Shown here: positions 1 to 64,000 of the stretch, in pieces
Layout of the letters: every line of letters begins with the position of its first letter
Position numbering within the stretch: position 1 is the first letter of the stretch
Assembly (NCBI GenBank): GCA_041662585.1
Contig: JBAZSG010000005.1
Coordinates: 68,181 to 132,180 of the forward strand
Source of the DNA: Patescibacteria group bacterium
Lineage (GTDB): Bacteria > Patescibacteriota > Patescibacteriia > UBA1558 > GWA2-36-10
Length of the DNA: 64,000 bases
Direction of reading: 5' to 3'
Position numbers and translations under genes: made by a program
Notes under the pieces: generated by a model
What the model was told of the DNA's origin: nothing
The model's database searches: none
What the model saw: only the letters and a program-made list of their open reading frames with translations

Positions 1-930
1 AACCCAACTTCTCCGGTGATAGTTGGTTCAGTTGATACACCTAATTATGCTATAGACGTTGTTGTTTCTGATAACTATGCTTATGTGGCAGACATAAGTT
101 CTGGTCTTCAGATCATCGATGTCAGCAATCCAACTTCGCCAACAATAGTTGGTTCAGTTGATACACCGAATAGGGCTTATGAGGTTATTTTAATGAATAA
201 TCTTGTATTGCTAGCTGATCGGTATTCTGGTCTTCAGATCATCGATGTCAGCAATCCAACTTCGCCAACAATAGTTGGTTCAGTTGATACACCACATGAC
301 GCAATGGATCTAGGTGTATTCGGCGATTACGTATGTGTTGCTGATAACAATGCTGGATTAGTAGTCATTTCGTTTGATTGTGCGTTGTATCTGAAAGCGG
401 GCTTTGTTAGTGATGTTATTTCGGGCTCGGTTCCTTTGACAGTTCAGTTTACTGACCAGTCAGTAGGTAATTTCACATCTTGGTTCTGGGATTTTGGTGA
501 TGGTACTACGTCAACTCAGCAAAATCCAAAACACACATATATAGGAGGCGGAAATTGTAACGTTAGTCTGACTGTCAGCGATGGCAATATTACTAACACC
601 AAGACAATTGAAAACTTCATTACAGTCAGAATCAAGAACTTCAAAGACGATCCCAAAATAGAACTAGCTGAAAACTATCCCAACCCTTTTAATCCTAGTA
701 CTACTATTAGTTATTCGTTGCCAACATCGCAACATGTTAGCCTGGTGGTTTATAATATACTAGGTCAAACAGTAACTACTTTAGTAGATGGTATGAAGGA
801 AGCGGGTGAGCATTCAGTAATTTGGGATGGTCGTAATGATCATGGTAGCCCAGTTTCTTCGGGGATGTATTTTTACCGATTAACTACTACCGAGAATTCA
901 ATTGTCCGTAAAATGATCTTACTCAAGTGA
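1..930 (+). CDS. Surface protein, 5'-partial: LVIVD-type repeats, PKD-like domain and T9SS-type C-terminal sorting domain
   Basis: The reading frame is open from base 1; the track's start at 16 is a GTG inside a repeat. Two near-identical ~41-aa repeats (NPTSPTIVGSVDTP..YAYVADISSGLQIIDVS) match the LVIVD beta-propeller pattern. WDFGDGTTS..NPKHTY is PKD-like. The C-terminal ~80 aa (NYPNPFNPSTTISYSLP..GMYFYRL) resembles the Por/T9SS C-terminal sorting domain. Confidence 0.7.
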   Translation, partial: NPTSPVIVGSVDTPNYAIDVVVSDNYAYVADISSGLQIIDVSNPTSPTIVGSVDTPNRAYEVILMNNLVLLADRYSGLQIIDVSNPTSPTIVGSVDTPHDAMDLGVFGDYVCVADNNAGLVVISFDCALYLKAGFVSDVISGSVPLTVQFTDQSVGNFTSWFWDFGDGTTSTQQNPKHTYIGGGNCNVSLTVSDGNITNTKTIENFITVRIKNFKDDPKIELAENYPNPFNPSTTISYSLPTSQHVSLVVYNILGQTVTTLVDGMKEAGEHSVIWDGRNDHGSPVSSGMYFYRLTTTENSIVRKMILLK

Positions 931-963
931 GATTAAATTCCTTTCTATTTATTGTTTAATTAA

Positions 964-995
964 CCCCATCTAGTTGATCTAGGTGGGGTTATTTT
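964..995 (+). terminator. Rho-independent terminator
   Basis: 10-bp stem CCCCATCTAG / CTAGGTGGGG with one G-U pair, a 5-nt loop, then TTATTTT. Confidence 0.6.
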
Positions 996-1060
996 ATTGA
1001 CAAAAGTAGTTAAAATGATTATATTAATTATAGACGGCGTTTAATTTTTGACGGCTAACT

Positions 1061-2446
1061 ATGGATTTATCTGCTTTAATTCTATTTTGTGTATATTTGG
1101 TAAATATTATTTTACTAATTTTTATACTTTTTTATAAAAATAGGCCAAGATCATGGCCTTTTTTTTGGATGTTGTTTTTGATTGTCATTTGGCAAAGTAC
1201 AGAATTATTGAATATTATATGGTTTGTTGATTTAGAGGAGCCTATATTATTATTTAGTGTACAAGCTGGAATTTTACCAACTCTATATTTAGCTCCAGCC
1301 TTTGTCAGGCTAGCCTACTCTTTATTTGGTAAATGGAAAAATGTCTCCAATTTCAAAAAATTTTTATGGTGGCTACCTTCTATAATCATGTCATTTTTTG
1401 TTTTTACGCCATACAATTTAAAAGATTTGATGGTGATTAATAGTAGATTTTATTATGTAACTGGTCCTTTGTATTACTTTTTTGCTGTTTATTTTGTCTC
1501 TGCTTTAGCTTATGGGCTATATTTTTTGGCCAAAAATAGAAAAATGTCTGGACCAATTGTTCGTCGTCAAGTTGCATATATTTTTGCGGCTGTTGCCATT
1601 GCGGCTGTCGCTGGATTGATATTTAATATAATTTTCCCGATACTGGGAATGTATGATTTATATTATTTAGGAGTAAACAGCACCATATTTTTTACTGTGA
1701 TTATGACTTACGCCTTGTTTAGATATCGGTTTTTCAATTTAAAAATGTTTGGCTACCAAATTTTTATGAATTTTTTTAAGTTGTTGGTTACAGTTTTTAT
1801 ATACTATATTTTATATCTATTATTCCATAGTGTAGTCATGATTGATTTTAGTATTTTTCAAAACATAGTATTTTTCTTGATGGTGATTGGCCTCACAGCT
1901 CCTTTTGTATTCAATATAGTCAGTCGTTTGTCACTGGCGTTATTTTTGAGCCCAAACAATGATATTAAAGTAGCGATTGATAGGATAGTTGATATTTTAA
2001 GATCTAGCCGTGATTTGGATGTCTTGTTATCCAGATTATCCAAGGAGATTGATCGAGTGGTAGATTTTAAGGAAATGTTTGTTTACTTTTCCAAGAAAAA
2101 AGACTTAGATGTTTTTTATCAGATTTTTCCAGTAGGTGAGAGGTTGTTGAATAAAGCTGATAGTAATTTGATAGATTATTTATCTAGAAAAAAGCAAATA
2201 GCCAATTTAGCAGAGATAGATTATTTTTTTGCTGATAAAGGCTTGATTGAAGAGATGAAAGAAATGCGAGTGGATGTAGCTTTACCGATTTTTTACAATA
2301 AGCAGCTTTTGGGAATTTTGTTGCTAGACAACGACGGTAAGCTTTTATCCATACAAGAACTGCAATTTTTGGGAGAATTGAATAAATATTTGGATATTGC
2401 CGTTGGTTCGTTATTGCTTTATCAACAGGACTTATCAAATAAATAA
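1061..2446 (+). CDS. Membrane protein with an N-terminal multi-TM domain of the histidine-kinase 7TM type and a C-terminal cytoplasmic GAF-like domain; no kinase domain
   Basis: 461 aa. About seven hydrophobic helices, then a soluble ~180-aa tail. The N-terminal architecture resembles the 7TM region of the kinase at 9293. Confidence 0.6.
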   Translation: MDLSALILFCVYLVNIILLIFILFYKNRPRSWPFFWMLFLIVIWQSTELLNIIWFVDLEEPILLFSVQAGILPTLYLAPAFVRLAYSLFGKWKNVSNFKKFLWWLPSIIMSFFVFTPYNLKDLMVINSRFYYVTGPLYYFFAVYFVSALAYGLYFLAKNRKMSGPIVRRQVAYIFAAVAIAAVAGLIFNIIFPILGMYDLYYLGVNSTIFFTVIMTYALFRYRFFNLKMFGYQIFMNFFKLLVTVFIYYILYLLFHSVVMIDFSIFQNIVFFLMVIGLTAPFVFNIVSRLSLALFLSPNNDIKVAIDRIVDILRSSRDLDVLLSRLSKEIDRVVDFKEMFVYFSKKKDLDVFYQIFPVGERLLNKADSNLIDYLSRKKQIANLAEIDYFFADKGLIEEMKEMRVDVALPIFYNKQLLGILLLDNDGKLLSIQELQFLGELNKYLDIAVGSLLLYQQDLSNK

Positions 2447-2459
2447 TTAAAACATAGTT

Positions 2460-3140
2460 ATGAGTATTCAAAACCTTACTTTATTAATCGCAGGAATTAT
2501 AAATTTAATAATGAGCGTTTTAGTTTTTGCCAGAGGCATAAAACATAACAAAGTTAATTTTTATTTTTCATTACTTACTTTTTTTAACTTTTTGTGGGCG
2601 ATAAGTTTATTCATTTTTAGTATTCATTATAGTTATAATGTTGATTTATTTTTTGCATCATTTATAAATGTGGGAGCTATATTTCTTGTGTGGGCTTTGT
2701 TTTATTTTTCTATTTATTTTCCATATCAAATTTTTAAATTATCAAAAGTAATATTTATCTCTACTAATTTTTTAGTAGTTATCTTTAGTATATTCTTAAT
2801 AGTATATTATAAAATTTTTATTACAGAACTACTTCCTAACGACATTATTCATTATAGTTTTATTCCATATTTATTATTGACTATAATTATAATATTTTTT
2901 ATGTTAGCTTCTATTATTATATTATCTATTAAATATAATAGGGCAGAAGGTATATTCAAAAATCAAATCGCTTTAATTTTAATTACGGTTATTATTGGTG
3001 GTGTTGTTGGTGGATTTTTTGATTTATTTTTGATGTATTTTGATAATTTTAAATATTATCATCTAGGACCGTTAGCAGCTTTGCTTATTAATTTGGTGGC
3101 TTTTTATTTAATTTTTTTAAAAGGTAAACAATTATCATAA
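2460..3140 (+). CDS. Standalone 7TM membrane protein, paralog of the histidine-kinase N-terminal 7TM domain
   Basis: 226 aa. N-terminus MSIQNLTLLIAGIINLIMSVLVFARG.. is near-identical to the next gene and similar to the N-terminus of the 9293 kinase (MDIINLVIAIVLLSNALLGFFIY). Confidence 0.65.
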   Translation: MSIQNLTLLIAGIINLIMSVLVFARGIKHNKVNFYFSLLTFFNFLWAISLFIFSIHYSYNVDLFFASFINVGAIFLVWALFYFSIYFPYQIFKLSKVIFISTNFLVVIFSIFLIVYYKIFITELLPNDIIHYSFIPYLLLTIIIIFFMLASIIILSIKYNRAEGIFKNQIALILITVIIGGVVGGFFDLFLMYFDNFKYYHLGPLAALLINLVAFYLIFLKGKQLS

Positions 3141-3145
3141 AATAT

Positions 3146-3829
3146 ATGAGCATTCAAAATCTTACTTTAATAGTTGCTGGGGCTATCAATCTGATAATGA
3201 GCATTCTGGTTTTTTCCAGAGGTGTCAGACACAGCAAAATCAATCTTTATTTTAGTTTTTTAACTTTTTTTAATTTTTTGTGGGCGATTGGTTTATGGTT
3301 ATCTAGATCATTTACAGATTTAGATTTAACATCTATTTTTGCTAGAAGTACATATGTATCAGCCATAGCTATTGTTATTTCTCTTTTATATTTTGTAGTG
3401 CACTTCCCTAATAAAATAAAAGTATTATCAATTAAATTAAAATTTATCGTTTGGTTACCAGCAATTTTTTTAGTATTTATAATATATTCAAAATTATTTA
3501 TTACGCATTTTGTTAATAGCTATAGTGAATATGAATATATAAGTTATTTTTATAAACCATTTTATTGGGTCTATTTTGTTTATTTTATTTCAATTGCTTT
3601 ATTATCTCTTTATTTTTTGTGGCAAAAATATAAAGTAGTTGAAGGATTATTTAAAAAACAGGTGAAATTTTTATTTTTAGCTATTTTAGTAGCTTTTATT
3701 TTTGGAGTTCATTTTGATTTATTTTTATTATATTTTGGTGATTTTAGATTTAATTGGCTTGGACCAATATTCACAGTATTTATTAATGCTTGTGTTTTTT
3801 ATTTCATATTTCCTAAACAAGAAAAGTAA
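3146..3829 (+). CDS. Standalone 7TM membrane protein, tandem paralog of 2460..3140
   Basis: 227 aa. MSIQNLTLIVAGAINLIMSILVFSRG.. and shared FSLLTFFNFLWAI motif. Confidence 0.65.
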   Translation: MSIQNLTLIVAGAINLIMSILVFSRGVRHSKINLYFSFLTFFNFLWAIGLWLSRSFTDLDLTSIFARSTYVSAIAIVISLLYFVVHFPNKIKVLSIKLKFIVWLPAIFLVFIIYSKLFITHFVNSYSEYEYISYFYKPFYWVYFVYFISIALLSLYFLWQKYKVVEGLFKKQVKFLFLAILVAFIFGVHFDLFLLYFGDFRFNWLGPIFTVFINACVFYFIFPKQEK

Positions 3830-3832
3830 TTT

Positions 3833-4816
3833 ATGCCTAAAAATAATAAAAAAATATTTTTGTTTTTAGCCGGAGGTACTTGTATTTTTACAGAAGCTGG
3901 GCATATTTTTTCTGTAAAATCTCAAGATGATATTGAAGATTGGCTGGCTCAGATGCCGGAGTTGAATATTTTGGCTGATATTGAGCCAGTGTTTATCAGT
4001 GGTGAAGACGATTTGATTGGTCCAAATATTTGGCAGACAATAGCCAAGGAGATTATCAAAAGATCTGAAGAAGCCGATGGTTTTGTAATAGTGTCCAAGA
4101 TAGATCAGTTGATAAATACTTCTTTGGCACTGACTTTTGCTTTACAAAATTTGAAAAAAACCATAATTACCACCACCTCCAGAATCAGTGGCAGTAATTT
4201 TATTGATAAAAAAGAAGTTATCAGTAACCTCAAAAATAAATATGGCGGACTTAGTCTCAGATCCAATCTTATCAATGCTATTCAAGTGGCTCAGCAACCA
4301 TTGCCTGCTCCAGCTATTATGTTTGGTACGCGGTTGATAGCAGCTACTAGAGCCATTTTTGATCCACTAGGAGATGTCAATGTTTTTTCCAGTATCAGTG
4401 ATTGTTGGGGTAAGGTTGATTTTGGTATTAATGTCAAATCAAACTTGAAATATAATCAACAAAAAGCCAAAATTTATTCAGACAAATTGGCTGATATTTT
4501 GGTTTTTGATGATATACCAGGCGTACCGTGGTCTTTTGACAGACGAGCACTCACTGCTTATCGTGGTATATTTATCAAAGTAGATTCTTATCAAAAATTG
4601 GGAAAAAACAAGCAAGAGCAAATTATCAAGTGGAAAATGCCAATAGTCTTATATAATTATCACCTGACATCAACTAGTAAGGGAGCAATCAGTGTGTCAA
4701 ATTGTACATTCAATACAGCTCTCATCAAAACAATGTGGGCCTTGAGCAATGAATTCAATAAAAAGGATTTTGAAAATATAATGACCCAAAATATTATTGA
4801 AGAATTTTTAAATTAA
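3833..4816 (+). CDS. Asparaginase/glutaminase-fold protein, probably catalytically degenerate
   Basis: N-terminus IFLFLAGGTCIF aligns to the asparaginase hhxTGGTIA motif. DGFVIVSKIDQLINTSLALTFAL aligns to the GVVITHGTDTLEETAYFL region, but the HGTDT threonine is replaced (SKIDQ). Confidence 0.45.
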   Translation: MPKNNKKIFLFLAGGTCIFTEAGHIFSVKSQDDIEDWLAQMPELNILADIEPVFISGEDDLIGPNIWQTIAKEIIKRSEEADGFVIVSKIDQLINTSLALTFALQNLKKTIITTTSRISGSNFIDKKEVISNLKNKYGGLSLRSNLINAIQVAQQPLPAPAIMFGTRLIAATRAIFDPLGDVNVFSSISDCWGKVDFGINVKSNLKYNQQKAKIYSDKLADILVFDDIPGVPWSFDRRALTAYRGIFIKVDSYQKLGKNKQEQIIKWKMPIVLYNYHLTSTSKGAISVSNCTFNTALIKTMWALSNEFNKKDFENIMTQNIIEEFLN

Positions 4817-4820
4817 TAAC

Positions 4821-5393
4821 ATGAAAATATATTTTTATAGTAATCAATATTTAAATAATCCAGATGCTAAGGATGCAATGCTTTGTTTTAAAAAAGCTGG
4901 AGCTGATGTATTAAATAATCTAAGTCCAAATGTAGACGGCGGTGTAGCTGGAGGATCTTTGGACAGAGTAGATGCTTTTGTTTTTCAAGGAGACAAGTTG
5001 GATACCAAAGCTAGTTATTTAATTGCTTTAGTTTTGGCTCAAAATAAAGAAGTTTTGTGTCTTTTACCAAAGGGGGCCAAATTGGATACTTCTTTGAAAG
5101 ATTTGGAAGCAGATAGTAAATTGGCCAAAAAAATACATATTGAGCTATATAGCAAAGATGATTTAAAAGAAAAGATTTTGTCTTTTTTAAAAATTATTGA
5201 TAATGGCAGTATTCGTAATCTTTTTAACATAAAATATACTTTGCGTATTTCAGGAAAAATAGCTGATTATCTAAATTGGAAAGCAAATAAAGAAAATATT
5301 AAAAAAGCAGATTGGATAAGAGATCAAATTCAGTGTATTGTGCAAGATGATAAAGAGTATCAAGAGTTTTTGAATAATAAATTTAATGGTTAA
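4821..5393 (+). CDS. Hypothetical protein
   Basis: 190-aa ORF tightly coupled to the upstream gene. No confident family; the N-terminal half may have a Rossmann-like nucleoside 2-deoxyribosyltransferase-like fold but lacks its catalytic Glu. Confidence 0.5.
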   Translation: MKIYFYSNQYLNNPDAKDAMLCFKKAGADVLNNLSPNVDGGVAGGSLDRVDAFVFQGDKLDTKASYLIALVLAQNKEVLCLLPKGAKLDTSLKDLEADSKLAKKIHIELYSKDDLKEKILSFLKIIDNGSIRNLFNIKYTLRISGKIADYLNWKANKENIKKADWIRDQIQCIVQDDKEYQEFLNNKFNG

Positions 5394-5425
5394 GGTTCAA
5401 TATTTGTGGTAAAATTATTATAAAT

Positions 5426-7132
5426 ATGACTATTGCCAAAAGATACAAAAGTATTGCTGAAAAATTTGGAGCCAACATCGCTTTGGCTTATCTTGTTGAC
5501 GGTCAATATAAAACCATCAGCTATAATGATTTAGATATTTATCGTGAGCGTTTGGCTGATATTTGGCATAAGCTTGGTTTCAAAAAAGGAGAAACACTAG
5601 CTATAATGTTGCCCAATGCTCCAGAGTGGATTATTAGCGATTTGGCGGCTGCTACTTTAGGATTAATTGTTGTGCCATTACACACTACCTACAATGGAGA
5701 ATATCTCAAAAAGATGATCAAACATTCTGGTAGTAAATATTTGGTAATTCATCAGGAATTTTTGGAAAAGCACAAAGCAGTCATTGATAGTTTGAACTTG
5801 GATAAGATTTTTATAGTCAATGGTCAAAAAGATTTTGTAGAAAAAAATATTTCTCTTTGGCCAGACTTGGACGAGGCTAGATCGCTGTCACCAATTGATA
5901 CAATAGTATCTTCTGATGACATTCATACTATTATCTATACTTCTGGCACTACTGGCGATCCCAAGGGAGTGATGCTGACTCACAAAAATTTTATTGTAGA
6001 TGTGGAATCAGCCAAGCGTAGTGTGGCAATCTATGCTAGCGACAGATTTTTTTCTTTTTTGCCCTTGTCACATATTTTTGAAAGAACCGCTGGTTACTAT
6101 ACACCACTTTTTACTGGTGCCAGCGTGTATTTTGCCCAGAGTAGTAAAACTATTATTGATGATATAAAAAAAGCTCAACCCACCATATTAAATAGCGTGC
6201 CACGCATTTTTGAAAAAGTCCACGACAAGGTTTTTGATAAAATACAAAATGGTGGACATTTAAAAAGAAAGTTATTTTTTGAGGCTGTACAAATGTCAGT
6301 GGACAAAAGAAAAGGCAATTTGAATTTTTTCAGGCATATTATTTGGAAAATTTTGGATTTGTTGGTATTAAAAAAAGTCAGGGGTGTGCTAGGTGGTAAA
6401 TTGCGTTTGGCTATTTCTGGTGGTGCATCATTGGATTTGAAGATAATAAAGTTTTTTGATAATTTGGGAATAAAAATTATTGAAGGTTATGGTATGACCG
6501 AGACTTCACCGATTATCGCTCTTAATAAAGTTGAAAATTCTAGACCCGGCACAGTCGGGCAGGCTATTGATTGCAATGAAGTTATGATTGGTGACAATAA
6601 AGAAATACTGCTAAGAGGGGCCAATGTCATGGCTGGTTATTATCAAGCTGAAGATTTGACTAGTGAGATTATAGATAAAGACGGTTGGCTACATACTGGT
6701 GATTTGGGTTTTATAGACAAAGATGGATTTATATCTATTATTGGTCGTTCCAAAGATGTGATAGTTTTGTCAACCGGCAAAAATATTTTTCCAGAAAGTA
6801 TAGAAAATGTTTTAAATGAAAGTCGCTACATTATTCAAAGTATGATCTATGGTGATAAACAAAAGCATATTTCAGCTTTTATAGTGCCAGATTTTGAACA
6901 ATTAAAACAATGGTGTGTTGAGCAGGGGATAAAATTTGATCTTAAAGATGAAAAAATTATAAAGTTTTATGAGGAAAAAATAAATGAAAGATTGAAAGAA
7001 AGCGCTAAAATAGAACAAATCAATTATTTTAAATTAATTCCCGAAGAATTTACTCAAGAAAATGGATTGCTGACACCAACTCTTAAACTTAGAAGGTATA
7101 AAATATTAGAAAAGTATGTTAATTATATTTAA
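5426..7132 (+). CDS. Long-chain fatty acid--CoA ligase (AMP-dependent synthetase)
   Basis: AMP-binding signature IIYTSGTTGDPKGVMLTHKN. Length and GYGMTETS / TGDLG motifs are typical of FadD-type ligases. Confidence 0.85.
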   Translation: MTIAKRYKSIAEKFGANIALAYLVDGQYKTISYNDLDIYRERLADIWHKLGFKKGETLAIMLPNAPEWIISDLAAATLGLIVVPLHTTYNGEYLKKMIKHSGSKYLVIHQEFLEKHKAVIDSLNLDKIFIVNGQKDFVEKNISLWPDLDEARSLSPIDTIVSSDDIHTIIYTSGTTGDPKGVMLTHKNFIVDVESAKRSVAIYASDRFFSFLPLSHIFERTAGYYTPLFTGASVYFAQSSKTIIDDIKKAQPTILNSVPRIFEKVHDKVFDKIQNGGHLKRKLFFEAVQMSVDKRKGNLNFFRHIIWKILDLLVLKKVRGVLGGKLRLAISGGASLDLKIIKFFDNLGIKIIEGYGMTETSPIIALNKVENSRPGTVGQAIDCNEVMIGDNKEILLRGANVMAGYYQAEDLTSEIIDKDGWLHTGDLGFIDKDGFISIIGRSKDVIVLSTGKNIFPESIENVLNESRYIIQSMIYGDKQKHISAFIVPDFEQLKQWCVEQGIKFDLKDEKIIKFYEEKINERLKESAKIEQINYFKLIPEEFTQENGLLTPTLKLRRYKILEKYVNYI

Positions 7133-7186
7133 ATAGTTATTTTATGAATTTTATGGTAATATAAATTTATAATTTATAGTTAATAT

Positions 7187-7267
7187 ATGTCTTATCAAAA
7201 TATTATTTTATTAATTATTGGTATTTTGAATATAGACATAGCCACACATAATATTTTATTGGCGTAA
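7187..7267 (+). pseudogene. Relic N-terminal fragment of a 7TM-family gene
   Basis: 26-codon ORF MSYQNIILLIIGILNIDIATHNILLA matches the N-terminus of the 7TM paralogs (MSIQNLTLLIAGIINLIMSVLVF) and then stops. Confidence 0.45.
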
Positions 7268-7342
7268 TCGAGAAAATTTAGCTAATTTTTATTATAGTAT
7301 GATGGTTTTTATTCAAGAAATAACATAATATAGTTTAATTTT

Positions 7343-8191
7343 ATGCAAATAAATTTACCAAACATTGATCCAATTATCGTTTCTAGAGAAATACAAAATT
7401 TTATTATTCAACAGATTTTATCAGCAGGGAAGTCTGGTGGAGTGATTGGTTTAAGTGGTGGTATAGACTCCACTACTGTTGCTTATTTAGCAAAACAGGC
7501 TTTTGATAGTTATAATCAAAAACACAATAAAATAAAATTAAATTTATTTGGATTAATCATGCCATCTAAATCAAATAGTATAGAAGATGCAAAAGATGGA
7601 ATTAGAATAGCTAAAAATCTTGGAATTGATTATAGAGAAATAGCTATTGAATCTCTAGTAAGTAGTTTTACTAAGTTAATCCCAGATATTATTAGGGATG
7701 ATTATGATAAGGGTAATCTTCGTAGTGAAAGTAGGGCTATTATATTATCTAGAGTGGCCGCTGCAAAAAATAGTTTAATTTTAGGTACTGGTAATAGGGA
7801 TGAGGATTATTGTTTGGGTTATTTTACTAAGAGAGGCGATGGGCAAGTTGATATTAGTCCTATAGGGGATATTTCTAAAAGACATGTTAAAGAATTAGCT
7901 TCTTATTTAGGTGTACCAAAAGAATTAGTTGAACGCACTCCAACCGCTGGATTATGGCCAGGCCAAACTGATGAAAAAGAGTTGGGATTTAGTTATTTAG
8001 AAGCAGAAACGGTTATTGAGGGTAGGGATCAAGGTTTGAGTAGACAAGACATACAGAATATTACTAATTTTGGTTATGTGAGAAAAAAGAAGGAGGAAAA
8101 AATTTTTATTGTAGATAAAATATTAAACATGCATGAAATTAATAAATATAAATTACAAATGCCACCAGTGCCAAAGGTGACTAAATATTGA
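7343..8191 (+). CDS. nadE: NH3-dependent NAD+ synthetase
   Basis: PP-loop GLSGGIDSTTVAYLA; length 282 aa. Confidence 0.9.
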   Translation: MQINLPNIDPIIVSREIQNFIIQQILSAGKSGGVIGLSGGIDSTTVAYLAKQAFDSYNQKHNKIKLNLFGLIMPSKSNSIEDAKDGIRIAKNLGIDYREIAIESLVSSFTKLIPDIIRDDYDKGNLRSESRAIILSRVAAAKNSLILGTGNRDEDYCLGYFTKRGDGQVDISPIGDISKRHVKELASYLGVPKELVERTPTAGLWPGQTDEKELGFSYLEAETVIEGRDQGLSRQDIQNITNFGYVRKKKEEKIFIVDKILNMHEINKYKLQMPPVPKVTKY

Positions 8192-8192
8192 C

Positions 8193-9290
8193 ATGATTAT
8201 AGACCTTATCATTGGTTTACTACCAAAAAATATAGCCATTAAGTTATCCCAATTTTTTTTCGGAAAATTAGATTATTGTTTTTTAATACATTCAAGATAT
8301 TATTCTGATTTATATAGGAAATTTCCTTATTTTAAAATACTACCCAACTTTATTTTAAGAAGTATTGGCAGATATATGTGGCCATTAAGAGTTGGTTATA
8401 TTTATGGTTTAGATTTTAATAATAAAAAGAAAAATGGATTGTTTATTGGTTCACCTATGGATGCTAAAGATATGCTAGATAATAGAGATTTAGCAAAAAC
8501 CAAAATACTCAAAGCAGCAAATTTCGCAGAAAAATTAGGAGTTAAATATATTGGTTTAGGGGCGCTAAGTGCTTCTTTGACGAGGAACGGATTAGATGTA
8601 AAAGAGAAAATAAATTGTTTTGTAACAACAGGGCATTCTTTAACTGCCTGGGTTGTGTCTGACAATGCAATAAGAATTAAAAAAATTTTGAATAGAGATT
8701 TAACAATAGCTATAGTAGGAGCAGGAGGATCAATAGGATCTGCTTGTTATTATATTTTAAAGAGGCACTTCAAAAAAATAATTTTAATAGAAAAAAATTT
8801 AGAGAGGCTAAGAGAGAGAGTAAATTTGTCAGATCAAAACATTAAGAAGTATAGTCAAAATTTAGAAGATATTAAATTAGCAGATATTATAATTACAGCA
8901 ACTAACGCTCCTTATTCTATTATAGATAATATAAATCAATTAAAAAAAGGGACAATACTTATAGATGACGCCCAGCCAATTAATGTTTCTAGAAAAGTAA
9001 ATTCTCAAGAGTATAAAACTCTGGTTATTGAGGGTGGAGTTTGTAATTTAAACGGTATCAATTATAAACTAAATTTAGATTTATTGGATACAGGGGACAT
9101 GTTTAGTTGTATGGGCGAATTATTAGTATTAACTGCTTTAGATAGTAATGATGTCACTGTTGGATTTACAAATGAGAAAAGAGTTTTAGAAATATCAAAG
9201 ATGGCAGAACTTGTTGGTATTCATAGTGCTAGATTTAGATCTTTTGGTAAATTAGTAACAGATGATTATATAAAATATATTTTATCATAA
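8193..9290 (+). CDS. Acyl-ACP reductase (AAR)-family NAD(P)-dependent oxidoreductase
   Basis: Aligns along its length to cyanobacterial acyl-ACP reductase: TTGHSLTAWVV vs TTGNTHTAYVI; IAIVGAGGSIGSACYYIL vs VAVVGATGDIGSAVCRWL; LIDDAQP vs LIDGGYP; MFSCMGE vs MFACFAE with the catalytic Cys position conserved. Confidence 0.65.
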   Translation: MIIDLIIGLLPKNIAIKLSQFFFGKLDYCFLIHSRYYSDLYRKFPYFKILPNFILRSIGRYMWPLRVGYIYGLDFNNKKKNGLFIGSPMDAKDMLDNRDLAKTKILKAANFAEKLGVKYIGLGALSASLTRNGLDVKEKINCFVTTGHSLTAWVVSDNAIRIKKILNRDLTIAIVGAGGSIGSACYYILKRHFKKIILIEKNLERLRERVNLSDQNIKKYSQNLEDIKLADIIITATNAPYSIIDNINQLKKGTILIDDAQPINVSRKVNSQEYKTLVIEGGVCNLNGINYKLNLDLLDTGDMFSCMGELLVLTALDSNDVTVGFTNEKRVLEISKMAELVGIHSARFRSFGKLVTDDYIKYILS

Positions 9291-9292
9291 AT

Positions 9293-12136
9293 ATGGATAT
9301 TATTAATTTAGTAATAGCTATTGTTCTATTATCAAACGCCCTGTTAGGTTTTTTTATATATAAAAATAATAGTAGGGCACTTGTTAATAGAAGTTATATT
9401 TTTGTTATTATAACCATATTATTTTGGGGAGTAGGCATGATATTTTATCGCATGGTTGATCAAGAATATGTGACACTATGGTGTAAGTTATTATACACAT
9501 TTGCAACATTTACTACTCCAACTTTTTTAATTTTTTCTTTTATATTTCCAAAAGGGAAATTACCATCAAAAAAAGAGATATTTATAATGGTGATATTTTT
9601 TATTGTTATAAATTATCTAATTTTATTTTCAGATGCTATTATTAGTAGTGCGGAAATTCCTAAACAAGGAGAAAATATTATTCATTTTGGTAATATTTAT
9701 TATTTGTATGTTCTTTATTTTTTTTCACACTTTTTTTATGCTTTTGCTAAGTTATTTTTTAAAATGCGAAAATCTAATGGTGTGCAAAAAGTACAAATTA
9801 AGTATGTTTTTTTAGGTTATTTTATAGCTACAAATTTAGCATTTGCAACAAACTTGACATTACCTTGGGCTGGAATTTTTGTGTATAATTGGGCAGGTCA
9901 AGTTTTAACTATTATCATGGTAGGTTTTACCACTTATGCTATAATAAAATACCGTTTAATGAATATACGACTTATTATCACGCGTAGTATTTTATATGCC
10001 GTATTAGTAGGTGCAGTAGCAGCTTTTTTTGCCCTATCTGTAATAGTAGTCGGTGAATTGATTGGTGGTAATACTAGAAGTAGTAAAATAATTACTTATA
10101 TTGCTACATCATTTATAGTGGTGATATTTTTGGAACCAGTCAAAAGAACTTGGGCCAAACTAACTGATAATATTTTTTATAAAGACAAGGTTGATTATCA
10201 GGAAGTATTGCGTCAAGTAGGTAATGTAGTAGCAAGGGAGATTGATTTATATAAATTATTAAAAGGCACTAGCCAATTATTAGCAGAAAAATTAAAAATC
10301 AAACAAATATCGTCTTTCGTACCAAATACTCAGGGGGAATTTCATCTTTTGGCCAGCTCAGTCAAAAAAGAGCTTGATATAGTTTTAGTCAATGATGTAG
10401 TAAATTATTTGCAAACTAATAAGAGGATTTTAATTGTTGAGGAGTTAATTAGAGATTTGGGTGGGCTAGATGAAAAATTTGAAAAGTATAAGATTTTAGA
10501 TAATTTTGTTAGTAGCGCAGAAAAGCAAAGAATAGAAATGGTAGTGCCGATAGTAGAATCAGATAATTTGACAGCTATATTGATTTTTGATGCTAAACAA
10601 TCAGGTGATCTTTATGCACAGGATGATATAAATTTTTTGGAGTTACTGAGTCCACAGATTGCCACAGCTATTGAAAAATCTAAGCTTTATGAAGAAGTAG
10701 AAGAACTTAATAAAGAATTGCAGAAAAAGGTAGAAGATAGGACCAAGAGTCTCAAAGAGGCCAATATTGCTCTAGAAGATAGAAACAAGTTTTTGACTAC
10801 TATTCAGGTCGTGACCAATAATATTACTCGTACTCTTAACTTGAAAAAGGTCAACCAAATGATTGCTGATAGTATAGCTAGTGAAGTGGGTTATATCGGC
10901 GGTATGCTTAGTTTTGTTGATTCTAGCGGTAAGTATTTAAAAGTAGGAGCTATTACCAACAATGAACAATCTAGAAAAGCTTTTCATATTTTATCTAAAG
11001 AGCCTAGAGATTATGCCACAAAAATAGAAATTGATTACAACTTAGGAGCTCAGACTTTTTTGACCGGCAAGATAAATTTTTCTGACAAGCTGTCCGATTT
11101 CCTTTGTCCGCCAGTTGATAAAAAGGAAATAGAGGAGATTCAGCAGATATTGGGTATAAAAACCATAGTGGGTATACCGGTATTTTCAGAGGCCAAAATT
11201 ATCGGCGTGATTCATTTTTATTTGGCAGTTAAGCGAGAAAAAATATCTTCTCTAGATATAGAGATTATGACAGCTTTGGCCAACCAAGTTGGTATAGTGT
11301 TTCGTAACCTAAAATTATACAATACTTTGCAGGGTGCCAATGCTGAACTTCAAGATGCCAATACCAAACTTAGAGAATTGGATAAAGCCAAATCAGAGTT
11401 TTTGTCAATTGCGTCACACCAATTGCGTACACCAATTTCAGCTATCAAAGGTTATCTTTCTATGATTATTGATGGTGATTTTGGTAAAATACCCAAAAGC
11501 ATTGATGAGGTAATTAGAAATATATTTGAAAGCTCAGCTCGTTTGGCTAGGCTTATAAATATTTTCTTAAATGTCAGTCGTATTGAGTCTGGTAGATTAA
11601 AATTGGATAAAAGACCAATTCAGATAAATGATTTGATAAAAGGGGTTATTGTTGAGCTTATCAATCAAGCCAAACAAAAAGGATTGAAACTGGAATATAA
11701 GAAAAAGAAACAAGATCCACCACTTATTTTTGCTGATGCTGATAAACTGAGAGAAGTAGTGCTTAATTTGATAGACAACGCTATCAAATATACCCCAGAA
11801 GGCTCTATTATCGTGACAGTAGATTCAGATGATAAGGAATTAAATTTTAGAGTAAAAGATACTGGTATTGGTATTAAAAAAGAAGAGGCCAAATCATTGT
11901 TTAGAAAATTTGTCAGAGGCTCTGGTGTAGCTCAAATTCATACTGGAGGCTCTGGATTGGGATTGTTTATTGCTCAAAAGATTATCAAAGAACATGATGG
12001 TATGGTATGGGCTGAGAGCGAAGGTAGTGGCAAAGGGTCTTTGTTTCAATTTACTATTCCTGTTTATAAAAAGCATGATGTGCCAGCTTATAAAGAAGAA
12101 GCAAAAGAAGGTATGTCTTCTGACTTGTCCTCATAA
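9293..12136 (+). CDS. Sensor histidine kinase (7TM N-terminal domain, GAF domains, coiled coil, HisKA, HATPase_c)
   Basis: N-terminal multi-TM region homologous to the standalone 7TM genes. H-box SHQLRTPISAIKGY. C-terminal ATPase G-boxes GIGIKKEE / GGSGLGL. Confidence 0.9.
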   Translation: MDIINLVIAIVLLSNALLGFFIYKNNSRALVNRSYIFVIITILFWGVGMIFYRMVDQEYVTLWCKLLYTFATFTTPTFLIFSFIFPKGKLPSKKEIFIMVIFFIVINYLILFSDAIISSAEIPKQGENIIHFGNIYYLYVLYFFSHFFYAFAKLFFKMRKSNGVQKVQIKYVFLGYFIATNLAFATNLTLPWAGIFVYNWAGQVLTIIMVGFTTYAIIKYRLMNIRLIITRSILYAVLVGAVAAFFALSVIVVGELIGGNTRSSKIITYIATSFIVVIFLEPVKRTWAKLTDNIFYKDKVDYQEVLRQVGNVVAREIDLYKLLKGTSQLLAEKLKIKQISSFVPNTQGEFHLLASSVKKELDIVLVNDVVNYLQTNKRILIVEELIRDLGGLDEKFEKYKILDNFVSSAEKQRIEMVVPIVESDNLTAILIFDAKQSGDLYAQDDINFLELLSPQIATAIEKSKLYEEVEELNKELQKKVEDRTKSLKEANIALEDRNKFLTTIQVVTNNITRTLNLKKVNQMIADSIASEVGYIGGMLSFVDSSGKYLKVGAITNNEQSRKAFHILSKEPRDYATKIEIDYNLGAQTFLTGKINFSDKLSDFLCPPVDKKEIEEIQQILGIKTIVGIPVFSEAKIIGVIHFYLAVKREKISSLDIEIMTALANQVGIVFRNLKLYNTLQGANAELQDANTKLRELDKAKSEFLSIASHQLRTPISAIKGYLSMIIDGDFGKIPKSIDEVIRNIFESSARLARLINIFLNVSRIESGRLKLDKRPIQINDLIKGVIVELINQAKQKGLKLEYKKKKQDPPLIFADADKLREVVLNLIDNAIKYTPEGSIIVTVDSDDKELNFRVKDTGIGIKKEEAKSLFRKFVRGSGVAQIHTGGSGLGLFIAQKIIKEHDGMVWAESEGSGKGSLFQFTIPVYKKHDVPAYKEEAKEGMSSDLSS

Positions 12137-12148
12137 AAAAATTAAAAA

Positions 12149-12190
12149 ATCGCTCACAATAGCTTTTGGCTTGGGTGAGCGATTTTTTAT
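12149..12190 (+). terminator. Rho-independent terminator after the kinase gene
   Basis: TCGCTCAC .. GTGAGCGA 8-bp stem followed by TTTTTTAT. Confidence 0.55.
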
Positions 12191-12463
12191 ATTTTCCCTA
12201 GGAAAAATTAGTGTTGCGCGATAGCCTTTATCACGCATAGCAGTAAGAGCAATCCCAGTTTGGATATGCTCCACCATATGGCAAATTTGCCAATGGTATC
12301 ATGAACATCATGTTTATTTTTCAAAAATTCCTCCTAGAATATATATGAGTGAGTTTATTTACAACGTTGTAAAAAAGAACATAATACAGATTTTCAGTAT
12401 ATCATCATATCATAAAGCAGTCAATGGTTTTTTTTAAATCACTATTTCCAAAAATCATATAAA

Positions 12464-12474
12464 AATGTTATAAT
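12464..12474 (+). promoter_or_regulatory. Extended -10 promoter element (TGTTATAAT) for the 12515/pgk operon
   Basis: TGnTATAAT match about 40 nt upstream of the 12515 start. Confidence 0.4.
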
Positions 12475-12514
12475 ACTCATACACTTTTAATAAAAATAAT
12501 AAATTTTTAACGGG

Positions 12515-12883
12515 ATGAAAAAGGAATATATAAGCATTTTTTTATTAATAATTGCCATACTTTTAGGCATTATTTTTTATTTTAACTCTCGACCAGTAGA
12601 AAATAAAAATATTTTGCAATATACAGTTGGCTGTGCTTCTGACAAGATAGATGCTTCAGTTTATAGTCTGGAGGGCAATACTAGTCGTATAGGGGCTTTG
12701 ATTAGTTTTAATGATGTACCTATTAGTGAAGAAACTAGAGCTGAGTTGACCAAACTAGGCGTGATTTTATCAGAAGATTCTTGGATATTTGATTATGCTT
12801 TGGCTGAGATTCCTACTGAGTCTCTTTGTGCTTTGGCTGACTATGACTTTGTCCAAAGTGTCTTTATACCAAAGACCAATTAA
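12515..12883 (+). CDS. Hypothetical membrane-anchored protein
   Basis: 122-aa ORF with an N-terminal TM anchor. Bounded by a ~20-bp direct repeat of the pgk start context. Confidence 0.5.
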   Translation: MKKEYISIFLLIIAILLGIIFYFNSRPVENKNILQYTVGCASDKIDASVYSLEGNTSRIGALISFNDVPISEETRAELTKLGVILSEDSWIFDYALAEIPTESLCALADYDFVQSVFIPKTN

Positions 12884-12905
12884 TTTTATTAAAATTTTTA
12901 ACGGG

Positions 12906-14066
12906 ATGAAATTAAGAACTATTGATCAAATAAAAAATTTAAAAGGTAAAAGAGTGTTACTTCGTTTAGAATTAAATATTCCTTTTGCTGATGGCAAAGT
13001 TGATAAAGAAGATTCTAGACGTTTAGAAAAGTCTCTTCCGACTATTAAATACCTAGTGTCTAAAAAAGCTAAAGTTATTATAGTAGCTCATTTAGGTAGG
13101 CCTGATGGAAAAGTAGTACCTAGCTTGTCTATGCTGTCAGTATCAACGTATTTATCTAAGTTGATAAAGAAAAATATTGAATTCTGGGCTAATGATTTTA
13201 GAGATTATATAGATGATAGTTTAGCTATGAAAGAATCTAGTATTGCTATGATAGAAAATATTCGCTTTGAGCCTGGTGAGAAAAAAGATAGTAGCAAATT
13301 AGCTAAGGATCTTAGCAAGTTAGCAGATATTTATGTAGATGATGCTTTTGGCAATATTCATAGACAAGATGCCTCTATGCATGCTATTTGTGACTTTTTA
13401 CCTTCTTATGCTGGGTTATTAGTAGCTGATGAAGTAAAACAATTGTCTAGTACGTATAAAAAAACCAATGGCTTAGTATATATATTTGGAGGAGTTAAAG
13501 TAGAAACTAAGCTTAAGTTAGTGGAGAAAGTGATGCATAAGGCAGAAGCCATCTTAACTGGTGGTCCTTTAGCTTCTACATTACTTAAAGCAGCTGGGTA
13601 TAATGTTGGTCAGTCTTTAGTAGATGATAAATATATAAAATTAGGTAAGAAGTTGTTAGGTAAAAAAGTTTTAATTCCAGTAGATGTACATACGGCTAGT
13701 AGTTTACAAGCTAAGAAATATAAAGTATTAACAGTAGATAATATTTCTAGCAATAGTCGTATTTTAGATATAGGTCCACAAACTTTAATGGAATACAAGA
13801 GAATATTAAAGAAGTCTAAGTTGGTTGTTTGGAATGGTCCTTTGGGTTATTTTGAAAACCGTCAGTTTGTCTATGGCTCTCGGGAAATAATGAAGTATTT
13901 GGCTAGTTTAAAAATAGACGTTATCTTAGGTGGAGGAGAGACAGCGGAATTAGCTGAGGAATTAGGACTAGATAAAAAATTTAAATTCATATCTACCGGT
14001 GGTGGTGCTATGCTGACATTTTTAGGTGGAGCTAAAATGCCATCTTTGGAAAGACTTAAAAAATAA
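12906..14066 (+). CDS. pgk: Phosphoglycerate kinase
   Basis: MKLRTIDQIKNLKGKRVLLRLELNIP.. is PGK-like throughout. Start moved to the internal ATG at 12906; the track's 12789 start overlaps the upstream gene. Confidence 0.9.
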   Translation: MKLRTIDQIKNLKGKRVLLRLELNIPFADGKVDKEDSRRLEKSLPTIKYLVSKKAKVIIVAHLGRPDGKVVPSLSMLSVSTYLSKLIKKNIEFWANDFRDYIDDSLAMKESSIAMIENIRFEPGEKKDSSKLAKDLSKLADIYVDDAFGNIHRQDASMHAICDFLPSYAGLLVADEVKQLSSTYKKTNGLVYIFGGVKVETKLKLVEKVMHKAEAILTGGPLASTLLKAAGYNVGQSLVDDKYIKLGKKLLGKKVLIPVDVHTASSLQAKKYKVLTVDNISSNSRILDIGPQTLMEYKRILKKSKLVVWNGPLGYFENRQFVYGSREIMKYLASLKIDVILGGGETAELAEELGLDKKFKFISTGGGAMLTFLGGAKMPSLERLKK

Positions 14067-14067
14067 T

Positions 14068-15339
14068 ATGCCTGACAAGATTAAAAAAATTACAGCTATA
14101 GAAATACTAGATTCACGTGGTAATCCTACTTTGGAAACCACAGTAGAATTAAACAATGGCATATCAGCTAGTGCAGCTGTGCCATCAGGAGCATCAACTG
14201 GGCGTTTTGAAGCTCATGAGCTCAGAGACGGTGATAAAAGTAGATACAATGGCAAAGGTGTGCTCAAAGCTATTGCTAATGTCAATGATATTTTGGATAA
14301 AGCCTTAAAAGGCATATCAGTCAGTCAACAGGCCAAGATTGACAACTTGATGATCAAGCTTGATGGCAGTAAAAATAAGAGCAATTTAGGAGCCAACGCT
14401 ATCTTATCTGTTTCTTTGGCTGTAGCTCATGCTGCTGCCAATTATCACAAAAAAGAGCTATATGAATATTTGCGTTCTTTGTATGATCCAAAATTGACTG
14501 ATTACAAATTGCCTACGCCAGTAGTCAATGTGATAAATGGTGGAGCGCATGCTTCGACCAATATAAATATTCAAGAATTTTGGTTGGTACCAGAAAAGGC
14601 AGGTCTTTTTTCTGAAAAACTTCGCCAAGCTAGTGAAATATTTCATGTTTTGGGAGAGCATTTAGAAGCAGCTGGCTATGATACAGACCTTGGCAATGAA
14701 GGTGGCTATGCTCCAAATGTAAAATCACACAAACAAGTATTTGAATTTATAATACAAGCTATTGAAGCTAGTGGTTACAGAGCAGGGGAAGATATATTTT
14801 TGGGTATTGATGCGGGAGCTTCAGAGTTTTATGATGACAAACAAAAAGTATATCAGCTAAAGTTGGAAGCCAAAGATTTTTCCGGAGAAGATTTGATAGA
14901 TTTTTATTTTGATTTGATGGAAATGTATCCATTGACCTTGATTGAAGACCCATTGGATCAAGAAGCTTGGGAAGATTGGGCTGATATTACTAAAGATCAA
15001 TTTATCAAAACAAATAATATCAAAATTATTGGAGATGATCTTTTTGTGACCAATATAACTAGATTAAAAAAAGGTGTAGAGCTAGGTGTAGCCAACAGTA
15101 TTTTGATAAAATTTAATCAAATAGGTACACTGACCGAAACACTGGAGACCATCCGCTATGCTAGAGAGCACAATTACAAAGTAATTGTTTCTCATAGAAG
15201 TGGAGAGACTTCAGATACCACTATTGCGGATTTGTCAGTAGCGGTCAATGCTGATTATATCAAGACTGGTTCCACAGCTCGAGGTGAGCGAATTGCCAAA
15301 TACAATAGACTATTAAAAATAGAACGAAAGTTAAAATAA
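14068..15339 (+). CDS. eno: Enolase
   Basis: ITAIEILDSRGNPTLE, SHRSGETSDTTIADL. Start at the internal ATG 14068. Confidence 0.93.
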   Translation: MPDKIKKITAIEILDSRGNPTLETTVELNNGISASAAVPSGASTGRFEAHELRDGDKSRYNGKGVLKAIANVNDILDKALKGISVSQQAKIDNLMIKLDGSKNKSNLGANAILSVSLAVAHAAANYHKKELYEYLRSLYDPKLTDYKLPTPVVNVINGGAHASTNINIQEFWLVPEKAGLFSEKLRQASEIFHVLGEHLEAAGYDTDLGNEGGYAPNVKSHKQVFEFIIQAIEASGYRAGEDIFLGIDAGASEFYDDKQKVYQLKLEAKDFSGEDLIDFYFDLMEMYPLTLIEDPLDQEAWEDWADITKDQFIKTNNIKIIGDDLFVTNITRLKKGVELGVANSILIKFNQIGTLTETLETIRYAREHNYKVIVSHRSGETSDTTIADLSVAVNADYIKTGSTARGERIAKYNRLLKIERKLK

Positions 15340-15342
15340 TAT

Positions 15343-16908
15343 ATGTCAAATATAAAAAAAACAAATTTACCACTGTTACTTTTGATACTAGATGGTTGGG
15401 GTATTTGGAACAAAAAGAAAGGCAATGCTATTGCCAAAGCTAAGACACCAGTCATAGATAGTCTTTACAAAAAATATCCCAATACATTATTACAAGCTTC
15501 ATCCAAAGATGTTGGCTTACCAAGTGGTCAACCAGGTAATTCAGAGGCTGGCCATATGAATATTGGTGCTGGACGAGTAGTAGAGCAAGACGCAGTGATA
15601 ATATCCAAAAGTATAAACAATGGCACCTTTTTTAAAAATCCAGCTTTTTTACAAGCGGCTCGACATGCTACAGAAAATAACTCAGATATACATTTGATGG
15701 GCTTGCTTTCAGATGGCTCTAGTCCTCATTCAGACAATGATCATCTTTTGGCTTTGCTTAGTTTTTTTATAAGTCGTACTAAACAAAATATTTATCTTCA
15801 TTTTTTTACTGATGGTCGTGATTCACCCCAGTTTGCTGCTCTAAAAGTACTTAGTCAATATGTTAGTATTTTTGATACCAATAGAGTAAAAGTTGCGACT
15901 ATTATGGGTCGTTTTTATGCTATGGATCGAAAAAAATCATGGACCAGGACAAAACTAGCTTTTGATGCTCTGGCCAGAGGAAAGGGTAATACAGCTACCA
16001 GCCCAGTAGAAGCTATCAATACGGCCTACAACAGAGGCGAGAGTGATGAGTTTATAAAACCTTGTGTTATAGTAGATGCCAAGAAAAAACCAATTGGACC
16101 CATAAAGACCAATGACTCTTTGATTTTTTTCAATCTTAGATCTGATAGAGCTAGGCAGTTGACCAAAGTTTTTGCTCAGAATGATTTTTTCAAAAAAAAC
16201 CAAAAGTCTTTTAAGTTGGGCAAAAAAATAGACAATTTATTATTTGTCGCTTTGACTGATTTTGGACCTGACTTGGAAAGAGTGCTGACAGCTTATCCGG
16301 GTATTGATATTGCTGATACTTTACCAATGACTTTAAAGGATTTGAGGCAATGTTATATTTCAGAAACAGAAAAGTATGCTCATGTTACATATTTTTTTAA
16401 CGGCGGTTATGATCATTCATTAGCAGGAGAGGATTGGATAAATATTCCCTCCAAAAATGTAGCTTCTTATGCCGAAGCACCAGAGATGAGTACCAATGAA
16501 ATCGCCAATCGGATAATTTTGGATCTCAAAAATGATAAATATGATTTTGTTTTAGCCAATTTCGCTGCACCAGATATGGTAGGGCACACTGGCGATTTAA
16601 AAGCTGGTATCAAAGCAGTAGAAGTCGTGGATAAGGCAGTAGGTGAACTAGTCAAAACTATTTTGGCCAAAGACGGCACAATTATTATTACTGCCGATCA
16701 TGGTAATGTAGAAGAAATGATCAATTTAAAAACAGATGAAATAGATACTGAGCATTCTACCAATCCAGTACCTTTTGTTATTGTAAATCATCATAATTTT
16801 AAATTAATAAAAAATGGTAAGTTGGCCAATATTGCTCCAACTGTTTTAGATATATTAAATATAAAAAAATCTCGGTTGATGACTGAGAAAAGCTTAATTA
16901 TCAAATAA
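15343..16908 (+). CDS. gpmI: 2,3-bisphosphoglycerate-independent phosphoglycerate mutase (copy 1)
   Basis: LILDGWGI, catalytic-Ser context GNSEAGH, VTYFFNGG, DMVGHTG, TADHGN. Confidence 0.88.
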   Translation: MSNIKKTNLPLLLLILDGWGIWNKKKGNAIAKAKTPVIDSLYKKYPNTLLQASSKDVGLPSGQPGNSEAGHMNIGAGRVVEQDAVIISKSINNGTFFKNPAFLQAARHATENNSDIHLMGLLSDGSSPHSDNDHLLALLSFFISRTKQNIYLHFFTDGRDSPQFAALKVLSQYVSIFDTNRVKVATIMGRFYAMDRKKSWTRTKLAFDALARGKGNTATSPVEAINTAYNRGESDEFIKPCVIVDAKKKPIGPIKTNDSLIFFNLRSDRARQLTKVFAQNDFFKKNQKSFKLGKKIDNLLFVALTDFGPDLERVLTAYPGIDIADTLPMTLKDLRQCYISETEKYAHVTYFFNGGYDHSLAGEDWINIPSKNVASYAEAPEMSTNEIANRIILDLKNDKYDFVLANFAAPDMVGHTGDLKAGIKAVEVVDKAVGELVKTILAKDGTIIITADHGNVEEMINLKTDEIDTEHSTNPVPFVIVNHHNFKLIKNGKLANIAPTVLDILNIKKSRLMTEKSLIIK

Positions 16909-16933
16909 ATATAAATATTGAATTAATTGAAAT

Positions 16934-18511
16934 ATGACAAGACCTCGCCCTGTAGCCCTCATAATATTAGATGGTTTTGGTATTGCTCCAGCTTCTAGAG
17001 CAAATGCTATTTCTTTGGCCAAAACACCAAATTTTGATAAATATTCTCAAAATTATCCCATAATGCCACTAGCTGCTAGTGGTGAAGCAGTTGGTCTTTC
17101 TTGGGGTGAAATGGGCAATTCTCAAGTAGGTCATCTTTCTTTGGGCTCAGGTGTTATTCCTTATCAAAATTTACCTCGTATTACCAAGGCTATTAATGAT
17201 GGAGAATTTTATAAAAACGAAACCTTTATCAAGGCTTGTGACATTGCCAAGCAAGGTGAGGCAGCTCTACACATTATTGGTTTGGTAAGCTCAGGAGGTA
17301 TTCATAGTTACAATGAGCATTTGTATGCTTTGATAGATTTGGCTCATCAGCAAAAAGTAGAAAGACTTTATATTCATGCTTTTTTAGATGGGCGTGATAC
17401 ACCTTACAATAGTGGTCTTAATTTTATTGCCAAATTGGAAGAAAAACTTAAACAAGTTGGTATCGGGACTATTGCCAGTTTAAGTGGTCGTTTTTGGGCC
17501 ATGGATAGAGATAATCGTTGGGATAGGATAGCCAAAGCTTGGCAAGCTATGGTTGATGGAGAATCTACAAACAAATTTAAAGATCCGCTCGTTGCTATAC
17601 AAAAATCTTATGATAAAAAAATCTACGATGAAGAATTTGAACCAACGGTTATATTAAATGATTTAGAAAAACCAAAAGGTAATATCAAAGATGGTGATAG
17701 TGTCATATTTTTTAATTTTAGATCAGATAGAGCTCGTCAGCTTACGCAAGCTTTTGTTTTACCTGGTTTTGAAAAATTCAAAAGACCATATTTTAAAAAA
17801 CTTTTTATGGTGACTATGATTGAATATGAAAAAGATTTGCCACTGACAGTAGCTTTTCCTCCCCTAAGTATAAATATGCCTTTAGCTAGGGTATTATCTG
17901 AAGCTGGTCTCAAACAATTACATATTGCCGAGACAGAAAAATATGCCCATGTTACTTATTTTTTTAATGGTGGTAACGAAACAATATACGAAGGGGAAGA
18001 TAGATTGCTGATACCTTCGCCTCAAGTGACTTCTTATGATCAAAAACCAGCTATGTCAGCTAGAGAAGTGACTTCAAAAATAAATCAAGCTGTCAAGGAG
18101 GGTAAATATGATTTTATTGTGGCCAATTATGCCAATCCAGATATGGTGGGGCACACTGGCAATATGCAGGCGACTATTGAGGCTATAGAGATATTGGATC
18201 AACTAGTTGGAGAGGTAGTAGATACTGTCTTATCTTATAATGGATTGGTATTAATTACAGCTGACCATGGTAATGCCGAAAAGCTTTATGATTTGCAAAG
18301 TGGAGAAATCAACAAGACGCATTCCAACAATCCAGTACCACTTTTTATTATTGGGGATGATTTTGTTGGCAAAAGCGTTTTGGCTGGTAATGTTGGTACG
18401 GATATTAGTCATGTAACACCGGTAGGAGTATTGGCTGATGTACCACCAACAATATTAAAAATTATGGGTATCAAAAAACCAGCCGAGATGACTGGTAGTT
18501 CATTGATTTAA
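16934..18511 (+). CDS. gpmI: 2,3-bisphosphoglycerate-independent phosphoglycerate mutase (copy 2, divergent tandem paralog)
   Basis: IILDGFGIA, GNSQVGH, VTYFFNGG, DMVGHTG, TADHGN. Confidence 0.88.
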   Translation: MTRPRPVALIILDGFGIAPASRANAISLAKTPNFDKYSQNYPIMPLAASGEAVGLSWGEMGNSQVGHLSLGSGVIPYQNLPRITKAINDGEFYKNETFIKACDIAKQGEAALHIIGLVSSGGIHSYNEHLYALIDLAHQQKVERLYIHAFLDGRDTPYNSGLNFIAKLEEKLKQVGIGTIASLSGRFWAMDRDNRWDRIAKAWQAMVDGESTNKFKDPLVAIQKSYDKKIYDEEFEPTVILNDLEKPKGNIKDGDSVIFFNFRSDRARQLTQAFVLPGFEKFKRPYFKKLFMVTMIEYEKDLPLTVAFPPLSINMPLARVLSEAGLKQLHIAETEKYAHVTYFFNGGNETIYEGEDRLLIPSPQVTSYDQKPAMSAREVTSKINQAVKEGKYDFIVANYANPDMVGHTGNMQATIEAIEILDQLVGEVVDTVLSYNGLVLITADHGNAEKLYDLQSGEINKTHSNNPVPLFIIGDDFVGKSVLAGNVGTDISHVTPVGVLADVPPTILKIMGIKKPAEMTGSSLI

Positions 18512-18515
18512 TGTT

Positions 18516-18950
18516 TTATATTAGTGTTATCAACAATAAATAAGTAGTAACTATAGAGACCAAGAAACCAGTTAATATTTCGGCATTGGTATGACCAAAG
18601 CGTTCATTTAAAACGGGGAATTTATAACCTTCTGTAGCAGGTAATTTTTTTATTAGATGATTGATAATAGCGGCTTGTTTGCCTATTTTTCGTCTGATGC
18701 CAGCGGCATCTTTTACTATGACAATAGCCATGATTAGCGATATAGCAAATTCTGGGGAGCTAAAACCCTGAAAATAAGCCATAGTAATAAGTAGCGAAGT
18801 AGCCAAGGCAGTATGAGATGAGGGCATACCACCGTAGGAAAATATTTGAGGCCAAGAAAATTCGCCTTTTACTGCTAAAACAAGCAATTTTATTATTTGA
18901 TTTATTACTAGAGCCAAAACAGGGATAAGGAAAAACTTGTATTCATGCAT
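18516..18950 (-). CDS. Divergent PAP2-family (DUF212) membrane protein
   Basis: GGMPSSHTALATSL motif characteristic of divergent PAP2 / acid phosphatase-like family; 144 aa. Confidence 0.7.
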   Translation of the reverse strand: MHEYKFFLIPVLALVINQIIKLLVLAVKGEFSWPQIFSYGGMPSSHTALATSLLITMAYFQGFSSPEFAISLIMAIVIVKDAAGIRRKIGKQAAIINHLIKKLPATEGYKFPVLNERFGHTNAEILTGFLVSIVTTYLLLITLI

Positions 18951-19011
18951 ATTTGATATTTTAAGTATATTATTATAGTCTTATTATAACAGAAAAATAA
19001 AGTAATTAAAA

Positions 19012-19758
19012 ATGGGAATTTTAGAAGCATTATTATTAGCTATAGTTCAAGGAGTCGCCGAATGGCTACCTATTTCAAGTTCTGGACACTTGGTTTTATT
19101 TGAGCATTTTTTAAATATCAAAGAAGCTAGTTTGTCTTTTGATATATTTTTACATTTAGCTTCTTTGGGAGTTATCTTTTTATTTTTTAAAAAAGAAATA
19201 ATAGAAATTATCAAGGCTCCTTTTAATTCTCAAAAACAGGAAAAAGAAAATTGGTGGTGGTATGTAGTAATATCTAGTATTTTTACAGCTATTATTGGTT
19301 ATTTTTTATACGAAAGGATAGATTCATTTCGTACGGTTTCTTCGGTGACCAACTGGTTGCTTATTAGTTCTTTGCTTCTTTTAGCTACCAAGTTTTCCAA
19401 AGGAGAAAAATCTTTAAATTGGAAACACGCTGTACTGTTGGGCATTATACAAGGTTTTGCAGTTTTACCAGGATTATCAAGGAGTGGAGCAGTAATAGCA
19501 TTGGCTTTGATATTAAAAATAAAAAAACAACAAGCCTTTGAGTATGGTTTTATAGTGGCTATTCCAGCTATGTTTGGTTCATTTTTATTGACGGTCAAAG
19601 ATTTTGTTTTTGAGCCAATTTATATATTTGCTTTTATACTTACTTTCATCATTGGTTATCTTTCTTTAAAAGTTTTAAATATCTTGATGAAGAGAGATTA
19701 TTTTTATATGTTTTTTGTTTATACTTTACTAATGTCCTTAATTATAAAATTAACCTAA
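19012..19758 (+). CDS. uppP: Undecaprenyl-diphosphatase
   Basis: N-terminus ILEALLLAIVQGVAEWLPISSSGHL is the UppP/BacA signature. Confidence 0.9.
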   Translation: MGILEALLLAIVQGVAEWLPISSSGHLVLFEHFLNIKEASLSFDIFLHLASLGVIFLFFKKEIIEIIKAPFNSQKQEKENWWWYVVISSIFTAIIGYFLYERIDSFRTVSSVTNWLLISSLLLLATKFSKGEKSLNWKHAVLLGIIQGFAVLPGLSRSGAVIALALILKIKKQQAFEYGFIVAIPAMFGSFLLTVKDFVFEPIYIFAFILTFIIGYLSLKVLNILMKRDYFYMFFVYTLLMSLIIKLT

Positions 19759-20808
19759 ATGATTTATCCAATAATATTATCCGGAGGAGTGGGCAAAAGA
19801 CTTTGGCCAGTATCTAGTCAAAGCAATCCCAAACAATTTCAAAAATTGTTTAATGATCAGAGCCTTTTACAAAATACCTATCAACGTATGATAAGTGGTT
19901 TTGCTAAAGATAATATTTTTGTAGTTAGTAATATTGATTCTTTGGGTAATATTAAATCACAAATTGATATCAAAGAAGCCAATCTAGTTTTAGAGCCAGA
20001 AAGAAAGGGGACGGCCATGGCCATTGGTATAGCAGCTATTAAGATATTTTCTATAGACCAAGATGCTGTTGTAGTCAATATCAATAGTGATTCTTATGTT
20101 AAAGAAGTAAATAAGTATTTGGCTATCATAAAACAAGCTGCCAAAGTAGCTGAGCAAGAAGAAAAGATGGTTTTGATAGGCGTAGAGCCTAGTTATCCAG
20201 AAATAGCCTATGGTTATATAGAAGCTGATCAGAAAATTGATAAAAATGTATTTGCAGTCAAATCTTTTAAGGAAAAGCCTGATAGAAAAACAGCTGAGCA
20301 ATATATCAAAGATAAGTTTTTGTGGAATCCTACTTTATTAGTTTTTCCAGCCAAAAAATTATTAGAATGGTATAAAGAATTTTTACCAGCCACCTATGAT
20401 GCTTTGATTAAAATAAAAGAATCAAATTTTAAAAAAGAAATAATTATTCAAGAATATAAAAATGTAGAAAATATATCTATTGATTATGGCTTACTTGAAA
20501 AAATGAATGGTATGTTGCTGATGCCGACTGATATTACTTGGTCAGATATTGGTAATTGGCGTAGTCTGAGAGATATTGTAGCCAAAAATAAAAAAGATAA
20601 TGTGTCCAATGTAAAAAACATTTCTATAGATAGTAAAAATAATTTATTTTATTCAAATAGCGATAAACTCATTGCTAGCATTGGAGTTGAAGATATGATT
20701 TTAGTAGAAACAGCTGATGTAATATTTTTGTGTCCAGCTGACAAAGCACAAGAAGTAAAGCTATTACTTGAAAAAATGAAAAAAGAAAATTTAGACAAAT
20801 ATTTATGA
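19759..20808 (+). CDS. Mannose-1-phosphate guanylyltransferase-like nucleotidyltransferase
   Basis: ILSGGVGKRLWPVS sugar-nucleotidyltransferase N-terminus; GDP-mannose pyrophosphorylase-like length. Confidence 0.75.
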   Translation: MIYPIILSGGVGKRLWPVSSQSNPKQFQKLFNDQSLLQNTYQRMISGFAKDNIFVVSNIDSLGNIKSQIDIKEANLVLEPERKGTAMAIGIAAIKIFSIDQDAVVVNINSDSYVKEVNKYLAIIKQAAKVAEQEEKMVLIGVEPSYPEIAYGYIEADQKIDKNVFAVKSFKEKPDRKTAEQYIKDKFLWNPTLLVFPAKKLLEWYKEFLPATYDALIKIKESNFKKEIIIQEYKNVENISIDYGLLEKMNGMLLMPTDITWSDIGNWRSLRDIVAKNKKDNVSNVKNISIDSKNNLFYSNSDKLIASIGVEDMILVETADVIFLCPADKAQEVKLLLEKMKKENLDKYL

Positions 20809-21797
20809 AAAAATTTATTATAAAATTAATTTTAACTTTTTCTTTTATAGTTTGTATTTGGTTTGTCATTTCAGTAGTCAGTGGTAATGGTTCAAATAGT
20901 AAAACTTTTGTAGTAAGAGATGGGCAAGGCGTCAATGCTATTAGTGAAGAGCTCTATGATGCCAATTTGATAAAAAATAAATTTGTTTTTGAGACTTGGT
21001 TGTGGTTCAAAAAATCAGAATCAAAAATTATAGCTGGTGTTTATGATGTGCCAGCCAATATCTCAATTTCTCATTTGAGAAATTTGTTTATTTTGGGTCC
21101 AGGACAATCTCAATATGCTGTTACTCTCATAGAAGGCTGGACTAGAGATTTGATGAGACAGACACTAGATGAAGCAGAAATTGATAGTGCTAGATTTATG
21201 TCGCTTAGTTCTCAAGCTAGTGATTGGCAGAAAGATTATGATTTTTTAGCTGATGTACCAAATGGAGCTAGTTTAGAGGGCTATATTTTCCCAGATACAT
21301 ATTTTGTTGATCAGTCTACTAGTGAAGAAGTTTTGATTAAGAAGACTTTAAACAATTTTGACAAAAAATTGACTCAAGATATTCGTGCTGAAATTAAAAA
21401 ACAAGACAAAACAATTTTTGAAGTCATTACCTTGGCTTCTATAGTAGAGCGGGAAGTACCAAATGCAGAAGACAAAAAAATGGTAGCCGATATATTTTTG
21501 AAAAGACTAGAAGCTGGCATTGGTTTACAATCTGATGCCACAGTAAATTATGTGACTGGCAAAGGTTTAGCACAGCCTACTTATGCTGATTTAGAAATAG
21601 ATTCACCATATAATACTTACAAATACAGAGGATTGCCACCAGGACCAATATCCAATCCTGGTATAGATAGTATCAAGGCTGTAGTTTATCCAACGGCCAA
21701 TGATTATTATTATTTTTTGACTACCAAAGATGGAGAGGTGATATATAGCAAAGATTATGATGAACATTTAGTCAATAAAGCCAAATATTTAGATTAG
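20805..21797 (+). CDS. mltG: Endolytic murein transglycosylase MltG (YceG family)
   Basis: N-terminal TM; LQSDATVNY and YNTYKYRGLPPGPISNPG motifs. Confidence 0.85.
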   Translation: MKKFIIKLILTFSFIVCIWFVISVVSGNGSNSKTFVVRDGQGVNAISEELYDANLIKNKFVFETWLWFKKSESKIIAGVYDVPANISISHLRNLFILGPGQSQYAVTLIEGWTRDLMRQTLDEAEIDSARFMSLSSQASDWQKDYDFLADVPNGASLEGYIFPDTYFVDQSTSEEVLIKKTLNNFDKKLTQDIRAEIKKQDKTIFEVITLASIVEREVPNAEDKKMVADIFLKRLEAGIGLQSDATVNYVTGKGLAQPTYADLEIDSPYNTYKYRGLPPGPISNPGIDSIKAVVYPTANDYYYFLTTKDGEVIYSKDYDEHLVNKAKYLD

Positions 21798-21829
21798 TTT
21801 TTATTTTTAGATATTTACTTTCTTGACAT

Positions 21830-21990
21830 TATTGTATTTTTACTATATAATAATCACATAATTTAAATATAAATGGCCGTAGACAGTGGGTTTCTAGCTA
21901 ATATTAGCCAAGAATTAAATATCCTACCGAGGTAGAAAAAACTAGTTTTTCAGCTGTCTGCGCTATTATACGCAGATTTTTTTAATAAAC
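21830..21990 (+). promoter_or_regulatory. Putative rplJ (L10) leader / autoregulatory 5'UTR
   Basis: ~200-nt non-coding gap before rplJ with GC-richer, structured-looking sequence (GGCCGTAGACAGTGGG .. CAGCTGTCTGCGCTATTATACGCAG). Position is analogous to known L10 leaders. Confidence 0.3.
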
Positions 21991-21996
21991 AAATAT

Positions 21997-22518
21997 ATGC
22001 CTAAAACTAAAGAACAAAAACAGGAAGCTTTAAAAGTGCTTCAAGAAAAATTAAAAGATAGTAAAGCAGTAGTTTTTTCTTCAGATACTGGGTCCAATGT
22101 CAAGGTAATAAACGAGCTTAGAAGAGAATTGAAAGCCAATAATGCCGAATACTTAGTAGTTAAAAAAACTATTCTTAAAAAAGCTATTAAAGATATGGGA
22201 GAGACAGATCAATTGGATGATTTGGCTGGTTCTGTAGCTTTGACACTTTCATATCATGATGAAGTATCTGGCGCCAAAATTTTGAATAAATATGCCAAAG
22301 GTAGTGAAGTTTTAAAACTTGGTGGTGGTATTTTGGAACATACTTTTATTGTTCCAGAAGTGGTTAAGAGATTAGCTACTTTGCCTTCTAGAGAAGAATT
22401 GCTAGCCAAATTATTAGGCTCTATCAATAGACCTCTCAGTGGCTTAGTCGGAGTATTATCTGGCACTACACGTAATTTTGTTGGAGTACTTAGTGCTATT
22501 AAAGACACAAAAAAATAA
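21997..22518 (+). CDS. rplJ: 50S ribosomal protein L10
   Basis: Sequence and size match L10; immediately upstream of rplL. Confidence 0.9.
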   Translation: MPKTKEQKQEALKVLQEKLKDSKAVVFSSDTGSNVKVINELRRELKANNAEYLVVKKTILKKAIKDMGETDQLDDLAGSVALTLSYHDEVSGAKILNKYAKGSEVLKLGGGILEHTFIVPEVVKRLATLPSREELLAKLLGSINRPLSGLVGVLSGTTRNFVGVLSAIKDTKK

Positions 22519-22560
22519 TTAATTAAATTTTATATAAAAAATTAAGAAAGGATAAAAAAT

Positions 22561-22962
22561 ATGTCAGAAGAAAAAAAAGACGTAACAGTTCCGGCAAAGT
22601 TTAAAAGCCTTGTTGAGGAAATTGAAAAAATGTCTGTGTTAGATCTTTCAGAATTAGTTTCTATTCTAGAAGATAAATTTGGTGTTAGTGCTGCTGCTCC
22701 AGTAGCTATGGTTGCTGCTCCAGCTGCTGCCGGTGAAGCCCCAGAAGAAAAAACTTCATTTAATGTTGAATTGACTTCAGCTGGTGCAAACAAAATTGCT
22801 AGTATCAAAGTTGTTCGTGAAATCACTCAACTTGGTCTTAAAGAAGCAAAAGACATGGTTGATGGAGCTCCAGTAAATGTCAAAGAAGGAGTTTCTAAAG
22901 AAGAAGCTGAAGAAATCAAGAAAAAGCTTGAAGAAGCTGGTGGAAGCGTAACTTTGAAATAA
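22561..22962 (+). CDS. rplL: 50S ribosomal protein L7/L12
   Basis: Ala/Pro-rich hinge and the conserved C-terminal domain [22 protein letters not shown]. Confidence 0.95.
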
Positions 22963-22976
22963 TTTTAATATAAAAA

Positions 22977-23004
22977 ACACCTCTGTTAATGGGGTGTTTT
23001 TTTG
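22977..23004. terminator. Bidirectional rho-independent terminator
   Basis: ACACCTC-tgttaat-GGGGTGT stem followed by a T7 run, preceded by an A-run. Confidence 0.7.
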
Positions 23005-23020
23005 TTTGTTAAAAAATTTA

Positions 23021-25129
23021 TTAGTTGATAGCTAGAAGATATAGATGCTGATTGTTTAATAAATAAATAGCCTTTTCATCTGGATCTATAGCTAGATCTT
23101 TTAGATTATCAAATTTTTGACTAGTATACTGGTCTTTAATATTGCCTTGTTTGTCTAGTATTATTACACGATTGTTTGTTGGATCTATAATATATAGATA
23201 ATCAGAATCTCTAAATGTTTTGATGATGGCGCCATTGCCTATTGCTGGATGGGGTATTTTATACTCAAATTTTTCTAGAGAACCTTTGAGGAAATTTTTG
23301 ATTTTACCATCATTTTCTATCATATAAACACTACCATCAATAGTAAGACTAGAGCTTTGTGAGGTGTCTATTTCTTCTTTTAGCCAAGGCTGACCACCGG
23401 CAAAACCACCACCACTTTCGGGGTATTTGAATATTTGCTTATTTTGATTGTCCAATACATAAAGATTATTGCCATAAACTACTAGGTCTTTTACCGCAGT
23501 ATTGTTACTATTTTGCTTCAGATCACCAGTAATTTGTTTTTTTTCTAGATCAAAAATAATATAATTTATTTCATCACTAGCGTTTAAACTACTAAGTACG
23601 ATTTTATTTTTATCTGGCCAGTCAGTCATAGATTGTATTACTTGTCCACCAGCAAAATTGAATATTTCTTCTAATGTATCAGCTTGTATTTTGTACAATT
23701 TATTATCACCAAAAATATAAAATACACCATTTTTTTGTACAATATCTTGAGTATTTGTCAGATAAGTAGTCATATCAAATTTTTCCAAAGGAGATACTAC
23801 AATATTGATGTGGCGTATATCATTTATTTTGTAAAAAACAGTTTCAGCTAGTTTATCTATTTGTTTTTGTTGTTCAGGGGAGCTTGCTACCATAGACTTT
23901 ATCAAATCTTGAATTTCCAGCAGTATATTTTCAGCCGCTTGTTCGTCGTTGTAGATGAGTTTGGCATCTACTTCTTGGTATTTGGCATCTATAGCTATAA
24001 GAGTGTTATTAAAATCTTCATTTTTATTTTCATCAGCTTTTTCTTGAGTCAAAAATACCAGACTTTGTAAAAATACAAGGGCAATCACAAATAATCCGAT
24101 GATAGCAATTCTTTTTTTTGTACTTAGATGTTGCCACCAATGATATTTTTTATCAGTAATTTCTTTTATGCTATCGATAGTTTTTTCTTCTTTTCTTTTT
24201 CTAAAATTTGGAGAAAATAAAAATAAGAAAGAATATTTTATTTTTTGACCAATAAAAGCAAAGATAGAGGCAATGGTTTTAAAATATAAGCTTATTAGAG
24301 AAAAAATAGAACCAGTTTTTTTTATGACGCCTACATTTTTAAAGCCACTGATATCTACGACTGTTTTGGTGCGAGGCGTACTAGTATGGGATTGATTATG
24401 GTCAATAGCTATAATATCACTGATTTTCTCATCTTCTTGGTCAATAGATTTTTTGATATCTGCAGGAGCTATTTCTCTATCATTTACACCTGGTTTTTTG
24501 ATAATAATAGAATTAAAAGTAACAAAGTCAGGGACAGTTTCTAACAATTCATTTATTTTGATAGCCGCTGCCGAAGGAGAATAATGGTCGACTAGTTGTT
24601 TGGTTTTTTCTTTGGAAATATAATCAAATAAAGAATTGGTGGATATTATCAGAGCATCTCCATCGTCTAGTTCGCCACTTATAATATCAGAAAATATCTT
24701 ATTTGGATTGATATTATCATTTTTATCCATGATAGTAGTCAGCTGTTTACTGTGTATGAGTAGTCCATGGATATTACCAATCCCAGCCATAAAAACACTG
24801 TTATTGTGCATAATACCAACACTTAGGTCTATGGTATTGAGCCAGTTGTGTATTTTTAGGGAAGAGCTCATTTCTGGCAGTATTTGATTGATTTTTTGGA
24901 GTGTTTCTTCTAGCAAAATTTCAGGATTATCTTGATGGCTAGTATCAAAAAAAGTAGCAATTTCATTGATCAATTGGTCTACATAAGGCTGTTGATCTAT
25001 CTTTTGCTTTGGTACTTCAAATATAATAAATAAACGACCATGATTGGAGGAATCACTCATGTATACTTCAGAGAGCTCCCGAGCATTTAGATGGTCGTGA
25101 GTAAATATTTTATGATATTTTAAACCCAT
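23021..25129 (-). CDS. Membrane protein: N-terminal PP2C-like (possibly degenerate) phosphatase domain, single TM, extracytoplasmic beta-propeller-like repeats
   Basis: GRLFIIFEVP, AGIGNIHGLLIH and LDDGDALIISTNSLFDYI resemble PP2C motifs. TM is RIAIIGLFVIALVFLQSLVFL. The C-terminal half has repeated YxxDNxNxxI-type blades. Confidence 0.45.
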   Translation of the reverse strand: MGLKYHKIFTHDHLNARELSEVYMSDSSNHGRLFIIFEVPKQKIDQQPYVDQLINEIATFFDTSHQDNPEILLEETLQKINQILPEMSSSLKIHNWLNTIDLSVGIMHNNSVFMAGIGNIHGLLIHSKQLTTIMDKNDNINPNKIFSDIISGELDDGDALIISTNSLFDYISKEKTKQLVDHYSPSAAAIKINELLETVPDFVTFNSIIIKKPGVNDREIAPADIKKSIDQEDEKISDIIAIDHNQSHTSTPRTKTVVDISGFKNVGVIKKTGSIFSLISLYFKTIASIFAFIGQKIKYSFLFLFSPNFRKRKEEKTIDSIKEITDKKYHWWQHLSTKKRIAIIGLFVIALVFLQSLVFLTQEKADENKNEDFNNTLIAIDAKYQEVDAKLIYNDEQAAENILLEIQDLIKSMVASSPEQQKQIDKLAETVFYKINDIRHINIVVSPLEKFDMTTYLTNTQDIVQKNGVFYIFGDNKLYKIQADTLEEIFNFAGGQVIQSMTDWPDKNKIVLSSLNASDEINYIIFDLEKKQITGDLKQNSNNTAVKDLVVYGNNLYVLDNQNKQIFKYPESGGGFAGGQPWLKEEIDTSQSSSLTIDGSVYMIENDGKIKNFLKGSLEKFEYKIPHPAIGNGAIIKTFRDSDYLYIIDPTNNRVIILDKQGNIKDQYTSQKFDNLKDLAIDPDEKAIYLLNNQHLYLLAIN

Positions 25130-25203
25130 GATTTTACTTTTATAGTAATTAATATTATACTATATTTGAGTATTTTAGTAAATAAAATTCGCTCAAAAGC
25201 AAT

Positions 25204-25812
25204 ATGCTTGAACAAATTCTTTCTTCAGTTGCCAGAACCAAGATATTAAAGTTTTTTTGTGTCCATGCACAAGAGAAGTTTTTTGTTAGAGAATTGGCTA
25301 GATTGCTCAATGTACAGCTCAATTCTATCCGACGTGAGCTGGATAATCTAGAAAATTTTGGTTTTCTAAAATCTGAAGAAACCAATTCAAAAAAGTATTA
25401 TTATACCAATTTAGACTTTTCTTTATTTCCAGAAATTAAAAATCTTGTTTTCAAATCTTTGGCTCTAGAAGAAATGAATATTGCCAACAAGATGTCCAAA
25501 ATATCCGGTTTAAAGCTCTTGCTTTTTACGGGAGTACTTACTCAATCGGCAGCAGCTACAGATGTAGTGATAGTTGGTAATGTCAATAAAACAAAATTTG
25601 ATAAATATCTCAAGAAAATAGCTGATGGATTACCAGAAGATTTGCGTTATACTTTTTTACCACTCAAAGAATATTTATATAGATTAGATATTACAGATAA
25701 ATTTATTTATGATATTTGGGCCAATCCACATGTGATTGTGGTTGATAAAATATCAGCCGATATCACCCAAAAGAAACTAGAAGATTATCAATTTAAGCAT
25801 TTTAAAGAATAA
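25204..25812 (+). CDS. Putative winged-helix transcriptional regulator
   Basis: N-terminal HTH-like segment (KFFVRELARLLNVQLNSIRRELDNLENFGFL); 202 aa; divergent from 23021. Confidence 0.5.
   Translation: MLEQILSSVARTKILKFFCVHAQEKFFVRELARLLNVQLNSIRRELDNLENFGFLKSEETNSKKYYYTNLDFSLFPEIKNLVFKSLALEEMNIANKMSKISGLKLLLFTGVLTQSAAATDVVIVGNVNKTKFDKYLKKIADGLPEDLRYTFLPLKEYLYRLDITDKFIYDIWANPHVIVVDKISADITQKKLEDYQFKHFKE
25779..25809 (+). repeat. 31-bp direct repeat, copy 1 (3' end of the 25204 gene)
   Basis: AGAAGATTATCAATTTAAGCATTTTAAAGAA. Copy 2 at 26108 differs at one base. Confidence 0.85.
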
Positions 25813-25816
25813 TAAT

Positions 25817-26125
25817 ATGAGTAAAAGCAAATTGGGTATTTTATTAATGATTATTGGGACATTGTTTACTATTTTTTCATTTACTTTACGCTTACAAAAG
25901 TATATGTGTTGTGATTCTTTTGCCGGGGTAAAAATTGGCAGCGCCATAGATGTTTGGATAAATAATTACCAACAAAGGTATTCCGGAGCTTGTAATGTTT
26001 GTAATGACACTGGTGCCATACCCAATTATTATTACATTCCAATAGAATTTATATTTATAGGATTAATAATATTTTTTATCGGCTTTAGAATTTACTGGAA
26101 ACAAAAAAGAAGATTATCAGTTTAA
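25817..26125 (+). CDS. Small Cys-rich two-TM membrane protein
   Basis: 102 aa; two hydrophobic helices flank a loop with CC..C..C. Lies between the two 31-bp direct repeats. Confidence 0.5.
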   Translation: MSKSKLGILLMIIGTLFTIFSFTLRLQKYMCCDSFAGVKIGSAIDVWINNYQQRYSGACNVCNDTGAIPNYYYIPIEFIFIGLIIFFIGFRIYWKQKRRLSV

Positions 26126-26138
26126 GCATTTTAAAGAA
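26108..26138 (+). repeat. 31-bp direct repeat, copy 2
   Basis: AGAAGATTATCAGTTTAAGCATTTTAAAGAA; overlaps the 3' end of the small gene in a different frame. Confidence 0.85.
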
Positions 26139-26149
26139 GAAGATATTAA

Positions 26150-26578
26150 ATGATTTTGGTATTAAATATATTAAGTATAGAAAAAGGAACTTGGTTAGTT
26201 GTAAAAAATGACCAAATTCTTTTTTCTCATGATTTTAAAATAAATAGAGGAGAGGATAAAAGTCTTTTAGAGTTACAAAAACTATTACAGGATAACAAAT
26301 TAAAGCTAGAAAATTTTTCTGGCTTTATACTACTAGTCAAAGATGCTAGTATGACGCAAGTAAAAATATTTACTATAACGGCCAATACTTTGGCTTGGCA
26401 ATTTGATTGGCCAATATTGGCAGACTATTATTTTAAAGAAGACAATGAAAAGATCTTGATCAAAATTTTAAAAAAATTAGCTAAAATAAAAAAATTTAAA
26501 GCTGTAATTCCAAAATATAGTCGAAAGGTTGATATTTCTATTTCTAAAAAACAAAGTAAGTATAAAATAAGTAAATAA
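26150..26578 (+). CDS. TsaB/YeaZ-like protein (short)
   Basis: ILVLNILSIEKGTW..RGEDKSLLELQKLL..FSGFILLVKDASMTQVKI resembles the TsaB N-terminal ASKHA half. 142 aa, truncated relative to canonical TsaB. Confidence 0.45.
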   Translation: MILVLNILSIEKGTWLVVKNDQILFSHDFKINRGEDKSLLELQKLLQDNKLKLENFSGFILLVKDASMTQVKIFTITANTLAWQFDWPILADYYFKEDNEKILIKILKKLAKIKKFKAVIPKYSRKVDISISKKQSKYKISK

Positions 26579-26590
26579 ATAATAGTACAA

Positions 26591-26660
26591 TTTGCTCTTA
26601 GTATAAGCTATTGCTAACGACTTTCGTCTAATCGCTCTTAGCTTATACTATTCGCAAACA
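26591..26660 (+). ncRNA. Structured intergenic repeat element, copy A (family I)
   Basis: Perfect 12-bp inverted repeat TAGTATAAGCTA / TAGCTTATACTA enclosing an inner GAC-TTTC-GTC hairpin. Homologous copy at 48868 has compensatory changes in both stems. Confidence 0.55.
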
Positions 26661-26682
26661 AAGTACTTATATTAATAATAAA

Positions 26683-26716
26683 ACACTACTTGAAAGCAAG
26701 TGGTGTTTTATGTTTT
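26683..26716 (+). terminator. Rho-independent terminator
   Basis: ACACTACTTG-aaag-CAAGTGGTGT (one G-U) followed by TTTTATGTTTT. Confidence 0.65.
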
Positions 26717-26758
26717 AGTTATCCACATATTTGTGCACAACTAAGGTCTTTACTGATG

Positions 26759-26788
26759 TTGACGTTTTGGCTAACGGTGGGGTATAAT
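26759..26788 (+). promoter_or_regulatory. Sigma70-type promoter of the dcw operon (TTGACG-18-TATAAT)
   Basis: -35 TTGACG at 26759-64 and -10 TATAAT at 26783-88. Flanked by inverted TTATCCACA 9-mers (26719-27 and 26840-48). GTGGA/GTGGG repeats 10 bp apart downstream (26808, 26818). Confidence 0.6.
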
Positions 26789-26859
26789 GTATTTAAGTTC
26801 CACAAGAGTGGAGAAAAGTGGGGGATTTATAAAAATAACTGTGGATAAGTATTCTATAT

Positions 26860-27291
26860 ATGTTTATTGGCGAATATAAATATAATCTAGATGATAAGAA
26901 CCGTTTAGCTTTACCTAGTAAATTTAGGAAGCTTTTTACGTCTGGAGCAGTTATTACCAAAGGACTAGATAATTGTTTGTTTATTTATACTGATAAAGAA
27001 TGGAAAAAGTTAGCTGACAAATTGGCCAATTTGCCATTTTCTCAAGCCAAGTCTCGTGCTTTTTCTCGTATGATGCTCGCTGGAGCAATGGATGTTACTT
27101 TAGACAAACAAGGAAGAATTATTTTACCAGATTATCTCAAAGATTTTGGTGGCTTAAACAAAAAAGTAGTTGTAGCTGGTTTATACAATCGTCTTGAAGT
27201 TTGGGATGAAAAGATGTGGTCAAAATATCAACGTACATCTGAAAAAGATTCCAATGAAATTGCTGAAGGTTTAGTAGATTTAGGAATTTAA
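26860..27291 (+). CDS. mraZ: Transcriptional regulator MraZ
   Basis: MFIGEYKYNLDDKNRLALPSKFRK.. duplicated MraZ fold; first gene of the dcw cluster. Confidence 0.9.
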   Translation: MFIGEYKYNLDDKNRLALPSKFRKLFTSGAVITKGLDNCLFIYTDKEWKKLADKLANLPFSQAKSRAFSRMMLAGAMDVTLDKQGRIILPDYLKDFGGLNKKVVVAGLYNRLEVWDEKMWSKYQRTSEKDSNEIAEGLVDLGI

Positions 27292-27293
27292 TC

Positions 27294-28259
27294 ATGACAG
27301 AATATCAGCACACCAGCGTGCTTAAAGATGAGCTGATAGCTTTACTGACACCACAGAGCAATCAGAATTATATTGATCTTACTTTGGGAGGAGGGGGACA
27401 CAGCAAAGCCATATTGGAGCATACAGGACCAAAGGGAAAAGTATTGGCTTTTGAGATGGATGGTCGTGCTATAAGAGCTGCCAAAGGTAATCTAAAAGAA
27501 TATAAAGACAGATTGATTATTGTAAATAGTTCTTATATAAATTTAGAATCAGAAGTTAAAAAACATAAGATTGAAGATATAGCAGGTATAGTAGCAGATT
27601 TAGGACTGTCGTCTGACCAATTGGATAAAGCGGATAGAGGCTTTTCATTTAAGGATCATGGATCACTGGACATGAGGTTTGATCCAAATGGTCAGACGCT
27701 TACTGCTTCAGATATAGTCATAGATTGGACTGAAGCACAAATTTTAAAAATATTTCGTGAGTATGGTGAAGTAAAACAGGCCCAGCGCCTGGCCAAAGGA
27801 CTTGTCTCTTGGCGAAAAAACTTGGACAAACAAAAACAAAAATCCATAAAAACTTCCATGCTTGTCGGCGCCATACTCCGAATATTGAATATCAAAGAAA
27901 CAAGTTTAAAAAGATTTCGTATTCATCCAGCTACCCAAGTATTTCAAGCACTTCGTATTGCCGTAAATGATGAATTGGGTAATTTAAAAAAAGTTTTGCC
28001 ACAAGCTTATAATATACTATCTCCAGGCGGGCGCTTGGCAGTAATCAGTTTTCATTCTCTTGAAGATCGTATCGTCAAACATTATTTCAAGGAAATGTCC
28101 AAAGGATGTATTTGCCCGCCAGAGATTCCGGTATGTAGATGTGGAAATAAAGCAAAAATAAGATTGATTACTAAAAAAGCTATCAAACCAAGTAAAGAAG
28201 AGATAGTCAAAAATTTTCGTAGTCGTAGCGCCATACTTAGAGTAATAGAAAAAATTTAA
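27294..28259 (+). CDS. rsmH: 16S rRNA (cytosine1402-N4)-methyltransferase
   Basis: TLGGGGHS SAM-binding motif; follows mraZ. Confidence 0.9.
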   Translation: MTEYQHTSVLKDELIALLTPQSNQNYIDLTLGGGGHSKAILEHTGPKGKVLAFEMDGRAIRAAKGNLKEYKDRLIIVNSSYINLESEVKKHKIEDIAGIVADLGLSSDQLDKADRGFSFKDHGSLDMRFDPNGQTLTASDIVIDWTEAQILKIFREYGEVKQAQRLAKGLVSWRKNLDKQKQKSIKTSMLVGAILRILNIKETSLKRFRIHPATQVFQALRIAVNDELGNLKKVLPQAYNILSPGGRLAVISFHSLEDRIVKHYFKEMSKGCICPPEIPVCRCGNKAKIRLITKKAIKPSKEEIVKNFRSRSAILRVIEKI

Positions 28260-28264
28260 AATAT

Positions 28265-28588
28265 ATGTCAAAAACAAAAACAAAATTAATCAATGCTTGG
28301 CAAATTGTCAAAAACGGCAATATTTTTATGGTAGTTAGTTTGGTTTTATTGCTAATGACCATGCTTGTGTCTACCAATCATGCCAATAGTCAATCATTGG
28401 AGATAAACGACATCAATCAGCAAATTAGAAAGGCTGAAGACGAATTGAGATTGTACAATGCCAATATTGGTCAATTGCAAACTACAGAGCGTATTGAGCA
28501 AGAAAGTCAAAGACTAAATTTGGTAAAGATTCAAACTCAAGACATTTTTTATGTCGATGGAGAACGCGATTTAGTTGCTTTAAGATAG
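28265..28588 (+). CDS. ftsL: Cell division protein FtsL-like
   Basis: 107 aa, single TM plus coiled coil; sits between rsmH and ftsI. Confidence 0.6.
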   Translation: MSKTKTKLINAWQIVKNGNIFMVVSLVLLLMTMLVSTNHANSQSLEINDINQQIRKAEDELRLYNANIGQLQTTERIEQESQRLNLVKIQTQDIFYVDGERDLVALR

Positions 28589-28591
28589 TTA

Positions 28592-30469
28592 TTGTTTGAT
28601 ACTAGTTTTAGTAAATACAGAAAATTATCAATTTTGTGTATAATAACATTTATGAATTTTTTTAGATCTCAGAATGTGCAAATATCAGGTCTTAGAATAA
28701 ATGCCCTCTGGTGGGGTATTTTTTTCTTAATGTTACTTATTATAGTTAGACTTTTTTATGTTCAGGTTTTAAACAATGAATATTATTTTAATTTGGGTTT
28801 AAATCAAAGGGCAGTGGTCAGAGATATCAAGCCTGAGCGAGGTCGTATTTTTGCTACAGCCAATTCAGATAAAGATAGCCAATTGTATCCTTTGGCTATA
28901 AATAAAGTTTATTATGAAATCAGTATTGATCCTTCAAAAATTACTAGACCACAAAATTTTACAGATATATTTATAGAAATTTTAGGTATTGAAGATCAGG
29001 AGGAGAAAGATAAAATTTTGGAAAAAACGCAAAAAGAAAACAGATTTTATGAATTGATTGCCAAAGACGTGTCAGAAGAAAAAGTAGATTTACTGAAAGC
29101 CAAATTTGAAGAATTGCGCTTTGATATAAATAAAGATAAGTCAGAAGAAGAACAAATAAAAGATTTGTCAGAATTGGGAGTCAATTTTGTAAAAAATGTT
29201 TTGCGTTATTATCCAGACAAAGAAATTGGAGCACATATTTTGGGATTTTTGGGCTATGATGAACAGGGACTTAATAGAGTAGGCAAATATGGTTTAGAAG
29301 GGTATTTTGAAAATATTTTGGCTGGATTGGAAGGGCAAGTGGTAGGTGAGGCCGATATAGCTGGTCGGCTTTTGACTGGTGATGATAGTCAGGCGGCTGA
29401 AAATGGAGCCGATATAATATTGACCATTGATCGTACAGTTCAATATGCTGCCTGTCGAGCTTTAGAAAAATCTGTAGCTTTGCACGAAGCTCAGTCTGGA
29501 ACAGTGATTATTATGGAAACAGCTACAGGCGCAATTTTGGCTATGTGTAATTATCCTAGTTTTGATCCTAATAATTATAGCCAAGTAGATAGTGCTGATG
29601 TTTATAACAACTTGGCAGTTTATCACAATTATGAGCCTGGCTCAGTCATGAAAGCGATTTCTATGGCTATTGCTATTGATCAGGGCAAAGTCACGCCCAA
29701 TACTTTATACAATGATGAAGGCGAGATAAAATTTGCTGGTGGCTATGTAGTAAAAAATTCTGATCTCAAAGCCCATGGCATGGTGGATATGAAAGAAGTT
29801 TTGTCAGCTTCTTTAAATACTGGTATTATTTTTGCCACCTCTGAAGTAAATAATAAAATTTTTGAAGATTATATAAAAAAGTTTGGTTTTGGCGCCAGCG
29901 TTGGTTTTGATATCAGCCAAGATAGCAGTGGAGATGTTTCTTCTTTAGCTAAGAGTGGTGATATTTTTAGAGCCACTGCTTCTTACGGACAGGGTATTAC
30001 CGTTACTCCTTTGCAGATGGTCTCAGCTTTTAATACTCTTGCCAATCGTGGTGAAATGATGAAGCCTTATATTGTCAGTCAGATTAATTATCCTAATGGT
30101 CATCAAGAAGTTTATCAACCAGAAAAAATAAGACGGGTTATAGAAGCTAGCACTGCTTCGCAATTGTCGGCTATGTTGGTTCATGTGGTAGATACTGGAC
30201 ATTCTAAAAGAGCGGGAGTAGAAGGATATTATGTAGCGGGAAAAACCGGTACAGCTCAGGTGGCTGATTCGTCCACTGGCAAGTATCATGTCAATAAAAC
30301 TATTCATAATTTTGTTGGTTTTGCTCCCAATGAAAATCCCAAATTTACTATGTTAACCAAATTGGATTATCCCACTTCTGCTGCTTTTGCCGAAAGTACA
30401 GCTGCTCCATTATTTGGTGAAATTGCTAAATTTTTGTTAGAATACTATCAGGTAGCTCCAAATCGCTAA
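28592..30469 (+). CDS. ftsI: Penicillin-binding protein (FtsI/PBP2-type transpeptidase)
   Basis: SxxK (GSVMK), SxN and KTGTAQ motifs; N-terminal TM. The track start is TTG at 28592; an in-frame ATG at 28652 is an alternative start. Confidence 0.85.
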   Translation: MFDTSFSKYRKLSILCIITFMNFFRSQNVQISGLRINALWWGIFFLMLLIIVRLFYVQVLNNEYYFNLGLNQRAVVRDIKPERGRIFATANSDKDSQLYPLAINKVYYEISIDPSKITRPQNFTDIFIEILGIEDQEEKDKILEKTQKENRFYELIAKDVSEEKVDLLKAKFEELRFDINKDKSEEEQIKDLSELGVNFVKNVLRYYPDKEIGAHILGFLGYDEQGLNRVGKYGLEGYFENILAGLEGQVVGEADIAGRLLTGDDSQAAENGADIILTIDRTVQYAACRALEKSVALHEAQSGTVIIMETATGAILAMCNYPSFDPNNYSQVDSADVYNNLAVYHNYEPGSVMKAISMAIAIDQGKVTPNTLYNDEGEIKFAGGYVVKNSDLKAHGMVDMKEVLSASLNTGIIFATSEVNNKIFEDYIKKFGFGASVGFDISQDSSGDVSSLAKSGDIFRATASYGQGITVTPLQMVSAFNTLANRGEMMKPYIVSQINYPNGHQEVYQPEKIRRVIEASTASQLSAMLVHVVDTGHSKRAGVEGYYVAGKTGTAQVADSSTGKYHVNKTIHNFVGFAPNENPKFTMLTKLDYPTSAAFAESTAAPLFGEIAKFLLEYYQVAPNR

Positions 30470-30482
30470 CTTATATTCAAAT

Positions 30483-31748
30483 ATGCATAAGATATTACAT
30501 TTTATCTTAAAAATACTAGCCAAAGCTGTTATTGCTAAATATAAACCAAAAGTGATTGGTATTACTGGTTCAGTTGGTAAAACATCGGCCAAAGAAGCCA
30601 TTGCTGTTGTTTTGCGAGCCAAATTTAATACTAGAGCTGCTAGTAAAAATTTTAATAATGAAGTTGGCACTCCACTTACCATTTTGGGTTGTCAAAGTTC
30701 TCCAGGTAAAAATATATTGGCTTGGTGCTGGGTATTTGTTTTGGCTATAAAATTATTGCTTATTAAAGATAAAAATTATCCGCAGGTATTGGTTTTGGAG
30801 ATGGGAGCTGACAAAGTAGGCGATATTAAATATCTTACATCCATTGCTCGTTTAGATGTGGGAGTTATCACAGCTATTGGTTCTAGTCATATTGAGTTTT
30901 TTAAAACTATGGATAATATTATAAAAGAAAAAAGCTCTATTTTAAATAATTTAACTAAAGATAATTTGGCAGTATTGAATAATGATGATCCAAATTTAGT
31001 CAAAGTAATTGCCAATTGTAAAAGTAAATTATTGACTTATGGTAAGTCAGAAAATTCTAATATTAGAATTTCAGATATCAGTATAATTAAAAGAGATGAT
31101 AGCTACGGTACTAATTTTAAATTAAATTATAAAGGTTCTGAAGTGCCTATGTTTTTGCCATATGTTTTGGGTTGGCAACATGCTCATGCTGCTGCTAGTG
31201 CTACAGCCGTGGCACTGCACTTGGGTATGAATTTGGTAGAGATTGGAAACAAATTATTGGAATATAGGCCAGCCAAAGGTAGGACAAATTTGATAAAGGG
31301 TATTAAAGATACTTGGATAATTGATGATACTTACAATGCTTCTCCTCAGTCTGCTAAGGTGGCTTTGGATATTTTGATGGAAATACCCATAGCTGGAAGG
31401 AAAATAGCAGTATTGGGGGATATTTTGGAGCTTGGAGCACTGAGTGAAGCAAGTCACCAGGAAGTAGGTAGAGAGTTGACTCGTTTGGGAGTTGAATATT
31501 TGTTTGTCGTAGGGGAGAGATCACGTGATATTGCCAGAGGTGCCAGAGAAGCTGGTATGAATAAAGACAATATATATCATTTTCCATATACCAAAGAAGC
31601 TGGTATATTTTTGCAAGAAAAATTACAGGCCAATGATGTTGTATTGGTCAAAGGTTCTCGTGGTGCCAAAATGGAGCAAATAGTATATGAGATTATGGCT
31701 AAACCATGGTTGGCCAAAGATTTGTTAGTGGGACCAGTAGTTAAATAG
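30483..31748 (+). CDS. murF: UDP-N-acetylmuramoyl-tripeptide--D-alanyl-D-alanine ligase
   Basis: P-loop GITGSVGKTSAKE and DDTYNASPQS motif of the Mur ligase family. Position after ftsI suggests murF (murE is absent here). Confidence 0.75.
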   Translation: MHKILHFILKILAKAVIAKYKPKVIGITGSVGKTSAKEAIAVVLRAKFNTRAASKNFNNEVGTPLTILGCQSSPGKNILAWCWVFVLAIKLLLIKDKNYPQVLVLEMGADKVGDIKYLTSIARLDVGVITAIGSSHIEFFKTMDNIIKEKSSILNNLTKDNLAVLNNDDPNLVKVIANCKSKLLTYGKSENSNIRISDISIIKRDDSYGTNFKLNYKGSEVPMFLPYVLGWQHAHAAASATAVALHLGMNLVEIGNKLLEYRPAKGRTNLIKGIKDTWIIDDTYNASPQSAKVALDILMEIPIAGRKIAVLGDILELGALSEASHQEVGRELTRLGVEYLFVVGERSRDIARGAREAGMNKDNIYHFPYTKEAGIFLQEKLQANDVVLVKGSRGAKMEQIVYEIMAKPWLAKDLLVGPVVK

Positions 31749-31756
31749 TATTTTTA

Positions 31757-31823
31757 TTGCGAAAAATCTGCATCAGATGCGACTTTGCGTAGCAACGGAG
31801 CAGTCGATGCAGAGTATGAGCAA
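31757..31823 (+). ncRNA. Structured intergenic repeat element, copy 1 (family II)
   Basis: 8-bp stem TCTGCATC / GATGCAGA enclosing a conserved 31-nt core AGATGCGACTTTGCGTAGCAACGGAGCAGTC. Copies at 38634 (+) and 60601 (-) covary in the stem. Confidence 0.55.
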
Positions 31824-31884
31824 TTAATATAAAGTTTAAATAGCTTGACTATTAGCTAAATGTTTGTTAAAAATATGTTTTTTA

Positions 31885-31959
31885 GGCCCCATCGTCTAAT
31901 GGTCAGGACGCCAGGTTCTCATCCTGGTAATCGGAGTTCGATTCTCCGTGGGGTCACCA
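31885..31959 (+). tRNA. tRNA-Glu (anticodon CTC)
   Basis: Cloverleaf GGCCCCA acceptor (7 bp, one G-U), anticodon arm CCAGG-TTCTCAT-CCTGG, T-arm CGGAG-TTCGATT-CTCCG, encoded CCA. Confidence 0.85.
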
Positions 31960-31973
31960 AATTATACTTACTT

Positions 31974-31997
31974 AGAACTGCTTGAGGGCAGTTTTTA
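31974..31997. terminator. Bidirectional terminator between tRNA-Glu and the convergent 32000 gene
   Basis: AACTGC-ttgagg-GCAGTT followed by TTTTAT. Confidence 0.55.
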
Positions 31998-31999
31998 TA

Positions 32000-33058
32000 T
32001 TAATTGGTATTATTTATAATTTCGGCTGTAGCTTTAGCTGCTTTGTAAACTCCTTGTTTGTTCCAATGGGTGTCATCAATATGGTAAAGATTCTCATCAT
32101 TTTGATAAGCCTCTTCAAAAGATGTATAAATATCTATGACTTTTATTCCTTCGGAGCTTAAGCTATCAATCAACAATGGTACAAAATTTGATTTTTTCTC
32201 CTGTGGTATTAGATCGTGGTAGATGTCTCTCTTATTTGGTATTGGTAAAAATATAAATTCTATTTCATGAGAAGTGAAATAATCATTGTATTTTTTTATA
32301 ATGTTAGTTGCTTTAGCTACATCAGAATCTAGTTTACGATAGTAATCATATTTTAATTTTAAAAATAGAACATCATTATTTACAAATCCAATTTCAGGTA
32401 TCGTCTCTTCATTAAAAAATTTATTTACAGTTCTTTGAAAGGCACTATTTATATAATTTATCATTCTAAATTTTAATAACTTATCAAGCTTTATAATAAT
32501 ATTTTTTATAATATTATTTTCCTTTAAACGTTCTTTTAGGCCATATTTAGGAGATATTTTGGTGTCTATATCTGGTAAAATTCTAATACTTGCCATTATT
32601 ACTCTTTTTGGTGGATTGTTTACAAATCTTCTATCCAATAAATAATCATTAATATTTGCTTGACCCATGGAATAAACGTCTCCATCTATCATATCTTCCA
32701 AAACTTCAGTAAAAGTATCTTTTTGGTCAAGAGTTGCTCCCGCTATATTACTATCTCCAAGTACTAAGGTTTCATGACCCTTGTTTTCATAATTTCTATA
32801 ACCATACTTATCAGTGATCCATTCTACTTCTTTAGCAATTGCGTATTTACTATCATGTCCTAGATTACCTTCCTCTAATTTATTTATTCTAACACTAGGA
32901 TAAAATGGGCCTATTCTAAGATTATCAAATCTGTTGTAGGAAACAATTTCCCAAGTACGAAACGTAAAATATTCTTCTGGCAAAATATACAAATCAATAA
33001 ATGCCAAAGCAATAAATGGTAATGTAAAAATTATTAATTTTAACCAAAATAATTTCAT
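32000..33058 (-). CDS. SGNH/GDSL-fold O-acyltransferase partner (AlgJ/DltD/PatB-like), membrane-anchored
   Basis: N-terminal signal anchor; LVLGDSNIAG GDS motif. Immediately downstream of the MBOAT gene. Confidence 0.6.
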   Translation of the reverse strand: MKLFWLKLIIFTLPFIALAFIDLYILPEEYFTFRTWEIVSYNRFDNLRIGPFYPSVRINKLEEGNLGHDSKYAIAKEVEWITDKYGYRNYENKGHETLVLGDSNIAGATLDQKDTFTEVLEDMIDGDVYSMGQANINDYLLDRRFVNNPPKRVIMASIRILPDIDTKISPKYGLKERLKENNIIKNIIIKLDKLLKFRMINYINSAFQRTVNKFFNEETIPEIGFVNNDVLFLKLKYDYYRKLDSDVAKATNIIKKYNDYFTSHEIEFIFLPIPNKRDIYHDLIPQEKKSNFVPLLIDSLSSEGIKVIDIYTSFEEAYQNDENLYHIDDTHWNKQGVYKAAKATAEIINNTN

Positions 33059-33063
33059 AGTTA

Positions 33064-34521
33064 CTAAAATTGAAAATATATAAATTCGTGACTAGAAAAA
33101 TTACCGCATAATAGTATGCTAAATAAAAGTAAAAAATAAATAAAAAATCTAAAATAAACCGGTCTATTTGATAACATATGTCTAATACTATCATGTCGTT
33201 GATATAAATGAACAAATTCTAAAGATAAAATACCAAATAAACTTACTACAAAAACATAAGGAGAAGCCAAGAAAAATGCTGAACGAAGATAACCGAAATC
33301 TACGAAGCCATGCCAATTAAATAAATTTCTTACTATATAAAAAGCATCTGATATATTTTTAGCTCGAAAAAATATCCAAGCGAAAGTTACTAAAGAAAAT
33401 GTGGTTAGTATTTGTAAATATTTATTTAAACGGGGGAAGTGCTTTAGTTTTATAAATAGTACAATTTTTTCTCTAATATTTTTGCTCAATAATGAAAAAA
33501 TCATATAGAAAGCATGTAATGCCCCCCATACTACAAATGTCCAGTTTGCGCCGTGCCATAAACCGCTAATCAAAAAAGTTATAAATAAATTAAAATGTAA
33601 ACGTGATATAGAAACTCTATTACCCCCCAAACTTATATATAAATAATCTTTAAACCAAGAAGATAATGAAATATGCCACCTTTTCCAAAACTCCGAAATC
33701 GATTTGGAATAGTAAGGTCTTTTAAAATTATCCATTAGTTTAAAACCCATTACTTGACTAGCACCAATGGCAATATCAGAGTATCCTGAAAAATCACAGT
33801 ATATCTGAAAAGCGAAAAATATAGTAGCAATAATTAATGACAAACCAGTATACATTTCGGGGTTGTTATATACTAGATCAACATATATCGCTAAATTATC
33901 AGCTATGACTATTTTTTTAAAAAACCCCCAAAGCATCAATTTAAGTCCGTCAGTAACTCTAGCATAGTCAAAATAATGTTTTTTTAAAAATTGGGGTAAT
34001 AAATTTTGGGCACGCTCAATGGGGCCTGCTACTAGTTGTGGGAAAAAGGATACATAAAGAGAAAAAATGCCCAAATGTTTTTCTGGCTTAATTTTATTTC
34101 TATAGACATCAATAGTATATCCTAGGGTTTGAAAAGTATAAAATGATATGCCTACTGGCAATAATATTTTTAAAACTGGTGGTGAAAATTGAATGCTAAA
34201 ATTAGATAAAATGATCCGCAAGGAATCGCTTACAAAGTTAAAATATTTAAAAGCAAATAATAGACCAATATTAATTAATATACTAATTAATAATAAAAAA
34301 GTTTTTGTTTTTTTATCATCTTCTTTAGCAATTGCCAAAGCCACGAAATAATCAAGTAAAGTAGAAAATATTATCAAAATAATATATTCTGCTTTCCAAC
34401 TCATGTAAAAATAATAACTAGCTAGCAACAATAATATCCAACGATGTTTATGTTTTAAAGAAAAATATAAAACAATAATTATTGGAAAAAATATTAAAAA
34501 ATGTATGGAGTTAAATAGCAT
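33064..34521 (-). CDS. MBOAT-family membrane-bound O-acyltransferase (AlgI/DltB/PatA-like)
   Basis: FWKRWHISLSSWFKDYLYISLGGNR matches the MBOAT catalytic His motif; multi-TM, 485 aa. Confidence 0.85.
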   Translation of the reverse strand: MLFNSIHFLIFFPIIIVLYFSLKHKHRWILLLLASYYFYMSWKAEYIILIIFSTLLDYFVALAIAKEDDKKTKTFLLLISILINIGLLFAFKYFNFVSDSLRIILSNFSIQFSPPVLKILLPVGISFYTFQTLGYTIDVYRNKIKPEKHLGIFSLYVSFFPQLVAGPIERAQNLLPQFLKKHYFDYARVTDGLKLMLWGFFKKIVIADNLAIYVDLVYNNPEMYTGLSLIIATIFFAFQIYCDFSGYSDIAIGASQVMGFKLMDNFKRPYYSKSISEFWKRWHISLSSWFKDYLYISLGGNRVSISRLHFNLFITFLISGLWHGANWTFVVWGALHAFYMIFSLLSKNIREKIVLFIKLKHFPRLNKYLQILTTFSLVTFAWIFFRAKNISDAFYIVRNLFNWHGFVDFGYLRSAFFLASPYVFVVSLFGILSLEFVHLYQRHDSIRHMLSNRPVYFRFFIYFLLLFSILLCGNFSSHEFIYFQF

Positions 34522-34662
34522 ATAAAAATTATATTACGTTGATTGTAATTTGGCAATGTTGAATATATATTTTTATCATTTTATTAAATAAAAGTGTCAG
34601 AAAACAGTTTTTAATTATTGTGGTCAATTTTTTTATTAAGGCTGTTAAAGTAGATTAATTTG

Positions 34663-34690
34663 AAAAGACTGCTGTTAAGCAGTCTTTTGT
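34663..34690. terminator. Terminator hairpin
   Basis: Perfect 10-bp stem AAAGACTGCT-gtta-AGCAGTCTTT followed by TTTG. Confidence 0.6.
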
Positions 34691-34712
34691 AGACTAAGAT
34701 GAATTGTTTTTC

Positions 34713-34955
34713 TTAGTTTTTAGGAGCCAGAGCTTTGATCTGTGCCATAATGTCTGGAGGCACGGATAGTAGTATGGATTTTTCGTTAATGCGACGAGAT
34801 ACGCTTTGTCTGCCACGGTAAAGCATAAAGCCAATGTGACAGACATCTTGTGGATGGATGATCAGCAAGGCTGATTCTTGGCTGTGAGTTATCAGGCATT
34901 TGCCGTCAGCAAAAGCAATAGAATCAATATTGCTACAAGGTTTATAATCGCACAT
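34713..34955 (-). CDS. Hypothetical small protein
   Basis: 80 aa. AGGAG 8 nt upstream of the ATG. A hairpin with a U-run (34992-35025) lies just upstream of its SD. Confidence 0.5.
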   Translation of the reverse strand: MCDYKPCSNIDSIAFADGKCLITHSQESALLIIHPQDVCHIGFMLYRGRQSVSRRINEKSILLSVPPDIMAQIKALAPKN

Positions 34956-35214
34956 AATTGTAACTCCTATGGTTGTTTGGTGGAAAGAACTTATTATCTA
35001 TATGAAAAACACTGACTAGCTAATGGTCAGTGTTTTAATTTTTAAGTAAAAAAATATTAGACCATCAGCAATTTAAGATAGTTTTTCTTATCCTTAGATA
35101 TAATGTTTATTCTGATTGTTTGTTTGTCTAACATAAATAGTATTATAGCAAAGTGAAATAAAATGTCAAAATTAAATTTTGGGTTATTGTCTATATGAAT
35201 TTGTAGATAAAGGA

Positions 35215-35241
35215 AAAAGCCGAACGTGGTTCGGCTTTTTT
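35215..35241. terminator. Bidirectional rho-independent terminator
   Basis: AAAAAGCCGAAC-gtg-GTTCGGCTTTTTT. Confidence 0.75.
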
Positions 35242-35275
35242 GGTGACTGGGGTTGGAACTTGGGGAGGAGGGAGC

Positions 35276-35365
35276 TTACTTAGGAGCGTAAGCCACGAAC
35301 ATGGCAATCAATACGACTGCCACAGTAGCCATCGCCAAAGAGCGATAAAAGAATCCTTTGGACAT
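35276..35365 (-). CDS. 29-aa hydrophobic small membrane peptide (MSKGFFYRSLAMATVAVVLIAMFVAYAPK)
   Basis: Not in the ORF track because it is under the track's length cutoff. Perfect SD AAGGAGGA 5 nt from the ATG. Own promoter TTGACA-17-TATAGT upstream and terminator downstream. Local GC is elevated. Confidence 0.55.
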   Translation of the reverse strand: MSKGFFYRSLAMATVAVVLIAMFVAYAPK

Positions 35366-35418
35366 TTTTGTCCTCCTTTTGTAGTCTTTCATGATTATTG
35401 AACATTTAGATTAAAGAT

Positions 35419-35447
35419 ACTATAGCATATAATAAAAAATTTGTCAA
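35419..35447 (-). promoter_or_regulatory. Sigma70-type promoter (TTGACA-17-TATAGT) for the 29-aa peptide gene
   Basis: Minus-strand -35 at 35447-35442, 17-nt spacer, -10 at 35424-35419. It is divergent from the rplU promoter (TTGACA 35473-78, TAATAT 35496-501). Confidence 0.55.
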
Positions 35448-35526
35448 TAGTACTATATTTTAGTACTTATAGTTGACAATATATGATATTTTTGTTAATA
35501 TTTATCTCGTTATAATTATAAAAACT

Positions 35527-35841
35527 ATGAAAGCAGTTATCAGAACAGGTGGAAAACAATATCATGTGGCTAAAGGTGATGTTATTAAAATTGAAAAATT
35601 AGCCAAAGCCGAAGAAGGTAAAAAAGTAATTTTTGATACAGTTTTACTTATTAGTGACAAAGATAAAGTAGTAGTTGGTAATCCTACTGTAGCTAAAGCA
35701 AAAGTTGAAGGTACTTTGCTACGCAATTTTAAAGATAAAAAAATCGATGTTCTAAAATATAAAAATAAGATTAGATACAGAAGGAATTATGGACATCGCC
35801 AACAGTTAGCTGAAGTAAAAATTGATAATATTATAGCTTAA
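35527..35841 (+). CDS. rplU: 50S ribosomal protein L21
   Basis: MKAVIRTGGKQYHVAKGDVIKIEKL.. Start at the internal ATG 35527; the track start at 35473 lies within the promoter. Confidence 0.88.
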   Translation: MKAVIRTGGKQYHVAKGDVIKIEKLAKAEEGKKVIFDTVLLISDKDKVVVGNPTVAKAKVEGTLLRNFKDKKIDVLKYKNKIRYRRNYGHRQQLAEVKIDNIIA

Positions 35842-35867
35842 CACTTCCGTTTGGCATACGCCAGACA

Positions 35868-35892
35868 CCTCCCCTTAACAGGGGAGGTTTTT
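35868..35892 (+). terminator. Terminator of rplU
   Basis: CCTCCCC-ttaaca-GGGGAGG followed by TTTTT. Confidence 0.75.
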
Positions 35893-35899
35893 AAATTGT

Positions 35900-35926
35900 A
35901 AAAAAAAGTCCCCCTGTTAAGGGGGA
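35900..35926 (-). terminator. Terminator of recR (convergent, same palindromic hairpin motif)
   Basis: Minus strand TCCCCC-ttaaca-GGGGGA followed by a T8 run. Confidence 0.7.
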
Positions 35927-35927
35927 T

Positions 35928-36530
35928 TTAGGGGGTTATTTTTTTTCTATTTTTTAATGCCGAAGTGAGTGTAATTTCATCGGTGTATTCAATATTGGCA
36001 CCCATTGGTATGCCTCTGGCTAGTTGGCTCACTATAACTGGATAATCTTGTAAAAATTTTGATAGATATATGGCAGTAGCTTCACCTTCCATACTTTGAT
36101 CAAGAGCTAGTATTATTTCATTGACATTATTATTTTTTACTCGACTGGCCAATTCTTTTATTTTTAATTTATCAGGGGTTATACCTTCCAGTGGGCTGAG
36201 CAGACCATTGAGTAAATGATAGACACCATTGAATTCACCAGTTTTTTCTACTGCTTCTACATCTTGATTGTTGGCTACTATACAAATAGTAGATTTATCT
36301 CTTTGGGGATTGGCACAAATACTACAGAGATCTTTTTCGGCTAGATTGTAACACTCTGGACAAAGATGGATGTTTTGATAAGCATTGGACAAAGCAATAG
36401 ACAAATCTTTTATATCTTCTTTTCTATGCATCAAATTAAAAACTAACCTGGCGGAAGTTTTTGGTCCAATACCAGGCAGTTTGTCAAATTCATCTATTAA
36501 TCTTTGTATGAAATCTGGTAGATGTTTCAT
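35928..36530 (-). CDS. recR: Recombination protein RecR
   Basis: HhH GIGPKTSARL, C4 zinc finger CPECYNLAEKDLCSIC, Toprim domain. Confidence 0.92.
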   Translation of the reverse strand: MKHLPDFIQRLIDEFDKLPGIGPKTSARLVFNLMHRKEDIKDLSIALSNAYQNIHLCPECYNLAEKDLCSICANPQRDKSTICIVANNQDVEAVEKTGEFNGVYHLLNGLLSPLEGITPDKLKIKELASRVKNNNVNEIILALDQSMEGEATAIYLSKFLQDYPVIVSQLARGIPMGANIEYTDEITLTSALKNRKKITP

Positions 36531-36554
36531 TCCATTAAAATTTAATATTGAGTT

Positions 36555-36845
36555 TTATTTTAATAGATTATCTAGACCACCCATTTCTTGCATTTTCATC
36601 GCCATTTTACGTTGTACTTTTTTGATAGCTTCAGCAATGGCATTTTTTATTTCGTTTTCTAAGTCTTTCTTTTTATCTTTGGCCAAGAAGTCTTCAGTGA
36701 TATCTAGGCTTTTTATTTCTTGGTTTCCGTCCATTACTATTTTGACAGCTCGATTGCTGACCTCAATAGTTTCGCCAGACATTACATTTTTGATAGTACT
36801 AGCTTGTTTTCGAAGGTCATTGTATTGTTTTAATTTGTTGAACAT
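36555..36845 (-). CDS. ybaB: Nucleoid-associated protein YbaB/EbfC
   Basis: MFNKLKQYNDLRKQAS..MKMQEMGGL. Start at the internal ATG; the track start at 36920 would overlap dnaB. Confidence 0.85.
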   Translation of the reverse strand: MFNKLKQYNDLRKQASTIKNVMSGETIEVSNRAVKIVMDGNQEIKSLDITEDFLAKDKKKDLENEIKNAIAEAIKKVQRKMAMKMQEMGGLDNLLK

Positions 36846-36867
36846 ATTTGTTTTTAGGTTAATTATT

Positions 36868-38298
36868 TTAAGGTATATTTTGCCAACCAATTTCAGATTG
36901 AGGGGTATTATTATTTTCACTACTTTCTTCTGGTGGAGGGAGTATATTTTGATAGTTTTTATCTAGATTTTTAAAAGATACTTTGTTTTCATCAAAAAAT
37001 AATCTAAAAATACCAGTTGGACCATTTCTATGTTTATCAATGTGTATTTCAGCTATATTTTTTTCTTCATCAGGACATTCGCGTGATTTGTCTTTGGCTT
37101 TTCTATAGATAAACATTACAATATCAGCATCTTGTTCAATAGATCCAGATTCACGAAGATCAGCCAATTTTGGGATGGCTGGAGAACGAGATTCTACAGC
37201 ACGAGAAAGCTGAGACAGGGCTAGAACAGGGATATCTAGCTCACGAGCAATCTGTTTAAGAGCACGAGAGATTTTGGATATTTCTTGAACTCTGTTTTCA
37301 GAATTGCCACTACTATCGCCATCCATAAGTTGCAAATAATCAACTACCAAAAAACCAAGATTGTGTTCCATTTTTAGACGGCGTGCTTTGGTACGGATTT
37401 CCATTACATTGGCATTGGCACTATCATCAATAAATATTGGAGCTTCTGACAATACACCCATAGCTCTGCCAATACGAGGGAAATCATCATCTTCTTCTCT
37501 ATCAGAAAGCTTACCAGTTCTCATTTTCCAAAGATCTACTTCAGCCTCAGAGGCTAGTAATCTATCTACCAATTGTTCTTTACTCATTTCTAGAGAAAAT
37601 ATACCAACTGGTATATTGGCTTTAACGGCAATGTTTCTAGCAATATCTAAGGCAAAGGTTGTTTTTCCCAGAGATGGACGAGCCGCCAAGATTATCAGAT
37701 CTGAATTTTGAAAACCGGATAGTCTGTTATCCAAATCCGTAAAACCACTAGGAATACCACGTGTACCATGACCACCTGATTTGTGCAATTCATCTATACG
37801 ATTGAAAGTTTCAGTTAAAACATTTTTGATGGGTATAAAATTTTTCTTGAGAGATTCTTGAGAAATAGCAAACAGCTTTTGTTCTGCTTTATCTAACAAA
37901 CTACTTACATCTTGATCTTCAGAAAAACTAAACTCAGATATTTCACTGGCAGCTTGCTCTAATCTTCGTAAAGTTGCTTTTTTGTGAATAATATCAGCAT
38001 AAGATACAGCATGAGATGAATTTGGCACTGAAGCAGTCAGTTCGGCCAGATAGGCCTTACCACCGACGATGTCTAATTGTTTTTTTTCGGCCAGTCTGTT
38101 ACCAACAGACAAAATATCAGCTGGATCATGTTTTTCAAATAAATCTAAGATAGCTTGGTATATCAAGCCATTTGATTCTTTATAAAAATCACCTGGACGC
38201 AAAACATCACCAACTTTGATAATAATTTCTTTATCCAGTAGTAGAGCTCCCAAAAGTGAGCTTTCTGCTTCCAAATTTTGCGGAGGTATTTTACTCAT
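36868..38298 (-). CDS. dnaB: Replicative DNA helicase
   Basis: Walker A ARPSLGKTTFAL; DnaB N-terminal domain; 476 aa, no intein. Confidence 0.93.
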   Translation of the reverse strand: MSKIPPQNLEAESSLLGALLLDKEIIIKVGDVLRPGDFYKESNGLIYQAILDLFEKHDPADILSVGNRLAEKKQLDIVGGKAYLAELTASVPNSSHAVSYADIIHKKATLRRLEQAASEISEFSFSEDQDVSSLLDKAEQKLFAISQESLKKNFIPIKNVLTETFNRIDELHKSGGHGTRGIPSGFTDLDNRLSGFQNSDLIILAARPSLGKTTFALDIARNIAVKANIPVGIFSLEMSKEQLVDRLLASEAEVDLWKMRTGKLSDREEDDDFPRIGRAMGVLSEAPIFIDDSANANVMEIRTKARRLKMEHNLGFLVVDYLQLMDGDSSGNSENRVQEISKISRALKQIARELDIPVLALSQLSRAVESRSPAIPKLADLRESGSIEQDADIVMFIYRKAKDKSRECPDEEKNIAEIHIDKHRNGPTGIFRLFFDENKVSFKNLDKNYQNILPPPEESSENNNTPQSEIGWQNIP

Positions 38299-38481
38299 GC
38301 CTGTATTGCCTTGAGTTTATTAATGTGTAGAATTAGCTTAACCTATTTAGCCTTATTTTTCAAGCTGTTTTATAGACAGCTTATACCCACTTCGATAAAC
38401 TCAGTGCAGGCAAATAAAAAATAGCCCAAGGGCTAATTGTATTAATGGCGAAGCCACGTGATGAGCGCAGCGAATTTTACG

Positions 38482-38558
38482 TGGTGCGCCCAGAGGGATT
38501 CGAACCCCCGACCGTTTGCTTAAAAGGCAACTGCTCTACCAGGCTGAGCTATAGGCGC
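38482..38558 (-). tRNA. tRNA-Lys (anticodon TTT)
   Basis: Reverse complement GCGCCTATAGCTCAGCCTGGTAGAGCAGTTGCCTTTTAAGCAAACGGTCGGGGGTTCGAATCCCTCTGGGCGCACCA; anticodon loop CTTTTAA. Confidence 0.85.
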
Positions 38559-38633
38559 TTAGTTAAAATGTAAAATACGGAGATTAGTATATATATTTTT
38601 GTCTATATTGTCAATATAAGCAAATGTTTTATT

Positions 38634-38700
38634 TGCGAATATCCTGCATTAGATGCGAATTTGCGGAGCAACGGAGCAATCTATGTAGGATGTGAGCAAA
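38634..38700 (+). ncRNA. Structured intergenic repeat element, copy 2 (family II)
   Basis: Stem TCCTGCAT / ATGTAGGA (one G-U; T-A replaced by C-G relative to copy 1) around the conserved core AGATGCGAATTTGCGGAGCAACGGAGCAATC. Confidence 0.55.
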
Positions 38701-38712
38701 AATTAAAGCTTA

Positions 38713-40533
38713 TTACATCACATCTGGAGCTTCAATGCCCAACAAAGCCAAACCATCTTTTAATACTTTTTTTGTAAGTTGAGAAATATTTAGTCTGATT
38801 TGTTTTGTATTTTCATCATCAGCCTTTAAAACACTATGTTGTTGGTAAAAATTATTGTATGTTTTGGCCACATCAAATAAGTATTGAGTCACCAGAGATG
38901 GATTTTGATTGCTAGCTGAATTTTTAATAGTATCTGGAAAAGCTAATAATAATTTAACTAGTTTTTTTTCTTCTTTATTAAAATTGAAGTTTTCTATTTT
39001 AGAGATGTCATTTATTTTGGTAGCCTTTTTTAGCATATTGGATATTCGGGCGTGAGTATATTGTATAAAAGTGCCAGTATAGCCATCAAAAGAAATAGAT
39101 TCAGCTGGTTTGAAAATTATATTTTTTTGAGGATTGGTAGAGAGCATAAAAAATTTAAGAGCTCCAATACCAACAATGCTAGCAATATCTTTGTCTTTCG
39201 CCAAGGCTTTGGACGACACGTCTTTTTGTTTAGTAGAATTATTTATTATTTCTTTGGCTTGATCGATCATAGTAGCTATCAATGCATCAGCATCAGCTGT
39301 TTTTCCTTCACGTGATTTTATTTTTCCACCCGGTAAAGAAATCATACCATATGATAAATGGTAGAGATTTTTGGCCCAGGCATAGCCTAGTTTTTTCAAA
39401 ATTAAAAATAATACTTTAAAATGATATTCTTGTTCATTGCCAACTACATAAATAGCTTGGTCAAATTTAAATTTTTTGTATCTTCTTTTGGCAGTCCCTA
39501 GATCTTGGGTTATATATACTGAAGTACCATCAGAACGGAGAACTAGTTTTTCATCTAGGCCATCACTACTTAGATCTATCCAGACGGAGCCATCTTCTTT
39601 TTTAAAGAAGACTTTTTTCTTTAGACCTTCGGCCACTATATCTTTACCTAGTAGATAAGTATCTGATTCAAAATCTAAATGATCAAATTCAATACCTAAA
39701 TCATGATATGTTTTGTCATAGCCTGTATAGACCCAATCATTCATAGTTTTCCAAAGTTGTTTTATTTGTGGATCATTGTCTTCCCAAGCTAGGAGTATAG
39801 CTCTAGCTTTGTTCATCCACTTGGATTGAGCCAAAAATTCTTCTTCGGCTTTTTTTCTAGTTAGATTATCTAGATTTTCAAGTTTTATATTTTTTGAAGC
39901 ATAATATTTTTCAGCTTCTTCTTTGAGTACTTGTCCAAATTTTACATAATATTTTCCTACTAGATGATCGCCCTTGATGCCAGATGAGCTGGGTGTTTCT
40001 CCATTGGCAAACTCTTGCCAAGCTAGCATGCTTTTTACAATATGAATACCACGATCGTTTATAATATTTACAGCAGTAGTTTTATGACCACTGGCTTTGA
40101 AAATATTTACCAATGCCTGACCAATACAATCGTTTCGGACATGTCCAACATGTTGAGGTTTGTTGGTATTTGGTCCGGAAAATTCAATCAATACTTTTTT
40201 GTTTTGACCATATTTGCTTTGACCAAATTTTTTGTTTTTTGATATTTCAGCAATAGCCTCTTTGATAAAATCATTATTAACAAAAATATTTAAATATGGT
40301 CCAAAGTTTTTTACTTTTCCTATGTATTGATTGGTTTTGTATTTATCAGATAATTCCTTGGCAATACTAGCTGGAGTTTTATTTAGCTTTTTGGCCAAAG
40401 CAAAACAAGGAAAAGCATAATCTCCTAGCTCTTCTTGAGGGGGAATATCTAAATCAAAATCATCTATATTTTCTTGGTAAATAGAGTTTAGATTGAATTT
40501 TATATTTTGTTTGATTTCATTGATTATATCCAT
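38713..40533 (-). CDS. argS: Arginine--tRNA ligase
   Basis: HIGH-type motif PQHVGHVRN; DALR anticodon-binding C-terminus; 606 aa. Confidence 0.9.
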   Translation of the reverse strand: MDIINEIKQNIKFNLNSIYQENIDDFDLDIPPQEELGDYAFPCFALAKKLNKTPASIAKELSDKYKTNQYIGKVKNFGPYLNIFVNNDFIKEAIAEISKNKKFGQSKYGQNKKVLIEFSGPNTNKPQHVGHVRNDCIGQALVNIFKASGHKTTAVNIINDRGIHIVKSMLAWQEFANGETPSSSGIKGDHLVGKYYVKFGQVLKEEAEKYYASKNIKLENLDNLTRKKAEEEFLAQSKWMNKARAILLAWEDNDPQIKQLWKTMNDWVYTGYDKTYHDLGIEFDHLDFESDTYLLGKDIVAEGLKKKVFFKKEDGSVWIDLSSDGLDEKLVLRSDGTSVYITQDLGTAKRRYKKFKFDQAIYVVGNEQEYHFKVLFLILKKLGYAWAKNLYHLSYGMISLPGGKIKSREGKTADADALIATMIDQAKEIINNSTKQKDVSSKALAKDKDIASIVGIGALKFFMLSTNPQKNIIFKPAESISFDGYTGTFIQYTHARISNMLKKATKINDISKIENFNFNKEEKKLVKLLLAFPDTIKNSASNQNPSLVTQYLFDVAKTYNNFYQQHSVLKADDENTKQIRLNISQLTKKVLKDGLALLGIEAPDVM

Positions 40534-40605
40534 AGGCTTAATTTTACCCTAATTTCAATAAAATTCAAGCTTAAAAGTTTATTTTTTTTATGTTATAATA
40601 TAAAC

Positions 40606-43272
40606 ATGGAAAAAAAAGAAATTGCCTGGCATAATCTGAGTTTAACAAGTATTTTCAAGACCATAAATTCCTCAAAAGATGGACTTGATAGATCAGAAGC
40701 TCATAAAAGGCGAGACAAATTTGGATTAAATGTATTGGCTGAGGCAGCTAAGTTTTCTTTGTTTAAATTATTTTTTTCTCAATTTAAGAGTGCTTTAGTT
40801 TATGTTTTGATTATTGCTAGTGTTATTTCTTTATTTTTTGGTGAATATGTTGATGCTTATGTGATTATGGCGGCAGTTATGATCAATGTTGTTGTTGGTT
40901 TTATTCAAGAATTTAAGGCTAACAAGTCTTTAGAAAAATTAAATAAAATAGTCAAACAAGAAATTATAGTTTTTAGGGATGGTGTAGAAAAAAAAATAGA
41001 ATCAAAATATCTGGTACCAGGAGATATCATAATACTTTCAGCCGGTAATCGAGTGCCAGCTGATATGCGCTTTATAGAAGTAAATAATCTAGAGATAAAC
41101 GAAGCTACACTTACTGGTGAATCTTGGCCAGTTAAAAAAACTTTGGATATTTTACCAGTAGGCACTATTTTGGCTGAGCGTAGCAATATGGCTTTTATGG
41201 GTACTTTGGTAGTAGAAGGCAGAGCCAAGGCAATGGTAGTTGAGACAGGTTTTGCTACTCAAATGGGCAAGATAACTGTGATGCTCAAAGATACCCAAGA
41301 TGAAAAAACTCCTTTACAACAAAAATTAGACAGCTTTGCTAAAAATATCACCAAGTTAGTTGCCATAATTTCAATGGGGCTTTTTGTATTTGGGATTTCT
41401 AAAGGACAAAATTGGGTAGAAATGTTTACAGTAGCAGTGGCAGTAGCAGTCTCAGCTATTCCCGAAGGTTTGGTGATAAGTATGACAATGATTTTGACTG
41501 TTGGTATGCAGAGAATATTGAAACATAATGGTTTGGTGAGACGCTTGGTTTCAGCTGAAACACTAGGCTCTACTACAGTAATTTGTACAGACAAAACTGG
41601 TACACTGACAGAGGGAGAGATGAGGGTCACTAGCATTGTTACCAATAAAATTAAAATTGATTTAGCAACTGGGTCGTTACGTGATTTGAAAACAAACAAA
41701 GAATTTGATTTGATGACTCAGATTGCCTTTTTTTGTAATGACGCTATAGTTCAAAATCCAGAAGCTTCAGGAGAGGATTGGGTGGTGTTGGGTTCTCCTA
41801 CTGAAAAAGCTTTGATGATTTTTGGAGCCAATGATCAATCACTCAAAGATGATAGAAAAAAAATGGAGCGTATTGGAGAGCTTCCTTTTGATCATCAGAG
41901 CAAGTTTATGGTGACTAGGCATAGCTATGATTCCAAAAACGATATTATTTTTATAAAAGGAGCGCCAGAAAGGATTTTGGAATATTCGGATAGTTATTTA
42001 CAAGACAATAAAGCTGTTAAAATCAATGCCTCTAAAAAACAATATTTTGATGAACAATGGCAGACTCTTAGTAAAGGTGGTTTGAGAGTTTTGGCTGGAG
42101 GATATAAATTGATACCCAAAGATTATGATTTGGAAAATTGCAAAGATAATCCACATGCTTTTGTTTTTGTGGGTATTTGGGGATTATCTGATCCACTTCG
42201 TAAAGATGCTAAAAAGAGTTTAGAAGAGACATTAAGGGCTGGTATCAATACAGTTATTATCACGGGAGACAATAAATTTACCGCTAGGAGCATTGCTAAA
42301 GACCTGGGCTTATCTTTTGATGATCATACTATAATAACTGGAGATGAGCTTTTAAAAATGACTGACGATGAGTTGTCTAAGAGAGTTCGAGATATCAAAA
42401 TTTATGCTCGAGTTACACCAAGTGATAAATTAAGAATAATTAAAGCTTGGCAAAGTAAGAGCGAGGTAGTATCTATGACAGGAGATGGAGTAAATGATGC
42501 TCCAGCTTTGAAAGCTGCAGATATTGGAGTAGCGGTATCTAGTGGTTCTGATGTAGCCAAAGAAACAGCTGATCTGGTGTTGTTGGACAATAACTTTAGC
42601 ACCATAGTCATGGCTATTAAACAGGGTCGAGTTATATTTGCCAATTTAAAAAGAGTTATTTTATATTTATTATCTGATAGTTTTTCAGAGATAATTATAG
42701 TATCTGGAGGTTTAATATTACAAATTCCTTTACCTATTCTGGCTGTTCAAATATTGTGGGTTAATTTAATAGACGATGGTTTTCCGGCTCTGGCTTTAAC
42801 TATGGAACCAGAAGATGATAATATAATGAACAAAAAATCTAGAAAGATTAAAAATCTATTGGATTTTGAAGACAAGTTTATGATAGCTATAGTTAGTATC
42901 ATGACTGGTTTGAGTAGCTTGTGGTTGTTTTGGTATTTTTATAACACCACAGGCGATGAAGCTTTGGCTCGTACTGTAACATTTACCTCTCTGGCCATTA
43001 TTACTTTGGTTTATGTTTTTAGTATTAAGGCTTTGGATAAAAATATATTTCAATCAAAACCTTTTCGAAATAAATATTTAAATGGCGCTGTGTTATTGGG
43101 TTTTTTGATGCAGTTGACCGCAGTTTATGTACCATTTTTCAATAAATTTTTACGCACCAAGCCTTTGGGTTGGAAGGAATGGGAAATCATTATTGTTGTT
43201 ATTATAGTCGTATGTGTACTAATCGAGCTTATTAAAGGAGCTTTTATATATTTTCAAAAGAATAATAAATAA
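40606..43272 (+). CDS. Cation-transporting P-type ATPase (type II, Ca2+/Mg2+-like)
   Basis: DKTGTLT phosphorylation site, TGDN, GDGVNDAPAL; cation-ATPase N-terminal domain. Start at the internal ATG 40606, preceded by TATAAT at 40594. Confidence 0.9.
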   Translation: MEKKEIAWHNLSLTSIFKTINSSKDGLDRSEAHKRRDKFGLNVLAEAAKFSLFKLFFSQFKSALVYVLIIASVISLFFGEYVDAYVIMAAVMINVVVGFIQEFKANKSLEKLNKIVKQEIIVFRDGVEKKIESKYLVPGDIIILSAGNRVPADMRFIEVNNLEINEATLTGESWPVKKTLDILPVGTILAERSNMAFMGTLVVEGRAKAMVVETGFATQMGKITVMLKDTQDEKTPLQQKLDSFAKNITKLVAIISMGLFVFGISKGQNWVEMFTVAVAVAVSAIPEGLVISMTMILTVGMQRILKHNGLVRRLVSAETLGSTTVICTDKTGTLTEGEMRVTSIVTNKIKIDLATGSLRDLKTNKEFDLMTQIAFFCNDAIVQNPEASGEDWVVLGSPTEKALMIFGANDQSLKDDRKKMERIGELPFDHQSKFMVTRHSYDSKNDIIFIKGAPERILEYSDSYLQDNKAVKINASKKQYFDEQWQTLSKGGLRVLAGGYKLIPKDYDLENCKDNPHAFVFVGIWGLSDPLRKDAKKSLEETLRAGINTVIITGDNKFTARSIAKDLGLSFDDHTIITGDELLKMTDDELSKRVRDIKIYARVTPSDKLRIIKAWQSKSEVVSMTGDGVNDAPALKAADIGVAVSSGSDVAKETADLVLLDNNFSTIVMAIKQGRVIFANLKRVILYLLSDSFSEIIIVSGGLILQIPLPILAVQILWVNLIDDGFPALALTMEPEDDNIMNKKSRKIKNLLDFEDKFMIAIVSIMTGLSSLWLFWYFYNTTGDEALARTVTFTSLAIITLVYVFSIKALDKNIFQSKPFRNKYLNGAVLLGFLMQLTAVYVPFFNKFLRTKPLGWKEWEIIIVVIIVVCVLIELIKGAFIYFQKNNK

Positions 43273-43274
43273 TT

Positions 43275-44063
43275 ATGGAAAAGTTTTTTATCAAGAATCG
43301 GTTTAGTCAAAATATCTCGGTTATTTTAGAAGATAATAATAATCCACAAGGACTGGTTTTTATCATGCATGGTTTGGGAGCATCCAAAGACGAATGCTAT
43401 ATGGAAAGATTTGCCAAAGCTTTTCGAGAGAAAAATTTTATTGTGGTGCGTTTTGATAATCGGCACAGCATTGGTGAGAGTGAGGGAAATTATTATGATG
43501 TCAATTTTTCCAATACCTATGAAGATTTGGAAGATGTCATTGCTTGGGCCAAAAAAGAAAAATGGTATAAAGAGCCTTTTGTTTTGGTCGGACATAGTTT
43601 GGGAGCTGGTTGTATCTTGTGGTACAGTGCCAATCATCCCAATGAAGTAGCTGGTCTAGTGCCATTATCAACAGCTATTAGTGGCCAGCAGGCCTTGATG
43701 AGATTTAGAAAATCGGATTTAAGTTTGCCAGCTAAGATGCGACAAGCTTCGCTTAGTTTTAAAGTAATCAAAACATTAAAATGGCGTCAATTTAGGGATG
43801 ATATTTTAAAATACAATATTATTCCTGAAGCGCCAAAATTTGTTATGCCGTTTTTGATGATGGTTGGTGATGAAGATATCAATACGCCACTAGAAGATCA
43901 AAGACAGCTTTATGATTTGGTACCAGAACCAAAAGAAATCCATATTATTAAAGGTGCTGGACATACATTTCGATCGGCTAGTCACTTGGATCAAGCTGAA
44001 GAGATATTGAAAAAATGGATTGATAATACAATTTTGTCCACCAAAGGTGGAGTAAACAAATAA
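43275..44063 (+). CDS. Alpha/beta hydrolase
   Basis: GHSLGAG nucleophile elbow (GxSxG) and catalytic His near the C-terminus. Confidence 0.75.
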   Translation: MEKFFIKNRFSQNISVILEDNNNPQGLVFIMHGLGASKDECYMERFAKAFREKNFIVVRFDNRHSIGESEGNYYDVNFSNTYEDLEDVIAWAKKEKWYKEPFVLVGHSLGAGCILWYSANHPNEVAGLVPLSTAISGQQALMRFRKSDLSLPAKMRQASLSFKVIKTLKWRQFRDDILKYNIIPEAPKFVMPFLMMVGDEDINTPLEDQRQLYDLVPEPKEIHIIKGAGHTFRSASHLDQAEEILKKWIDNTILSTKGGVNK

Positions 44064-44068
44064 AAGAA

Positions 44069-44110
44069 TACACCACCCATTATAGTTGCTAGGGTGGTGT
44101 AGTATTGTTT
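44069..44110 (+). terminator. Terminator-like hairpin after the hydrolase gene
   Basis: 10-bp stem TACACCACCC .. GGGTGGTGTA with a 13-nt loop; weak T-run. Confidence 0.45.
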
Positions 44111-44351
44111 GGGACTATTGAAGCCCCTATTTGTCGTGCCAGCTCTCTCTGTTGCAGGGGCTGGGCTCTTTTCTTTCGGGGTGCTTGATGTCTTTGTTGT
44201 CTTTGGACGTGTTGTCTTTGGACATGATGATGTCTCCAATCTCTGATTTTAGGGGTTTATAGAAAAAAAGATTTTTGACTATATTTTTGGAAAGATCAGG
44301 ACTTAAATTTACTGAGATCATAATATTTTTTTATTAAATAGTCAATGCCAA

Positions 44352-44380
44352 ATTGACAAAATAGCAATAAATTGCTAGTA
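44352..44380 (+). promoter_or_regulatory. Sigma70-type promoter (TTGACA-17-TAGTAT) upstream of tRNA-Asn and the cysK leader
   Basis: ATTGACAAAATAGCAATAAATTGCTAGTAT; possible start of a tRNA-Asn / leader / cysK transcript. Confidence 0.4.
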
Positions 44381-44519
44381 TATAAATACTATGAAATATA
44401 TTAAAGTTAACAATTGTTTAAATAATAATAACGGATTTATCAGCCGAGGATTTTTTATATAATATAAAATTACATTTTTAGAGAGTTATCGGCTATACAA
44501 ATAGTCGATTTTTTAATAT

Positions 44520-44594
44520 TCCGGGGTAGTTGAGTGGTACAACGCTACGCTGTTAACGTAGATATCGCAGGTTCGATCCCTGCCCCCGGAGCCA
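44520..44594 (+). tRNA. tRNA-Asn (anticodon GTT)
   Basis: TCCGGGG acceptor, anticodon arm CTACG-CTGTTAA-CGTAG, T-arm GCAGG-TTCGATC-CCTGC, encoded CCA. Confidence 0.85.
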
Positions 44595-44612
44595 AAAATA
44601 GTAATTATTAAT

Positions 44613-44690
44613 ATGACAAAATATATAATAAAAAATTTGACTTTTTGTTGCAAAGGACAAAATCCGAGAGCATTTTTTTGGTGTTGTTGA
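44613..44690 (+). CDS. Cys-codon-rich leader peptide (MTKYIIKNLTFCCKGQNPRAFFWCC)
   Basis: 25 codons, 4 Cys, as tandem TGT TGC (44646-51) and TGT TGT (44682-87) immediately before the TGA stop. Directly upstream of the attenuator hairpins and cysK. Confidence 0.5.
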   Translation: MTKYIIKNLTFCCKGQNPRAFFWCC

Positions 44691-44737
44691 AATATACATA
44701 AATATCAATCTCAGCTCTCGGGAAACCGAGATTTTTT
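44664..44737 (+). promoter_or_regulatory. Transcription attenuator: alternative antiterminator (44664-71 with 44714-21) versus terminator (44716-31 plus U-run)
   Basis: CCGAGAGC (44664-71) is complementary to GCTCTCGG (44714-21). The latter overlaps the 5' arm of the terminator TCTCGG-GAAA-CCGAGA followed by TTTTTTATT. Confidence 0.5.
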
Positions 44738-44756
44738 ATTATTAATAATTATAAAT

Positions 44757-45647
44757 ATGATTTATCAAAATATATTAGCTACAATTGGCAATACACCATT
44801 GGTAAAAATAAATAAGCTGAATAAAAATAAAAAAGTTAACATATATATTAAATTAGAAGGACAAAATCCTGGTGGCTCGATTAAAGATAGAATAGCCATA
44901 GCAATGGTTGAAGCCGCAGAAAAAACTGGTGAATTAACCAAAGATAAAACAATAATTGAAGCAACTTCTGGTAATACGGGTATTGGACTAGCTATGGTGG
45001 CTGCTTTTAAAGGTTATAGAGCTACATTTATTATGTCTGAGGCTATGAGTGAAGAAAGAAAAAAAATAATTGAATCTTTTGGGGCAAAAATTATATTTAC
45101 ATCTAAAAATGGAGGCACAGATGGTGCTATAGTCAAAGCACAGGAAATATTGAAAGCTGAGCCTGAAAAATATTGGATGCCCAATCAATTTGTTAATATG
45201 GAGAATCCCAAAGCGCATTATCAGACAACAGCCGAAGAGATATTAAGAGATATGCCAACCATCACTCATTTTATTGTTGGTATAGGTACATCTGGTACTA
45301 TGACTGGTGTTGCTAGACGTTTGCGTGAATATAATCCAAAGATTAAAATAATTGCCGTTGAGCCATTACCTGGACATAAAGTTCAGGGATTAAAAAATAT
45401 GAAGGAGGCTATAGTACCTAAAATATATAATCCTAAGAATTATGATGAAAAAATTAGTGTTGAAGATCAGGTTGTTTACAAAACGGTAAAAAAAATGGTA
45501 AAAAAGGAAGGAATTTTTGTTGGTATGAGTTCTGGAGCGGCTATTTATGTAGCTCTTAAAATGGCAGAAAAATTAAAATTTGGCGATTTGGTAGCCATTG
45601 CTCCAGATAGGGGAGATAAATATATAAGTACCAATTTATTTAATTAA
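44757..45647 (+). CDS. cysK: Cysteine synthase (O-acetylserine sulfhydrylase)
   Basis: PLP-lysine motif GGSIKDRIA; glycine-rich ATSGNTGIGLAMV; SGAA PLP phosphate loop; 296 aa. Confidence 0.85.
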   Translation: MIYQNILATIGNTPLVKINKLNKNKKVNIYIKLEGQNPGGSIKDRIAIAMVEAAEKTGELTKDKTIIEATSGNTGIGLAMVAAFKGYRATFIMSEAMSEERKKIIESFGAKIIFTSKNGGTDGAIVKAQEILKAEPEKYWMPNQFVNMENPKAHYQTTAEEILRDMPTITHFIVGIGTSGTMTGVARRLREYNPKIKIIAVEPLPGHKVQGLKNMKEAIVPKIYNPKNYDEKISVEDQVVYKTVKKMVKKEGIFVGMSSGAAIYVALKMAEKLKFGDLVAIAPDRGDKYISTNLFN

Positions 45648-45683
45648 TTTAAACATTAGATTTGTGCTATAATTAATCAATCT

Positions 45684-47444
45684 ATGAAATATTTAACCAA
45701 GCAGACATTTAAAGTTTTTTGGAAAAACTCATTAAAATATAAATGGGCTCTTTTTATTATGCTGTTATCTATCATCATAGCTTCACTTGGTAGTATTATA
45801 GCGCCGTTGTATTATAAAGATTTTTTTAATATTTTGAGTATCACAGATACCAGTATTGATAGGGTAGCGATGCTTAAAGTGACCTTGATGAAAGTACTGG
45901 CTATACATTTTATTTCTTGGATTTTTTGGAGAGCGGCTACTTTTTTATCAAGTTATTTTCAAACACATGGTATGGCAGATTTATTGAACTCTTCTTTTGC
46001 TTATCTACACAAACATTCTATTTCTTTTTTTAATAATAATTTTGTTGGTTCACTGGTAAAAAAAGTAAATAGATTTTCTAGAGCGTTTGAAGTAATAACA
46101 GATTTGTTATTTTGGGATTTGTTGCCAACATTTATAAATGTATTTTTGATTATTATAGTACTGGGTAAACGAAATATATTTTTGGGTCTGGGTATTTTAC
46201 TTTGGACGCTTATATACTTGTTGATAAACTATTATTTTTCTATTTACAAATTAAAATATGATGTAGAGAGAGCTCAGCTCAATTCCAAAGTAACTGGAGT
46301 ATTGGCCGACACTATTACCAATCATTTAAATTTGAAATTATTTACAGGTTATGATAGAGAAAAAAAAGGTTTTGAAGAAATAAATAGTCAATATCAAAAG
46401 TTGCATCTTTTTACTTGGAATTTGGCCAATTATTTTGAAGCTGGGCAGGCATTACTCATGATGATATTGGAAATTGGTGTAATGTATTATTCTATTTCTT
46501 TGTGGCAAAAAGGTATTATAGATGTCGGAGAATTTGTCTTAATTCAAACTTATTTAGTCAGTATTATCATGCGTTTATGGAATTTTGGTCGGATTATTAG
46601 AAAATATTATGAAGCCATGGCTGATGCTGAAGAAATGACCGAAATACTGGAAACTCCTCATGAAATAAAAGATGTAAAAAATGCCAAGATTTTGAAAGTA
46701 TCAGGGGGCAAGATAGAATTTAAAGAAGTAGATTTTTCTTACAACAAAACTCGTAAGATAATTTCGGATTTTAATTTAAATATCAAGGCCAAAGAAAAAA
46801 TAGCTTTAGTGGGTGCTTCTGGTTCTGGTAAAACAACAGTAGTAAATCTACTACTTAGAAATTATGATATTGATAGTGGCAAAATATTAATAGATAATCA
46901 AAAAATAATCAGTGTTACTCAAGATTCTTTGTGGCAAAACATAGCTTTGGTTAATCAAGATCCAGTTTTATTTCATCGAACATTAAAAGAAAATATTAGC
47001 TATGGCAAATCAAATGCTAGTGATAATGAAATTATGAAGGCAGCCAAATTGGCTCATGCTCATTCTTTTATAGAAAGTTTTCCTGAAAAATATGAAACAT
47101 ATGTTGGGGAAAGAGGAGTCAAATTGTCTGGTGGTGAAAGACAACGCATTGCTATTGCTCGGGCTATCTTAAAAAATGCTCCTATTTTGATATTGGATGA
47201 GGCTACATCATCTTTGGATTCAGAATCAGAAGAATTGATTCAAGATGCTTTGGCCAACTTGATGAAAAATAAGACCGTTATAGTCATTGCTCATAGATTG
47301 TCTACTATTATGAAAATGGACAGAATTATTGTTTTTGATGGTGGACAAATAGTTGAGCAAGGTACTCACAAAGAATTGATTACTAAAAAGCAAGGATTAT
47401 ACAGTAGGCTTTGGAAAAAACAGGTAGGTGGTTTTATTGCTTAA
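45684..47444 (+). CDS. ABC transporter, fused permease/ATPase (MsbA/LmrA-type exporter)
   Basis: 6-TM N-terminal domain; Walker A GASGSGKTT; signature LSGGERQRIAIARA; Walker B ILILDEATS. Confidence 0.88.
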   Translation: MKYLTKQTFKVFWKNSLKYKWALFIMLLSIIIASLGSIIAPLYYKDFFNILSITDTSIDRVAMLKVTLMKVLAIHFISWIFWRAATFLSSYFQTHGMADLLNSSFAYLHKHSISFFNNNFVGSLVKKVNRFSRAFEVITDLLFWDLLPTFINVFLIIIVLGKRNIFLGLGILLWTLIYLLINYYFSIYKLKYDVERAQLNSKVTGVLADTITNHLNLKLFTGYDREKKGFEEINSQYQKLHLFTWNLANYFEAGQALLMMILEIGVMYYSISLWQKGIIDVGEFVLIQTYLVSIIMRLWNFGRIIRKYYEAMADAEEMTEILETPHEIKDVKNAKILKVSGGKIEFKEVDFSYNKTRKIISDFNLNIKAKEKIALVGASGSGKTTVVNLLLRNYDIDSGKILIDNQKIISVTQDSLWQNIALVNQDPVLFHRTLKENISYGKSNASDNEIMKAAKLAHAHSFIESFPEKYETYVGERGVKLSGGERQRIAIARAILKNAPILILDEATSSLDSESEELIQDALANLMKNKTVIVIAHRLSTIMKMDRIIVFDGGQIVEQGTHKELITKKQGLYSRLWKKQVGGFIA

Positions 47445-47524
47445 TAGCTTAGTTGACTTTTTATAAATATTATGTTATATTAGCTAGAATTTGAAACAAT
47501 AACCCATAAGTAAAGGATTACAAG

Positions 47525-47776
47525 ATGAAGCGTTATTGGATCAAAAGGGGTTCTTTTGCTTGGCAAGAGGTAAGTCGGTCAGAATTTGCTGCTGCTGAAA
47601 AAGAGGCTGGATTTTATCCCGGCCCAAATGATGGTGACTTGGTCAGTAATGGTTTTTGCTCAAATTCCGTCGCCGACGGAACGCGCATCACAGGAAGGAT
47701 CACCAATGGGGAGATAAGTAAAAAAAAGTATGGCTTTGATCAAGAATTTTTGAGAATAGCCCTACAAAAAAAATAA
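47525..47776 (+). CDS. Hypothetical small protein (GC-rich relative to the genome)
   Basis: 83-aa ORF with an AAGGA RBS, a candidate promoter TTGACT-17-TATATT at about 47451, and a strong terminator downstream. Codon usage is GC-richer than neighbouring genes. Confidence 0.5.
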   Translation: MKRYWIKRGSFAWQEVSRSEFAAAEKEAGFYPGPNDGDLVSNGFCSNSVADGTRITGRITNGEISKKKYGFDQEFLRIALQKK

Positions 47777-47799
47777 GCACAAAAAAGCTTAAAATATCA

Positions 47800-47833
47800 A
47801 CGGAGTGTATTAACTTGCACTCCGTTTCTGTTT
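47800..47833 (+). terminator. Rho-independent terminator
   Basis: ACGGAGTG-tattaacttg-CACTCCGT followed by TTTCTGTTT. Confidence 0.7.
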
Positions 47834-47886
47834 GTAGATTTTTTTGTTAGTTTATTGTATAATACAAGTATATTAAATCATCTAGA

Positions 47887-48867
47887 GTGAAAAATAAAAA
47901 TATAATTTCAAAATTAAAAACAGCTGATTTGCGTGGTAGAGGTGGGGCTGATTTTCCTACATACTTAAAATGGCAAATAATGGCTGATACTGTTTCGAGT
48001 CAGAAATATATAGTAGCCAATGGCAGTGAAGGAGAACCGAATGTTCTAAAAGATGGATATATTTTAAAAAATTATCCAGAATTATTGGTAGAGGGATTAA
48101 AAATTGCTTTAGACACTTTTAAAGGGTCTAGGGCTTTTATTTTTTTGCGACGTGACTACTATAAAAAATATAAAAAGAAACTAGAAAAATTAATTGGTAA
48201 AATGCCTATTACTGTTTTTAGAGAACATGGTGGTTATTTGTCAGGGGAAGAAACTGTACTTTGTGAAGAGATAGAAAAAAATTTACCAGCTCGTCCTAGA
48301 ACTAGACCGCCATTTCCAGGCCAAGCTGGTGTCTATGGATTGCCAACACTCATAAATAATGTTGAGACTTTTTATTATGTGGCTAAAATAGCTAGAGGGG
48401 AATATAAAAAAACTAGACTATATAGCATTACAGGTAAAGTACCTTATAAAGGAGTATTTGAATTACCAGTAAACATGGCTATTAAACAAATTTTAGCTGA
48501 GACTAAAAATACACCAGAGTTTGATTATTTTGTCCAAATCGGTGGAGGAGCCAGTGGTGATGTATTATTATCATCTGAAACCAACAAATTAGTAAATGGT
48601 AGTGGAGCAATTGTGGTTTATGACAAAGAGCAAACAGATCCTTGGGTATTGATGCATACTTGGATTGATTTTTTTATGCGAGAAAATTGTGACAAATGTA
48701 CTCCTTGTCGGGAAGGAACATATAGAATCCTAGAGATGATAAGAGACAGGAAATTTGATAAAAAAATACTTGAAGATTTATTTTTCGTTTTAGAAAATAC
48801 TAGTTATTGTGCATTAGGTAGATCTATACCACTTCCATTTAGATCAGCTATTAAGAAGTTGTTATAA
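47887..48867 (+). CDS. NuoF/HoxF-like NADH-binding FMN flavoprotein subunit (short form)
   Basis: RGRGGADFPTYLKW (NuoF GRGGAGFPTGxKW), SEGEP motif, C-terminal CxxCxxC cluster site. GTG start. Lacks the long N-terminal extension of canonical NuoF. Confidence 0.75.
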   Translation: MKNKNIISKLKTADLRGRGGADFPTYLKWQIMADTVSSQKYIVANGSEGEPNVLKDGYILKNYPELLVEGLKIALDTFKGSRAFIFLRRDYYKKYKKKLEKLIGKMPITVFREHGGYLSGEETVLCEEIEKNLPARPRTRPPFPGQAGVYGLPTLINNVETFYYVAKIARGEYKKTRLYSITGKVPYKGVFELPVNMAIKQILAETKNTPEFDYFVQIGGGASGDVLLSSETNKLVNGSGAIVVYDKEQTDPWVLMHTWIDFFMRENCDKCTPCREGTYRILEMIRDRKFDKKILEDLFFVLENTSYCALGRSIPLPFRSAIKKLL

Positions 48868-48938
48868 TAATTGCTCCTAGTCTAAGCTATCGTTAACGGC
48901 CTTCGCCTAATCACTCTTAGCTTAGACTACTCGCAATA
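48868..48938 (+). ncRNA. Structured intergenic repeat element, copy B (family I)
   Basis: Perfect 12-bp inverted repeat TAGTCTAAGCTA / TAGCTTAGACTA and inner GGC-CTTC-GCC hairpin. Both stems differ from copy A by paired compensatory substitutions. Confidence 0.55.
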
Positions 48939-48953
48939 AAAATATAATATAAA

Positions 48954-50678
48954 ATGACCAAGAAAGTTAATATCTATATCAACAACAAGCAATATACTGC
49001 CAATCAAGGACAAAGTGTTTTGGATGTGGCCAAAGCAAATAATATTGAAATCACTACTTTGTGTCATCATCCAGATATAAAAATTCAAGGCTCTTGTAGG
49101 TTGTGTTTGGTTGAAATAAAAGGGAAAAAAGGATTGTTTACAGCTTGTACCACCAAAGTAGAAGATGACATGAGAGTAGTGACTGATTCCAAAGATATAG
49201 CCAGAGCCAAGCAGATAAATTTAGAATTAATATTTGCTGAGCATTGTGAAGAATGTAATGATTGTATCTATAATCAAAACTGTACTATCAAAGAATATGC
49301 CAAAAAATTTAATGTGAAAATTACAAAATATAGTGATAGAAAAAAGGGTTATCCTGTACACAAATTTGGTCCATCTTTGCAATTTGATACTTCCAAATGT
49401 ATTGATTGTGGTTTGTGTGTAGATATTTGTAAAAAAGAAGGAGTAGATTTTTTGGAGTTTAAGAAAAATAGAAAATTTTATGAAGTATGCCCATCTGCCA
49501 AAAAAGATAAGGACTGTATTTATTGTGGTCAGTGTTTGACCCATTGTCCAGTCGGAGCCTTTGAGGGAGTAGGAGAATTTGAAGATATTGATAAATATAT
49601 AAAGGCCAAAGGAAAAACAGTGGTTTTTCAGTTTGCTCCATCTATACGTTCTACCATTGGTGAAGAATTTGGGATGCCTATCGGGTCTGTGGTTACTGGC
49701 AAGCTAGTCGCCGCTATAAAAGCTTTGGGAATAGAACATGTTTTTGATGTTTCTGTTGGAGCGGATATTACTACCATAGAAGAAGCTAGCGAACTTATAG
49801 ACAGAATAAAAAAAGACACAGCACTACCAATGTTTACATCATGTTGTCCAGCTTGGGTAAAATATGTAGAGTTTTTTCGTCCCGACATGATACCAAATCT
49901 TACTACTGTCAGGTCTCCACAAGTTATCATGGGAGGACTTATCAAAACATATTGGGCCAAAGAAATGAAAATAAATCCCAAAGATATTATAGTAGTTGGT
50001 ATTATGCCTTGTGTAGCCAAAAAATATGAGATAGAGAGATCTCAAAATAAAATAAATGGTATGAAGGCTGTTGATCAAGTAATGACCACTAGAGAGTTGG
50101 CTCATTTGCTTCGTAAGAAAAAAATAGATTTAAAAACCATAAAGCCAGAAGTAGCTCGGTCACCACTTTTAAAACCTAGTGGGGCTGGAGTAATCTATGG
50201 TGCCTCTGGTGGCGTGATGGAATCAGCTCTGAGAGCAGCTTATAAGATGATGACTGCCAAGTCTATGCCAAAATTGCAATTGGAAGAAGTCAGAGGTATA
50301 CAAGGATTTAAAAAAGCTAAAATAAAAGTAGCCAATAAGACTATCAAAGTAGGAGTAGTAAATGGCATTGCCAATGCCAAGAAAATATTGGCCGAATTGG
50401 AAAAAGATCCACATGCTTATGATTATGTAGAAGTGATGGCTTGTTTTGGTGGGTGTATTGGAGGAGGAGGACAACCAGTACCAGTAAATGATGAGATAAG
50501 AAAAAAACGTTCAGCTGGTTTATATAATGTAGATAATAAACAAACAATTCGTAGTGCAGAAGAAAATCCAATTATCAAAAAATTGTATAAAGAATTTTTT
50601 AATAATCATCAAAACACACATAGTGTTTGTCATACTAGTTTTATAAAAAAGAAAAAAGAAGTTTATCCATCCAAATAA
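48954..50678 (+). CDS. [FeFe]-hydrogenase catalytic subunit with N-terminal 2Fe-2S and 4Fe-4S ferredoxin domains
   Basis: H-cluster motifs TSCCPAW (L1), MPCVAKK (L2), EVMACFGGCIGGGGQP (L3). Also 2Fe-2S CHHPD..C..C and two CxxCxxCxxxCP. Confidence 0.9.
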   Translation: MTKKVNIYINNKQYTANQGQSVLDVAKANNIEITTLCHHPDIKIQGSCRLCLVEIKGKKGLFTACTTKVEDDMRVVTDSKDIARAKQINLELIFAEHCEECNDCIYNQNCTIKEYAKKFNVKITKYSDRKKGYPVHKFGPSLQFDTSKCIDCGLCVDICKKEGVDFLEFKKNRKFYEVCPSAKKDKDCIYCGQCLTHCPVGAFEGVGEFEDIDKYIKAKGKTVVFQFAPSIRSTIGEEFGMPIGSVVTGKLVAAIKALGIEHVFDVSVGADITTIEEASELIDRIKKDTALPMFTSCCPAWVKYVEFFRPDMIPNLTTVRSPQVIMGGLIKTYWAKEMKINPKDIIVVGIMPCVAKKYEIERSQNKINGMKAVDQVMTTRELAHLLRKKKIDLKTIKPEVARSPLLKPSGAGVIYGASGGVMESALRAAYKMMTAKSMPKLQLEEVRGIQGFKKAKIKVANKTIKVGVVNGIANAKKILAELEKDPHAYDYVEVMACFGGCIGGGGQPVPVNDEIRKKRSAGLYNVDNKQTIRSAEENPIIKKLYKEFFNNHQNTHSVCHTSFIKKKKEVYPSK

Positions 50679-50692
50679 TTAATCATAAATAT

Positions 50693-51205
50693 ATGGCTTT
50701 AGCACAAACATTAACTTGGGATAAAACAAAGACCATAACGGCTGTTCAATTTTTAACATTACTTAGTATTGCTACCATTGCTCCTTTATTTCATCAGCAA
50801 TGGCTGACTGGACCAATAGTCAATGCTATGTTTTTGATAGCAGTGGTTTTATTGGGTAGTCAAAATGCAATATTGTTGGCTTTGCTACCTAGTACCATTG
50901 CCTTGGGAGTTGGTTTGCTTCCAGCAGTATTAGCACCGATGATACCTTTTATTATTATCTCCAATGTAACTTTTATTTTGGGTTTTCATTATCTTAGAGA
51001 AAAGAATTTTTGGTTGGCTGTAGCAGTAGCCAGTGTTTTAAAATTTGCGTTTCTTTGGGCTACCAGTTTTGTGGTTATAAGTTTGCTTCTCAAAAAAGAA
51101 TTGGCAACCAATGTTTCAGCGGTCATGAGCTGGCCACAACTCGCCACAGCACTTATAGGTGGTTTACTGGCTTATATATTTCTCAAGAAGATAAAAAAAA
51201 TTTAG
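50693..51205 (+). CDS. Integral membrane protein (ECF-transporter S-component-like?)
   Basis: 170 aa with about five TM helices; family uncertain. Confidence 0.45.
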   Translation: MALAQTLTWDKTKTITAVQFLTLLSIATIAPLFHQQWLTGPIVNAMFLIAVVLLGSQNAILLALLPSTIALGVGLLPAVLAPMIPFIIISNVTFILGFHYLREKNFWLAVAVASVLKFAFLWATSFVVISLLLKKELATNVSAVMSWPQLATALIGGLLAYIFLKKIKKI

Positions 51206-51314
51206 TTGCTATAAATTTAAAAGGCCAATAGCTTAATTGGTCTTTTTATGATTGACAAAAACACTTATTTATGTTAATTTAGGCGAACAAATTTTGAATA
51301 ATTAATTTATTAAT

Positions 51315-52925
51315 ATGAATAAGAAATTTATTTATTTAAGTCTACTAATGATTATGATTTTGGCTGTTTCTGGCTGTGTTAAGACAGACGAAACAACAGA
51401 TAATATAGAAGTAAAGAAAAAAGTACAAATTCAAGAAATTGTACAAGACAAGGAAGTAAATTCTAAGTTGCTACTTAGTGCCACGGTTGTGCCAAAAGAA
51501 TATAGTCTTATCAGGTCTCTTACTCCTGGTACATTAGAGTTTTTGGCTCCTATTGGCTCACAGGTTTATGCTGGTCAGCCACTTTTTTCTATTAGAGATG
51601 CGGGGGTTGAAAATAATTATTTTAATACTTTACAAAATTTTCAACAGACTCAAATTACTAGTAATCAGCGTGTCCAACAAGCTGAGCTAGCATTAAATAG
51701 TGCCAAAGCTAGGTTAGATTTAGCTAGAACTCAATATGATACTAATATTTCTCAAACTCAACAGGCTATAATTACAGCAGAGGATGCAGTTACTTTATCC
51801 TATAATTCTGCTTATAATAGTATTTATCAAATTTTGATAAATTATAATAGTAGAAATTTAGATAATCCTAGTTATACTTTGAAAGATGTTTTATCTAGCA
51901 ATCAATCTTTGAAGTCAGATACAACATTTTTATTTATAATTGCAGTCAATGATTTTCAAAATTTATCAAATACAGCTAATAAAGACAACTTACCACAATC
52001 TTTAGCAGATATATATAAAAGTTTATTGAGTACTAAAAAATTTGTAGATAGTACAGCTATTTTATTACAAAGTGCCATTGTCAATGAAAATTATTTAGCA
52101 ACAGCTATTGCTATAGATAAAAGTACAAATAGCAATTATCAAAGTATTATTAATACACATTTGAGTTCTATTATTGCTGGTATTAGTAATTTAGAAAATA
52201 CTAGCATCAACAATAAAATTTCTAATAATAATGCGCAAGCTCAATTGGATTTGGCAGAGATAGAATATAATAATTTAGAAATAGCCTTACAAAATGCCAA
52301 AGATGGTGCAATACTTGAACAAAGTATGTCTCAATCACAGCTTGATTCAGCTGCTTATAATTATAATAATCTTACTTTGGCTTCTCCTTTTTCGGGTACA
52401 ATATTATCTCATTTTGTTGGTGTTGGAGAGCAAGTTGGTATTGGTCAAGAGTTGGTTGAAATTGGTAATTTGTCTATTGTTGAAATAACAGTGGATGTTG
52501 ATGTTGATTTTGCCAAAGCTATAAAACTTGGTGATCAAGTAATGATTGATGGGCAGTATAAAGGTGTGGTGACAGCCATTGATCCAATTGGTGATTTGAA
52601 GAGTGGGAAGGTCAGTGTGACTGTTCAAAGTCAAGAAGCAGGGGCTGGTCTAGTAGCTGGTTCTACAGCTGAAGTAGAATTTTCATTATTATATACAGAT
52701 GTCAATACTATAGTTGTTCCTATAAAATCGGTGACTATAGAATCTTCTGGCAATTATGTTTTTGTAGTAAACAATGAAAATAAAGTAGTCAGAAAAAATG
52801 TCAATCTTGGTCAAATATATGGTGATAAAGTTTCTGTGCTTAGTGGTTTAGAAGAGGGTGATAAGTTGATACTTTTGAATGGAGTTTTTGTATCTGTTGA
52901 TGATGAAGTAGAAATTGTAAATTAA
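51315..52925 (+). CDS. RND efflux periplasmic adaptor (membrane fusion protein)
   Basis: Lipoprotein-like N-terminus (..AVSGC), long coiled-coil hairpin, lipoyl/beta-barrel segments (GTILSHFVGVGEQVGIGQELVEIG). Precedes the RND permease. Confidence 0.8.
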   Translation: MNKKFIYLSLLMIMILAVSGCVKTDETTDNIEVKKKVQIQEIVQDKEVNSKLLLSATVVPKEYSLIRSLTPGTLEFLAPIGSQVYAGQPLFSIRDAGVENNYFNTLQNFQQTQITSNQRVQQAELALNSAKARLDLARTQYDTNISQTQQAIITAEDAVTLSYNSAYNSIYQILINYNSRNLDNPSYTLKDVLSSNQSLKSDTTFLFIIAVNDFQNLSNTANKDNLPQSLADIYKSLLSTKKFVDSTAILLQSAIVNENYLATAIAIDKSTNSNYQSIINTHLSSIIAGISNLENTSINNKISNNNAQAQLDLAEIEYNNLEIALQNAKDGAILEQSMSQSQLDSAAYNYNNLTLASPFSGTILSHFVGVGEQVGIGQELVEIGNLSIVEITVDVDVDFAKAIKLGDQVMIDGQYKGVVTAIDPIGDLKSGKVSVTVQSQEAGAGLVAGSTAEVEFSLLYTDVNTIVVPIKSVTIESSGNYVFVVNNENKVVRKNVNLGQIYGDKVSVLSGLEEGDKLILLNGVFVSVDDEVEIVN

Positions 52926-52929
52926 ATAC

Positions 52930-55900
52930 ATGACAGGATTTAAAAAAGATTATCATGCCGATAAGGCAATAAAAAGAATAAGAGGTACTATTTTTGGTTA
53001 TTTTATTACTCATTTTAGAATAGTTACTTTGATTATTGCTGCTATTTTTTTATTGGGTATTTTTTCTTTGATGAATCTTCCTCGTGAATCTGATCCGGAA
53101 GTAAAAATCCCAATTGCTATAGTATCTACATATTATGCTGGAGCTAGTCCAGCAGATGTGGAGAGTCTTATTACTGACGAGATAGAAAACAAACTAGAAG
53201 AGTTAGATGATGTAAAACTTATTACCTCATCTTCTCGCACAAGTTTATCCTCTATAGTGGTGGAATTTGAAGCTAGTGCTGATTTGGAGGCGAGTATTTC
53301 AGAATTAAAAGATAAAGTAGGAGATGTAGTAGGACTCCCTGGAGAAGCAGAAGATCCAGTAGTTACTCAGATTAGAGCTAATGATTTTGCTATTATTACT
53401 TTTTCTCTGTCAGGTGATTTGACTGAGACTCAGCTTAAAATACTAGGAGAGACTGTCCAACATGAATTGGAATCAATATCCGGTGTGTCAAAAGTGCCGG
53501 TTTTGGGTATTCGCGATAAAGAATATTCAGTTTTGGTAAATAGAGCAGCTTTATCTCGTCTTAATATATCTATATCTAGTATTGTTGGAGCGATTCGAGT
53601 AGCCAATTTGGATATGCCACTGGGAGATATAGTAGTAGATGGTATAAATTATAATTTACGTACAGTAGCAAAATTTCAATCTATTGATGATTTGAAAAAT
53701 ACAGTAGTGACTCAAAGTGATGGTAATTTAGTATTATTAAAAGATGTAGCTGAAGTAAAAGAACAATTTGAAGATCATGAGTTTATTTCTCGTATGTCTG
53801 TTTCAGGAACAAAAGCTCAAAATACAGTATCTCTTCAGGTTTTCAAAAAAACAGGTGGTAATATATTGGATATTGTAGATTCTGCCAAAGACAGAATAAA
53901 AAAATTACAAGACGATAAAATAATTCCAGCCAATGTTAAAGTAGAAATAAACAATGACTATTCTAGTTTTATTCGTGATGATTTAAACACTCTAGGAAGT
54001 AGTGGATTACAATCAACAATGCTTATCTTTGTCATCATGTTTATTGCCTTGTCCTTTAAAGAAGCTCTAATAGCCTTGTTTGCTATCCCAATGACTTTTT
54101 TTATTACTTTTATTGTATTATATTTTACAGATTCTACTTTAAATAGTATGACCCTTTATGCCTTAGTGTTGTCATTAGGGTTATTGGTTGATAGTTTTAT
54201 TATTATCTTAGAAGGTATTTTTCATAATATTCGTGAAGGTTATAGTGCAGTCAAAGCAGGGCTCTTGTCGGTAGCCAATTATAGCAAGCCACTTACATCA
54301 GGTATGCTTACTACTGTTGCTGCTTTTTTTCCAATGCTACTAGTCAGTGGTATATTGGGTGAATATTTGAGAATTTTTCCTATTACTATCGCTATAGTAC
54401 TCTTATCTTCACTTTTTGTATCTTTGATTTTGGTGCCATCATTTTCTAGTAAATTTTTGGCCAAGAGCAAAATTGATGTAGAAATGAAAGAAAGCATTTT
54501 GGAGCGTTATGCAACCAATAAGTTGAGGAAAATATACAGAAACAAGATTACCAAGTTTCTACAAAATAAAAAAGCCAAGTTGAAATTTAGTTTTGCTATT
54601 ACTGGATTATTTATTGCTTCTTTGGGCTTGTTGATTTTTGGTATTGTACCAGTAGAACTATTTCCCAAAATAGATACAAACTTTGTCTATATTGACATTG
54701 AAATGCCTATTGGGACTGAGCTTGATAAAACAGCTGAGGTAGCGACTCAAGTAGAAGAAAAATTTTATAGTAAACCATATATCAAAAATTTTGTTACTAC
54801 TATTGGTCAGTCTTCTAGCATTGGCGCTTTTGAGGCTGGTAGCAGTAGTGAACATCTTGCTTCAATCAGTATAAATTTGGTAGATGAAGAATTGAGAGAT
54901 AAAAAAAGTTTTGAAATAACCGAACAACTAAGAGAAGAATTAAAAGAAATAAACCAAGGAGAAATAACTATTCAAGAACTTAGTGCTGGCCCACCAACTG
55001 GATCACCTATAGAGGCTCGTATTTTGGGAGAAGATTTGGTTATATTGGATGATTTGGCCAATAAGACAAAACAAGTACTTAAAAATATTGAAGGCACTCT
55101 AAATATTGATAGTGATCAAGAAGTTTCTCCAGCTGATCTTACTTTTACCTTAAATAAAGACACCATTGCTCGTTTGGGACTAACAGTAAGTGATGTATCG
55201 CTGGCTTTGAGAACGGCTATTTTTGGTGTGACAGCTACAGAAGTTTCTTTAAATGGGGATGATTTTAATGTAGTAGTAAAATTGGATAAAGACAAAATAT
55301 CTTCAGTAGAGGAGATAAAAAACTTATCACTAGTAAATAATTTTGGACAAGAAATAAAGTTTTCATCTTTAGCTAATTTTTCTTTAGAGCCAGCTTTGGC
55401 CTCTATACGACATCGTGATAATCAGAGGACTATATCTGTGAGTTCTGATGTTGAAGTAGGTTATACAGCTAGTGATATAGTATCTCAAGCAGAAAAAAAT
55501 CTTGATGCCATAGGTATACCAAATGGTTATAGTATCAGTTTTGGAGGTGAAGTAGAAGATATTGAACAATCATTTACAGAGCTTTGGTATGCTATGATAG
55601 TAGCTGTTATACTGATTGCTTTGATATTGGTATTACAATTTGATTCTTATATTAGACCAATTATAGTAATGATGAATATACCACTGATGTTGATTGGTGT
55701 GGTGTTTGGAATGTTAATATTTGATTTACCATTTTCTTTTCCAGTATTTTTGGGACTTATATCTTTAGCTGGTATAGTCGTTAATGATGCTATAGTTTTG
55801 ATGGACAAAACCAAGCGTAATATAGAAGAAAGAAATATGAATTCTTTGGAAGCAGTAGCTGATGCAGGAGATACTAGGCTTCAGCCAATACTTCTTACTT

Positions 55901-56106
55901 CTGTTACTACTATTATGGGTGTGGTACCATTAGCTTTTGCTAGTGAGTTTTGGGTAGGACTTTCTGTATCTATTATCTTTGGACTACTTTTTGCTACTAT
56001 ATTTCAGTTATTTGTAGTGCCAATGTTATTTCTCAGATTTGAGGGAAGACGTATTGATAGAAAAAAAGCTGAAGCAGAAAAATCAAAAATTGAATATCAA
56101 AAATAA
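52930..56106 (+). CDS. RND efflux transporter permease (AcrB/HAE family)
   Basis: 1058 aa; 12 TM with two large periplasmic loops. Conserved TM4/TM10 regions (ALSLGLLVDSFIII, VNDAIVLMDKT). Confidence 0.9.
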   Translation: MTGFKKDYHADKAIKRIRGTIFGYFITHFRIVTLIIAAIFLLGIFSLMNLPRESDPEVKIPIAIVSTYYAGASPADVESLITDEIENKLEELDDVKLITSSSRTSLSSIVVEFEASADLEASISELKDKVGDVVGLPGEAEDPVVTQIRANDFAIITFSLSGDLTETQLKILGETVQHELESISGVSKVPVLGIRDKEYSVLVNRAALSRLNISISSIVGAIRVANLDMPLGDIVVDGINYNLRTVAKFQSIDDLKNTVVTQSDGNLVLLKDVAEVKEQFEDHEFISRMSVSGTKAQNTVSLQVFKKTGGNILDIVDSAKDRIKKLQDDKIIPANVKVEINNDYSSFIRDDLNTLGSSGLQSTMLIFVIMFIALSFKEALIALFAIPMTFFITFIVLYFTDSTLNSMTLYALVLSLGLLVDSFIIILEGIFHNIREGYSAVKAGLLSVANYSKPLTSGMLTTVAAFFPMLLVSGILGEYLRIFPITIAIVLLSSLFVSLILVPSFSSKFLAKSKIDVEMKESILERYATNKLRKIYRNKITKFLQNKKAKLKFSFAITGLFIASLGLLIFGIVPVELFPKIDTNFVYIDIEMPIGTELDKTAEVATQVEEKFYSKPYIKNFVTTIGQSSSIGAFEAGSSSEHLASISINLVDEELRDKKSFEITEQLREELKEINQGEITIQELSAGPPTGSPIEARILGEDLVILDDLANKTKQVLKNIEGTLNIDSDQEVSPADLTFTLNKDTIARLGLTVSDVSLALRTAIFGVTATEVSLNGDDFNVVVKLDKDKISSVEEIKNLSLVNNFGQEIKFSSLANFSLEPALASIRHRDNQRTISVSSDVEVGYTASDIVSQAEKNLDAIGIPNGYSISFGGEVEDIEQSFTELWYAMIVAVILIALILVLQFDSYIRPIIVMMNIPLMLIGVVFGMLIFDLPFSFPVFLGLISLAGIVVNDAIVLMDKTKRNIEERNMNSLEAVADAGDTRLQPILLTSVTTIMGVVPLAFASEFWVGLSVSIIFGLLFATIFQLFVVPMLFLRFEGRRIDRKKAEAEKSKIEYQK

Positions 56107-56198
56107 TAAATTTCCGGTTTAACCGGGAATTTTATTTATTTCAAAACTTGTAAAATTTAATAATTTTAGGTATTATTTAGGCTAGTTAATATATATTT

Positions 56199-57488
56199 AT
56201 GGAAAATATTTTTATCAAAAATTTAAAAGATTATGTAGATAAAGAGGTGCTTATCAATGGATGGGTAGCCAATTTTCGCTCTTCTGGAAAGATTGCTTTT
56301 TGGCAAATAAGAGATGGTAGTGGTGTTGCGCAAGCGATATTAAATACCAATGATCTTTCAGAAGCTAAATGGACCGAAGCACAAAAAGTCACTTTGGAAA
56401 CTTCAGTAAAATTGATTGCCAAAGTAGCCAAGCATCCCAAAAAAGATGAATATGAGCTTCAGGTGCTTGATTTTGAATATTATCAAATAGCTGATGAGTA
56501 TCCAATTGCCAACAAAGAGCATGGTGTAGATTTTTTGATGGACAACAGACACTTGTGGCTTAGATCAAGCAAGCAAATCGCTATTTTGAAAATCAGAGAC
56601 ACTATTACTCAGGCTATTTATGATTTTATGGCTAAAAATGATTTTATAAAGATAGATGCTCCAATACTTACTCCCAATGCCTGTGAGGGTACTACTGAGT
56701 TGTTTGAGATAGATTATTTTGATGAAAAAGCTTATTTATCACAAAGTGGGCAGCTATATATTGAGTCAGCTATTTTTGCTCATAATCGAGTCTTTGATTT
56801 TGGTCCAGTATTTAGAGCTGAAAAATCAAAAACTCGTCGTCATTTGACTGAATTTTGGATGATGGATGCTGAGATGGCTTTTACCAATCTGGATGATAAT
56901 ATAGCCATCCAGGAGGCTTTGGTGCGTCATCTGGTCAAAAGTGTTTTGGAAAAAAATAAAACAGAATTAGAAATATTAGAGAGAGATACAAAACCTTTGG
57001 AAAATATCAGCAAGCCTTTTCATAGAATAAAACATAGTGAAGCCATCAAGCTGTTGCAAAAAATGGGCAGCGATATCAAAGATGGAGATGATTTGGGAGC
57101 AGATGATGAAACAATACTGACCAAAGAATTTGACAATCCTTTATTTGTAACCAATTATCCAGCCAAGATCAAAGCTTTTTATATGAAACGCAACAGTGAT
57201 GATGATTCTTTGGCAGAGTGTAGTGATTTACTTGCTCCCGAAGGCTATGGAGAAATCATCGGTGGTTCTCAAAGGGAAGATGATTATAATATATTATTAG
57301 AGAGGATAAAAAAAGAAAAACTTTCTTTGGCAGATTTTCAATGGTACTTGGATTTGCGTAAATATGGTTCAGTACCTCATGGGGGATTTGGTTTGGGACT
57401 AGAGAGAACAGTAGCTTGGATTTGTGGTATAAAGCATGTCAGAGAAACTATACCATTTCCAAGAACAATAAATAGATTAAAACCATAA
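56199..57488 (+). CDS. asnS: Asparagine--tRNA ligase
   Basis: Class IIb motifs: FRAEKSKTRRHLTEFWMMDAEMAF (motif 2) and GGFGLGLERTVAW (motif 3); 429 aa. Confidence 0.88.
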   Translation: MENIFIKNLKDYVDKEVLINGWVANFRSSGKIAFWQIRDGSGVAQAILNTNDLSEAKWTEAQKVTLETSVKLIAKVAKHPKKDEYELQVLDFEYYQIADEYPIANKEHGVDFLMDNRHLWLRSSKQIAILKIRDTITQAIYDFMAKNDFIKIDAPILTPNACEGTTELFEIDYFDEKAYLSQSGQLYIESAIFAHNRVFDFGPVFRAEKSKTRRHLTEFWMMDAEMAFTNLDDNIAIQEALVRHLVKSVLEKNKTELEILERDTKPLENISKPFHRIKHSEAIKLLQKMGSDIKDGDDLGADDETILTKEFDNPLFVTNYPAKIKAFYMKRNSDDDSLAECSDLLAPEGYGEIIGGSQREDDYNILLERIKKEKLSLADFQWYLDLRKYGSVPHGGFGLGLERTVAWICGIKHVRETIPFPRTINRLKP

Positions 57489-57507
57489 TTTGGCCGATGG
57501 ACTTTGC

Positions 57508-57583
57508 GCCGACTTAGCTCATCTGGTAGAGCGATGGTATCGTAAACCATAGGTGATCGGTTCAAGTCCGATAGTCGGCTCCA
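57508..57583 (+). tRNA. tRNA-Thr (anticodon CGT)
   Basis: GCCGACT acceptor, D-arm GCTC-ATCTGGTA-GAGC, anticodon arm ATGGT-ATCGTAA-ACCAT, T-arm ATCGG-TTCAAGT-CCGAT, encoded CCA. Confidence 0.8.
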
Positions 57584-57595
57584 ATTATAAAATAT

Positions 57596-59014
57596 ATGAA
57601 AAGAATAAAAACAATAGAAATAGTAAATAAAGTAGGTGAGACAGTACTAGTCAAGGGTTGGGTAAATGTTCGTAGAAATATGGGCAAAATTGCTTTTTTG
57701 GATTTACGTGACCGTTGGGGAATACTACAAGTCGTTGCTGTCCCAGCTGAGCTAGATAAAGAGTCTCAAGAAATATTGGACAATATTCGTCCAGAGTTTG
57801 TTTTGGAGATAGTTGGTATTGTCCAAGAGCGTGGTGCTAAACAAGTCAACAAAGACTTGCCAACCGGCACAGTAGAGCTTTTGGCCAAGAAAATTGTTAT
57901 TTTATCTGAAGCCCAGACACCACCTTTTGAAATAGACAATGAAGATAGACAAGCCAATGAGGAATTGAGGCTAAAATATCGCTATTTAGATCTTCGTCAT
58001 GAGCGCATGAAAAATAATATTGTCGCTCGTGCTAAAGTCATAATGTTTTTGAGAAATTGGCTTTCCAAAAATGATTTTATAGAAGTACAAACTCCAATAT
58101 TATCCAAATCTACTCCCGAAGGAGCTAGAGATTATTTGGTACCTTCTCGTCTTCATCCAGGAGAGTTTTTTGCCTTGCCTCAAGCTCCACAACAATACAA
58201 ACAGCTTTTGATGGTCGCTGGGATTGATAGATATTTTCAAGTAGCTCCTTGTTTTAGAGATGAAGATGCTAGAGCTGATAGAAGTCCAGGAGAGTTTTAT
58301 CAACTGGATATGGAGATGAGTTTTATGACCCAAGATGAGATTCTTGATTTGACGGAGAGGATGTTTACTGAAATGGTAGAGACTTTATTTCCCGAAAAGA
58401 AAATTACTCAGAAACCATGGCCCAAAATAGACCATGATGAAGCAATGAAGAAATATGGTAGTGATAAGCCAGATTTGAGAAAAGATAAAAATGATCCAAA
58501 TGAATTGGCTTTTACTTGGGTGATTAATTTTCCTTTATTTGCCAAGCAAACTGATGAAGATAGGTTTATCGGTGCTGGAGATACTTGGGGACCAAGTCAC
58601 AATATGTTTACAGCTCCTCAGGAAAAGGATATAGCATTGCTTGATACTGATCCCGGGAAAGTCAAATCATATCAACATGATCTTGCTCTCAATGGTTTTG
58701 AAGTAGGTGGTGGAGCAGTCCGTATTCATGATATGAAAATTCAGGAAAAAGTTTGGGATTTGATAGGTTTTTCTGACGAACAAAAAAAACAATTTAAGCA
58801 TTATTTTGAAGCTTTTAAGTATGGTGTACCACCTCATGGTGGTATAGCCCCAGGTCTGGATAGATTGCTGATGGTAATTTTGGGAGAAAAAAATCTCAAA
58901 GAAGTGACTGCTTTTCCTTTGACTTCAGATGGTCGGGATCCAATGATGGAGTCTCCAGCGACAGTCAGTAAGGAACAGCTAGATGAGCTTCATTTGATGA
59001 TCAAGAAAAAATGA
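57596..59014 (+). CDS. aspS: Aspartate--tRNA ligase (compact form lacking the bacterial GAD insertion domain)
   Basis: FRDEDARADRSPGEFYQLDMEMSF motif 2 and GIAPGLDRLLM motif 3. DKPDLRKD runs directly into WVINFPLF, so no ~130-aa GAD insertion; 472 aa. Confidence 0.88.
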   Translation: MKRIKTIEIVNKVGETVLVKGWVNVRRNMGKIAFLDLRDRWGILQVVAVPAELDKESQEILDNIRPEFVLEIVGIVQERGAKQVNKDLPTGTVELLAKKIVILSEAQTPPFEIDNEDRQANEELRLKYRYLDLRHERMKNNIVARAKVIMFLRNWLSKNDFIEVQTPILSKSTPEGARDYLVPSRLHPGEFFALPQAPQQYKQLLMVAGIDRYFQVAPCFRDEDARADRSPGEFYQLDMEMSFMTQDEILDLTERMFTEMVETLFPEKKITQKPWPKIDHDEAMKKYGSDKPDLRKDKNDPNELAFTWVINFPLFAKQTDEDRFIGAGDTWGPSHNMFTAPQEKDIALLDTDPGKVKSYQHDLALNGFEVGGGAVRIHDMKIQEKVWDLIGFSDEQKKQFKHYFEAFKYGVPPHGGIAPGLDRLLMVILGEKNLKEVTAFPLTSDGRDPMMESPATVSKEQLDELHLMIKKK

Positions 59015-59023
59015 TTTAAAAAA

Positions 59024-59047
59024 CCTCAGCTAGTCTGAGGTTTTTTT
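59024..59047 (+). terminator. Rho-independent terminator of aspS
   Basis: CCTCAG-ctagt-CTGAGG followed by a T7 run. Confidence 0.8.
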
Positions 59048-59074
59048 GACAAAAATACAATAATGCTTTATACT
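59046..59074 (+). promoter_or_regulatory. Sigma70-type promoter (TTGACA-17-TATACT)
   Basis: Consensus -35 and near-consensus -10 with a 17-nt spacer, immediately after the aspS terminator. Confidence 0.55.
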
Positions 59075-59080
59075 ATAAAA

Positions 59081-59222
59081 GTATTTTAAGTTCTCTCAGC
59101 CACACAGCTACAGAAAGAGAAATAATCTCATTGTTTTGTTTTTCGAGGTTTAAATCCTTTTTCTCCCTGTTGTTTACTGGTGGTTCATCTTGGCAAAGAG
59201 GTGGCATCTGTCACCTCTTTTT
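59081..59222 (+). ncRNA. Candidate small RNA (~140 nt) bounded by its own promoter and terminator
   Basis: Predicted TSS near 59081. Internal hairpin TTCTCT..AGAGAA. Terminator AGAGGTG-gcatctgt-CACCTCT followed by TTTTT at 59197-59222. No ORF. A separate extended -10 (TGTTATAAT, 59287-95) serves scpA. Confidence 0.4.
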
Positions 59223-59326
59223 ATATTATATTGATTTTTATTATTCAGTAATACTTTTATTTTAATTGAAAAAAATATTCTTAAATGTTATAATAAAGAT
59301 GCGTTTTTATTATTTTTAGACTGTAA

Positions 59327-60031
59327 ATGCATCAAATACAATTGGAACAATTTGAAGGTCCACTGGATCTTTTACTGAAATTGATTGAAAAAAATAAGCT
59401 ACAGATCATAGAAATATCTTTGGCCAAAATAACCGATCAATATCTATCATATATAGAAGAAGGAGAAAATATAGCTTCCACTGAGGTAGCTGATTTTTTA
59501 TTGATAGCTTCCAAATTGATTTATCTAAAATCAAAATATTTGTTGCCGGATTTTGATTTAGAAGATGAAGAAGACGCTGCTTCTTTGGAAAATCAACTAA
59601 AAATATATAGACAATACTATGATGCTAGTAAATTGATAGACAAACAGTTTTCGGATTTATCCAAAATTTCTTATGCTCGTGTTGTACCCTATAAATTACC
59701 CATTGAAAAAGGTTTTGCTCCTCCTAGCAATATTGATAAAGATGATATGAGAGATATTTTTGTCTTGGCTATTTCCAAAATAGCCAGAATAGTAAATTTG
59801 CCAAAAGCTATTATAGCACGAGCAATTTCTATCAGTGAAAAAATAAAAGACTTACAGGAGCTTATCAAAATACATAGCAAAATAAGTTTTAATAAGATGT
59901 TTAAAAAACAAGATAAGACCGAGACGGTAGTCAATTTTTTGGCTATGTTGGAGCTTATTAAGCGTAGAGAAATAGAAGTAGAACAAAGTTCTTTGTTTAG
60001 TGATCTAAATATATTAAGAAATCACAAATAG
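59327..60031 (+). CDS. scpA: Segregation and condensation protein A
   Basis: N-terminus FEGPLDLLLKLIEKNKL is the ScpA signature. Confidence 0.88.
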   Translation: MHQIQLEQFEGPLDLLLKLIEKNKLQIIEISLAKITDQYLSYIEEGENIASTEVADFLLIASKLIYLKSKYLLPDFDLEDEEDAASLENQLKIYRQYYDASKLIDKQFSDLSKISYARVVPYKLPIEKGFAPPSNIDKDDMRDIFVLAISKIARIVNLPKAIIARAISISEKIKDLQELIKIHSKISFNKMFKKQDKTETVVNFLAMLELIKRREIEVEQSSLFSDLNILRNHK

Positions 60032-60032
60032 T

Positions 60033-60593
60033 ATGAAAAAAAACTCTTTATCCATTTTGGAATCATTGTTTTTGGCAGCTGGTAAGGCACTTACTTATAA
60101 AGAAGTGACCAAACTAATAGATTGCAACGAAGAACAACTTAAGCAATTGTTAGCTGAGTTAAAAGAAAAATATAACAAAGAAGATAGTGGTATTCATATT
60201 TTGGATAATAATCAAAAAATCCAATTTGTCTCTAATCCAGAAAATATAAGTGTGCTAAAAGAATATTTCCATGATGAGTTTAGTGGTGAACTTAGCAAAC
60301 CATCTTTGGAAACCTTGACTATTATTGCTTATCGTCAACCAATAAGTAAAGAAGAATTGGAGCAAATCAGGGGAGTAAATTGTGCTATGATTATTCGCAA
60401 TTTGCTTATCAGAGGACTGATTGAAGAAAGTTCAGACAAGGATAGTCTATCTACCAATTATGCGGTTACTATGGATTTTTTGAAATATATGGGTATTGCT
60501 AGTGTCCAAGATTTACCAGATTATGAAAAACTAAATAGTGATGAAAATTTACAAAAGCTTTTAGAAGATAGTGAGGATAATAAAGATTCATAA
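60033..60593 (+). CDS. scpB: Segregation and condensation protein B
   Basis: Tandem winged-helix ScpB (LESLFLAAGKALTYKE.., TLTIIAYRQPISKEELEQIRGV). Confidence 0.85.
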   Translation: MKKNSLSILESLFLAAGKALTYKEVTKLIDCNEEQLKQLLAELKEKYNKEDSGIHILDNNQKIQFVSNPENISVLKEYFHDEFSGELSKPSLETLTIIAYRQPISKEELEQIRGVNCAMIIRNLLIRGLIEESSDKDSLSTNYAVTMDFLKYMGIASVQDLPDYEKLNSDENLQKLLEDSEDNKDS

Positions 60594-60600
60594 AATATTA

Positions 60601-60668
60601 TTACTCGTATCTGCACCGATTGCTCCGTTGCTACGCAAAGTCGCATCTGGCGCAGAATACTCGTAATT
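60601..60668 (-). ncRNA. Structured intergenic repeat element, copy 3 (family II, inverted orientation)
   Basis: Reverse complement reads TCTGCGCC-AGATGCGACTTTGCGTAGCAACGGAGCAATC-GGTGCAGA; stem contains a compensatory C-G relative to copy 1. Confidence 0.55.
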
Positions 60669-60678
60669 TATAACATTA

Positions 60679-61383
60679 ATGAAGATAGAAAAGAAACTTA
60701 AAAATACAATGCGTTTGGCCAAATTTTTGGCTGAAGCAGGTATTGCTTCACGACGTAAATCAGAAGAGTTGATTAGAACTGCTCAGGTCAAAATAGCTGG
60801 TCAAATAGTCGATAATGTAGCTACCAATGTATCGCTTGATCAAGATGACATTACAGTAAATGGCCAAAAGATTTCACTTGATAAAAAAGTTTATTTTTTA
60901 TTAAACAAACCAAAAGGTTATATTTCTTCAGTCAGTGATCCTCACAATACCAAAACAGCAGTATCTTTGTTGCCAAAAAACCCTAGAGTATTTCCTGTAG
61001 GCAGACTAGATATGGATTCATCCGGATTGCTATTGCTTACAAATGATGGAGAATTGACTTATCGTTTAACTCATCCCAAATTTGAAATAAAAAAAACTTA
61101 TGTAGCTACAGTCAATAAAAAATTAGACAAAAATATTGTAGCTATTCTTAAACAAGGCATTAAATTACCAGAAGGGTTAGCCAAGGCTGATAAAGCCAGA
61201 ATATTAAATGATTATCAATTGGAAATAGTAATTCATCAAGGTTGGAATAGACAAATACGACGTATGCTAGGAGCAGAGGGTTTACGCGTGACAGAGCTAA
61301 AAAGAATAGCAGAGGGTAAACTGAAGTTAGATGATTTAGCCAGTGGTGAATATAAAGTATTAAAATTACAAGATATTTTATGA
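60679..61383 (+). CDS. Pseudouridine synthase (RsuA/RluB family) with S4 domain
   Basis: S4 RNA-binding N-terminus (MRLAKFLAEAGIASRRKSEELI) and catalytic GRLDMDSSGLLLLTNDGEL. Confidence 0.88.
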   Translation: MKIEKKLKNTMRLAKFLAEAGIASRRKSEELIRTAQVKIAGQIVDNVATNVSLDQDDITVNGQKISLDKKVYFLLNKPKGYISSVSDPHNTKTAVSLLPKNPRVFPVGRLDMDSSGLLLLTNDGELTYRLTHPKFEIKKTYVATVNKKLDKNIVAILKQGIKLPEGLAKADKARILNDYQLEIVIHQGWNRQIRRMLGAEGLRVTELKRIAEGKLKLDDLASGEYKVLKLQDIL

Positions 61384-62024
61384 AGATAATAGCTAAAAAA
61401 AGAATACTTTGTTTTGGTGATTCAAACACTTGGGGCTGGGTTCCTTTTAGTATGGGAGCCAAAAGATATTCACTTGATAAACGTTGGACAGGCATACTTC
61501 AAAAAAGTTTAGGAGATGATTATGAAATTATTGAAGAGGGATTAGGAGGTAGGACTACAATGTTTGATGATCCTAGACCAGAATTTCCACAGAGAAATGG
61601 ACTTCAAATTTTGCCTATTATTTTGGAAACTCATTTGCCTTTAGATTATGTAATATTAATGTTAGGTACTACTGACACAAAAGAAATGTTTAATTTATCA
61701 AGTCAGAAAACAACCAAAGGGATGCAAAAAATAATTCAGACAATAAAAAATTATAGAGTATTGGAGGGTTTTTCAAGTCCACAGATTCTTCTTATTGTTC
61801 CTCCAATTGTAGTTGAAGAAACTGATTTTGCTTCAAAGTTATTTAAAGGTGCTTCTGAGAAATCAAAAAAATTAGTTAAATTTTATAAAGAATTAAGTAA
61901 ACAAGAAAAAATTCTTTATCTTGATCCAACGCAAGAGGTAAAAGTTGATCAGAAAGAGGGTATTCATATTGATGAAACTAATCATGAAAAATTAGCAAAA
62001 TTAATTTATGAAAAAATAAAATAA
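61380..62024 (+). CDS. SGNH/GDSL-family hydrolase
   Basis: ILCFGDSNTWG block I GDS(L) motif; 214 aa. Confidence 0.7.
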   Translation: MKIIAKKRILCFGDSNTWGWVPFSMGAKRYSLDKRWTGILQKSLGDDYEIIEEGLGGRTTMFDDPRPEFPQRNGLQILPIILETHLPLDYVILMLGTTDTKEMFNLSSQKTTKGMQKIIQTIKNYRVLEGFSSPQILLIVPPIVVEETDFASKLFKGASEKSKKLVKFYKELSKQEKILYLDPTQEVKVDQKEGIHIDETNHEKLAKLIYEKIK

Positions 62025-62950
62025 TGAATCTTTGGTTATTAGTATCTACAATAATAATTAGTTTGGGTTTTAGCGCTAGTTCTAGCTATCAATTACCATT
62101 GATTAGTATTTTTCAGAGTGAAGATGGTGTATCAGCCAATTTGGAAGAGGCAAACATTGATGAAACACACCAGATAATACCTCACAAAATAAACAATAAA
62201 TCTTTGGGAGTAAAAATTTCAGCTGTATCAGCGGCAGTGATGGATAAAAATACTGGACTTATTTTGTGGCAAAAAAATGCCAATGAAAAAAGATCGGTGG
62301 CTAGTATTAGCAAGCTCATGACAGCTTTGGTGTTTTTGGATCATAATCCAGGTTGGAATACTGAAATCACTATGAAAATAGAAGATGAGATAAACGGAGG
62401 TACAAATCATATATTGAGAGACGAGCTTGTCAAAGTAAAAGATGTTTTTTACACTGCACTTATTGCTTCTGACAATACGGCTACTAGAGCCCTAGCACGA
62501 AGCACTGGATTATCAGAAGAGGAATTTATAAAAGCTATGAACAGCAAAGCCAAAGAATTGTCATTAAAAAATACCAGTTTTGTAGATATGACAGGCTTAC
62601 AAGATGCCAATCAATCCACAGCTTTAGATGTTTTGAGTTTGGCTAATACAGCTTTTGCTAATAGTAGCATCAAAGATGCTGTAGGACATTCGGTTTATAA
62701 TTTTCAAGCTGTGAGTGGTCAAAATCACAAAATAGTTAGTACCAACAAGCTTTTTAGTAGCTTTTTGGATATCAGTGCTGGTAAAACTGGTTTTACCAAT
62801 GAAGCTGGTTATTGTTTGGTAGCTGAGGTAAATGGAGAAAATAACAACAATATTATTTCAGTAGTTTTGGGTTCAGATACTCATGATGGACGCTTTCAAG
62901 AACTAAAGATATTGTCAGCTTGGATTTTTGATAATTTTAGCTGGTTTTAA
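62024..62950 (+). CDS. D-alanyl-D-alanine carboxypeptidase (S11 peptidase, low-MW PBP)
   Basis: SISKLMT (SxxK), SDNTA (SxN), KTGFT (KTG); signal peptide. Confidence 0.85.
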   Translation: MNLWLLVSTIIISLGFSASSSYQLPLISIFQSEDGVSANLEEANIDETHQIIPHKINNKSLGVKISAVSAAVMDKNTGLILWQKNANEKRSVASISKLMTALVFLDHNPGWNTEITMKIEDEINGGTNHILRDELVKVKDVFYTALIASDNTATRALARSTGLSEEEFIKAMNSKAKELSLKNTSFVDMTGLQDANQSTALDVLSLANTAFANSSIKDAVGHSVYNFQAVSGQNHKIVSTNKLFSSFLDISAGKTGFTNEAGYCLVAEVNGENNNNIISVVLGSDTHDGRFQELKILSAWIFDNFSWF

Positions 62951-62981
62951 ATAGCATTTTGTTTTATACTTATTAATAATT

Positions 62982-63473
62982 ATGGATATATCTTGGGTAT
63001 ATAATATTGATCCAGCTTTAGCTACATTTTTGATGTCAATGTTGCCAGTACTTGAGCTCAGAGCAGCTATTCCCATTGCTATTGCCAACTTTGATTTACC
63101 AGCGTGGTATATATTTGTGGTAGCAGTGCTTGGTTCTTTTGTTCCGGGAATATTTATTATTTATTATTTAGGACCAATATCCAATTTTTTTAGAAAATGG
63201 TCTGTTTTGGACAAATTTTTTAGCTGGTTATTTGCTAGAACTAGAGCCAAATTTGATAAAAAATATGCTCATTTAGGTAGTATAGCTTTGATGATTTTTG
63301 TAGCCATACCACTACCAGGTACAGGAGTTTGGACTGGATCTTTGGTAGCTTGGTTGTTTGCTTTCAACAAAAAACAAGCCTTGATATATATTGGTATGGG
63401 CTCAGTCATAGCTGGAGCATTGGTTACTATGATATCAGTCGGGGTGTTGACCATTTTTGATTTTCTGCCATAG
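62982..63473 (+). CDS. COG2426-family small membrane protein (putative small multidrug export protein)
   Basis: LPVLELRAAIPIAIA motif; 163 aa, four TM. Confidence 0.6.
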   Translation: MDISWVYNIDPALATFLMSMLPVLELRAAIPIAIANFDLPAWYIFVVAVLGSFVPGIFIIYYLGPISNFFRKWSVLDKFFSWLFARTRAKFDKKYAHLGSIALMIFVAIPLPGTGVWTGSLVAWLFAFNKKQALIYIGMGSVIAGALVTMISVGVLTIFDFLP

Positions 63474-63488
63474 GCAGACAAGTATAAT

Positions 63489-64000
63489 ATGAAAAAATAT
63501 AAACAAACTATAGTTGCCAATTGGAAATTAAAGCTAAATATTGATGAAGCTGTATCTTTGGCCAATGAATTAAAAGAAAAATTGACCAAAGAAAAATTGA
63601 TAGATAAGAAGGTAGTACTTTGCCCTAGTTTTTTGACTATCAGAGAAGTGGCCAAAGTTTTGAAAAATACCAATATAGCTTTGGGTGCCCAAGATGCTTT
63701 TTCAGAAGACCAAAATATAGCTACAAGCGATCTCAAAACATTGGGTTGTGAATATATCATTGTTGGGCATTCAGATAGAAGAGCAATGGGTGATACTGAT
63801 AAATTGGTAAATAAAAAAGCTAGAGCAGTTTTGGCCAACAATATGATCCCTATTATTTGTGTAGGTGAGACTTTGGAAGAATACAACAGTGGCAAGACCA
63901 AAGAAGTCTTGGCTAGACAAGTTTCTCAAGCTTTGGATGGTTTTGATAATAAATATTTTATACTAGCCTATGAGCCAGTTTGGTCTATTAGTACTAGTGG
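63489..64000 (+). CDS. tpiA: Triosephosphate isomerase (3'-truncated by window end)
   Basis: IVANWKLK, IVGHSDRR, ICVGE, AYEPVWSISTSG motifs; continues past base 64000. Confidence 0.85.
   Translation, partial: MKKYKQTIVANWKLKLNIDEAVSLANELKEKLTKEKLIDKKVVLCPSFLTIREVAKVLKNTNIALGAQDAFSEDQNIATSDLKTLGCEYIIVGHSDRRAMGDTDKLVNKKARAVLANNMIPIICVGETLEEYNSGKTKEVLARQVSQALDGFDNKYFILAYEPVWSISTS

What the first reader, a model, noticed from the sequence alone, without database searches (positions are those of the whole stretch)
26591..26660. Family I structured repeat: two copies (26.6 kb and 48.9 kb) with compensatory changes in two independent stems
Copy A (26591-26660) and copy B (48868-48938) are ~80% identical 70-nt elements. 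Each has a perfect 12-bp outer inverted repeat (A: TAGTATAAGCTA/TAGCTTATACTA; B: TAGTCTAAGCTA/TAGCTTAGACTA). Each also has an inner 3-bp hairpin (A: GAC-TTTC-GTC; B: GGC-CTTC-GCC). Every sequence difference inside the stems is matched by the complementary change on the partner arm, which is the signature of selection on base pairing rather than on a protein half-site. Both copies lie in co-directional intergenic gaps: after the tsaB-like gene before the dcw promoter, and between the NuoF-like and [FeFe]-hydrogenase genes.
Basis: seen in the sequence. Interest (0 to 1): 0.7.

Follow-up and report, generated by a model that had tools for sequence, protein, structure and literature searches.

The report
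Dispersed hairpin repeat in a Patescibacteria genome
The two 68-base look-alike hairpins are real and belong to a small family of inserted, hairpin-forming intergenic repeats in an ultra-small (CPR) bacterium. The repeats sit just after stop codons, keep their base pairing through matched changes, and resemble the REP and MITE repeats of other bacteria rather than a one-off regulator.

Summary
Copy A (26591-26658) and copy B (48870-48937) are 82% identical. Eight of their 12 differences form four compensated base pairs, and no pair is broken (simulated P about 2e-4).

They are not an isolated pair. Covariance models link them to three more copies in the window (31756-31824, 38632-38700, 60600-60667), one just past its end, and four in related Patescibacteria. 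All share the termini WTTGCTC...TCGCAAW and a rod of four stems. Across the 10 copies, 15 of 24 pairs changed on both sides.

The elements are insertions. Both family I sites are empty in the closest relatives; nuoF and hydA overlap there. Other sites are variably filled, hold unrelated hairpin repeats, or hold the same copy inverted.

Copies at the same site in different genomes are 83-94% identical, while neighbouring third codon positions are about 60% identical. The host therefore appears to maintain them.

Best reading: a lineage-restricted REP/MITE-like element, transcribed in the 3' UTR or between cistrons, most likely acting as an RNA hairpin. Action as RNA rather than single-stranded DNA is unproven. 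No Rfam family, transposase or consistent target duplication was found. The 'tsaB-like' label is unsupported.

The parts
26591..26658 (+). Family I copy A, the 68-nt rod hairpin. P1 26591-26595/26654-26658; P2 26599-26610/26639-26650; P3 26613-26614/26634-26635; P4 26619-26621/26626-26628 with loop TTTC.
   Evidence: It starts 12 nt after the stop codon of ORF 26150-26578 and lies upstream of the terminator. The site is empty in L029, L030 and L018.
48870..48937 (+). Family I copy B. P1 48870-48874/48933-48937; P2 48878-48889/48918-48929; P3 48892-48893/48913-48914; P4 48898-48900/48905-48907 with loop CTTC.
   Evidence: It is part of an insertion of about 87 nt between nuoF-like and hydA. These two genes overlap (TAATG or ATGA) in L024, L025, L026 and L027.
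31756..31824 (-). Family II copy II-a, in the murF-to-tRNA spacer. It is in reverse orientation relative to the flanking genes.
   Evidence: R1 20.9 bits and R2 96.5 bits. L006 carries a copy at the same site in the opposite orientation; the site is empty in L008 and L018.
38632..38700 (-). Family II copy II-c, 12 nt downstream of argS (minus strand) and upstream of a tRNA gene.
   Evidence: R2 89.2 bits; sequence. L008 has an unrelated hairpin repeat at this site.
60600..60667 (+). Family II copy II-b, between scpB and the pseudouridine synthase gene.
   Evidence: R2 86.2 bits; sequence. The two genes overlap in L028, so that site is empty there.
26678..26711 (+). Canonical intrinsic terminator (15-pair stem plus T run) downstream of copy A. 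It places copy A inside the 3' UTR of the upstream operon.
   Evidence: The terminator is conserved in L008, L018, L029 and L030.
26759..26788 (+). mraZ/dcw promoter-like site, TTGACG-18-TATAAT. It is context only, not part of the element.
   Evidence: 11 of 12 matches. mraZ at 26860-27291 is confirmed by TIGR00242.
26150..26578 (+). Upstream ORF of copy A, 142 aa. It is conserved in relatives but has no family assignment, so it is not shown to be tsaB.
47887..48867 (+). NuoF-like gene (Complex1_51K plus NADH_4Fe-4S domains). Its stop codon lies 2 nt before copy B.
48954..50678 (+). [FeFe] hydrogenase group A gene. Its start codon lies 16 nt after copy B.

Best explanation
Copies A and B are two members of a lineage-restricted family of 68-69-nt interspersed hairpin elements in a Komeilibacteria-related Patescibacteria genome.

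Shown:
- Each element is a rod of four stems: P1 WUUGC/GCAAW, a variable 11-12-bp P2, a short P3 and an apical P4. The stems are separated by conserved, asymmetric internal loops.
- The elements entered intergenic DNA as insertions of about 85-95 bp. They always lie 2-24 nt after a stop codon and nearer to that stop than to the next start codon.
- They were then inherited vertically and kept under purifying selection, with stem changes fixed only as compensated pairs.

Inferred:
- They are transcribed as part of the upstream gene's mRNA. Copy A lies before the operon's real terminator, and copy B lies inside the nuoF-hydA operon.
- They act there as a stable hairpin, either a barrier to 3'-to-5' decay or a processing and 'punctuation' site, as REP elements and chloroplast 3' inverted repeats do. 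Such a role largely tolerates inversion of the element.
- They were spread by an unidentified enzyme that recognises the conserved termini and apical core, probably on a folded single strand.
For: - Reality and pairing.
- Family membership: the two models hit each other's family. R2, built only from family II, scores I-B at 39.3 bits and I-A at 34.1 bits. R1, built only from family I, scores L007 at 30.4, L006 at 24.1 and II-a at 20.9 bits.
- Copy number: 6 copies in 82.4 kb of this genome.
- Covariation over 10 copies: 15 of 24 pairs changed on both sides, 36 cells, 0 of 500 shuffles as high, and slid controls far lower.
- Insertion polymorphism: the I-B site is an overlapping stop/start in four relatives. 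The I-A site is empty in L029, L030 and L018. The II-a site is empty in L008 and L018. The II-b site is an overlapping gene pair in L028. L008 has a copy between ybaB and recR where the window has only a 24-nt gap.
- Purifying selection: the TIM-FBA copy is 61-65/69 identical among three genomes whose TIM third codon positions are 59-64% identical. The murF-tRNA copy is 57/69 identical against 59% for murF third positions, and its stem differences are compensated.
- Transcript context: a terminator lies downstream of copy A, and all flanking genes are co-directional.
- Position: all 10 copies are nearer the upstream stop codon (coordinates).
Against: - There are no expression data, so action as RNA is inferred only.
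- In 8 of 10 copies the strand in the mRNA is the one that folds less well. The opposite strand is 3-10 kcal/mol more stable in all 9 copies folded. That strand carries tandem G.A motifs and GNA or GAAA apical loops.
- Stem mismatches are A.C more often than G.U on the sense strand, 8 against 4. This does not favour selection on the sense RNA.
- A plain stability hairpin does not explain the near-invariant asymmetric loop sequences.
- No transposase or recombinase was seen in 82 kb of this genome or in about 200 kb of relatives' loci (Pfam lists).
- Target-site duplications are inconsistent: two candidates with p about 0.03-0.07 among the eight copies whose flanks were read.
- Only 10 copies were available, and some sit at the same site in different genomes, so they are not independent.
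Confidence: 0.55

Rival explanations
1. A purely selfish DNA element with no host function. It would be a relic of a transposon that moves as a single-stranded DNA hairpin, in the style of REP/RAYT or IS200/IS605. Its arms would be kept complementary by replication template switching within quasi-palindromes rather than by selection.
For: - The sites show insertion polymorphism, and unrelated hairpin families occupy the same sites in relatives.
- There is no consistent target duplication, as expected for HUH-type elements.
- Almost all stem variation is Watson-Crick to Watson-Crick, with few G.U intermediates.
- Template-switch correction of imperfect palindromes is an established mechanism (PMC7202029).
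Against: - Copies at the same site in different genomes are 83-94% identical where neutral sites are near saturation. This requires selection at the host level.
- Template switching would erase the asymmetric internal loops, yet these are the best conserved parts.
- No Y1/HUH transposase was seen in any locus examined.
Confidence: 0.2
2. A sequence-specific structured RNA or single-stranded DNA motif that is bound by a dedicated protein. The reading strand would be the purine-rich one, with GC-GA...GA-GC tandem G.A modules and a GNA or GNRA apical loop. The hairpin would be a scaffold for the conserved loops rather than a generic stabiliser.
For: - The asymmetric loops and the central 29 nt are nearly invariant, while P2 varies freely with compensation.
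- The opposite strand is more stable in every copy folded.
- Eight A.C mismatches on the model strand would be G.U pairs on that opposite strand.
Against: - That strand is antisense to the flanking genes in 8 of 10 copies, and no promoter for it is evident.
- Family I and family II differ in the apical loop sequences.
- No candidate binding protein was identified.
- The element tolerates inversion in place.
Confidence: 0.15
3. An invertible DNA switch, a miniature inverton. Flipping would change the downstream or upstream expression state.
For: - The TIM-FBA copy has an interior of 51 nt that is identical in L007 and L028 but inverted in place.
- The murF-tRNA copy is in opposite orientations in the window and in L006, with a shared outer flank.
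Against: - All strains of one species carry the same orientation: L003 against the window, L023 against L022, and L008, L009, L014 and L016.
- No recombinase gene lies nearby.
- 69 bp is very short for recombinase synapsis.
- Rare hairpin-mediated inversions of the chloroplast type would explain the differences between species (PMC9887819, PMC12928735).
Confidence: 0.05
4. A double-stranded DNA operator: a palindromic binding site for a dimeric regulator.
For: The termini are palindromic and the motif TTGC(T/G)(C/A) occurs four times.
Against: - The half-sites differ between copies but are always matched within a copy. One protein cannot read many different half-sites.
- The copies sit after stop codons of unrelated genes, not at promoters.
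Confidence: 0.03

Closest known systems
REP/BIME elements of Enterobacteria and Pseudomonas (and REPIN doublets mobilised by RAYT transposases)
   Same: - They are short interspersed extragenic palindromes placed after stop codons or between cistrons.
- They are transcribed as part of mRNAs.
- Their stems are maintained by compensatory change.
- Occupancy varies between relatives.
- Density is comparable: about 1 per 14 kb here, against roughly 1 per 8 kb in E. coli (the latter from my own knowledge).
   Different: - This element is 68-69 nt with four stems and conserved asymmetric loops, not a 20-40-nt simple palindrome.
- There is no GTAG-type head.
- No RAYT gene was seen in the DNA available.
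- There is no sequence similarity.
- The host is a Patescibacteria lineage. A full-text search found no paper linking RAYT to Patescibacteria.
Bacterial MITEs such as Correia (Neisseria), RUP/BOX (Streptococcus) and ERIC
   Same: - They are non-coding insertions of about 70-150 bp with inverted-repeat ends.
- They show insertion polymorphism.
- They fold into long hairpins in transcripts and can separate or modulate neighbouring genes.
   Different: - There is no consistent target-site duplication.
- No parent insertion sequence with matching ends was found.
- The best conserved parts are the termini together with the apical core, and copies at the same site in different genomes are under purifying selection.
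Chloroplast 3' inverted-repeat hairpins with recurrent small inversions
   Same: - They are hairpins just downstream of coding regions that act as mRNA 3'-end stability and processing elements rather than terminators.
- They flip in place between related genomes (PMC9887819, PMC12928735; their function is from my own knowledge).
   Different: - Chloroplast hairpins are not a dispersed homologous family and are not insertions.
- There, usually only the loop flips. Here the whole 51-nt interior, including the P2 arms, is inverted.
Integron attC sites and IS200/IS605 or PATE end hairpins (structures read on folded single-stranded DNA)
   Same: The structure is conserved while the sequence varies with compensation. 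Short sequence motifs at the base of the hairpin are conserved. Such elements can be read on one strand only.
   Different: - The attC core sites RYYYAAC/GTTRRRY are absent by inspection.
- No integrase or TnpA gene lies nearby.
- The copies are solitary, not arranged in cassettes or at the ends of insertion sequences.
TIGR stem-loop arrays of CPR bacteria and phages (PMC12045711)
   Same: They occur in CPR genomes and have variable but consistently palindromic stems around conserved short motifs.
   Different: TIGR units are tandem arrays next to a Tas gene, and their loops hold box C/D motifs and 8-12-nt spacers. Here the copies are solitary, the loops are 3-4 nt long, and no Tas gene or box C/D motif is present.

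Membership tests
REP / REPIN (RAYT-associated) | Short imperfect palindrome (about 20-40 nt) with a conserved 5' tetranucleotide head (GTAG-like) | tested here: not met
   The element is 68-69 nt with four stems and termini WTTGCTC/TCGCAAW. No GTAG head is present.
REP / REPIN (RAYT-associated) | A RAYT (Y1 transposase, PF01797) gene in the genome, typically flanked by REPs | tested here: inconclusive
   No such gene appears among the genes called in 82 kb of this genome or in the relatives' loci (Pfam lists). The other 620 kb or so of the contig could not be read.
REP / REPIN (RAYT-associated) | Many extragenic copies, mostly after stop codons or between cistrons | tested here: met
   There are 6 copies in 82.4 kb. 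All are intergenic and lie 2-24 nt after a stop codon.
MITE | Terminal inverted repeats | tested here: met
   P1 plus P2 form inverted termini. The arms are 20-27 nt long and 78-85% complementary.
MITE | Target-site duplication of fixed length flanking each copy | tested here: inconclusive
   Only I-B (TATAATA, p about 0.07) and II-a (CTATTTAA, p about 0.03) have candidate duplications, and these are not flush with the element. Six other copies have none. The flanks of L007 and L028 could not be read in that script.
MITE | Presence/absence polymorphism at sites shared with relatives | tested here: met
   Empty sites were found for I-A, I-B, II-a and II-b, and the converse case was found in L008.
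MITE | An autonomous parent element with the same ends | tested here: not met
   None was found in the DNA available. The superfamily pattern gave 0 true hits in 185,579 GTDB species genomes and 0 hits in viral contigs.
Any Rfam 15 RNA family | Covariance-model score at or near the gathering threshold | tested here: not met
   No hit over either family at the gathering threshold. At E up to 10, only chance-level partial overlaps (E > 4, far below the gathering scores) touch the elements.
Intrinsic (Rho-independent) terminator | GC-rich hairpin immediately followed by a U tract | tested here: not met
   No T run follows either copy. The scan calls a separate terminator at 26678-26711 downstream of copy A and none at copy B.
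Inverton (phase-variable invertible DNA) | Both orientations present within one population, with a cognate recombinase | tested here: not met
   Orientation differs only between species. All strain-level contigs agree, and no recombinase gene is in the loci. Read-level data were not available.
TIGR array | Tandem units with box C/D motifs and dual spacers, next to a Tas gene | tested here: not met
   The copies are solitary and 5-12 kb apart, their loops are 3-4 nt long, and no Tas gene is present.
Structured RNA under selection on the transcribed strand | G.U pairs tolerated on the transcribed strand, with A.C avoided | tested here: inconclusive
   Relative to the sense strand there are 4 G.U and 8 A.C cells. 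Relative to the model strand there are 4 G.U and 8 A.C cells. Neither split is significant (with orientations).

The most novel reading that the evidence does not exclude
The elements are not junk repeats. They would be a CPR-specific, host-maintained class of structured nucleic-acid signal placed after genes. The signal would work for gene-end punctuation, processing or ribosome and RNA-polymerase handling, would be installed by insertion, and would still work after being flipped in place.
Probability: 0.15. Interest if true: 0.7.

Novelty: new variant of a known kind. Interest (0 to 1): 0.45.

Why it matters
Patescibacteria (CPR) genomes are highly streamlined, and I know of no described REP- or MITE-like repeat in them. 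The full-text searches found none.

A family of about 70-nt hairpins that is inserted after stop codons and then conserved far better than the neighbouring genes would show two things. These minimal genomes still acquire non-coding structured elements, and they keep them. That would give an entry point to how CPR bacteria define mRNA ends and uncouple operon genes.

There are practical consequences too. The repeats break short-read assemblies: L023 starts in the centre of a copy. They could also serve as strain markers.

For the scan itself, the result reclassifies a 'two-copy structured RNA candidate' as one subfamily of an interspersed repeat.

Tried and rejected
- Rfam at gathering threshold over the whole window, and at E up to 10 around copies A and II-a: nothing relevant.
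- Exact-pattern scans of GTDB species genomes. The family I core gave 0 hits. The superfamily pattern gave 2 hits (L004, L005) that neither model confirmed, so they are chance matches.
- JGI metagenomes: only 2 true relatives, L006 and L007.
- Viral contigs, scanned twice: 0 hits.
- The R1 match at 34864-34934(-) was rejected. Its fold is weak (z = -1.9) and it lies inside an 80-aa ORF bounded by terminators.
- Gaps in the gene calls of L020, relative to this genome, looked like possible insertions. They proved to be gene-calling differences only.
- Target-site duplications were tested against shuffled flanks and were not consistent.
- Terminator function was rejected because no U tract follows the hairpins.
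- The 'tsaB-like' label was rejected.
- A TIGR-array relation was considered after a literature hit and rejected on architecture.
- Hairpin-ribozyme, attC and box C/D resemblances were checked by eye against the consensus motifs. None fits. This is inspection only, not a formal test.
- Similarity between the P2 arms and the adjacent coding ends was suggestive for I-A and I-B but absent in the other copies, so it was dropped.
- Both orientations within one species were looked for among strain contigs. None was found.
- Walking further along the 702-kb contig was not possible under the look-up rules and caps.

Full report
**Observation.** Trimmed to the paired ends, they are 26591-26658 (copy A) and 48870-48937 (copy B). 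Each is 68 nt, and 56 of 68 positions are identical.

Each copy folds into a rod. From the outside in, it has:
- a 5-bp outer stem, WUUGC/GCAAW;
- a 3x3 internal loop;
- a 2-bp stem;
- the 3-bp apical hairpin.

Free energies are -22.5 and -24.3 kcal/mol, with z-scores of -5.3 and -5.9, and none of 200 shuffles folds as well.

One further change is symmetric across the internal loop (U.U to C.C), and two are at unpaired positions. In a simulation of 12 random substitutions, all 22 pairs survive with P = 1.8e-4, and four or more compensated pairs arise with P = 4e-6.

**Context and organism.** The window is part of a 702-kb metagenomic contig (ENA ERZ27249449, k141_305749). A close strain is in NCBI assembly GCA_041667165.1. 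Homologues of MurF and HydA place the organism in Patescibacteria, near Candidatus Komeilibacteria. GC content is about 32%, and GC skew is positive across the window.

Copy A starts 12 nt after the stop codon of a 142-aa ORF that has no Pfam or NCBIfam match, so it is not shown to be tsaB. Copy A lies upstream of a canonical terminator at 26678-26711 and of the mraZ promoter. Copy B lies 2 nt after the stop codon of the NuoF-like gene and 16 nt before the [FeFe]-hydrogenase start codon.

**Not a pair but a family.** A covariance model built from the two copies (R1) was run over the window without filters. It found three more distant relatives: 31756-31824(-), 60600-60667(+) and 38632-38700(-). 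I call these family II.

A pattern of the shared positions (TTGCTC-N14/15-TGCT-N16-TCGC-N16-TCGCAA) matches 3 of the 5 window copies, with 0 matches expected by chance. In 185,579 GTDB species genomes it found only two chance hits that the model rejects. In viral contigs it found nothing. In JGI metagenomes it found two true relatives, L006 and L007.

A second model built only from family II (R2) recovers copy B at 39.3 bits and copy A at 34.1 bits. R1 in turn recovers family II members. The two families are therefore related.

Further copies are:
- L022:11258-11326, in the same genome just past the window's end;
- L008:13974-14040, in a Komeilibacteria relative;
- L028:20909-20977.

That makes 6 copies in 82.4 kb of this genome. 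No Rfam family matches.

**Base pairing is maintained.** I scored a common four-stem structure on the 10-copy alignment.
- 89.9% of cells form standard pairs, against 24-41% when the partners are slid by 1-3 columns.
- 15 of 24 pairs carry changes on both sides (36 cells).
- None of 500 shuffles reaches these values.

P2 is the variable, covarying stem. The termini and the central 29 nt of family II (CTGCTCCGTTGCTNCGCAAAGTCGCATCT) are nearly invariant. G.U intermediates are rare.

**The elements are insertions.** The evidence, site by site:
- *I-B site.* At the nuoF-hydA junction, the closest relatives (HydA 90% and 84% identical) have overlapping stop and start codons (TAATG or ATGA). The window has about 87 extra nucleotides that contain copy B. 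L028 has an unrelated GC-rich hairpin element there.
- *I-A site.* The site is empty in L029 (78% identical ORF), L030 and L018. L008 carries an unrelated 85-nt rod hairpin there (dG -33.5, z = -6.2).
- *II-a site.* Empty in L008 and L018, filled in L006.
- *II-b site.* An overlapping gene pair in L028.
- *Converse case.* L008 has a copy between ybaB and recR, where the window has only a 24-nt gap.

Direct repeats flanking the copies are not consistent. Two candidates with p about 0.03-0.07 were seen among the eight copies whose flanks were read.

**But they are conserved once in place.** The TIM-FBA copy is present in three genomes. It is 61-65/69 identical, while the adjacent TIM gene is 68-72% identical in protein and 59-64% identical at third codon positions. 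The murF-tRNA copy is 57/69 identical between the window and L006, against 59% for murF third positions. Its P2 differences are four compensated transitions.

A decaying selfish insert would not behave like this. Selection at the level of the host is implied.

**Inversion in place.** The interior 51 nt of the TIM-FBA copy is identical in L007 and L028 but inverted. The inverted part includes the arm that carries the A.A mismatch. The murF-tRNA copy is also in opposite orientations in the window and in L006, and the two share an outer flank. That second case is weaker, because P2 sequences are partly shared between different sites.

Strains of one species all agree in orientation. These therefore look like rare evolutionary flips, comparable with the hairpin-associated small inversions of chloroplast DNA (PMC9887819, PMC12928735), rather than an active switch.

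**Which strand acts?** This is unresolved.
- In 8 of 10 copies, the strand that reads WTTGCTC...TCGCAAW is the sense strand of the flanking genes.
- The opposite strand folds 3-10 kcal/mol better in all nine copies folded.
- On that opposite strand the conserved loops read GC-GA...GA-GC, which is a tandem G.A motif. The apical loops are GNA or GAAA, and L007 and L028 carry GCGAAGC.
- Stem mismatches are A.C eight times and G.U four times on the model strand. Counted relative to the sense strand, the split is also 8 to 4. Neither is significant.

**Mechanism.** I take as shown that this is an interspersed, insertion-derived hairpin family with selected base pairing, conserved in place, and always sited just after a stop codon. 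All 10 copies are closer to the upstream stop codon (2-24 nt) than to the downstream start (11-201 nt).

I infer that it is co-transcribed with the upstream gene. Its most likely role is as an RNA hairpin that protects or defines the mRNA 3' end, or that separates cistrons. This is how REP elements and chloroplast 3' inverted repeats work, and such a role tolerates inversion.

Template-switch correction of quasi-palindromes (PMC7202029) could contribute to the compensated changes. It cannot explain the conserved asymmetric loops.

The rivals are a purely selfish single-stranded-DNA element, a protein-binding motif read on the purine-rich strand, an invertible switch, and a double-stranded DNA operator. 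They are weighed in the rival-explanations section.

**Comparison and novelty.** The element works like REP/BIME elements and like MITEs, but I cannot file it as a member of either. It has no GTAG head. No RAYT gene, parent insertion sequence or fixed target duplication was found in the DNA I could read. Only 82 kb of this genome could be read, so the RAYT test is inconclusive. Full-text searches found no report of such repeats in Patescibacteria.

I rate it a new variant of a known kind, of moderate interest.

**Limits.**
- Only 10 copies were available, and some sit at the same site in different genomes.
- About 620 kb of the contig could not be read.
- There are no expression or read-level data.
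- E-values from the short calibration of R1 and R2 are rough.

Noticed in passing
window 26719-26727 and 26840-26848: Two perfect DnaA-box 9-mers bracket the mraZ promoter: TTATCCACA and its reverse complement TGTGGATAA. One or both recur at the same place in L008, L018, L029 and L030. This could be DnaA control of the dcw operon, or an origin-proximal feature.
   Followed up: partly
L008:6144-6228, L008:16155-16216, L028:~9947-10000: Related genomes have unrelated families of rod-like hairpin repeats at the very spots where this genome has copies I-A, II-c and I-B. The two L008 elements are very stable (dG -33.5 and -32.4, z about -6). The fragment of the L028 element that was folded is weak (dG -15.9, z = -1.6). 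The L008:16155-16216 element is flanked by the direct repeat GTCAAT. The space just after a stop codon seems to be a shared niche for several hairpin families.
   Followed up: partly
L023:1-23 (equivalent to window 60622-60644): A Logan contig starts exactly at the centre of copy II-b. The break is most simply explained by the 28-nt core shared among family II copies. The repeats fragment short-read assemblies.
   Followed up: no
window 21859-21992: The ribosomal protein L10 leader (RF00557, 55.2 bits) lies upstream of rplJ/rplL. This is an ordinary feature.
   Followed up: no
window 23021-25129 (-): A 702-aa ORF has no significant Pfam domain. It is conserved in size and position in L008, L018, L029 and L030. 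It may be a lineage-specific protein of unknown function.
   Followed up: no
L022:13306-13563: An 85-aa stand-alone GIY-YIG nuclease-domain ORF lies about 2 kb downstream of copy II-d. No link to the repeats was tested.
   Followed up: no
window 12137-12195, 35871-35924, 958-994, 47781-47844: Ordinary hairpins with A/T-rich flanks are present: an A run before the stem and a T run after it. They look like bidirectional intrinsic terminators. The genome therefore seems to have conventional terminators besides the repeats.
   Followed up: no
window 34864-34934 (-): A weak model-R1 match (18.7 bits) has a similar outline. It lies inside an 80-aa ORF and folds poorly (z = -1.9). I judged it a chance match.
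   Followed up: yes

Follow-up and report, generated by a model that had tools for sequence, protein, structure and literature searches.

Among the described systems closest to the repeat family reported here are the RIB/RIP-type BIMEs, in which a conserved IHF-binding center lies between two inverted REPs. REPs themselves sit past coding regions, between unidirectional or convergent genes, and vary in presence between relatives (PMC3733652; PMC3184786). The binding of gyrase and IHF to BIMEs is cited in PMC3184786. In plastid spacers, such as trnH-psbA, a segment between short inverted repeats occurs in both orientations in related genomes (PMC2903610; PMC6824564).

The stretch of DNA analyzed here, 64,000 nucleotides in length and referred to as the window, derives from a host that is an uncultivated Komeilibacteria-like or related CPR (Patescibacteria) bacterium. 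CPR/Patescibacteria genomes are tiny and their non-coding elements are little known; proliferating hairpin repeats are present nonetheless. The window carries three copies of one such repeat, termed Family II, and two hairpins of a second family, Family I. We lean toward the view that Family II comprises lineage-specific, dispersed, imperfect intergenic palindromes of the REP/MITE kind that are kept as 3′UTR or intercistronic hairpins and whose tip is recognized in trans. Loci outside the window are cited below by L numbers.

Results

Copies of Family II and Their Neighbors

The degenerate 31-mer AGATGCGMMTTTGCGKAGCAACGGAGCARTC has exactly three matches in the window, at 31775-31805 and 38651-38681 on the plus strand and at 60618-60648 on the minus strand, compared with a match in none of 100 dinucleotide-preserving shuffled controls. 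The three copies proposed in an initial annotation of this DNA are thus real, the gene neighbors that it gave for all three are correct, and the flanking 8-bp stems that it described are present, though as part of longer helices. The elements are as follows.

31756-31824, plus strand: Family II copy 1, P0 to P0 (covariance model 99 bits, folding, and core match)
31756-31760 with 31820-31824, plus strand: copy 1 P0, ATTGC with GCAAT
31767-31774 with 31806-31813, plus strand: copy 1 P1, TCTGCATC with GATGCAGA
31775-31805, plus strand: copy 1 apical core
38632-38700, plus strand: Family II copy 2, P0 TTTGC with GCAAA, core 38651-38681
~38639-38649 with 38683-38693, plus strand: copy 2 P1
60600-60667, minus strand: Family II copy 3, P0 ATTAC with GTAAT, core 60618-60648

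Copy 1 has a Mur ligase gene on one side and tRNA-Glu on the other. Copy 2, which is antisense to argS, lies between argS and tRNA-Lys, with the argS stop codon (38713-38715) on one side and the tRNA-Lys promoter (38614-38586, minus strand) on the other. Copy 3 fills the spacer from the scpB stop codon (60591-60593) to the start of a pseudouridine synthase gene. A fourth copy is found in the tpiA-fba spacer, 2.2 kb outside the window (L013:12212-12289, minus strand), and the covariance model detects no additional Family II copy in the window, in the 10 kb to its left, or in the 9 kb to its right. Family II and Family I together amount to 4 + 2 copies in ~83 kb of the window genome. The Family II element spans ~69 bp from P0 to P0 (unit ~69-90 bp), has a GC content of 33-43% and AT-rich flanks, and contains no ORF; every copy begins ~2-30 nt past a stop codon. 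The association with tRNA genes suggested in the initial annotation reflects insertion between a stop codon and the following promoter, with no link to tRNA as such.

Architecture and Covariation of the Hairpin

Copies 1-3 each fold into one long hairpin, with energies of -27, -29.4, and -30 kcal/mol and z-scores of -3.8 to -6.1. From the outside in, the rod is composed of P0, a GA-rich internal loop, P1, P2, tandem G·A pairs, a C-G pair, a U·C mismatch, P3, and a GNA triloop. P0 is ATTGC/GCAAT, with a compensated G-C to A-U change in copy 3 (ATTAC/GTAAT), and the GA-rich basal internal loop that follows it reads 5′-GAR ... GA-3′. P1 comprises 8-11 bp and differs in sequence in each paralog, P2 is GAUGC/GCAnUC, and P3 is UUGC/GCAA. 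The G-N-A triloop that caps P3 occurs as GTA, GGA, or GAA across copies, its central N corresponding to the variable K of the earlier consensus. The 31-nt core had been described as a single-stranded loop; it is itself helical, containing P2, the tandem G·A pairs, the C-G pair, P3, and the triloop, and it forms the apical third of a ~70-nt rod of ~30 bp.

Across nine distinct sequences, 94.7% of the cells are paired and double-sided changes are observed at 14 of 23 pairs. In the slid control, in which the 3′ partner is shifted by 1-3 columns, only 30-51% of the cells are paired and double changes occur at 1-4 pairs. The proposal that the repeats form a genuine family, with covarying stems around a core that is conserved, is supported. 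P2 and P3 show no variation among intact copies. The pairing in P2 and P3 is supported despite this invariance because a variant in L020 carries four C-G to U-A swaps, in P0, P1, P2, and P3, and keeps the fold (-23.4 kcal/mol, z = -6.9).

Family I and Other Hairpins

A search for TTGCGA-N35-65-GAGCAA returns four elements, compared with 0.12 expected: Family II copies 1 and 2 and two hairpins of Family I, which are listed here.

26592-26657, minus strand: Family I hairpin A, same base and length, GAAA loop (model 35 bits)
48871-48936, minus strand: Family I hairpin B (model 43 bits), compensated changes in P1, P2, and P3 relative to copy A

Hairpin A lies in the 3′UTR of a 142-aa ORF, upstream of the terminator of that ORF and of mraZ, and hairpin B lies in an 86-nt spacer between a nuoF-like gene and a [FeFe]-hydrogenase gene. 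Family I hairpins are 66-67 nt long, have P0 and the basal loop in common with Family II, and contain a 12-bp P1. Their apical domain differs from that of Family II and is closed by a GNRA loop (GAAA or GAAG). The Family II covariance model detects both Family I hairpins in the same orientation. A regular-expression and folding screen of the window, its flanks, and the relatives' DNA reveals no further subfamily on the shared base.

Other hairpins are observed in the relatives. A small hairpin family at L001:7553-7580, L018:~11935-11958, and L019:~11945-11972 combines varying stems (CCCGC/GCGGG or CCATCC/GGATGG) with a 14-nt loop that is conserved as GTAGCTTTAGCGAA or its complement, a pattern of conserved loop and free stem like that of Family II. 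Upstream of tRNA-Lys, at L018:11860-12033, two partial copies of the tRNA 5′ end are found with palindromes between them, e.g., CTACCTGCCTGCCGGCAGGCAGGTAG; the arrangement of these duplicates suggests repeated hairpin insertions with target duplication. At L023:9880-10000, L024:4139-4201, and L019:2227-2280, unrelated hairpins occupy the slots of Family I and Family II elements of the window genome. In other species, the tpiA-fba slot contains a CCCYGTTARA...TYTAACRGGG hairpin (L023 and L024), and the nuoF-hydA slot contains a CCTTTGTCAAGGG...CCCTTGACAAAGGG hairpin.

Insertion Polymorphism and Target Duplication

For comparison with empty sites, the argS-centered 21.8-kb regions of L018 and L019 were used, each of which has 77% ArgS identity and is syntenic with window 29-50 kb. 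Neither of these orthologous regions contains a copy. All in-window copies lack a counterpart at the orthologous sites of relatives: L018 and/or L019 are without copies 1 and 2 and both Family I copies, and L002 and L020-L024 are without copy 3. At copy 1, with a slash marking the junction, the empty sites read ...gtcaaaTAG/CTTGACT in L018 and ...gttaaaTAA/CTTGACT in L019, that is, a single target copy and then CTTGACT directly. The window reads ...gTTAAATAG(tattttt-hairpin-taatataaagt)TTAAATAG/CTTGACT. The insertion at copy 1 is ~87 bp with a clean 8-bp target duplication, TTAAATAG, anchored by the two empty sites.

31741-31748, plus strand: left TTAAATAG copy, which includes the Mur ligase stop codon TAG (31746-31748)
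31836-31843, plus strand: right TTAAATAG copy, which abuts the tRNA-Glu promoter -35 (TTGACT, 31845-31850)

The boundaries of this insert lie 7 and 11 nt outside P0 and are thus asymmetric, and boundaries differ from copy to copy. Inverted repeats are formed by P0 (ATTGC/GCAAT) and by the AT-rich extensions. The empty site of copy 2 in relatives reads atgTAAt/ATTGACAATA, the window being ~97 bases longer there, and comparison of copy 2 with the empty sites gives no clear target duplication. At the site of copy 3, six relatives have scpB either abutting or overlapping the pseudouridine synthase gene; through the insertion, scpB acquired a new C-terminus and a new stop codon. A GAAGATAG repeat at 60564-60571 and 60681-60688 flanks copy 3 and mimics a target duplication; it was rejected as one, the two occurrences being probably ancestral Glu-Asp codon motifs of the scpB tail, as judged from the six relatives. 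At the site of Family I copy B, the two genes of L018 overlap in ATGA and the target duplication is ambiguous. The site of Family I copy A in L019 has a spacer 63 nt shorter, with no copy. When flanks are shuffled, 10-20% of trials yield direct repeats of 7-8 nt. Only the duplication at copy 1 is counted, because repeats of this length are common in shuffled flanks and copy 1 is anchored by two empty sites.

The empty sites are without stems, and therefore the whole hairpin came in as the insert. A mobile core landing in pre-existing palindromes, which would account for variable stems with no need for compensation, was rejected, as no trace of a stem is present at the empty sites. These comparisons show that the family gained new copies when a complete hairpin inserted after a stop codon and ahead of the following promoter or start codon.

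No candidate for a transposase, RAYT, nuclease, or other mobilizing gene is found in the window or the fetched flanks (~83 kb). The genes in this region are housekeeping genes (glycolysis, the dcw cluster, aminoacyl-tRNA synthetases, and hydrogenase). Tandem paralogs of cofactor-independent phosphoglycerate mutase, at window 15343-16908 and 16934-18511, follow pgk and eno. At window 1-315, 126-nt tandem repeats (75-100% identical) lie within the 3′ portion of a gene encoding a large surface protein that has Peptidase_M23, PKD, and LVIVD domains.

Two Layers of Constraint and the Resident tpiA-fba Copy

Independent paralogs (copies 1-4 and L001) are 92.9% identical in the apical domain, 51.5% in P1, and 53.8% in the basal loop. 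The L001 copy, from a distant Komeilibacteria genome, matches the 31-nt core exactly, carries it on an unrelated 11-bp stem, and is without the TTGCGA base. The unpaired and mismatched bases of the apical domain (the G·A pairs and the U·C mismatch) show no variation among either paralogs or orthologs. These identity contrasts lead to the conclusion that selection acts on the hairpin itself at each locus and, additionally, on the sequence of the tip across the family. The L020/L022 lineage has undergone GC-to-AT changes, with the loop changing from GUA to AACA. Judged from these substitutions, the constraint on tip sequence is relaxed in this lineage and the constraint on the hairpin persists.

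The Family II element of the tpiA-fba spacer is orthologous in five genomes: the window genome, L008, the L004 species, L020, and L022. It is on the minus strand in all of these except the L004 species, where it is on the plus strand. All five genomes have a common P1 type, and the copies of L020 and L022 are AT-shifted variants. The site is empty in L021, in which the tpiA stop codon overlaps the fba ATG, and in one further genome, which has a 9-nt spacer; L023 and L024 have an unrelated hairpin instead. Stand-alone genes for a GIY-YIG nuclease domain, 79-88 aa in length, are observed at L013:14264-14521, L004:4265-4531, and L008:3609-3848 and 4083-4346. These genes adjoin tRNA-Tyr, ~2 kb downstream of the tpiA-fba element, with two copies in L008.

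Among L004, L008, and the window genome, the tpiA-fba element is 88-94% identical, compared with 58-67% at third codon positions of tpiA and fba. Within the element, P0 and P1 are 93% identical, the apical domain 98%, and the basal loop 62%; the flanks are ~50% identical. The inner 49 nt of the L004 copy are the exact reverse complement of those of L008 (49/49). The bases between P1 and P0 do not place the flip breakpoints, as 15 of 20 positions fit the flipped arrangement and 13 of 20 fit the unflipped arrangement. At the level of sequence comparison, these data show that the resident copy is under purifying selection for the hairpin and is tolerant of inversion, because the identity of the element exceeds that of the third codon positions and the inversion in L004 is exact.

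Were the family no more than the neutral, passive leftover of a mobile element that recently multiplied, with a core conserved merely through youth, its lineage-specific expansion and low copy number would fit. Set against this explanation, the stems of paralogs are ~50% identical compared with 93% for the core, the identical core in L001 sits on an unrelated stem, conservation of the orthologous copy far exceeds that of synonymous sites, and the changes in L020 are compensated; we regard a neutral remnant as very improbable.

Strand, Transcription, and RNA versus DNA

The initial annotation had argued from G-U wobbles that transcription proceeds in one orientation. Four wobbles are found on that strand compared with two on the complement, both of the latter in L022, and the argument is not robust. 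On the core-sense strand, the internal loops are all purine-rich, with tandem G·A pairs and GNA or GNRA loops, whereas the complement would give U·C/C·U. RNA folds on the core-sense strand are 4-10 kcal/mol more stable than those on the complement. As DNA, both strands fold, at -9 to -14.5 kcal/mol, with modest z-scores. Mini-hairpins of the d(GCGNAGC) type and tandem sheared G·A pairs are very stable in DNA. On the mRNA-sense strand, the basal arm reads AUUGCUCNUA (complement of 31756-31765, complement of 38691-38700, and L013:12217-12226). The arm AUUGCUCNUA faintly resembles boxA (GCUCUUUA), presumably by chance.

No promoter-like sites facing the copies and no terminators after the copies are found. 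A role as an intrinsic terminator was rejected, as no element is called in either orientation, and canonical terminators are present nearby at 31974-31995 and 38435-38422. Most copies run antisense to their neighboring gene, occupying ~85-nt spacers in apparent operons. Orientation is not significantly tied to transcription: independent insertions number one in sense and ~6 in antisense, and one ortholog is flipped. A tie between orientation and replication was rejected, as both strands carry copies although the GC skew stays positive throughout the window.

Template-switch correction can itself generate paired changes in a DNA palindrome with no selection acting on RNA. Such correction does not explain the conservation above synonymous sites, nor does it explain the mismatches that persist. 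RNA and DNA are not separable by covariation, because the element is also a DNA palindrome.

In the initial annotation, the copies were viewed as small non-coding RNA genes or as cis-acting RNA sites for protein binding on the core-sense strand. On such a reading, the GA-rich internal loops and the GNA/GNRA loops would build a platform for a protein. The purine-rich loops of the core-sense strand, the better RNA folds (by 4-10 kcal/mol), the GNRA tetraloops on the corresponding strand of Family I, and the strong covariation are consistent with such RNAs. The small RNA or processing signal proposed there is not supported: the copies have no facing promoter and no terminator following them, they fill 85-nt operon spacers and do so mostly in antisense, the orthologous sites are empty, and the tpiA-fba copy is inverted, without its flanks, yet conserved. 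In addition, the wobbles number four versus two, and covariation in a DNA palindrome is ambiguous, as template-switch correction is possible. Small RNA genes or RNA protein-binding sites of this kind are, in our estimate, distinctly unlikely.

A DNA-level element would form a cruciform or single-stranded fold, the apical hairpin of which would be bound or cut by a structure-specific protein, making the orientation of transcription irrelevant. Candidates would include a transposase of the HUH/Y1 type, a different nuclease, or a protein of the nucleoid or of DNA topology; gyrase and IHF acting at the BIMEs of Escherichia coli provide the analogy. The exact inversion of an orthologous copy in L004, with 49 of 49 nt kept, argues for such an element, as do the unpaired and mismatched positions, which are invariant and never "corrected" to perfect palindromes. 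Either strand can fold as DNA, with mini-hairpin and sheared G·A stability in favor, and the insertion polymorphism and the one target duplication imply DNA transactions. Arguing in the other direction, there is no candidate enzyme nearby, orientation is not tied to replication direction, a GTAG/CGTC tag of the REP/RAYT type is absent, and the DNA folding z-scores are modest. We consider a DNA-level element rather unlikely overall, though it merits the most weight among the alternatives to REP/MITE-like palindromes kept as hairpins.

Host Range and Database Searches

A scan for the core in genome and metagenome collections yields few true matches, all of which are in Candidatus Komeilibacteria or Patescibacteria assemblies: L001 (= L005), L002 (= L004 = L011 = L012), and L008. 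The remaining matches were rejected as chance hits in GC-rich DNA. Large contigs of the relatives (534, 549, and 860 kb) carry a single intact-core locus apiece. Viral contigs, phages, and plasmids contain no match to the element, and a phage, plasmid, or virus origin was rejected on the basis of those collections. In an Rfam scan of the whole window at gathering thresholds, only tRNAs and the L10 leader pass, and copy 1 and Family I copy B, when scanned permissively against Rfam, yield chance-level matches only (E > 3); the earlier failure to place the element in a known Rfam family holds after both kinds of scan. A literature search for the core sequence returns unrelated primer matches only, and the literature on CPR repeats yields general REP and MITE papers only. 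As far as could be found, the element has not been described before.

Discussion

Family II, as we are inclined to read it, is a family of REP/MITE-like palindromes that insert after genes and are kept as hairpins with a recognized tip. The basal module (ATTGC-GAR ... GA-GCAAT) is shared by the two families, P1 is free to change as long as pairing holds, and the apical module is strongly conserved. The host role may be that of a structural hairpin in 3′UTRs or intercistronic RNA, serving as a site of 3′-end protection, processing, or insulation, as for REPs. Within the apical module, those unpaired and non-canonical positions that are conserved could provide the recognition surface for a putative trans-acting protein, which might be an element-mobilizing enzyme or a nucleic-acid-binding protein of the host.

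Several observations weigh against this reading of Family II as REP/MITE-like hairpins. There is no mobilizing gene in the window or its fetched flanks, a clean target duplication is seen at one insertion only, and the copy number is low. The distance from the duplication to the hairpin is asymmetric and the termini are undefined. Ordinary MITEs and REPs lack an invariant center on free stems. A function at the DNA level, or one transcribed independently, would account for the invariant unpaired bases and for the conservation of an inverted copy as well as, or better than, a passive hairpin in mRNA.

The invariant apical fold on changing stems offers a handle for finding the protein partner and hence the mode of movement or the role of the element. 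A bolder proposal is that the apical 31-nt module is a ligand-like fold for a putative CPR protein that acts in either orientation, in a hairpin-guided DNA or RNA transaction of a new kind; this we hold to be unlikely. If true, it would point to a new single-strand transposition or inversion system or to a modular class of structured ncRNA, with interchangeable Family I and Family II heads on a common base. A resident copy can stay under strong selection while flipped. In addition, the same slots (tpiA-fba, nuoF-hydA, and tRNA-adjacent) are filled by different hairpin families in different species, which suggests that intercistronic hairpins are generally needed or tolerated. Unless the partner protein proves to be new, the practical impact is modest.

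Comparison with Known Systems

Comparisons extend to integron attC sites, hairpin and hammerhead ribozymes, SRP RNA, K-turns, parS, ssoA, and boxA/nut-like sites, the features of which we take not to fit those of Family II. Identity to a known repetitive extragenic palindrome with no transcript had been named in the initial annotation as a ground against its proposal. The resemblance part of that statement comes close to the evidence.

Similar to the REPs and BIMEs of Proteobacteria, Family II elements are short imperfect palindromes that follow coding regions, between unidirectional or convergent genes, in either orientation and are present or absent among relatives. They would plausibly be transcribed as 3′UTR hairpins, and several families can occur per genome. 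Position downstream of coding regions agrees with that of REPs, and size, GC content, and copy number do not: Family II elements are ~69 bp compared with 20-40 bp for REPs, they are AT-rich with GA mismatches whereas REPs are GC-rich, and their copy number is low, with no RAYT gene seen in the fetched regions. Family II also lacks the unpaired GTAG/CGTC tag of REPs (PMC3733652), GTAG occurring only within some triloops and at a variable position. In Family II, the hairpin tip is conserved and the stem is free; in REPs, the reverse is observed. The RIB/RIP BIMEs are similar in having a conserved center within inverted repeats that is a possible protein-binding site, an analogy that may extend to Family II. 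There is no sequence similarity between the two, and the arms of Family II are not themselves a conserved repeat.

The flip between L004 and L008 at the same locus is reminiscent of the small inversions of plastids. Plastid flips are mutations at neutral hairpins, whereas here a conserved structured module inverts.

MITEs, including Correia/NEMIS, RUP, ERIC, and the Bacillus bcr repeats, share with Family II a length of <200 bp, a non-coding nature, and a long stem-loop. Additional points of resemblance are insertion polymorphism, the one 8-bp target duplication, and putative inverted-repeat ends, here common to two families (definition in PMC3184786). By that definition, Family II is short, has no transposase gene, forms a long stem-loop (-23 to -30 kcal/mol), and shows presence and absence at orthologous sites. 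The main differences are that the termini are undefined, that a target duplication is seen at one copy only, that no parent insertion sequence or transposase is known for Family II, and that in Family II the internal sequence, not the ends, is most conserved, with a resident copy under strong purifying selection.

Follow-up and report, generated by a model that had tools for sequence, protein, structure and literature searches.

What does a short, strongly signalled transcription unit encode in a genome that is poor in Shine-Dalgarno (SD) sequences? The unit lies on the minus strand of a 64,000-nt stretch of DNA (the window) from an uncultivated member of Candidatus Komeilibacteria (CPR). The first-pass annotation had described it as a self-contained unit for a 29-aa hydrophobic peptide, resembling type I toxins or small membrane regulatory peptides. 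Every sequence feature of that description was present on the minus strand: the consensus promoter, a 5'UTR of about the expected length (~46 nt in the annotation), an SD with a 5-nt spacer, the small hydrophobic ORF with a single transmembrane (TM) helix, and a terminator after it (Table 1). The flanks of the terminator are symmetric, and it could thus potentially act in both directions. By these signals the 29-codon gene is real, complete with promoter, SD and terminator.

Table 1. Features of the unit and of the adjoining locus, in window coordinates. L063 is the diverged relative that carries the same unit.
Feature	Position	Strand	Description
Promoter	35419..35447	-	TTGACA -35, 17-nt spacer, TATAGT -10; 11/12 matches, TG-extended -10
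5'UTR	35366..35412	-	~47 nt; inferred transcription start ~7 nt past the -10
SD AAGGAGGA	35378..35371	-	5 nt ahead of the ATG at 35365
Hairpin over 3' part of SD and AUG	35360..35373	-	GGACA-AAAA-UGUCC; 5 pairs, unchanged in L063
ORF MSKGFFYRSLAMATVAVVLIAMFVAYAPK	35276..35365	-	29 codons and TAA (35278..35276)
Hairpin A (AUCGCU...GGCGAU)	35331..35346	-	Within the ORF; 6 pairs; in L063 one pair altered on one side only (U-G to U-A)
Hairpin B (GUGGCAGUCG...UGAUUGCCAU)	35301..35323	-	Within the ORF; 10 pairs, 0 broken
Hairpin C (GGCUUAC...GUAAGCU)	35273..35294	-	Last codons, TAA and first 3'UTR bases; 7 pairs
C-rich 3'UTR (GCUCCCUCCUCCCCAAGUUCCAACCCCAGUCACC)	35242..35275	-	SD-complementary; derives from the full-length gene's 3'UTR
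Intrinsic terminator AAAAAGCCGAACCACGUUCGGCUUUUU	35214..35240	-	12-pair stem, A-run before, T-run after
3'-end relic of g2	35135..35213	-	Reads ...PKFNFDILFHFAIILF in frame; now only the promoter (35169..35142) of the downstream leader
Neighboring unit	34713..35134	-	Conserved leader, hairpin/T-run and 80-aa orphan gene
Leader ORF	35134..35057	-	In the neighboring unit
Hairpin and T-run	35036..35006	-	In the neighboring unit
80-aa orphan gene	34955..34713	-	In the neighboring unit

Scored against the canonical anti-SD, which is an assumption because the window contains no 16S rRNA and the host's own sequence may differ, the SD of the unit reached -11.6, by far the top value in the window and one that ~0.1% of random 18-mers attain. 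Only 2% of the first-ATG starts of 51 long ORFs in the window were at or below -6 kcal/mol, compared with 4.3% of random 18-mers. The claims that no SD in the window is stronger and that most genes lack one therefore held. GC content was 0.49 to 0.52 at the unit versus 0.18 to 0.25 in flanking intergenic DNA, in agreement with the reported elevation of local GC. The high GC and the SD are common to the whole small-gene cluster in every lineage, which had escaped the annotation. A phage or mobile source of this GC3-rich, SD-bearing cluster was rejected, as it had no IMG/VR relatives and no PHROG matches. A structured RNA gene behind the GC-rich patch (tmRNA, RNase P, 6S or similar) was likewise rejected, as Rfam and ARAGORN returned none; Rfam 15 at gathering and permissive thresholds gave only sub-threshold matches, which were driven by the terminator hairpin. 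The unit is single-copy in the window, and no sister units were found there. The sole other AAGGAGGA (8090, plus strand) lies in an apparent Lys/Glu-rich coding sequence, and 14-mers with at least 10 C occur at two sites in 128 kb (both strands), namely, in the C-rich 3'UTR and in the interior of rsmH (27399).

In the predicted peptide, a basic N-end is followed by a hydrophobic core of 17 residues and an AYA-PK tail; over residues 10 to 26, the mean Kyte-Doolittle hydropathy was 2.50 for the window and 2.26 for L063. We take the AYA-P tail to resemble a site for signal peptidase that proline at +1 would block. An alternative in-frame ATG upstream at 35392 would give 38 aa without an SD. In the source contig, the ORF had been left uncalled by the gene caller. 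The homology search proposed with the annotation gave no peptide homologue outside syntenic relatives: an exhaustive phmmer search returned 0 matches among 1.84 billion representatives, Pfam, NCBIfam, PHROGs, PADLOC and PDB showed no match to the peptide, and neither an exact-product look-up nor a metagenome scan with the peptide alignment returned anything. Where homology libraries gave nothing, the origin of the peptide was explained by synteny with diverged relatives.

In four of these relatives (L006, L065, L011 and L064), matching promoter, 5'UTR and SD sequences drive a full-length gene, g1, that ends in a C-rich 3'UTR and a CCGAACCACGTTCGG hairpin. The g1 family is specific to Komeilibacteria and comprises proteins of 117 to 137 aa (122, 121, 117 and 137 aa for L006, L065, L011 and L064) that carry a signal-anchor at the N-terminus plus an exported domain; it showed no match in Pfam, NCBIfam, PHROGs or PADLOC, and the L064 protein was assigned to it by hhalign (90.5%, E = 1.3e-6). 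In L006 and L011, whose contigs reach rplU, the g1 slot is divergent from that gene, and in L065 and L064 it lies upstream of a second gene (g2), the leader and the 80-aa gene. A TTGACA...TATGCTATA(C/G)T promoter also precedes full-length g1 in L064 and L006, and the terminator core CCGAACCACGTTCGG is also found in the terminator of the 137-aa gene of L064. The window and L063 retain just the first ~28 codons, which encode the membrane anchor, followed by TAA, the 3'UTR and the terminator. The promoter and 5'UTR of the window unit aligned with z scores of 6.4 to L064 and 3.0 to L006, and its 3'UTR and terminator with z scores of 6.0 and 4.7, respectively. The peptide aligned with the TM end of the g1 profile (VVLIAMFVAYAPK versus IVLIALVAAYSPQ) over 13 residues at 54% identity (E = 0.004 to 0.006), a match that is weak by itself and convinces only when the flanks are added; a hydrophobic segment closing in A-Y-(A/S)-P is common to both.

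The window unit thus matches the g1 family in slot, orientation (where the contig shows it), promoter, 5'UTR, SD, anchor, 3'UTR and CCGAACCACGTTCGG terminator. In contrast, it ends at codon 29 and lacks all of the exported domain (DIPGxGD...NPSPQxC.LE...TVRHR), of which tblastn with the L006 and L064 proteins detected no trace in the 64-kb window. On this comparative evidence, the unit, hereafter the stub, is a truncated derivative of g1 and not a member of the family. The 80-aa neighbor is 75% identical in L064 and 83% identical between the window and L063. Because L064 is, by this neighbor, the outgroup to the window and L063 and carries the full-length gene, the stub state is derived. An internal deletion in the common ancestor of the window and L063 strains removed ~300 nt encoding the exported domain and fused approximately codon 28 to the C-rich 3'UTR of g1 itself, where a TAA now closes the frame. 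Comparative sequence shows these steps, and we infer the exact junction. The stub resembles a perfect stand-alone gene because its promoter, 5'UTR, SD, 3'UTR and terminator were all inherited. The description as a self-contained, strongly signalled unit for a small hydrophobic ORF stood, but the annotation had missed that this is no small gene arisen de novo: it is the signal-anchor of g1 with the ectodomain-coding middle deleted. No further stub-bearing lineage was found: a metagenome scan with the 80-aa anchor gave only the L006 lineage, and a profile search of proteins contributed L065/L066 and L067, in which the gene was full-length or cut.

The second gene, g2, is also gone in the window and L063, except for its 3' end. 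The 72 stop-free codons that follow the TAA of the stub, a run seen in 0.8% of shuffles, are explained by this remnant of the C-terminus of g2, which also acts as promoter for the leader. A pseudogene with a single nonsense codon, or read-through to 102 aa, was rejected; the product had no homologues, and an indel in L063 puts the stretch past the TAA out of frame. The AlphaFold model of the 80-aa protein further downstream had a pLDDT of 46.7, too low for a function to be read from the fold.

Next, the stub was compared with its orthologue in L063, whose contig begins within the -10 box, so that the comparison excludes the -35. The orthologous peptide MSKRFFYRFLAIAGVAIILIAMFSTYSPK has equal length and an equal stop. 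Of the 87 coding bases, 20 differ, but all 29 codons, the ATG, the TAA and the SD are kept, and the 90 nt contain no indels, compared with 6 gap columns in the adjacent 3' spacer of 35 to 41 nt. The 5'UTR is 87% identical, with 11 nt around the SD invariant while neighboring bases changed. Lack of ORF conservation beside kept flanking genes had been named in advance as evidence against the gene; in L063, the ORF and the flanking gene are both conserved. The ORF changes comprise 9 synonymous and 11 nonsynonymous substitutions, giving a dN/dS (omega) of 0.27 (binomial P = 0.026, from one diverged orthologue). However, the divergence of the stub (23%) is similar to the dS of the neighboring gene (0.25), and on that yardstick dN/dS is ~0.75. 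In neutral simulations, the ORF stayed intact in 20 to 32% of runs and stayed intact with preserved TM hydrophobicity in 3 to 12%. Only two independent stub sequences are available, the other three copies being 100% identical, and every selection test consequently has low power. Intact retention in two diverged strains suggests that the stub is more than debris and probably still does something.

At the RNA level, the transcript showed a folding z score of -4.7. The consensus fold of the window and L063 contained 48 pairs, of which none was broken, 2 showed double compensatory changes and 10 were altered on one side. The structure derived from the window alone kept -24.4 of -30.5 kcal/mol in L063, compared with a null of -7.3 +/- 6.6 (P = 0.0025), and for it the probability of two or fewer broken pairs was 0.006. 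Between the window and L063, hairpin B shows one compensatory double substitution (A-U to G-C) and three substitutions on one side only; hairpin C shows one such double substitution (G-C to A-U) and a single substitution on one side. Conservation of the RNA hairpins in the ORF themselves had been overlooked in the annotation. Hairpins A to C are absent in the full-length relatives, from which the 3' arm of hairpin C is missing. A transition bias was rejected as a mark of selection on RNA structure, because the neighboring protein gene had a similar transition-to-transversion ratio (21:5 versus 18:4). The small hairpin over the SD and AUG, in which ensemble pairing of the SD G residues with C52/C53 was 0.4 to 1.0, is weak and could have arisen by chance.

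The C-rich 3'UTR has homologous C-tracts in L063, L064, L006 and L065. Between the window and L063, no other part of the unit is less conserved than the C-tract (71% identity, indels present). The duplex between the SD and the C-tract was calculated in silico at -12.5 kcal/mol, and in four of five lineages the SD had its best or tied-best partner in that lineage's own 3'UTR. In the full-length relatives, pairing of the SD core with the 3'UTR across ~400 nt was predicted with P = 0.92 to 0.99. In the stub, the predicted pairing was 0.36 to 0.65 in the window and ~0.56 to 0.59 at two L063 positions, values that did not differ significantly from shuffles. The SD was predicted to be unpaired with a probability of 0.11 for the window and 0.43 for L063, again not significant against shuffle controls (0.145 and 0.47). 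In icaR of S. aureus, a UCCCC motif in the 3'UTR masks the SD of its own mRNA, with inhibited formation of the initiation complex and cleavage by RNase III (PMC3868564). The C-rich motif of the stub similarly complements its own SD, with pairing predicted in silico only, but the icaR 3'UTR is long (>100 nt) and that of the stub is ~35 nt.

Our preferred reading, to which we assign a probability of roughly 0.45, is that the unit is a collapsed g1 remnant that is still expressed as a structured mRNA for a 29-aa membrane peptide. After the truncation, the 29-codon frame and its hydrophobic character were kept without decay, and the three hairpins were gained and then maintained via compensatory substitutions. 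Expression would give a stable structured RNA of ~200 nt, and translation from the strong SD would yield a 29-aa peptide that crosses the membrane once with its N-end inside, a signal-anchor with nothing attached. Translation and stability would probably be limited or tuned by the RNA structure and by the 3' C-tract complementary to the SD.

Constraint on RNA structure alone could account for the conservation without any peptide. After the truncation, the unit would then have become a structured, regulatory or otherwise functional sRNA of ~200 nt whose C-rich 3' region pairs with G-rich SD-like sequences, the ORF being incidental or weakly translated. The RNA-level compensatory changes are the strongest statistical signal obtained (P = 0.0025 to 0.006), hairpin C covers the stop codon and noncoding bases, the C-tract is near-unique in the window, and a GC content of ~50% in an AT-rich genome is typical for structured RNAs. 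A single-stranded C-rich stretch just before the terminator also recalls the C-rich-motif sRNAs of Firmicutes, and the few SD-bearing genes here, which belong to the cluster itself, would be natural targets. However, the poor conservation of the C-tract is odd for a seed region, and the frame, ATG, TAA, optimally spaced SD and hydrophobicity are all kept. With no match to an Rfam family and no target identified, we regard an sRNA with an incidental ORF as a live rival but an unlikely one.

The same doubt attaches, in equal degree, to a nonfunctional leftover that is still transcribed from spared strong signals and is too young to have decayed. The truncation origin is clear, the loss of g2 at the same locus indicates a lineage that is shedding these genes, and the slot adjoining rplU is hypervariable, with unrelated genes in L004 and L005. 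The overall substitution rate near the neutral rate of the neighbor and the share of neutral runs with an intact ORF are also what decay in progress would give. In contrast, the substitutions are nonrandom with respect to RNA pairing, at the probabilities given above, and the new hairpins arose after the truncation. The excess of synonymous changes, the lack of indels in the ORF beside a gapped spacer and the invariant bases around the SD within a changing 5'UTR likewise argue against an expressed relic.

The likeness to type I toxins fared worst. Type I systems consist of a toxic-protein mRNA and an antisense RNA antitoxin (PMC8594479), and their toxins are typically hydrophobic membrane proteins of <60 aa, a range that includes the 29-aa peptide. 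Like these systems (T1TAdb, PMC8594479; aapA3/IsoA3, PMC6733600), the stub combines a small hydrophobic peptide of one predicted TM helix with strong promoter and SD signals and a structured mRNA in which partial SD occlusion is predicted; in the folding model the window SD is mostly paired, partly by the local hairpin and partly by the 3' C-tract, which resembles the SD-sequestering hairpins and folding control of aapA3/IsoA3 (PMC6733600). However, a search for the proposed antisense sRNA revealed no plus-strand promoter-like site (at least 9/12 matches) that would yield RNA over 35214 to 35412, which includes the ORF and 5'UTR, and the nearest such sites (35405 and 35473) fire away, towards rplU; a trans-encoded or atypically promoted RNA would escape this search. 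In addition, no toxin family matched, the peptide is a former signal-anchor and not a dedicated toxin, and it is single-copy in the window. Sequestration of the SD is weakly predicted: masking in L063 is weak and, by shuffle controls, does not depend on the C-tract. Given the lack of an antisense promoter and the nonsignificant SD masking, a type I toxin is unsupported, and a membrane-damaging peptide curbed by mRNA folding and antisense RNA is highly improbable.

Under the preferred reading of an expressed g1 remnant, comparable known proteins are small membrane proteins, of which KdpF, AcrZ, MgrB and CydX are examples. Such bacterial proteins have at most 50 aa and one TM helix (reviewed in PMC12648545). 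The stub peptide is like them in size, single hydrophobic helix, basic N-end and oversight by annotation, but it shows no sequence similarity to any. Furthermore, the stub is monocistronic, with no partner complex encoded alongside, and its truncation origin is documented, while its translation is predicted only. Genome rearrangement can make or break sRNA genes (PMC4350180), and some sRNAs also encode peptides (PMC5521070). Like these cases, the stub is a short promoter-to-terminator transcript from a structural genome change, with possible dual RNA and peptide roles. Unlike rearrangement-made sRNAs, it took over the signals of a protein gene intact, and they did not arise de novo. A stronger version of the preferred reading is a dual-function micro-gene born by truncation, with an RNA carrying the postdeletion hairpins and a "signal-peptide-only" peptide made from a rare SD-led start; were the AYA-P tail a proline-blocked site, this peptide may act on the secretion or signal-peptidase machinery. 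We consider this version quite improbable.

The locus documents in sequence a clean route to a perfect-looking small gene, in which an internal deletion joined inherited ends without invention. Strong signals around a tiny hydrophobic ORF alone do not prove a toxin or a dedicated small protein, and synteny with diverged relatives can expose an origin where homology searches come up empty. New small proteins or sRNAs may evolve from such stubs. The small-protein and RNA biology of the CPR is essentially unexplored, and the compensatory changes together with frame retention suggest that selection already acts on this stub in its uncultivated CPR lineage. If its function is true, the stub would be a dated, polarized case of micro-gene birth.

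The minus-strand unit divergent from rplU, the gene for ribosomal protein L21, was confirmed in every detail that the first-pass annotation had assigned to 35276-35447: promoter, 5' untranslated region (5'UTR), Shine-Dalgarno (SD) sequence, ORF, and terminator. Its GC content was 0.49 to 0.52, compared with 0.18 to 0.25 in the adjoining intergenic DNA, in line with the raised local GC described there, and no Rfam family, tRNA, or tmRNA accounted for the GC-rich patch. The SD had a strength of -11.6 kcal/mol against the canonical anti-SD, which about 0.1% of random 18-mers attain. First-ATG starts reached -6 kcal/mol against the same anti-SD in 2% of 51 long ORFs, versus 4.3% of random 18-mers, which bears out the claim of a standout SD in an SD-poor genome. 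The ORF had indeed been missed: the gene caller on the source contig called the 80-aa downstream neighbor and not the 29-codon ORF.

Coordinates of the unit, its neighbors, and related loci (window positions unless a locus handle, L plus number, is given)
Feature	Location	Strand	Remark
Promoter	35447..35419	minus	TTGACA, 17-nt spacer, TGcTATAGT
5'UTR		minus	~47 nt
SD AAGGAGGA	35378..35371	minus	5-nt spacer to ATG
ORF MSKGFFYRSLAMATVAVVLIAMFVAYAPK	ATG 35365, TAA 35278..35276	minus	29 codons
C-rich 3' spacer		minus	34 nt between TAA and hairpin; sequence reading
Terminator hairpin AAAAAGCCGAACCACGTTCGGCTTTTT	35240..35214	minus	sequence reading
Hairpin A	35346..35331	minus	predicted fold
Hairpin B	35323..35301	minus	predicted fold
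Hairpin C	35294..35273	minus	across stop codon; predicted fold
Plus-strand promoter-like sites	35405, 35473	plus	
Conserved leader of 80-aa gene	34956-35169	minus	present in all six lineages
Leader hairpin and T-run	35036..35006		
Leader equivalents	L063 250-471; L064 865-1075; L006 2832-3075; L065 806-1052; L067 50-302		
80-aa gene	34713-34955	minus	
Small-gene cluster	34713-35447		
MBOAT/AlgX-like pair	32000-34521		
tRNA-like stretch	L063 786-860; L064 1390-1426; L067 670-745	opposite to 80-aa gene	by eye
g1 mRNAs with predicted SD-3'UTR pairing	L064 37-548; L006 3425-3886 (minus); L065 36-495		ensemble folding
Unrelated ORFs	L004 3278-3745; L005 3270-3770	minus	just upstream of rplU
Ribosomal protein L10 leader	21859-21992	plus	RF00557, 55.2 bits (gathering score 44)

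The locus was 100% identical in three metagenome contigs (one of 702 kb and two short ones from other samples) reached via L21, whose identity to the closest reference genomes, Candidatus Komeilibacteria and other Patescibacteria MAGs, was 72 to 84%. The homology search that had been proposed for the 29-aa peptide gave no phmmer match among 1.84 billion cluster representatives, no match in Pfam, NCBIfam, PHROGs, PADLOC, or PDB, and an empty metagenome scan with back-translated patterns. A weak tblastn match led to L006, a Komeilibacteria genome (L21 identity, 75%) in which a 122-aa ORF beginning with MRKWIFASILMIVLIALVAAYSPQPQDIPGIGDD... is driven, divergently from rplU, by a promoter closely resembling that of the window unit (TTGACA...TATGTTATACT), with a comparable leader and an SD. 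This ORF belongs to a signal-anchored protein family, here termed g1, with lengths of 122 aa in L006, 121 aa in the related loci L065 and L066, 117 aa in L011, and 137 aa in L064; the L064 protein matched a profile of the other g1 proteins with 90.5% probability (E = 1.3e-6).

Synteny was anchored on the 80-aa ORF downstream of the 29-codon stub, whose homologues showed 83% identity in L063 (the other lineage carrying the stub), 75% in L064, and 37 to 41% in L006, L065, and L067. In L006, L065, and L064, the gene order is g1, g2 (an 83- to 92-aa TM protein), the conserved leader, and the 80-aa gene; in the window and L063, it is the 29-codon ORF, the terminator, the leader, and the 80-aa gene. 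The promoter and 5'UTR of the window unit aligned with those of the long gene (z = 6.4 for L064 and 3.0 for L006), as did the C-rich 3'UTR, the terminator, and the bases beyond (z = 6.0 and 4.7, respectively). The terminator hairpin core CCGAACCACGTTCGG is common to the window and L064, and the peptide aligned to the g1 membrane segment at its end (VVLIAMFVAYAPK versus IVLIALVAAYSPQ); nothing similar to the g1 exported domain was found within the window. In the comparison of 80-aa proteins, L064 was the outgroup to the window and L063, and because its g1 is full-length, the 29-codon state is derived. An internal deletion, the exact junction of which we place by inference, took out ~300 nt of domain-coding sequence and left the anchor fused to the 3'UTR of the same gene. 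The g2 gene was also lost in the window and L063, save its last ~20 codons. The unit is real, and we consider it well supported, with a probability of about 0.85, that it originated as the signal-anchor remnant of a truncated g1 gene.

The stub frame stays open for 72 codons past the TAA, which occurred in 0.8% of shuffles. A one-mutation pseudogene and stop-codon read-through were both rejected: the conceptual product had no homologue, a spacer indel in L063 shifts the downstream stretch out of frame, and the stretch (...PKFNFDILFHFAIILF) is a relic of the g2 C terminus (...PKIFDNFFAVAIIIIC in L006 and L067), conserved because it holds the promoter of the downstream leader. In L004 and L005, the closest reference genomes by L21 (84% and 82% identity), unrelated ORFs of 155 and 166 aa with N-terminal hydrophobic segments lie in the same position; small exported proteins thus seem to be replaced with particular frequency in the slot divergent from rplU.

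The stub was compared between two sequences, those of the window and L063. The first-pass annotation had staked its proposal in part on conservation of the ORF in relatives, and L063, encoding MSKRFFYRFLAIAGVAIILIAMFSTYSPK, retains the 29 codons, ATG, TAA, and SD. The two ORFs differed by 20 substitutions in 87 nt with zero indels; six gap columns fell in the 35- to 41-nt 3' spacer, and the 285 nt downstream were 95% identical. The Nei-Gojobori method counted 9 synonymous and 11 nonsynonymous changes (dN, 0.186; dS, 0.678; omega, 0.27), with a synonymous excess (P = 0.026, binomial test). The dS of the neighboring gene was only 0.25, a yardstick by which the stub dN is not clearly low, and in simulated neutral drift the ORF stayed intact in 20 to 32% of runs and intact with its hydrophobic core in 3 to 12%. 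The evidence for selection at the coding level is therefore suggestive, not decisive.

The predicted transcript fold was unusually stable at -57.7 kcal/mol (z = -4.7) and included hairpins A to C; when the terminator was left out, z was -3.6 for L063 and -2.5 for the window. A two-sequence consensus fold had 0 of 48 pairs broken, ten one-sided changes, and double compensatory changes from A-U to G-C in hairpin B and from G-C to A-U in hairpin C. RNAalifold is biased toward consistent structures, and the retest used the structure that the window sequence gave on its own: L063 broke 2 of the 28 pairs (null mean, 6.2; P[≤2] = 0.006) and kept -24.4 of -30.5 kcal/mol (null, -7.3 ± 6.6; P = 0.0025), the energy null placing the same substitutions at random with codon positions kept. 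Transition bias (18:4) was discarded as a special signature, the neighboring gene showing 21:5. Hairpins A to C were absent from the 5' coding parts of full-length g1 genes (z = -0.4 to -1.9); thus, the structure arose after truncation. On these sequence comparisons, the RNA-level evidence is stronger than the coding-level evidence, and the stub is likely still maintained by selection, mainly on the RNA-structure evidence from n = 2 sequences.

As to function, we tentatively favor a structured mini-mRNA predicted to yield a 29-aa N-in single-pass membrane peptide. A pure sRNA, which would suit the retained fold better than the preserved frame, is unlikely, and equally so is an expressed relic, which would suit the neutral survival of the ORF better than the retained fold. 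A type I toxin, the resemblance drawn by the first-pass annotation, is highly improbable: type I systems are defined by an antisense RNA partner (PMC8594479), which found no support here, the only nearby plus-strand promoter-like sites firing toward rplU and away from the unit; no toxin family matched, and the structured mRNA and small SD/AUG hairpin recall toxin mRNAs (PMC6733600) as a resemblance, not as membership.

The neighboring 80-aa gene is an orphan conserved in five other lineages (83 to 37% identity) under strong purifying selection (omega, 0.08 to 0.10 versus L064). Its protein had no family in Pfam, NCBIfam, PADLOC, or PHROGs, and the AlphaFold model was unusable (pLDDT, 46.7). 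The leader of this gene, which had no Rfam match, carries a perfect promoter (TTGACA-16-TATAAT) and, 6 to 7 nt on, an invariant ATGTTAGAC that resembles a leaderless start for an ORF of 24 to 34 aa. An invariant TTGATGGTCTAA follows the ORF start, and then a hairpin and T-run with compensatory changes between lineages. The leader ORF stops in different frames by lineage, and the motif is therefore conserved as RNA, not peptide. Pairing is possible between UUGAUGGUC and the GACCAU(U/C)A of the hairpin's 5' arm, which makes UUGAUGGUC a possible antiterminator; the layout resembles that of a leader-peptide attenuator.

GC3 of the small-gene cluster (g1, g2, and the 80-aa gene; the window and its L006, L064, and L011 equivalents) was 0.40 to 0.58 in every lineage, versus 0.13 to 0.28 for rplU and other housekeeping genes, and the cluster genes bear SDs in an otherwise SD-poor genome. 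Because the cluster is syntenic and no viral relatives of it were found, recent transfer is not an obvious explanation. The 80-aa gene is followed by a stretch that by eye is tRNA-like in L063, L064, and L067 and by an MBOAT/AlgX-like pair in the window, a difference indicating local rearrangement adjoining the cluster. The window also encodes tRNAs for Glu, Lys, Asn, and Thr; these four ordinary genes and the L10 leader were expected.

As for possible masking of the SD, the 3' C-tract of the unit has a single counterpart in 128 kb (both strands counted), within rsmH. Its complementarity to the SD gives a duplex of -12.5 kcal/mol, and in four of five lineages the lineage's own 3'UTR was the best or tied-best partner of its SD region. 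In ensemble folding, the SD was unpaired at 0.11 in the window and 0.43 in L063, and shuffling the C-tract did not significantly change SD pairing in the stub. For full-length g1 mRNAs of L064, L006, and L065, it predicted pairing between the SD core and the C-tract of the 3'UTR, ~400 nt away (P = 0.92 to 0.99). The C-rich motif tracks the SD flank of the lineage: in L006 and L065, GGAGUU is matched by AACUCC. The predicted pairing in the full-length mRNAs is arranged like that of icaR (PMC3868564) and is a candidate icaR-like 5'-3' UTR interaction in CPR bacteria. In these models, the arrangement appears to be ancestral to the g1 family, which would explain the C-tract inherited by the stub. 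Precedents are on record for genome rearrangements giving rise to short transcripts (PMC4350180), for peptide-encoding sRNAs (PMC5521070), and for many small membrane proteins (PMC12648545). The unit is therefore an orphan case of a known type, one whose origin is unusually well documented.

Follow-up and report, generated by a model that had tools for sequence, protein, structure and literature searches.

A conserved cysteine-codon leader upstream of cysK in Patescibacteria, probably a ribosome-mediated transcription attenuator

Leader peptides and the regulation of cysteine genes

[quoted passage not shown] The region upstream of the Patescibacteria cysK gene analysed here is built in the same way. 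As in the classical systems, stalling at the regulatory codons would free the antiterminator strand according to our modelling, and at three related loci (L012, L019 and L008) folding predicts a 1:2 hairpin that gives termination without a ribosome. The cysK leader differs from these attenuators in using cysteine as the regulatory amino acid, in having no match in Rfam and in belonging to the phyla Patescibacteria and Bacteroidota, as well as in having a uORF that is probably leaderless at most loci, starting 6-10 nt after the -10 box, and a second cluster of Cys codons 3' of the antiterminator strand.

Leaders with Cys codons have been described elsewhere. Candidates without terminator hairpins were reported upstream of actinobacterial (mycobacterial) cys operons (Seliverstov et al. 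2005, PMC1262725), and the polycysteine leaderless short ORFs of Mycobacterium smegmatis, which have been studied experimentally, act on translation (Canestrari et al. 2020, 10.1101/834739); at Ms5788, the one locus studied in detail, the downstream ribosome-binding site is hidden in a duplex until a stalled ribosome opens it (10.1101/834739). The mycobacterial ORFs and the leader described here share tandem Cys codons upstream of cysteine-metabolism genes and, as proposed here, ribosome stalling as the cysteine sensor, and the uORF is probably leaderless at most of the related cysK loci, as the mycobacterial ORFs are, but here an intrinsic terminator is predicted and no ribosome-binding site lies within the structure. 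Two further systems have been predicted upstream of cysS, namely the uORFC-8-2 motif with a terminator in Rhodobacterales (Brewer et al. 2021, PMC8632094) and, in Deinococcus deserti, a leaderless peptide of 10 residues with a Cys-Cys pair (PMC4007540). In both of them, as in the cysK leader, a terminator-like stem with a U-run comes after the tandem Cys codons. Unlike the cysK leader, however, they would control the cysteinyl-tRNA synthetase, have only one Cys pair and occur in other phyla, and there is no sequence similarity. T-box elements, the S-box (SAM riboswitch), CymR and CysB regulate the same pathway; the cysK leader has no T-box or SAM match, is only about 125 nt long, and its model needs no element for binding a regulator.

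Given the four precedents (PMC1262725, 10.1101/834739, PMC8632094, PMC4007540), a Cys leader attenuator is less unusual than the original prediction, made from the DNA letters of this region, had held. The literature found on cysK leaders describes none of the terminator type, and we found no publication in which leader peptides and attenuation are mentioned for Patescibacteria or the candidate phyla radiation. The cysK Cys leader of Patescibacteria would therefore represent a known mechanism in a conserved, previously unlisted family, with no earlier description found for cysK in these phyla.

Organization and conservation of the cysK leader

The elements named in the original prediction, i.e. 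the short ORF, the complementarity of CCGAGAGC and GCTCTCGG, the hairpin with its T6 run, tRNA-Asn and cysK, were all confirmed (Table 1) in the window, by which we mean the entire 64,000-nt stretch of DNA analysed. The downstream gene is annotated as cysteine synthase at both NCBI and JGI, and NCBI attributes the identical CysK to a Patescibacteria genome; its ATG follows the end of the hairpin by 25 nt, and its start region is AU-rich, without a Shine-Dalgarno sequence and outside the predicted helices. The host genome has 32% G+C and uses the standard code. A reading of UGA as Gly (code 25), by which the leader, being in frame with cysK with no further stop, would be fused to it, was ruled out because TGA is the stop of 6 of 55 genes, because code 11 yields long, closely spaced ORFs, and because the other leaders end in TAA or TAG.

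Table 1. Features of the tRNA-Asn-cysK region of the window and leader peptides at related cysK loci
Feature	Position	Strand	Details
Sigma-70-like promoter, TTGACA-17-TAGTAT with TG	44353..44381	+	10/12 matches; ends 9 nt 5' of ATG 44391
Candidate second leader ORF MKYIKVNNCLNNNNGFISRGFFI, near-leaderless	44391..44462	+	Asn run 44421-44432
Terminator-like hairpin ATCGGCTAT-ACAA-ATAGTCGAT and T-run	44488..44514 (hairpin 44488-44509)	+	-8.8 kcal/mol; between promoter and tRNA-Asn
tRNA-Asn(GTT), CCA encoded	44520..44594	+	Rfam tRNA 69.1 bits; 18 nt before Cys leader ATG
Cys leader ORF MTKYIIKNLTFCCKGQNPRAFFWCC, 25 codons, TGA stop	44613..44690	+	Equivalents at 14 other loci
Cys pairs in leader ORF	44646-44651 (regulatory) and 44682-44687 (second)	+
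Antiterminator 5' strand (segment 2 / B) CCGAGAGC	44664..44671	+	Near copy of terminator 3' arm
Segment 3 GCTCTCGG	44714..44721	+	Common to antiterminator and terminator 5' arm
Predicted intrinsic terminator, TCTCGG-GAAA-CCGAGA then T6	44716..44737 (hairpin 44716-44731, T6 44732-44737)	+	-9.0 kcal/mol
cysK/cysM-type cysteine synthase, ATG 44757	44757..45647	+	TIGR01136 369.5 bits, cutoff 344 (NCBIfam)
Leader peptide, L012			MIIIINTIKKLSCCSRKNPRVFFWCCF
Leader peptide, L009			MKRAIMKLTFCCYTLVFFSRVGCCCQR
Leader peptide, L010/L015			MNKTTIIKLNICCCALAFISRVGCCRFCS
Leader peptide, L019			MILNNKYNSINCCCCSLNIFSRGNFWC
Leader peptide, L023			MKHISKKCCVCCYILEFSRAAC
Leader peptide, L024			MKQNCHNCCCNCCCNQYSAGGICRC
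Leader peptide, L026			MINDSLNTNSCCCVLLNQKRVFYCCL
Leader peptide, L027			MNKTILTKLNSCCCNSSNIKREFCCCRQK
Leader peptide, L022/L028			MDKMIFSETKICCRRP (L028: N for K at position 10); Moranbacteria
Leader peptide, L017			MNSNKCQQNTCNCCCNCCCLPHFSIC; upstream of serine-kinase-like gene and cysK
Leader peptide, L034			MNNKSDQKNCCCKACTKEVVFLYP; Peregrinibacteria
Leader peptide, L008			MILKTIQMCCCCCCCAASRAGWLFVV; Chitinophagaceae

Cys accounts for four of the 25 leader codons, compared with 0.54% of the residues in the proteins of the window, and the leader (44613-44690) is the only one of 310 small ORFs (ATG-initiated, 15-40 codons, six frames of the window) to contain two Cys-Cys pairs. On these grounds the Cys leader ORF is unlikely to be a product of chance. 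The 14 homologous leaders have 2-8 Cys each in peptides of 16 to 29 residues; TGT and TGC are used alike and the residues other than Cys are poorly conserved, so that selection appears to act on the Cys codons.

The layout of the window recurs at cysK homologues drawn from contigs of genomes and metagenomes, namely on 13 further contigs of Patescibacteria, Moranbacteria and Peregrinibacteria among them, and in one Chitinophagaceae genome. In this layout a short uORF with a Cys run is followed by an inner segment copying the terminator 3' arm, located within the uORF or just 3' of it, then by a hairpin with a T-run, and finally by cysK. Five to seven T follow the hairpin at every bacterial locus, and the distance from terminator to cysK is 21-37 nt, or 63 nt in L019/L020. 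cysK identity is 60-69% for L009, L010/L015, L012, L017, L019, L022, L023, L024, L026, L027, L028 and L034, and merely 40% for the Chitinophagaceae locus, which nevertheless has the same layout upstream. Conservation upstream of orthologous cysK genes, whose absence would have counted against the original prediction, was found in that uORF, terminator and alternative pairing occur together at 13 of 15 Patescibacteria cysK loci, the window included, and additionally at one Bacteroidota locus.

At L001, L002, L004-L007, L013-L014 and L030, the last from Woesearchaeota, a leader was not found, and cysK belongs to an operon or follows another gene closely. L025 (565-665) has a good promoter, a leaderless 11-codon ORF without Cys codons (MEMISLFGSFF) and a hairpin with T8, and its would-be antiterminator strand is located inside the promoter spacer; this upstream region may be a decayed or rewired attenuator. 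On an archaeal-type contig, L003 (2889-2966, identical in L011 at 2389-2466), a gap of 29 nt separates the end of the uORF MKRNREINKKNITKKLVSYSCFCCC from a cysK with 61% identity, and an intron-bearing tRNA lies just upstream of the uORF. This archaeal Cys uORF was rejected as an attenuator because it has no terminator and no significant fold (z = -0.25). Genes related to SerK, ParB-N or SbnI (serine kinase or O-phosphoserine synthase) adjoin several cysK homologues (L017 679-1488; L034 1908-2300; L030 594-995; L002 upstream of 3001), which suggests from gene neighbourhood an O-phosphoserine-dependent route to cysteine at these loci; in L017 the Cys leader precedes both the SerK-like gene and cysK.

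The original prediction placed the leader between tRNA-Asn and cysK, to which a correction regarding transcription has to be added. Two promoter scans gave no promoter of its own for the leader or cysK within the window, the best candidate matching at 7 of 12 positions, and the promoter at 44353-44381 is the sole good one upstream of tRNA-Asn, the Cys leader and cysK. Since this is the nearest good promoter, the leader and cysK are probably co-transcribed with tRNA-Asn. At nine of 11 related loci the best sigma-70-like promoter matches at 10-11 of 12 positions and ends 6-10 nt before the leader ATG, from which the uORF is probably leaderless there; in the window tRNA-Asn occupies the place of this promoter. 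No Shine-Dalgarno sequence precedes the ATG of the window leader, and the same holds for nearly all gene starts inspected in the genome. Since the leader has neither a Shine-Dalgarno sequence nor its own promoter, its translation would have to begin on a tRNA-mRNA co-transcript, a point against its being an attenuator. Gene starts such as those at 45684, 48954 and 56199 have a TATAAT-like box 5-10 nt before the ATG and no Shine-Dalgarno sequence, and leaderless mRNAs may be common in this genome. On the minus strand of the adjoining region (44070-44345) there are a divergent promoter (44345-44317), a small ORF MSKDNTSKDNKDIKHPERKEPSPCNRESWHDK (about 44127-44225), which with its GGAGAC ribosome-binding site is among the few genes of the window preceded by a Shine-Dalgarno sequence, and a hairpin terminator near 44070-44100.

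Alternative pairing and the proposed mechanism

The two mutually exclusive structures that had been proposed are both borne out by folding. The minimum-energy fold of 44595-44745 is the antiterminator (-33.8 kcal/mol, z = -4.6, with none of 200 dinucleotide shuffles as good), and the terminator shares segment 3 with it. The duplex of CCGAGAGC and GCTCTCGG has an energy of -15.6 kcal/mol, equalled in one of 200 shuffles; over the leaders the energies of the antiterminator duplex range from -9.3 to -15.6 kcal/mol and are matched by at most three of 200 shuffles, except in L020, where the segment is mutated. L020 (1288-1445) and L019 (1289-1445) come from near-identical contigs and have CGAGACG and CGAGAGG, respectively, as antiterminator strand. 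Whatever its sequence, the inner segment mirrors the terminator 3' arm in every leader, with pairs such as CCGAGAGC/GCTCTCGG, CGAGAGG/CCTCTCG, GAGAGTATTT/AAATACTCTC, GCTGGTGGTATT/AATACCCCTGC and GAGGTCGT/ACGACCTC.

Covariation was assessed in an alignment of ten leaders, from which the three segments were cut out and anchored solely on the GAGAG and CTCTC cores. Pairing is possible in 83.6% of the cells of the antiterminator helix, versus 71.0% in shuffles, and the covariation score is 0.317 versus 0.150, neither value being reached in any of 500 shuffles; sliding the partner by one to three columns lowers the pairing to 30-52%. Six of the 11 antiterminator pairs show double-sided changes, the position after GAGAG, for example, being C:G, G:C or U:A depending on the locus, and in L024, L017, L008 and L034 the whole antiterminator helix has been swapped for another that still pairs. 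Within the GAGAG subfamily no covariation is seen in the terminator helix, which is conserved. When 44300-44900 was compared with the Rfam families at a permissive threshold (E up to 10), the tRNA alone was matched, with no T-box, SAM riboswitch or leader family. Over the whole window solely tRNAs and one L10 leader were matched, the latter being the ribosomal protein L10 leader RF00557 at 21859-21992 (55.2 bits), the only non-tRNA match.

The effect of a translating ribosome was modelled by folding, for each codon, only the RNA 3' of the ribosome, with a footprint that reaches 12 nt beyond the first A-site base and no helix allowed to span the ribosome. This is equilibrium thermodynamics with an assumed footprint rather than co-transcriptional kinetics, and its output is modelling, not evidence of termination. 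In the window the predicted probability of the terminator is 0 through both Cys codons of the first pair, 0.4 at the next codon and 0.9 thereafter. For the window and 13 of the 14 other loci it stays between 0 and 0.5 while the first Cys run occupies the A site and reaches about 0.9 within the next one to four codons, the value after the run being lower (0.6-0.8) in L022, L028 and L034; the exception is L020, for which the terminator is predicted at every ribosome position. The predicted switch thus falls at the first Cys run, where it had been placed originally. In 12 leaders the distance from the final Cys codon of the first cluster to the start of the antiterminator strand was measured; it is 11-19 nt, a gap that fits a ribosome whose edge just fails to cover the strand. 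Ribosome-free RNA is predicted to prefer the antiterminator in the window, L009, L023, L024, L026 and L034, while a ribosome far upstream also gives the terminator in L012, L019 and L008, as in the classical 1:2 / 2:3 / 3:4 scheme.

Taken with the conservation, the antiterminator covariation and the switch point from masked folding support the earlier reading of the locus as a Cys-leader attenuator, and we consider it very probable, from comparative sequence data and modelling, that cysK is controlled by ribosome-mediated attenuation of transcription, with the leader-peptide ORF as the sensor of cysteinyl-tRNA. RNA polymerase starting at the promoter at 44353-44381 would run through tRNA-Asn and then the 25-codon leader. 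When Cys-tRNA is scarce, the ribosome would stall with codons 12-13 (UGU UGC) in the A site and with its 3' edge about 2-5 nt short of CCGAGAGC, which would then be free to pair with the nascent GCUCUCGG, so that no terminator is made and cysK is transcribed. When Cys-tRNA is plentiful, the ribosome would proceed over CCGAGAGC towards the stop codon and keep this segment from its partner; UCUCGG-GAAA-CCGAGA with U6 would form, and transcription would end 20 nt before cysK. That the leader is translated, that termination actually takes place and that it responds to cysteine is what we infer.

Near the end of ten leaders, among the last seven codons and 3' of the antiterminator strand, there are one to three further Cys codons; this second cluster is absent from the Moranbacteria and Bacteroidota versions. 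Its bases constitute one strand of an inner helix within the antiterminator, and a stall at this point is predicted by masked folding to favour termination. The second cluster is not accounted for by the simple attenuation model and has no clear role; it might delay the ribosome there long enough for the terminator to be made.

The lack of a role for the second cluster in a termination model is one of the points in favour of another reading, in which the uORF does sense cysteine but the output is translation of cysK or stability of its mRNA rather than termination. The experimentally studied precedent acts on translation (10.1101/834739), and the archaeal L003 has a Cys uORF close to cysK with no terminator. 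Nevertheless, the T-run that follows the hairpin in every bacterial locus speaks for termination, and the hairpin ends 21-63 nt before the cysK ATG, clear of a start region that has no Shine-Dalgarno sequence to sequester; we regard such an output as unlikely. Less probable still, and already contradicted by the comparative data, is that the hairpin simply terminates the tRNA-Asn transcription unit and that a T/G-rich spacer has yielded the Cys-rich ORF by chance. The hairpin does lie about 120 nt 3' of the tRNA gene, and a hairpin with a T-run also follows other tRNA genes of the window and genome, namely those for tRNA-Glu and tRNA-Lys; yet uORF, antiterminator and terminator are shared by 14 other loci with no tRNA nearby, an ORF with two Cys-Cys pairs occurs just once among the 310, and a separate promoter for cysK was not found. 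That the ORF encodes a functional Cys-rich micropeptide, metal-binding or redox-active for instance, with incidental hairpins, is equally improbable, since, in spite of the recurrence of two Cys clusters across ten leaders, peptide length and Cys number vary widely, residues other than Cys are unconserved, the Moranbacteria and Bacteroidota leaders have no second cluster, and the conserved nucleotides are those of the pairing segments.

The Asn-rich unit upstream of tRNA-Asn and wider significance

Between the promoter and tRNA-Asn there is a second candidate unit, consisting of a near-leaderless ORF and a terminator-like hairpin (Table 1). The ORF (44391-44462) is the only one of the 310 small ORFs with four consecutive Asn codons, and AGCCGA (44442-44447) can pair with TCGGCT (44489-44494) in the 5' arm of the hairpin. 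In masked folding the probability of the terminator is 0 up to the last Asn codon, 0.1 at the next codon and 0.8 two codons later, a switch geometry that is the same as in the Cys leaders. The promoter scan gave no other promoter for tRNA-Asn. AAT repeats arise easily in AT-rich DNA, and comparative loci are lacking since no tRNA-Asn is present in any of the cysK loci compared. An origin of the Asn unit by duplication of the Cys unit was rejected on the basis of nucleotide similarity, which does not reach significance (the best local alignment joins the two units out of register and through low-complexity sequence), and of a search with the Cys-leader profile, in which the Asn unit did not appear among the matches listed (E up to about 4). 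No leaders were found before the other tRNAs inspected, i.e. tRNA-Glu, tRNA-Lys and tRNA-Thr of the window and tRNA-Cys of L001; in this last contig the end of a cysS-like gene and tRNA-Cys(GCA) (3933-4330, minus strand) are convergent to a leader-free cysK, which lies 3' of a PLP-enzyme gene. Folding would be compatible with two tandem attenuators on one transcript, the Asn unit gating tRNA-Asn through its own cognate codons and cysK, whose leader has no promoter of its own, being subject to both checkpoints. We propose this arrangement tentatively and hold it to be possible rather than probable; no report of leader-peptide control of a tRNA gene was found in the literature.

To our knowledge, hardly anything is known of how genes are regulated in Patescibacteria; these bacteria cannot be cultured by themselves, and their recognisable regulators are few. 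A cysteine sensor that needs no protein and is present across several of their lineages, including Moranbacteria and Peregrinibacteria, would mean that ribosome-mediated attenuation is used there, and would add two phyla, and the gene for cysteine synthase itself, to the range of Cys leaders with terminators. The element would also mark real transcription units, with probably leaderless starts, in metagenome-assembled genomes. The design with two Cys clusters and the possible Asn leader before tRNA-Asn are both small enough to be taken into heterologous or cell-free systems.
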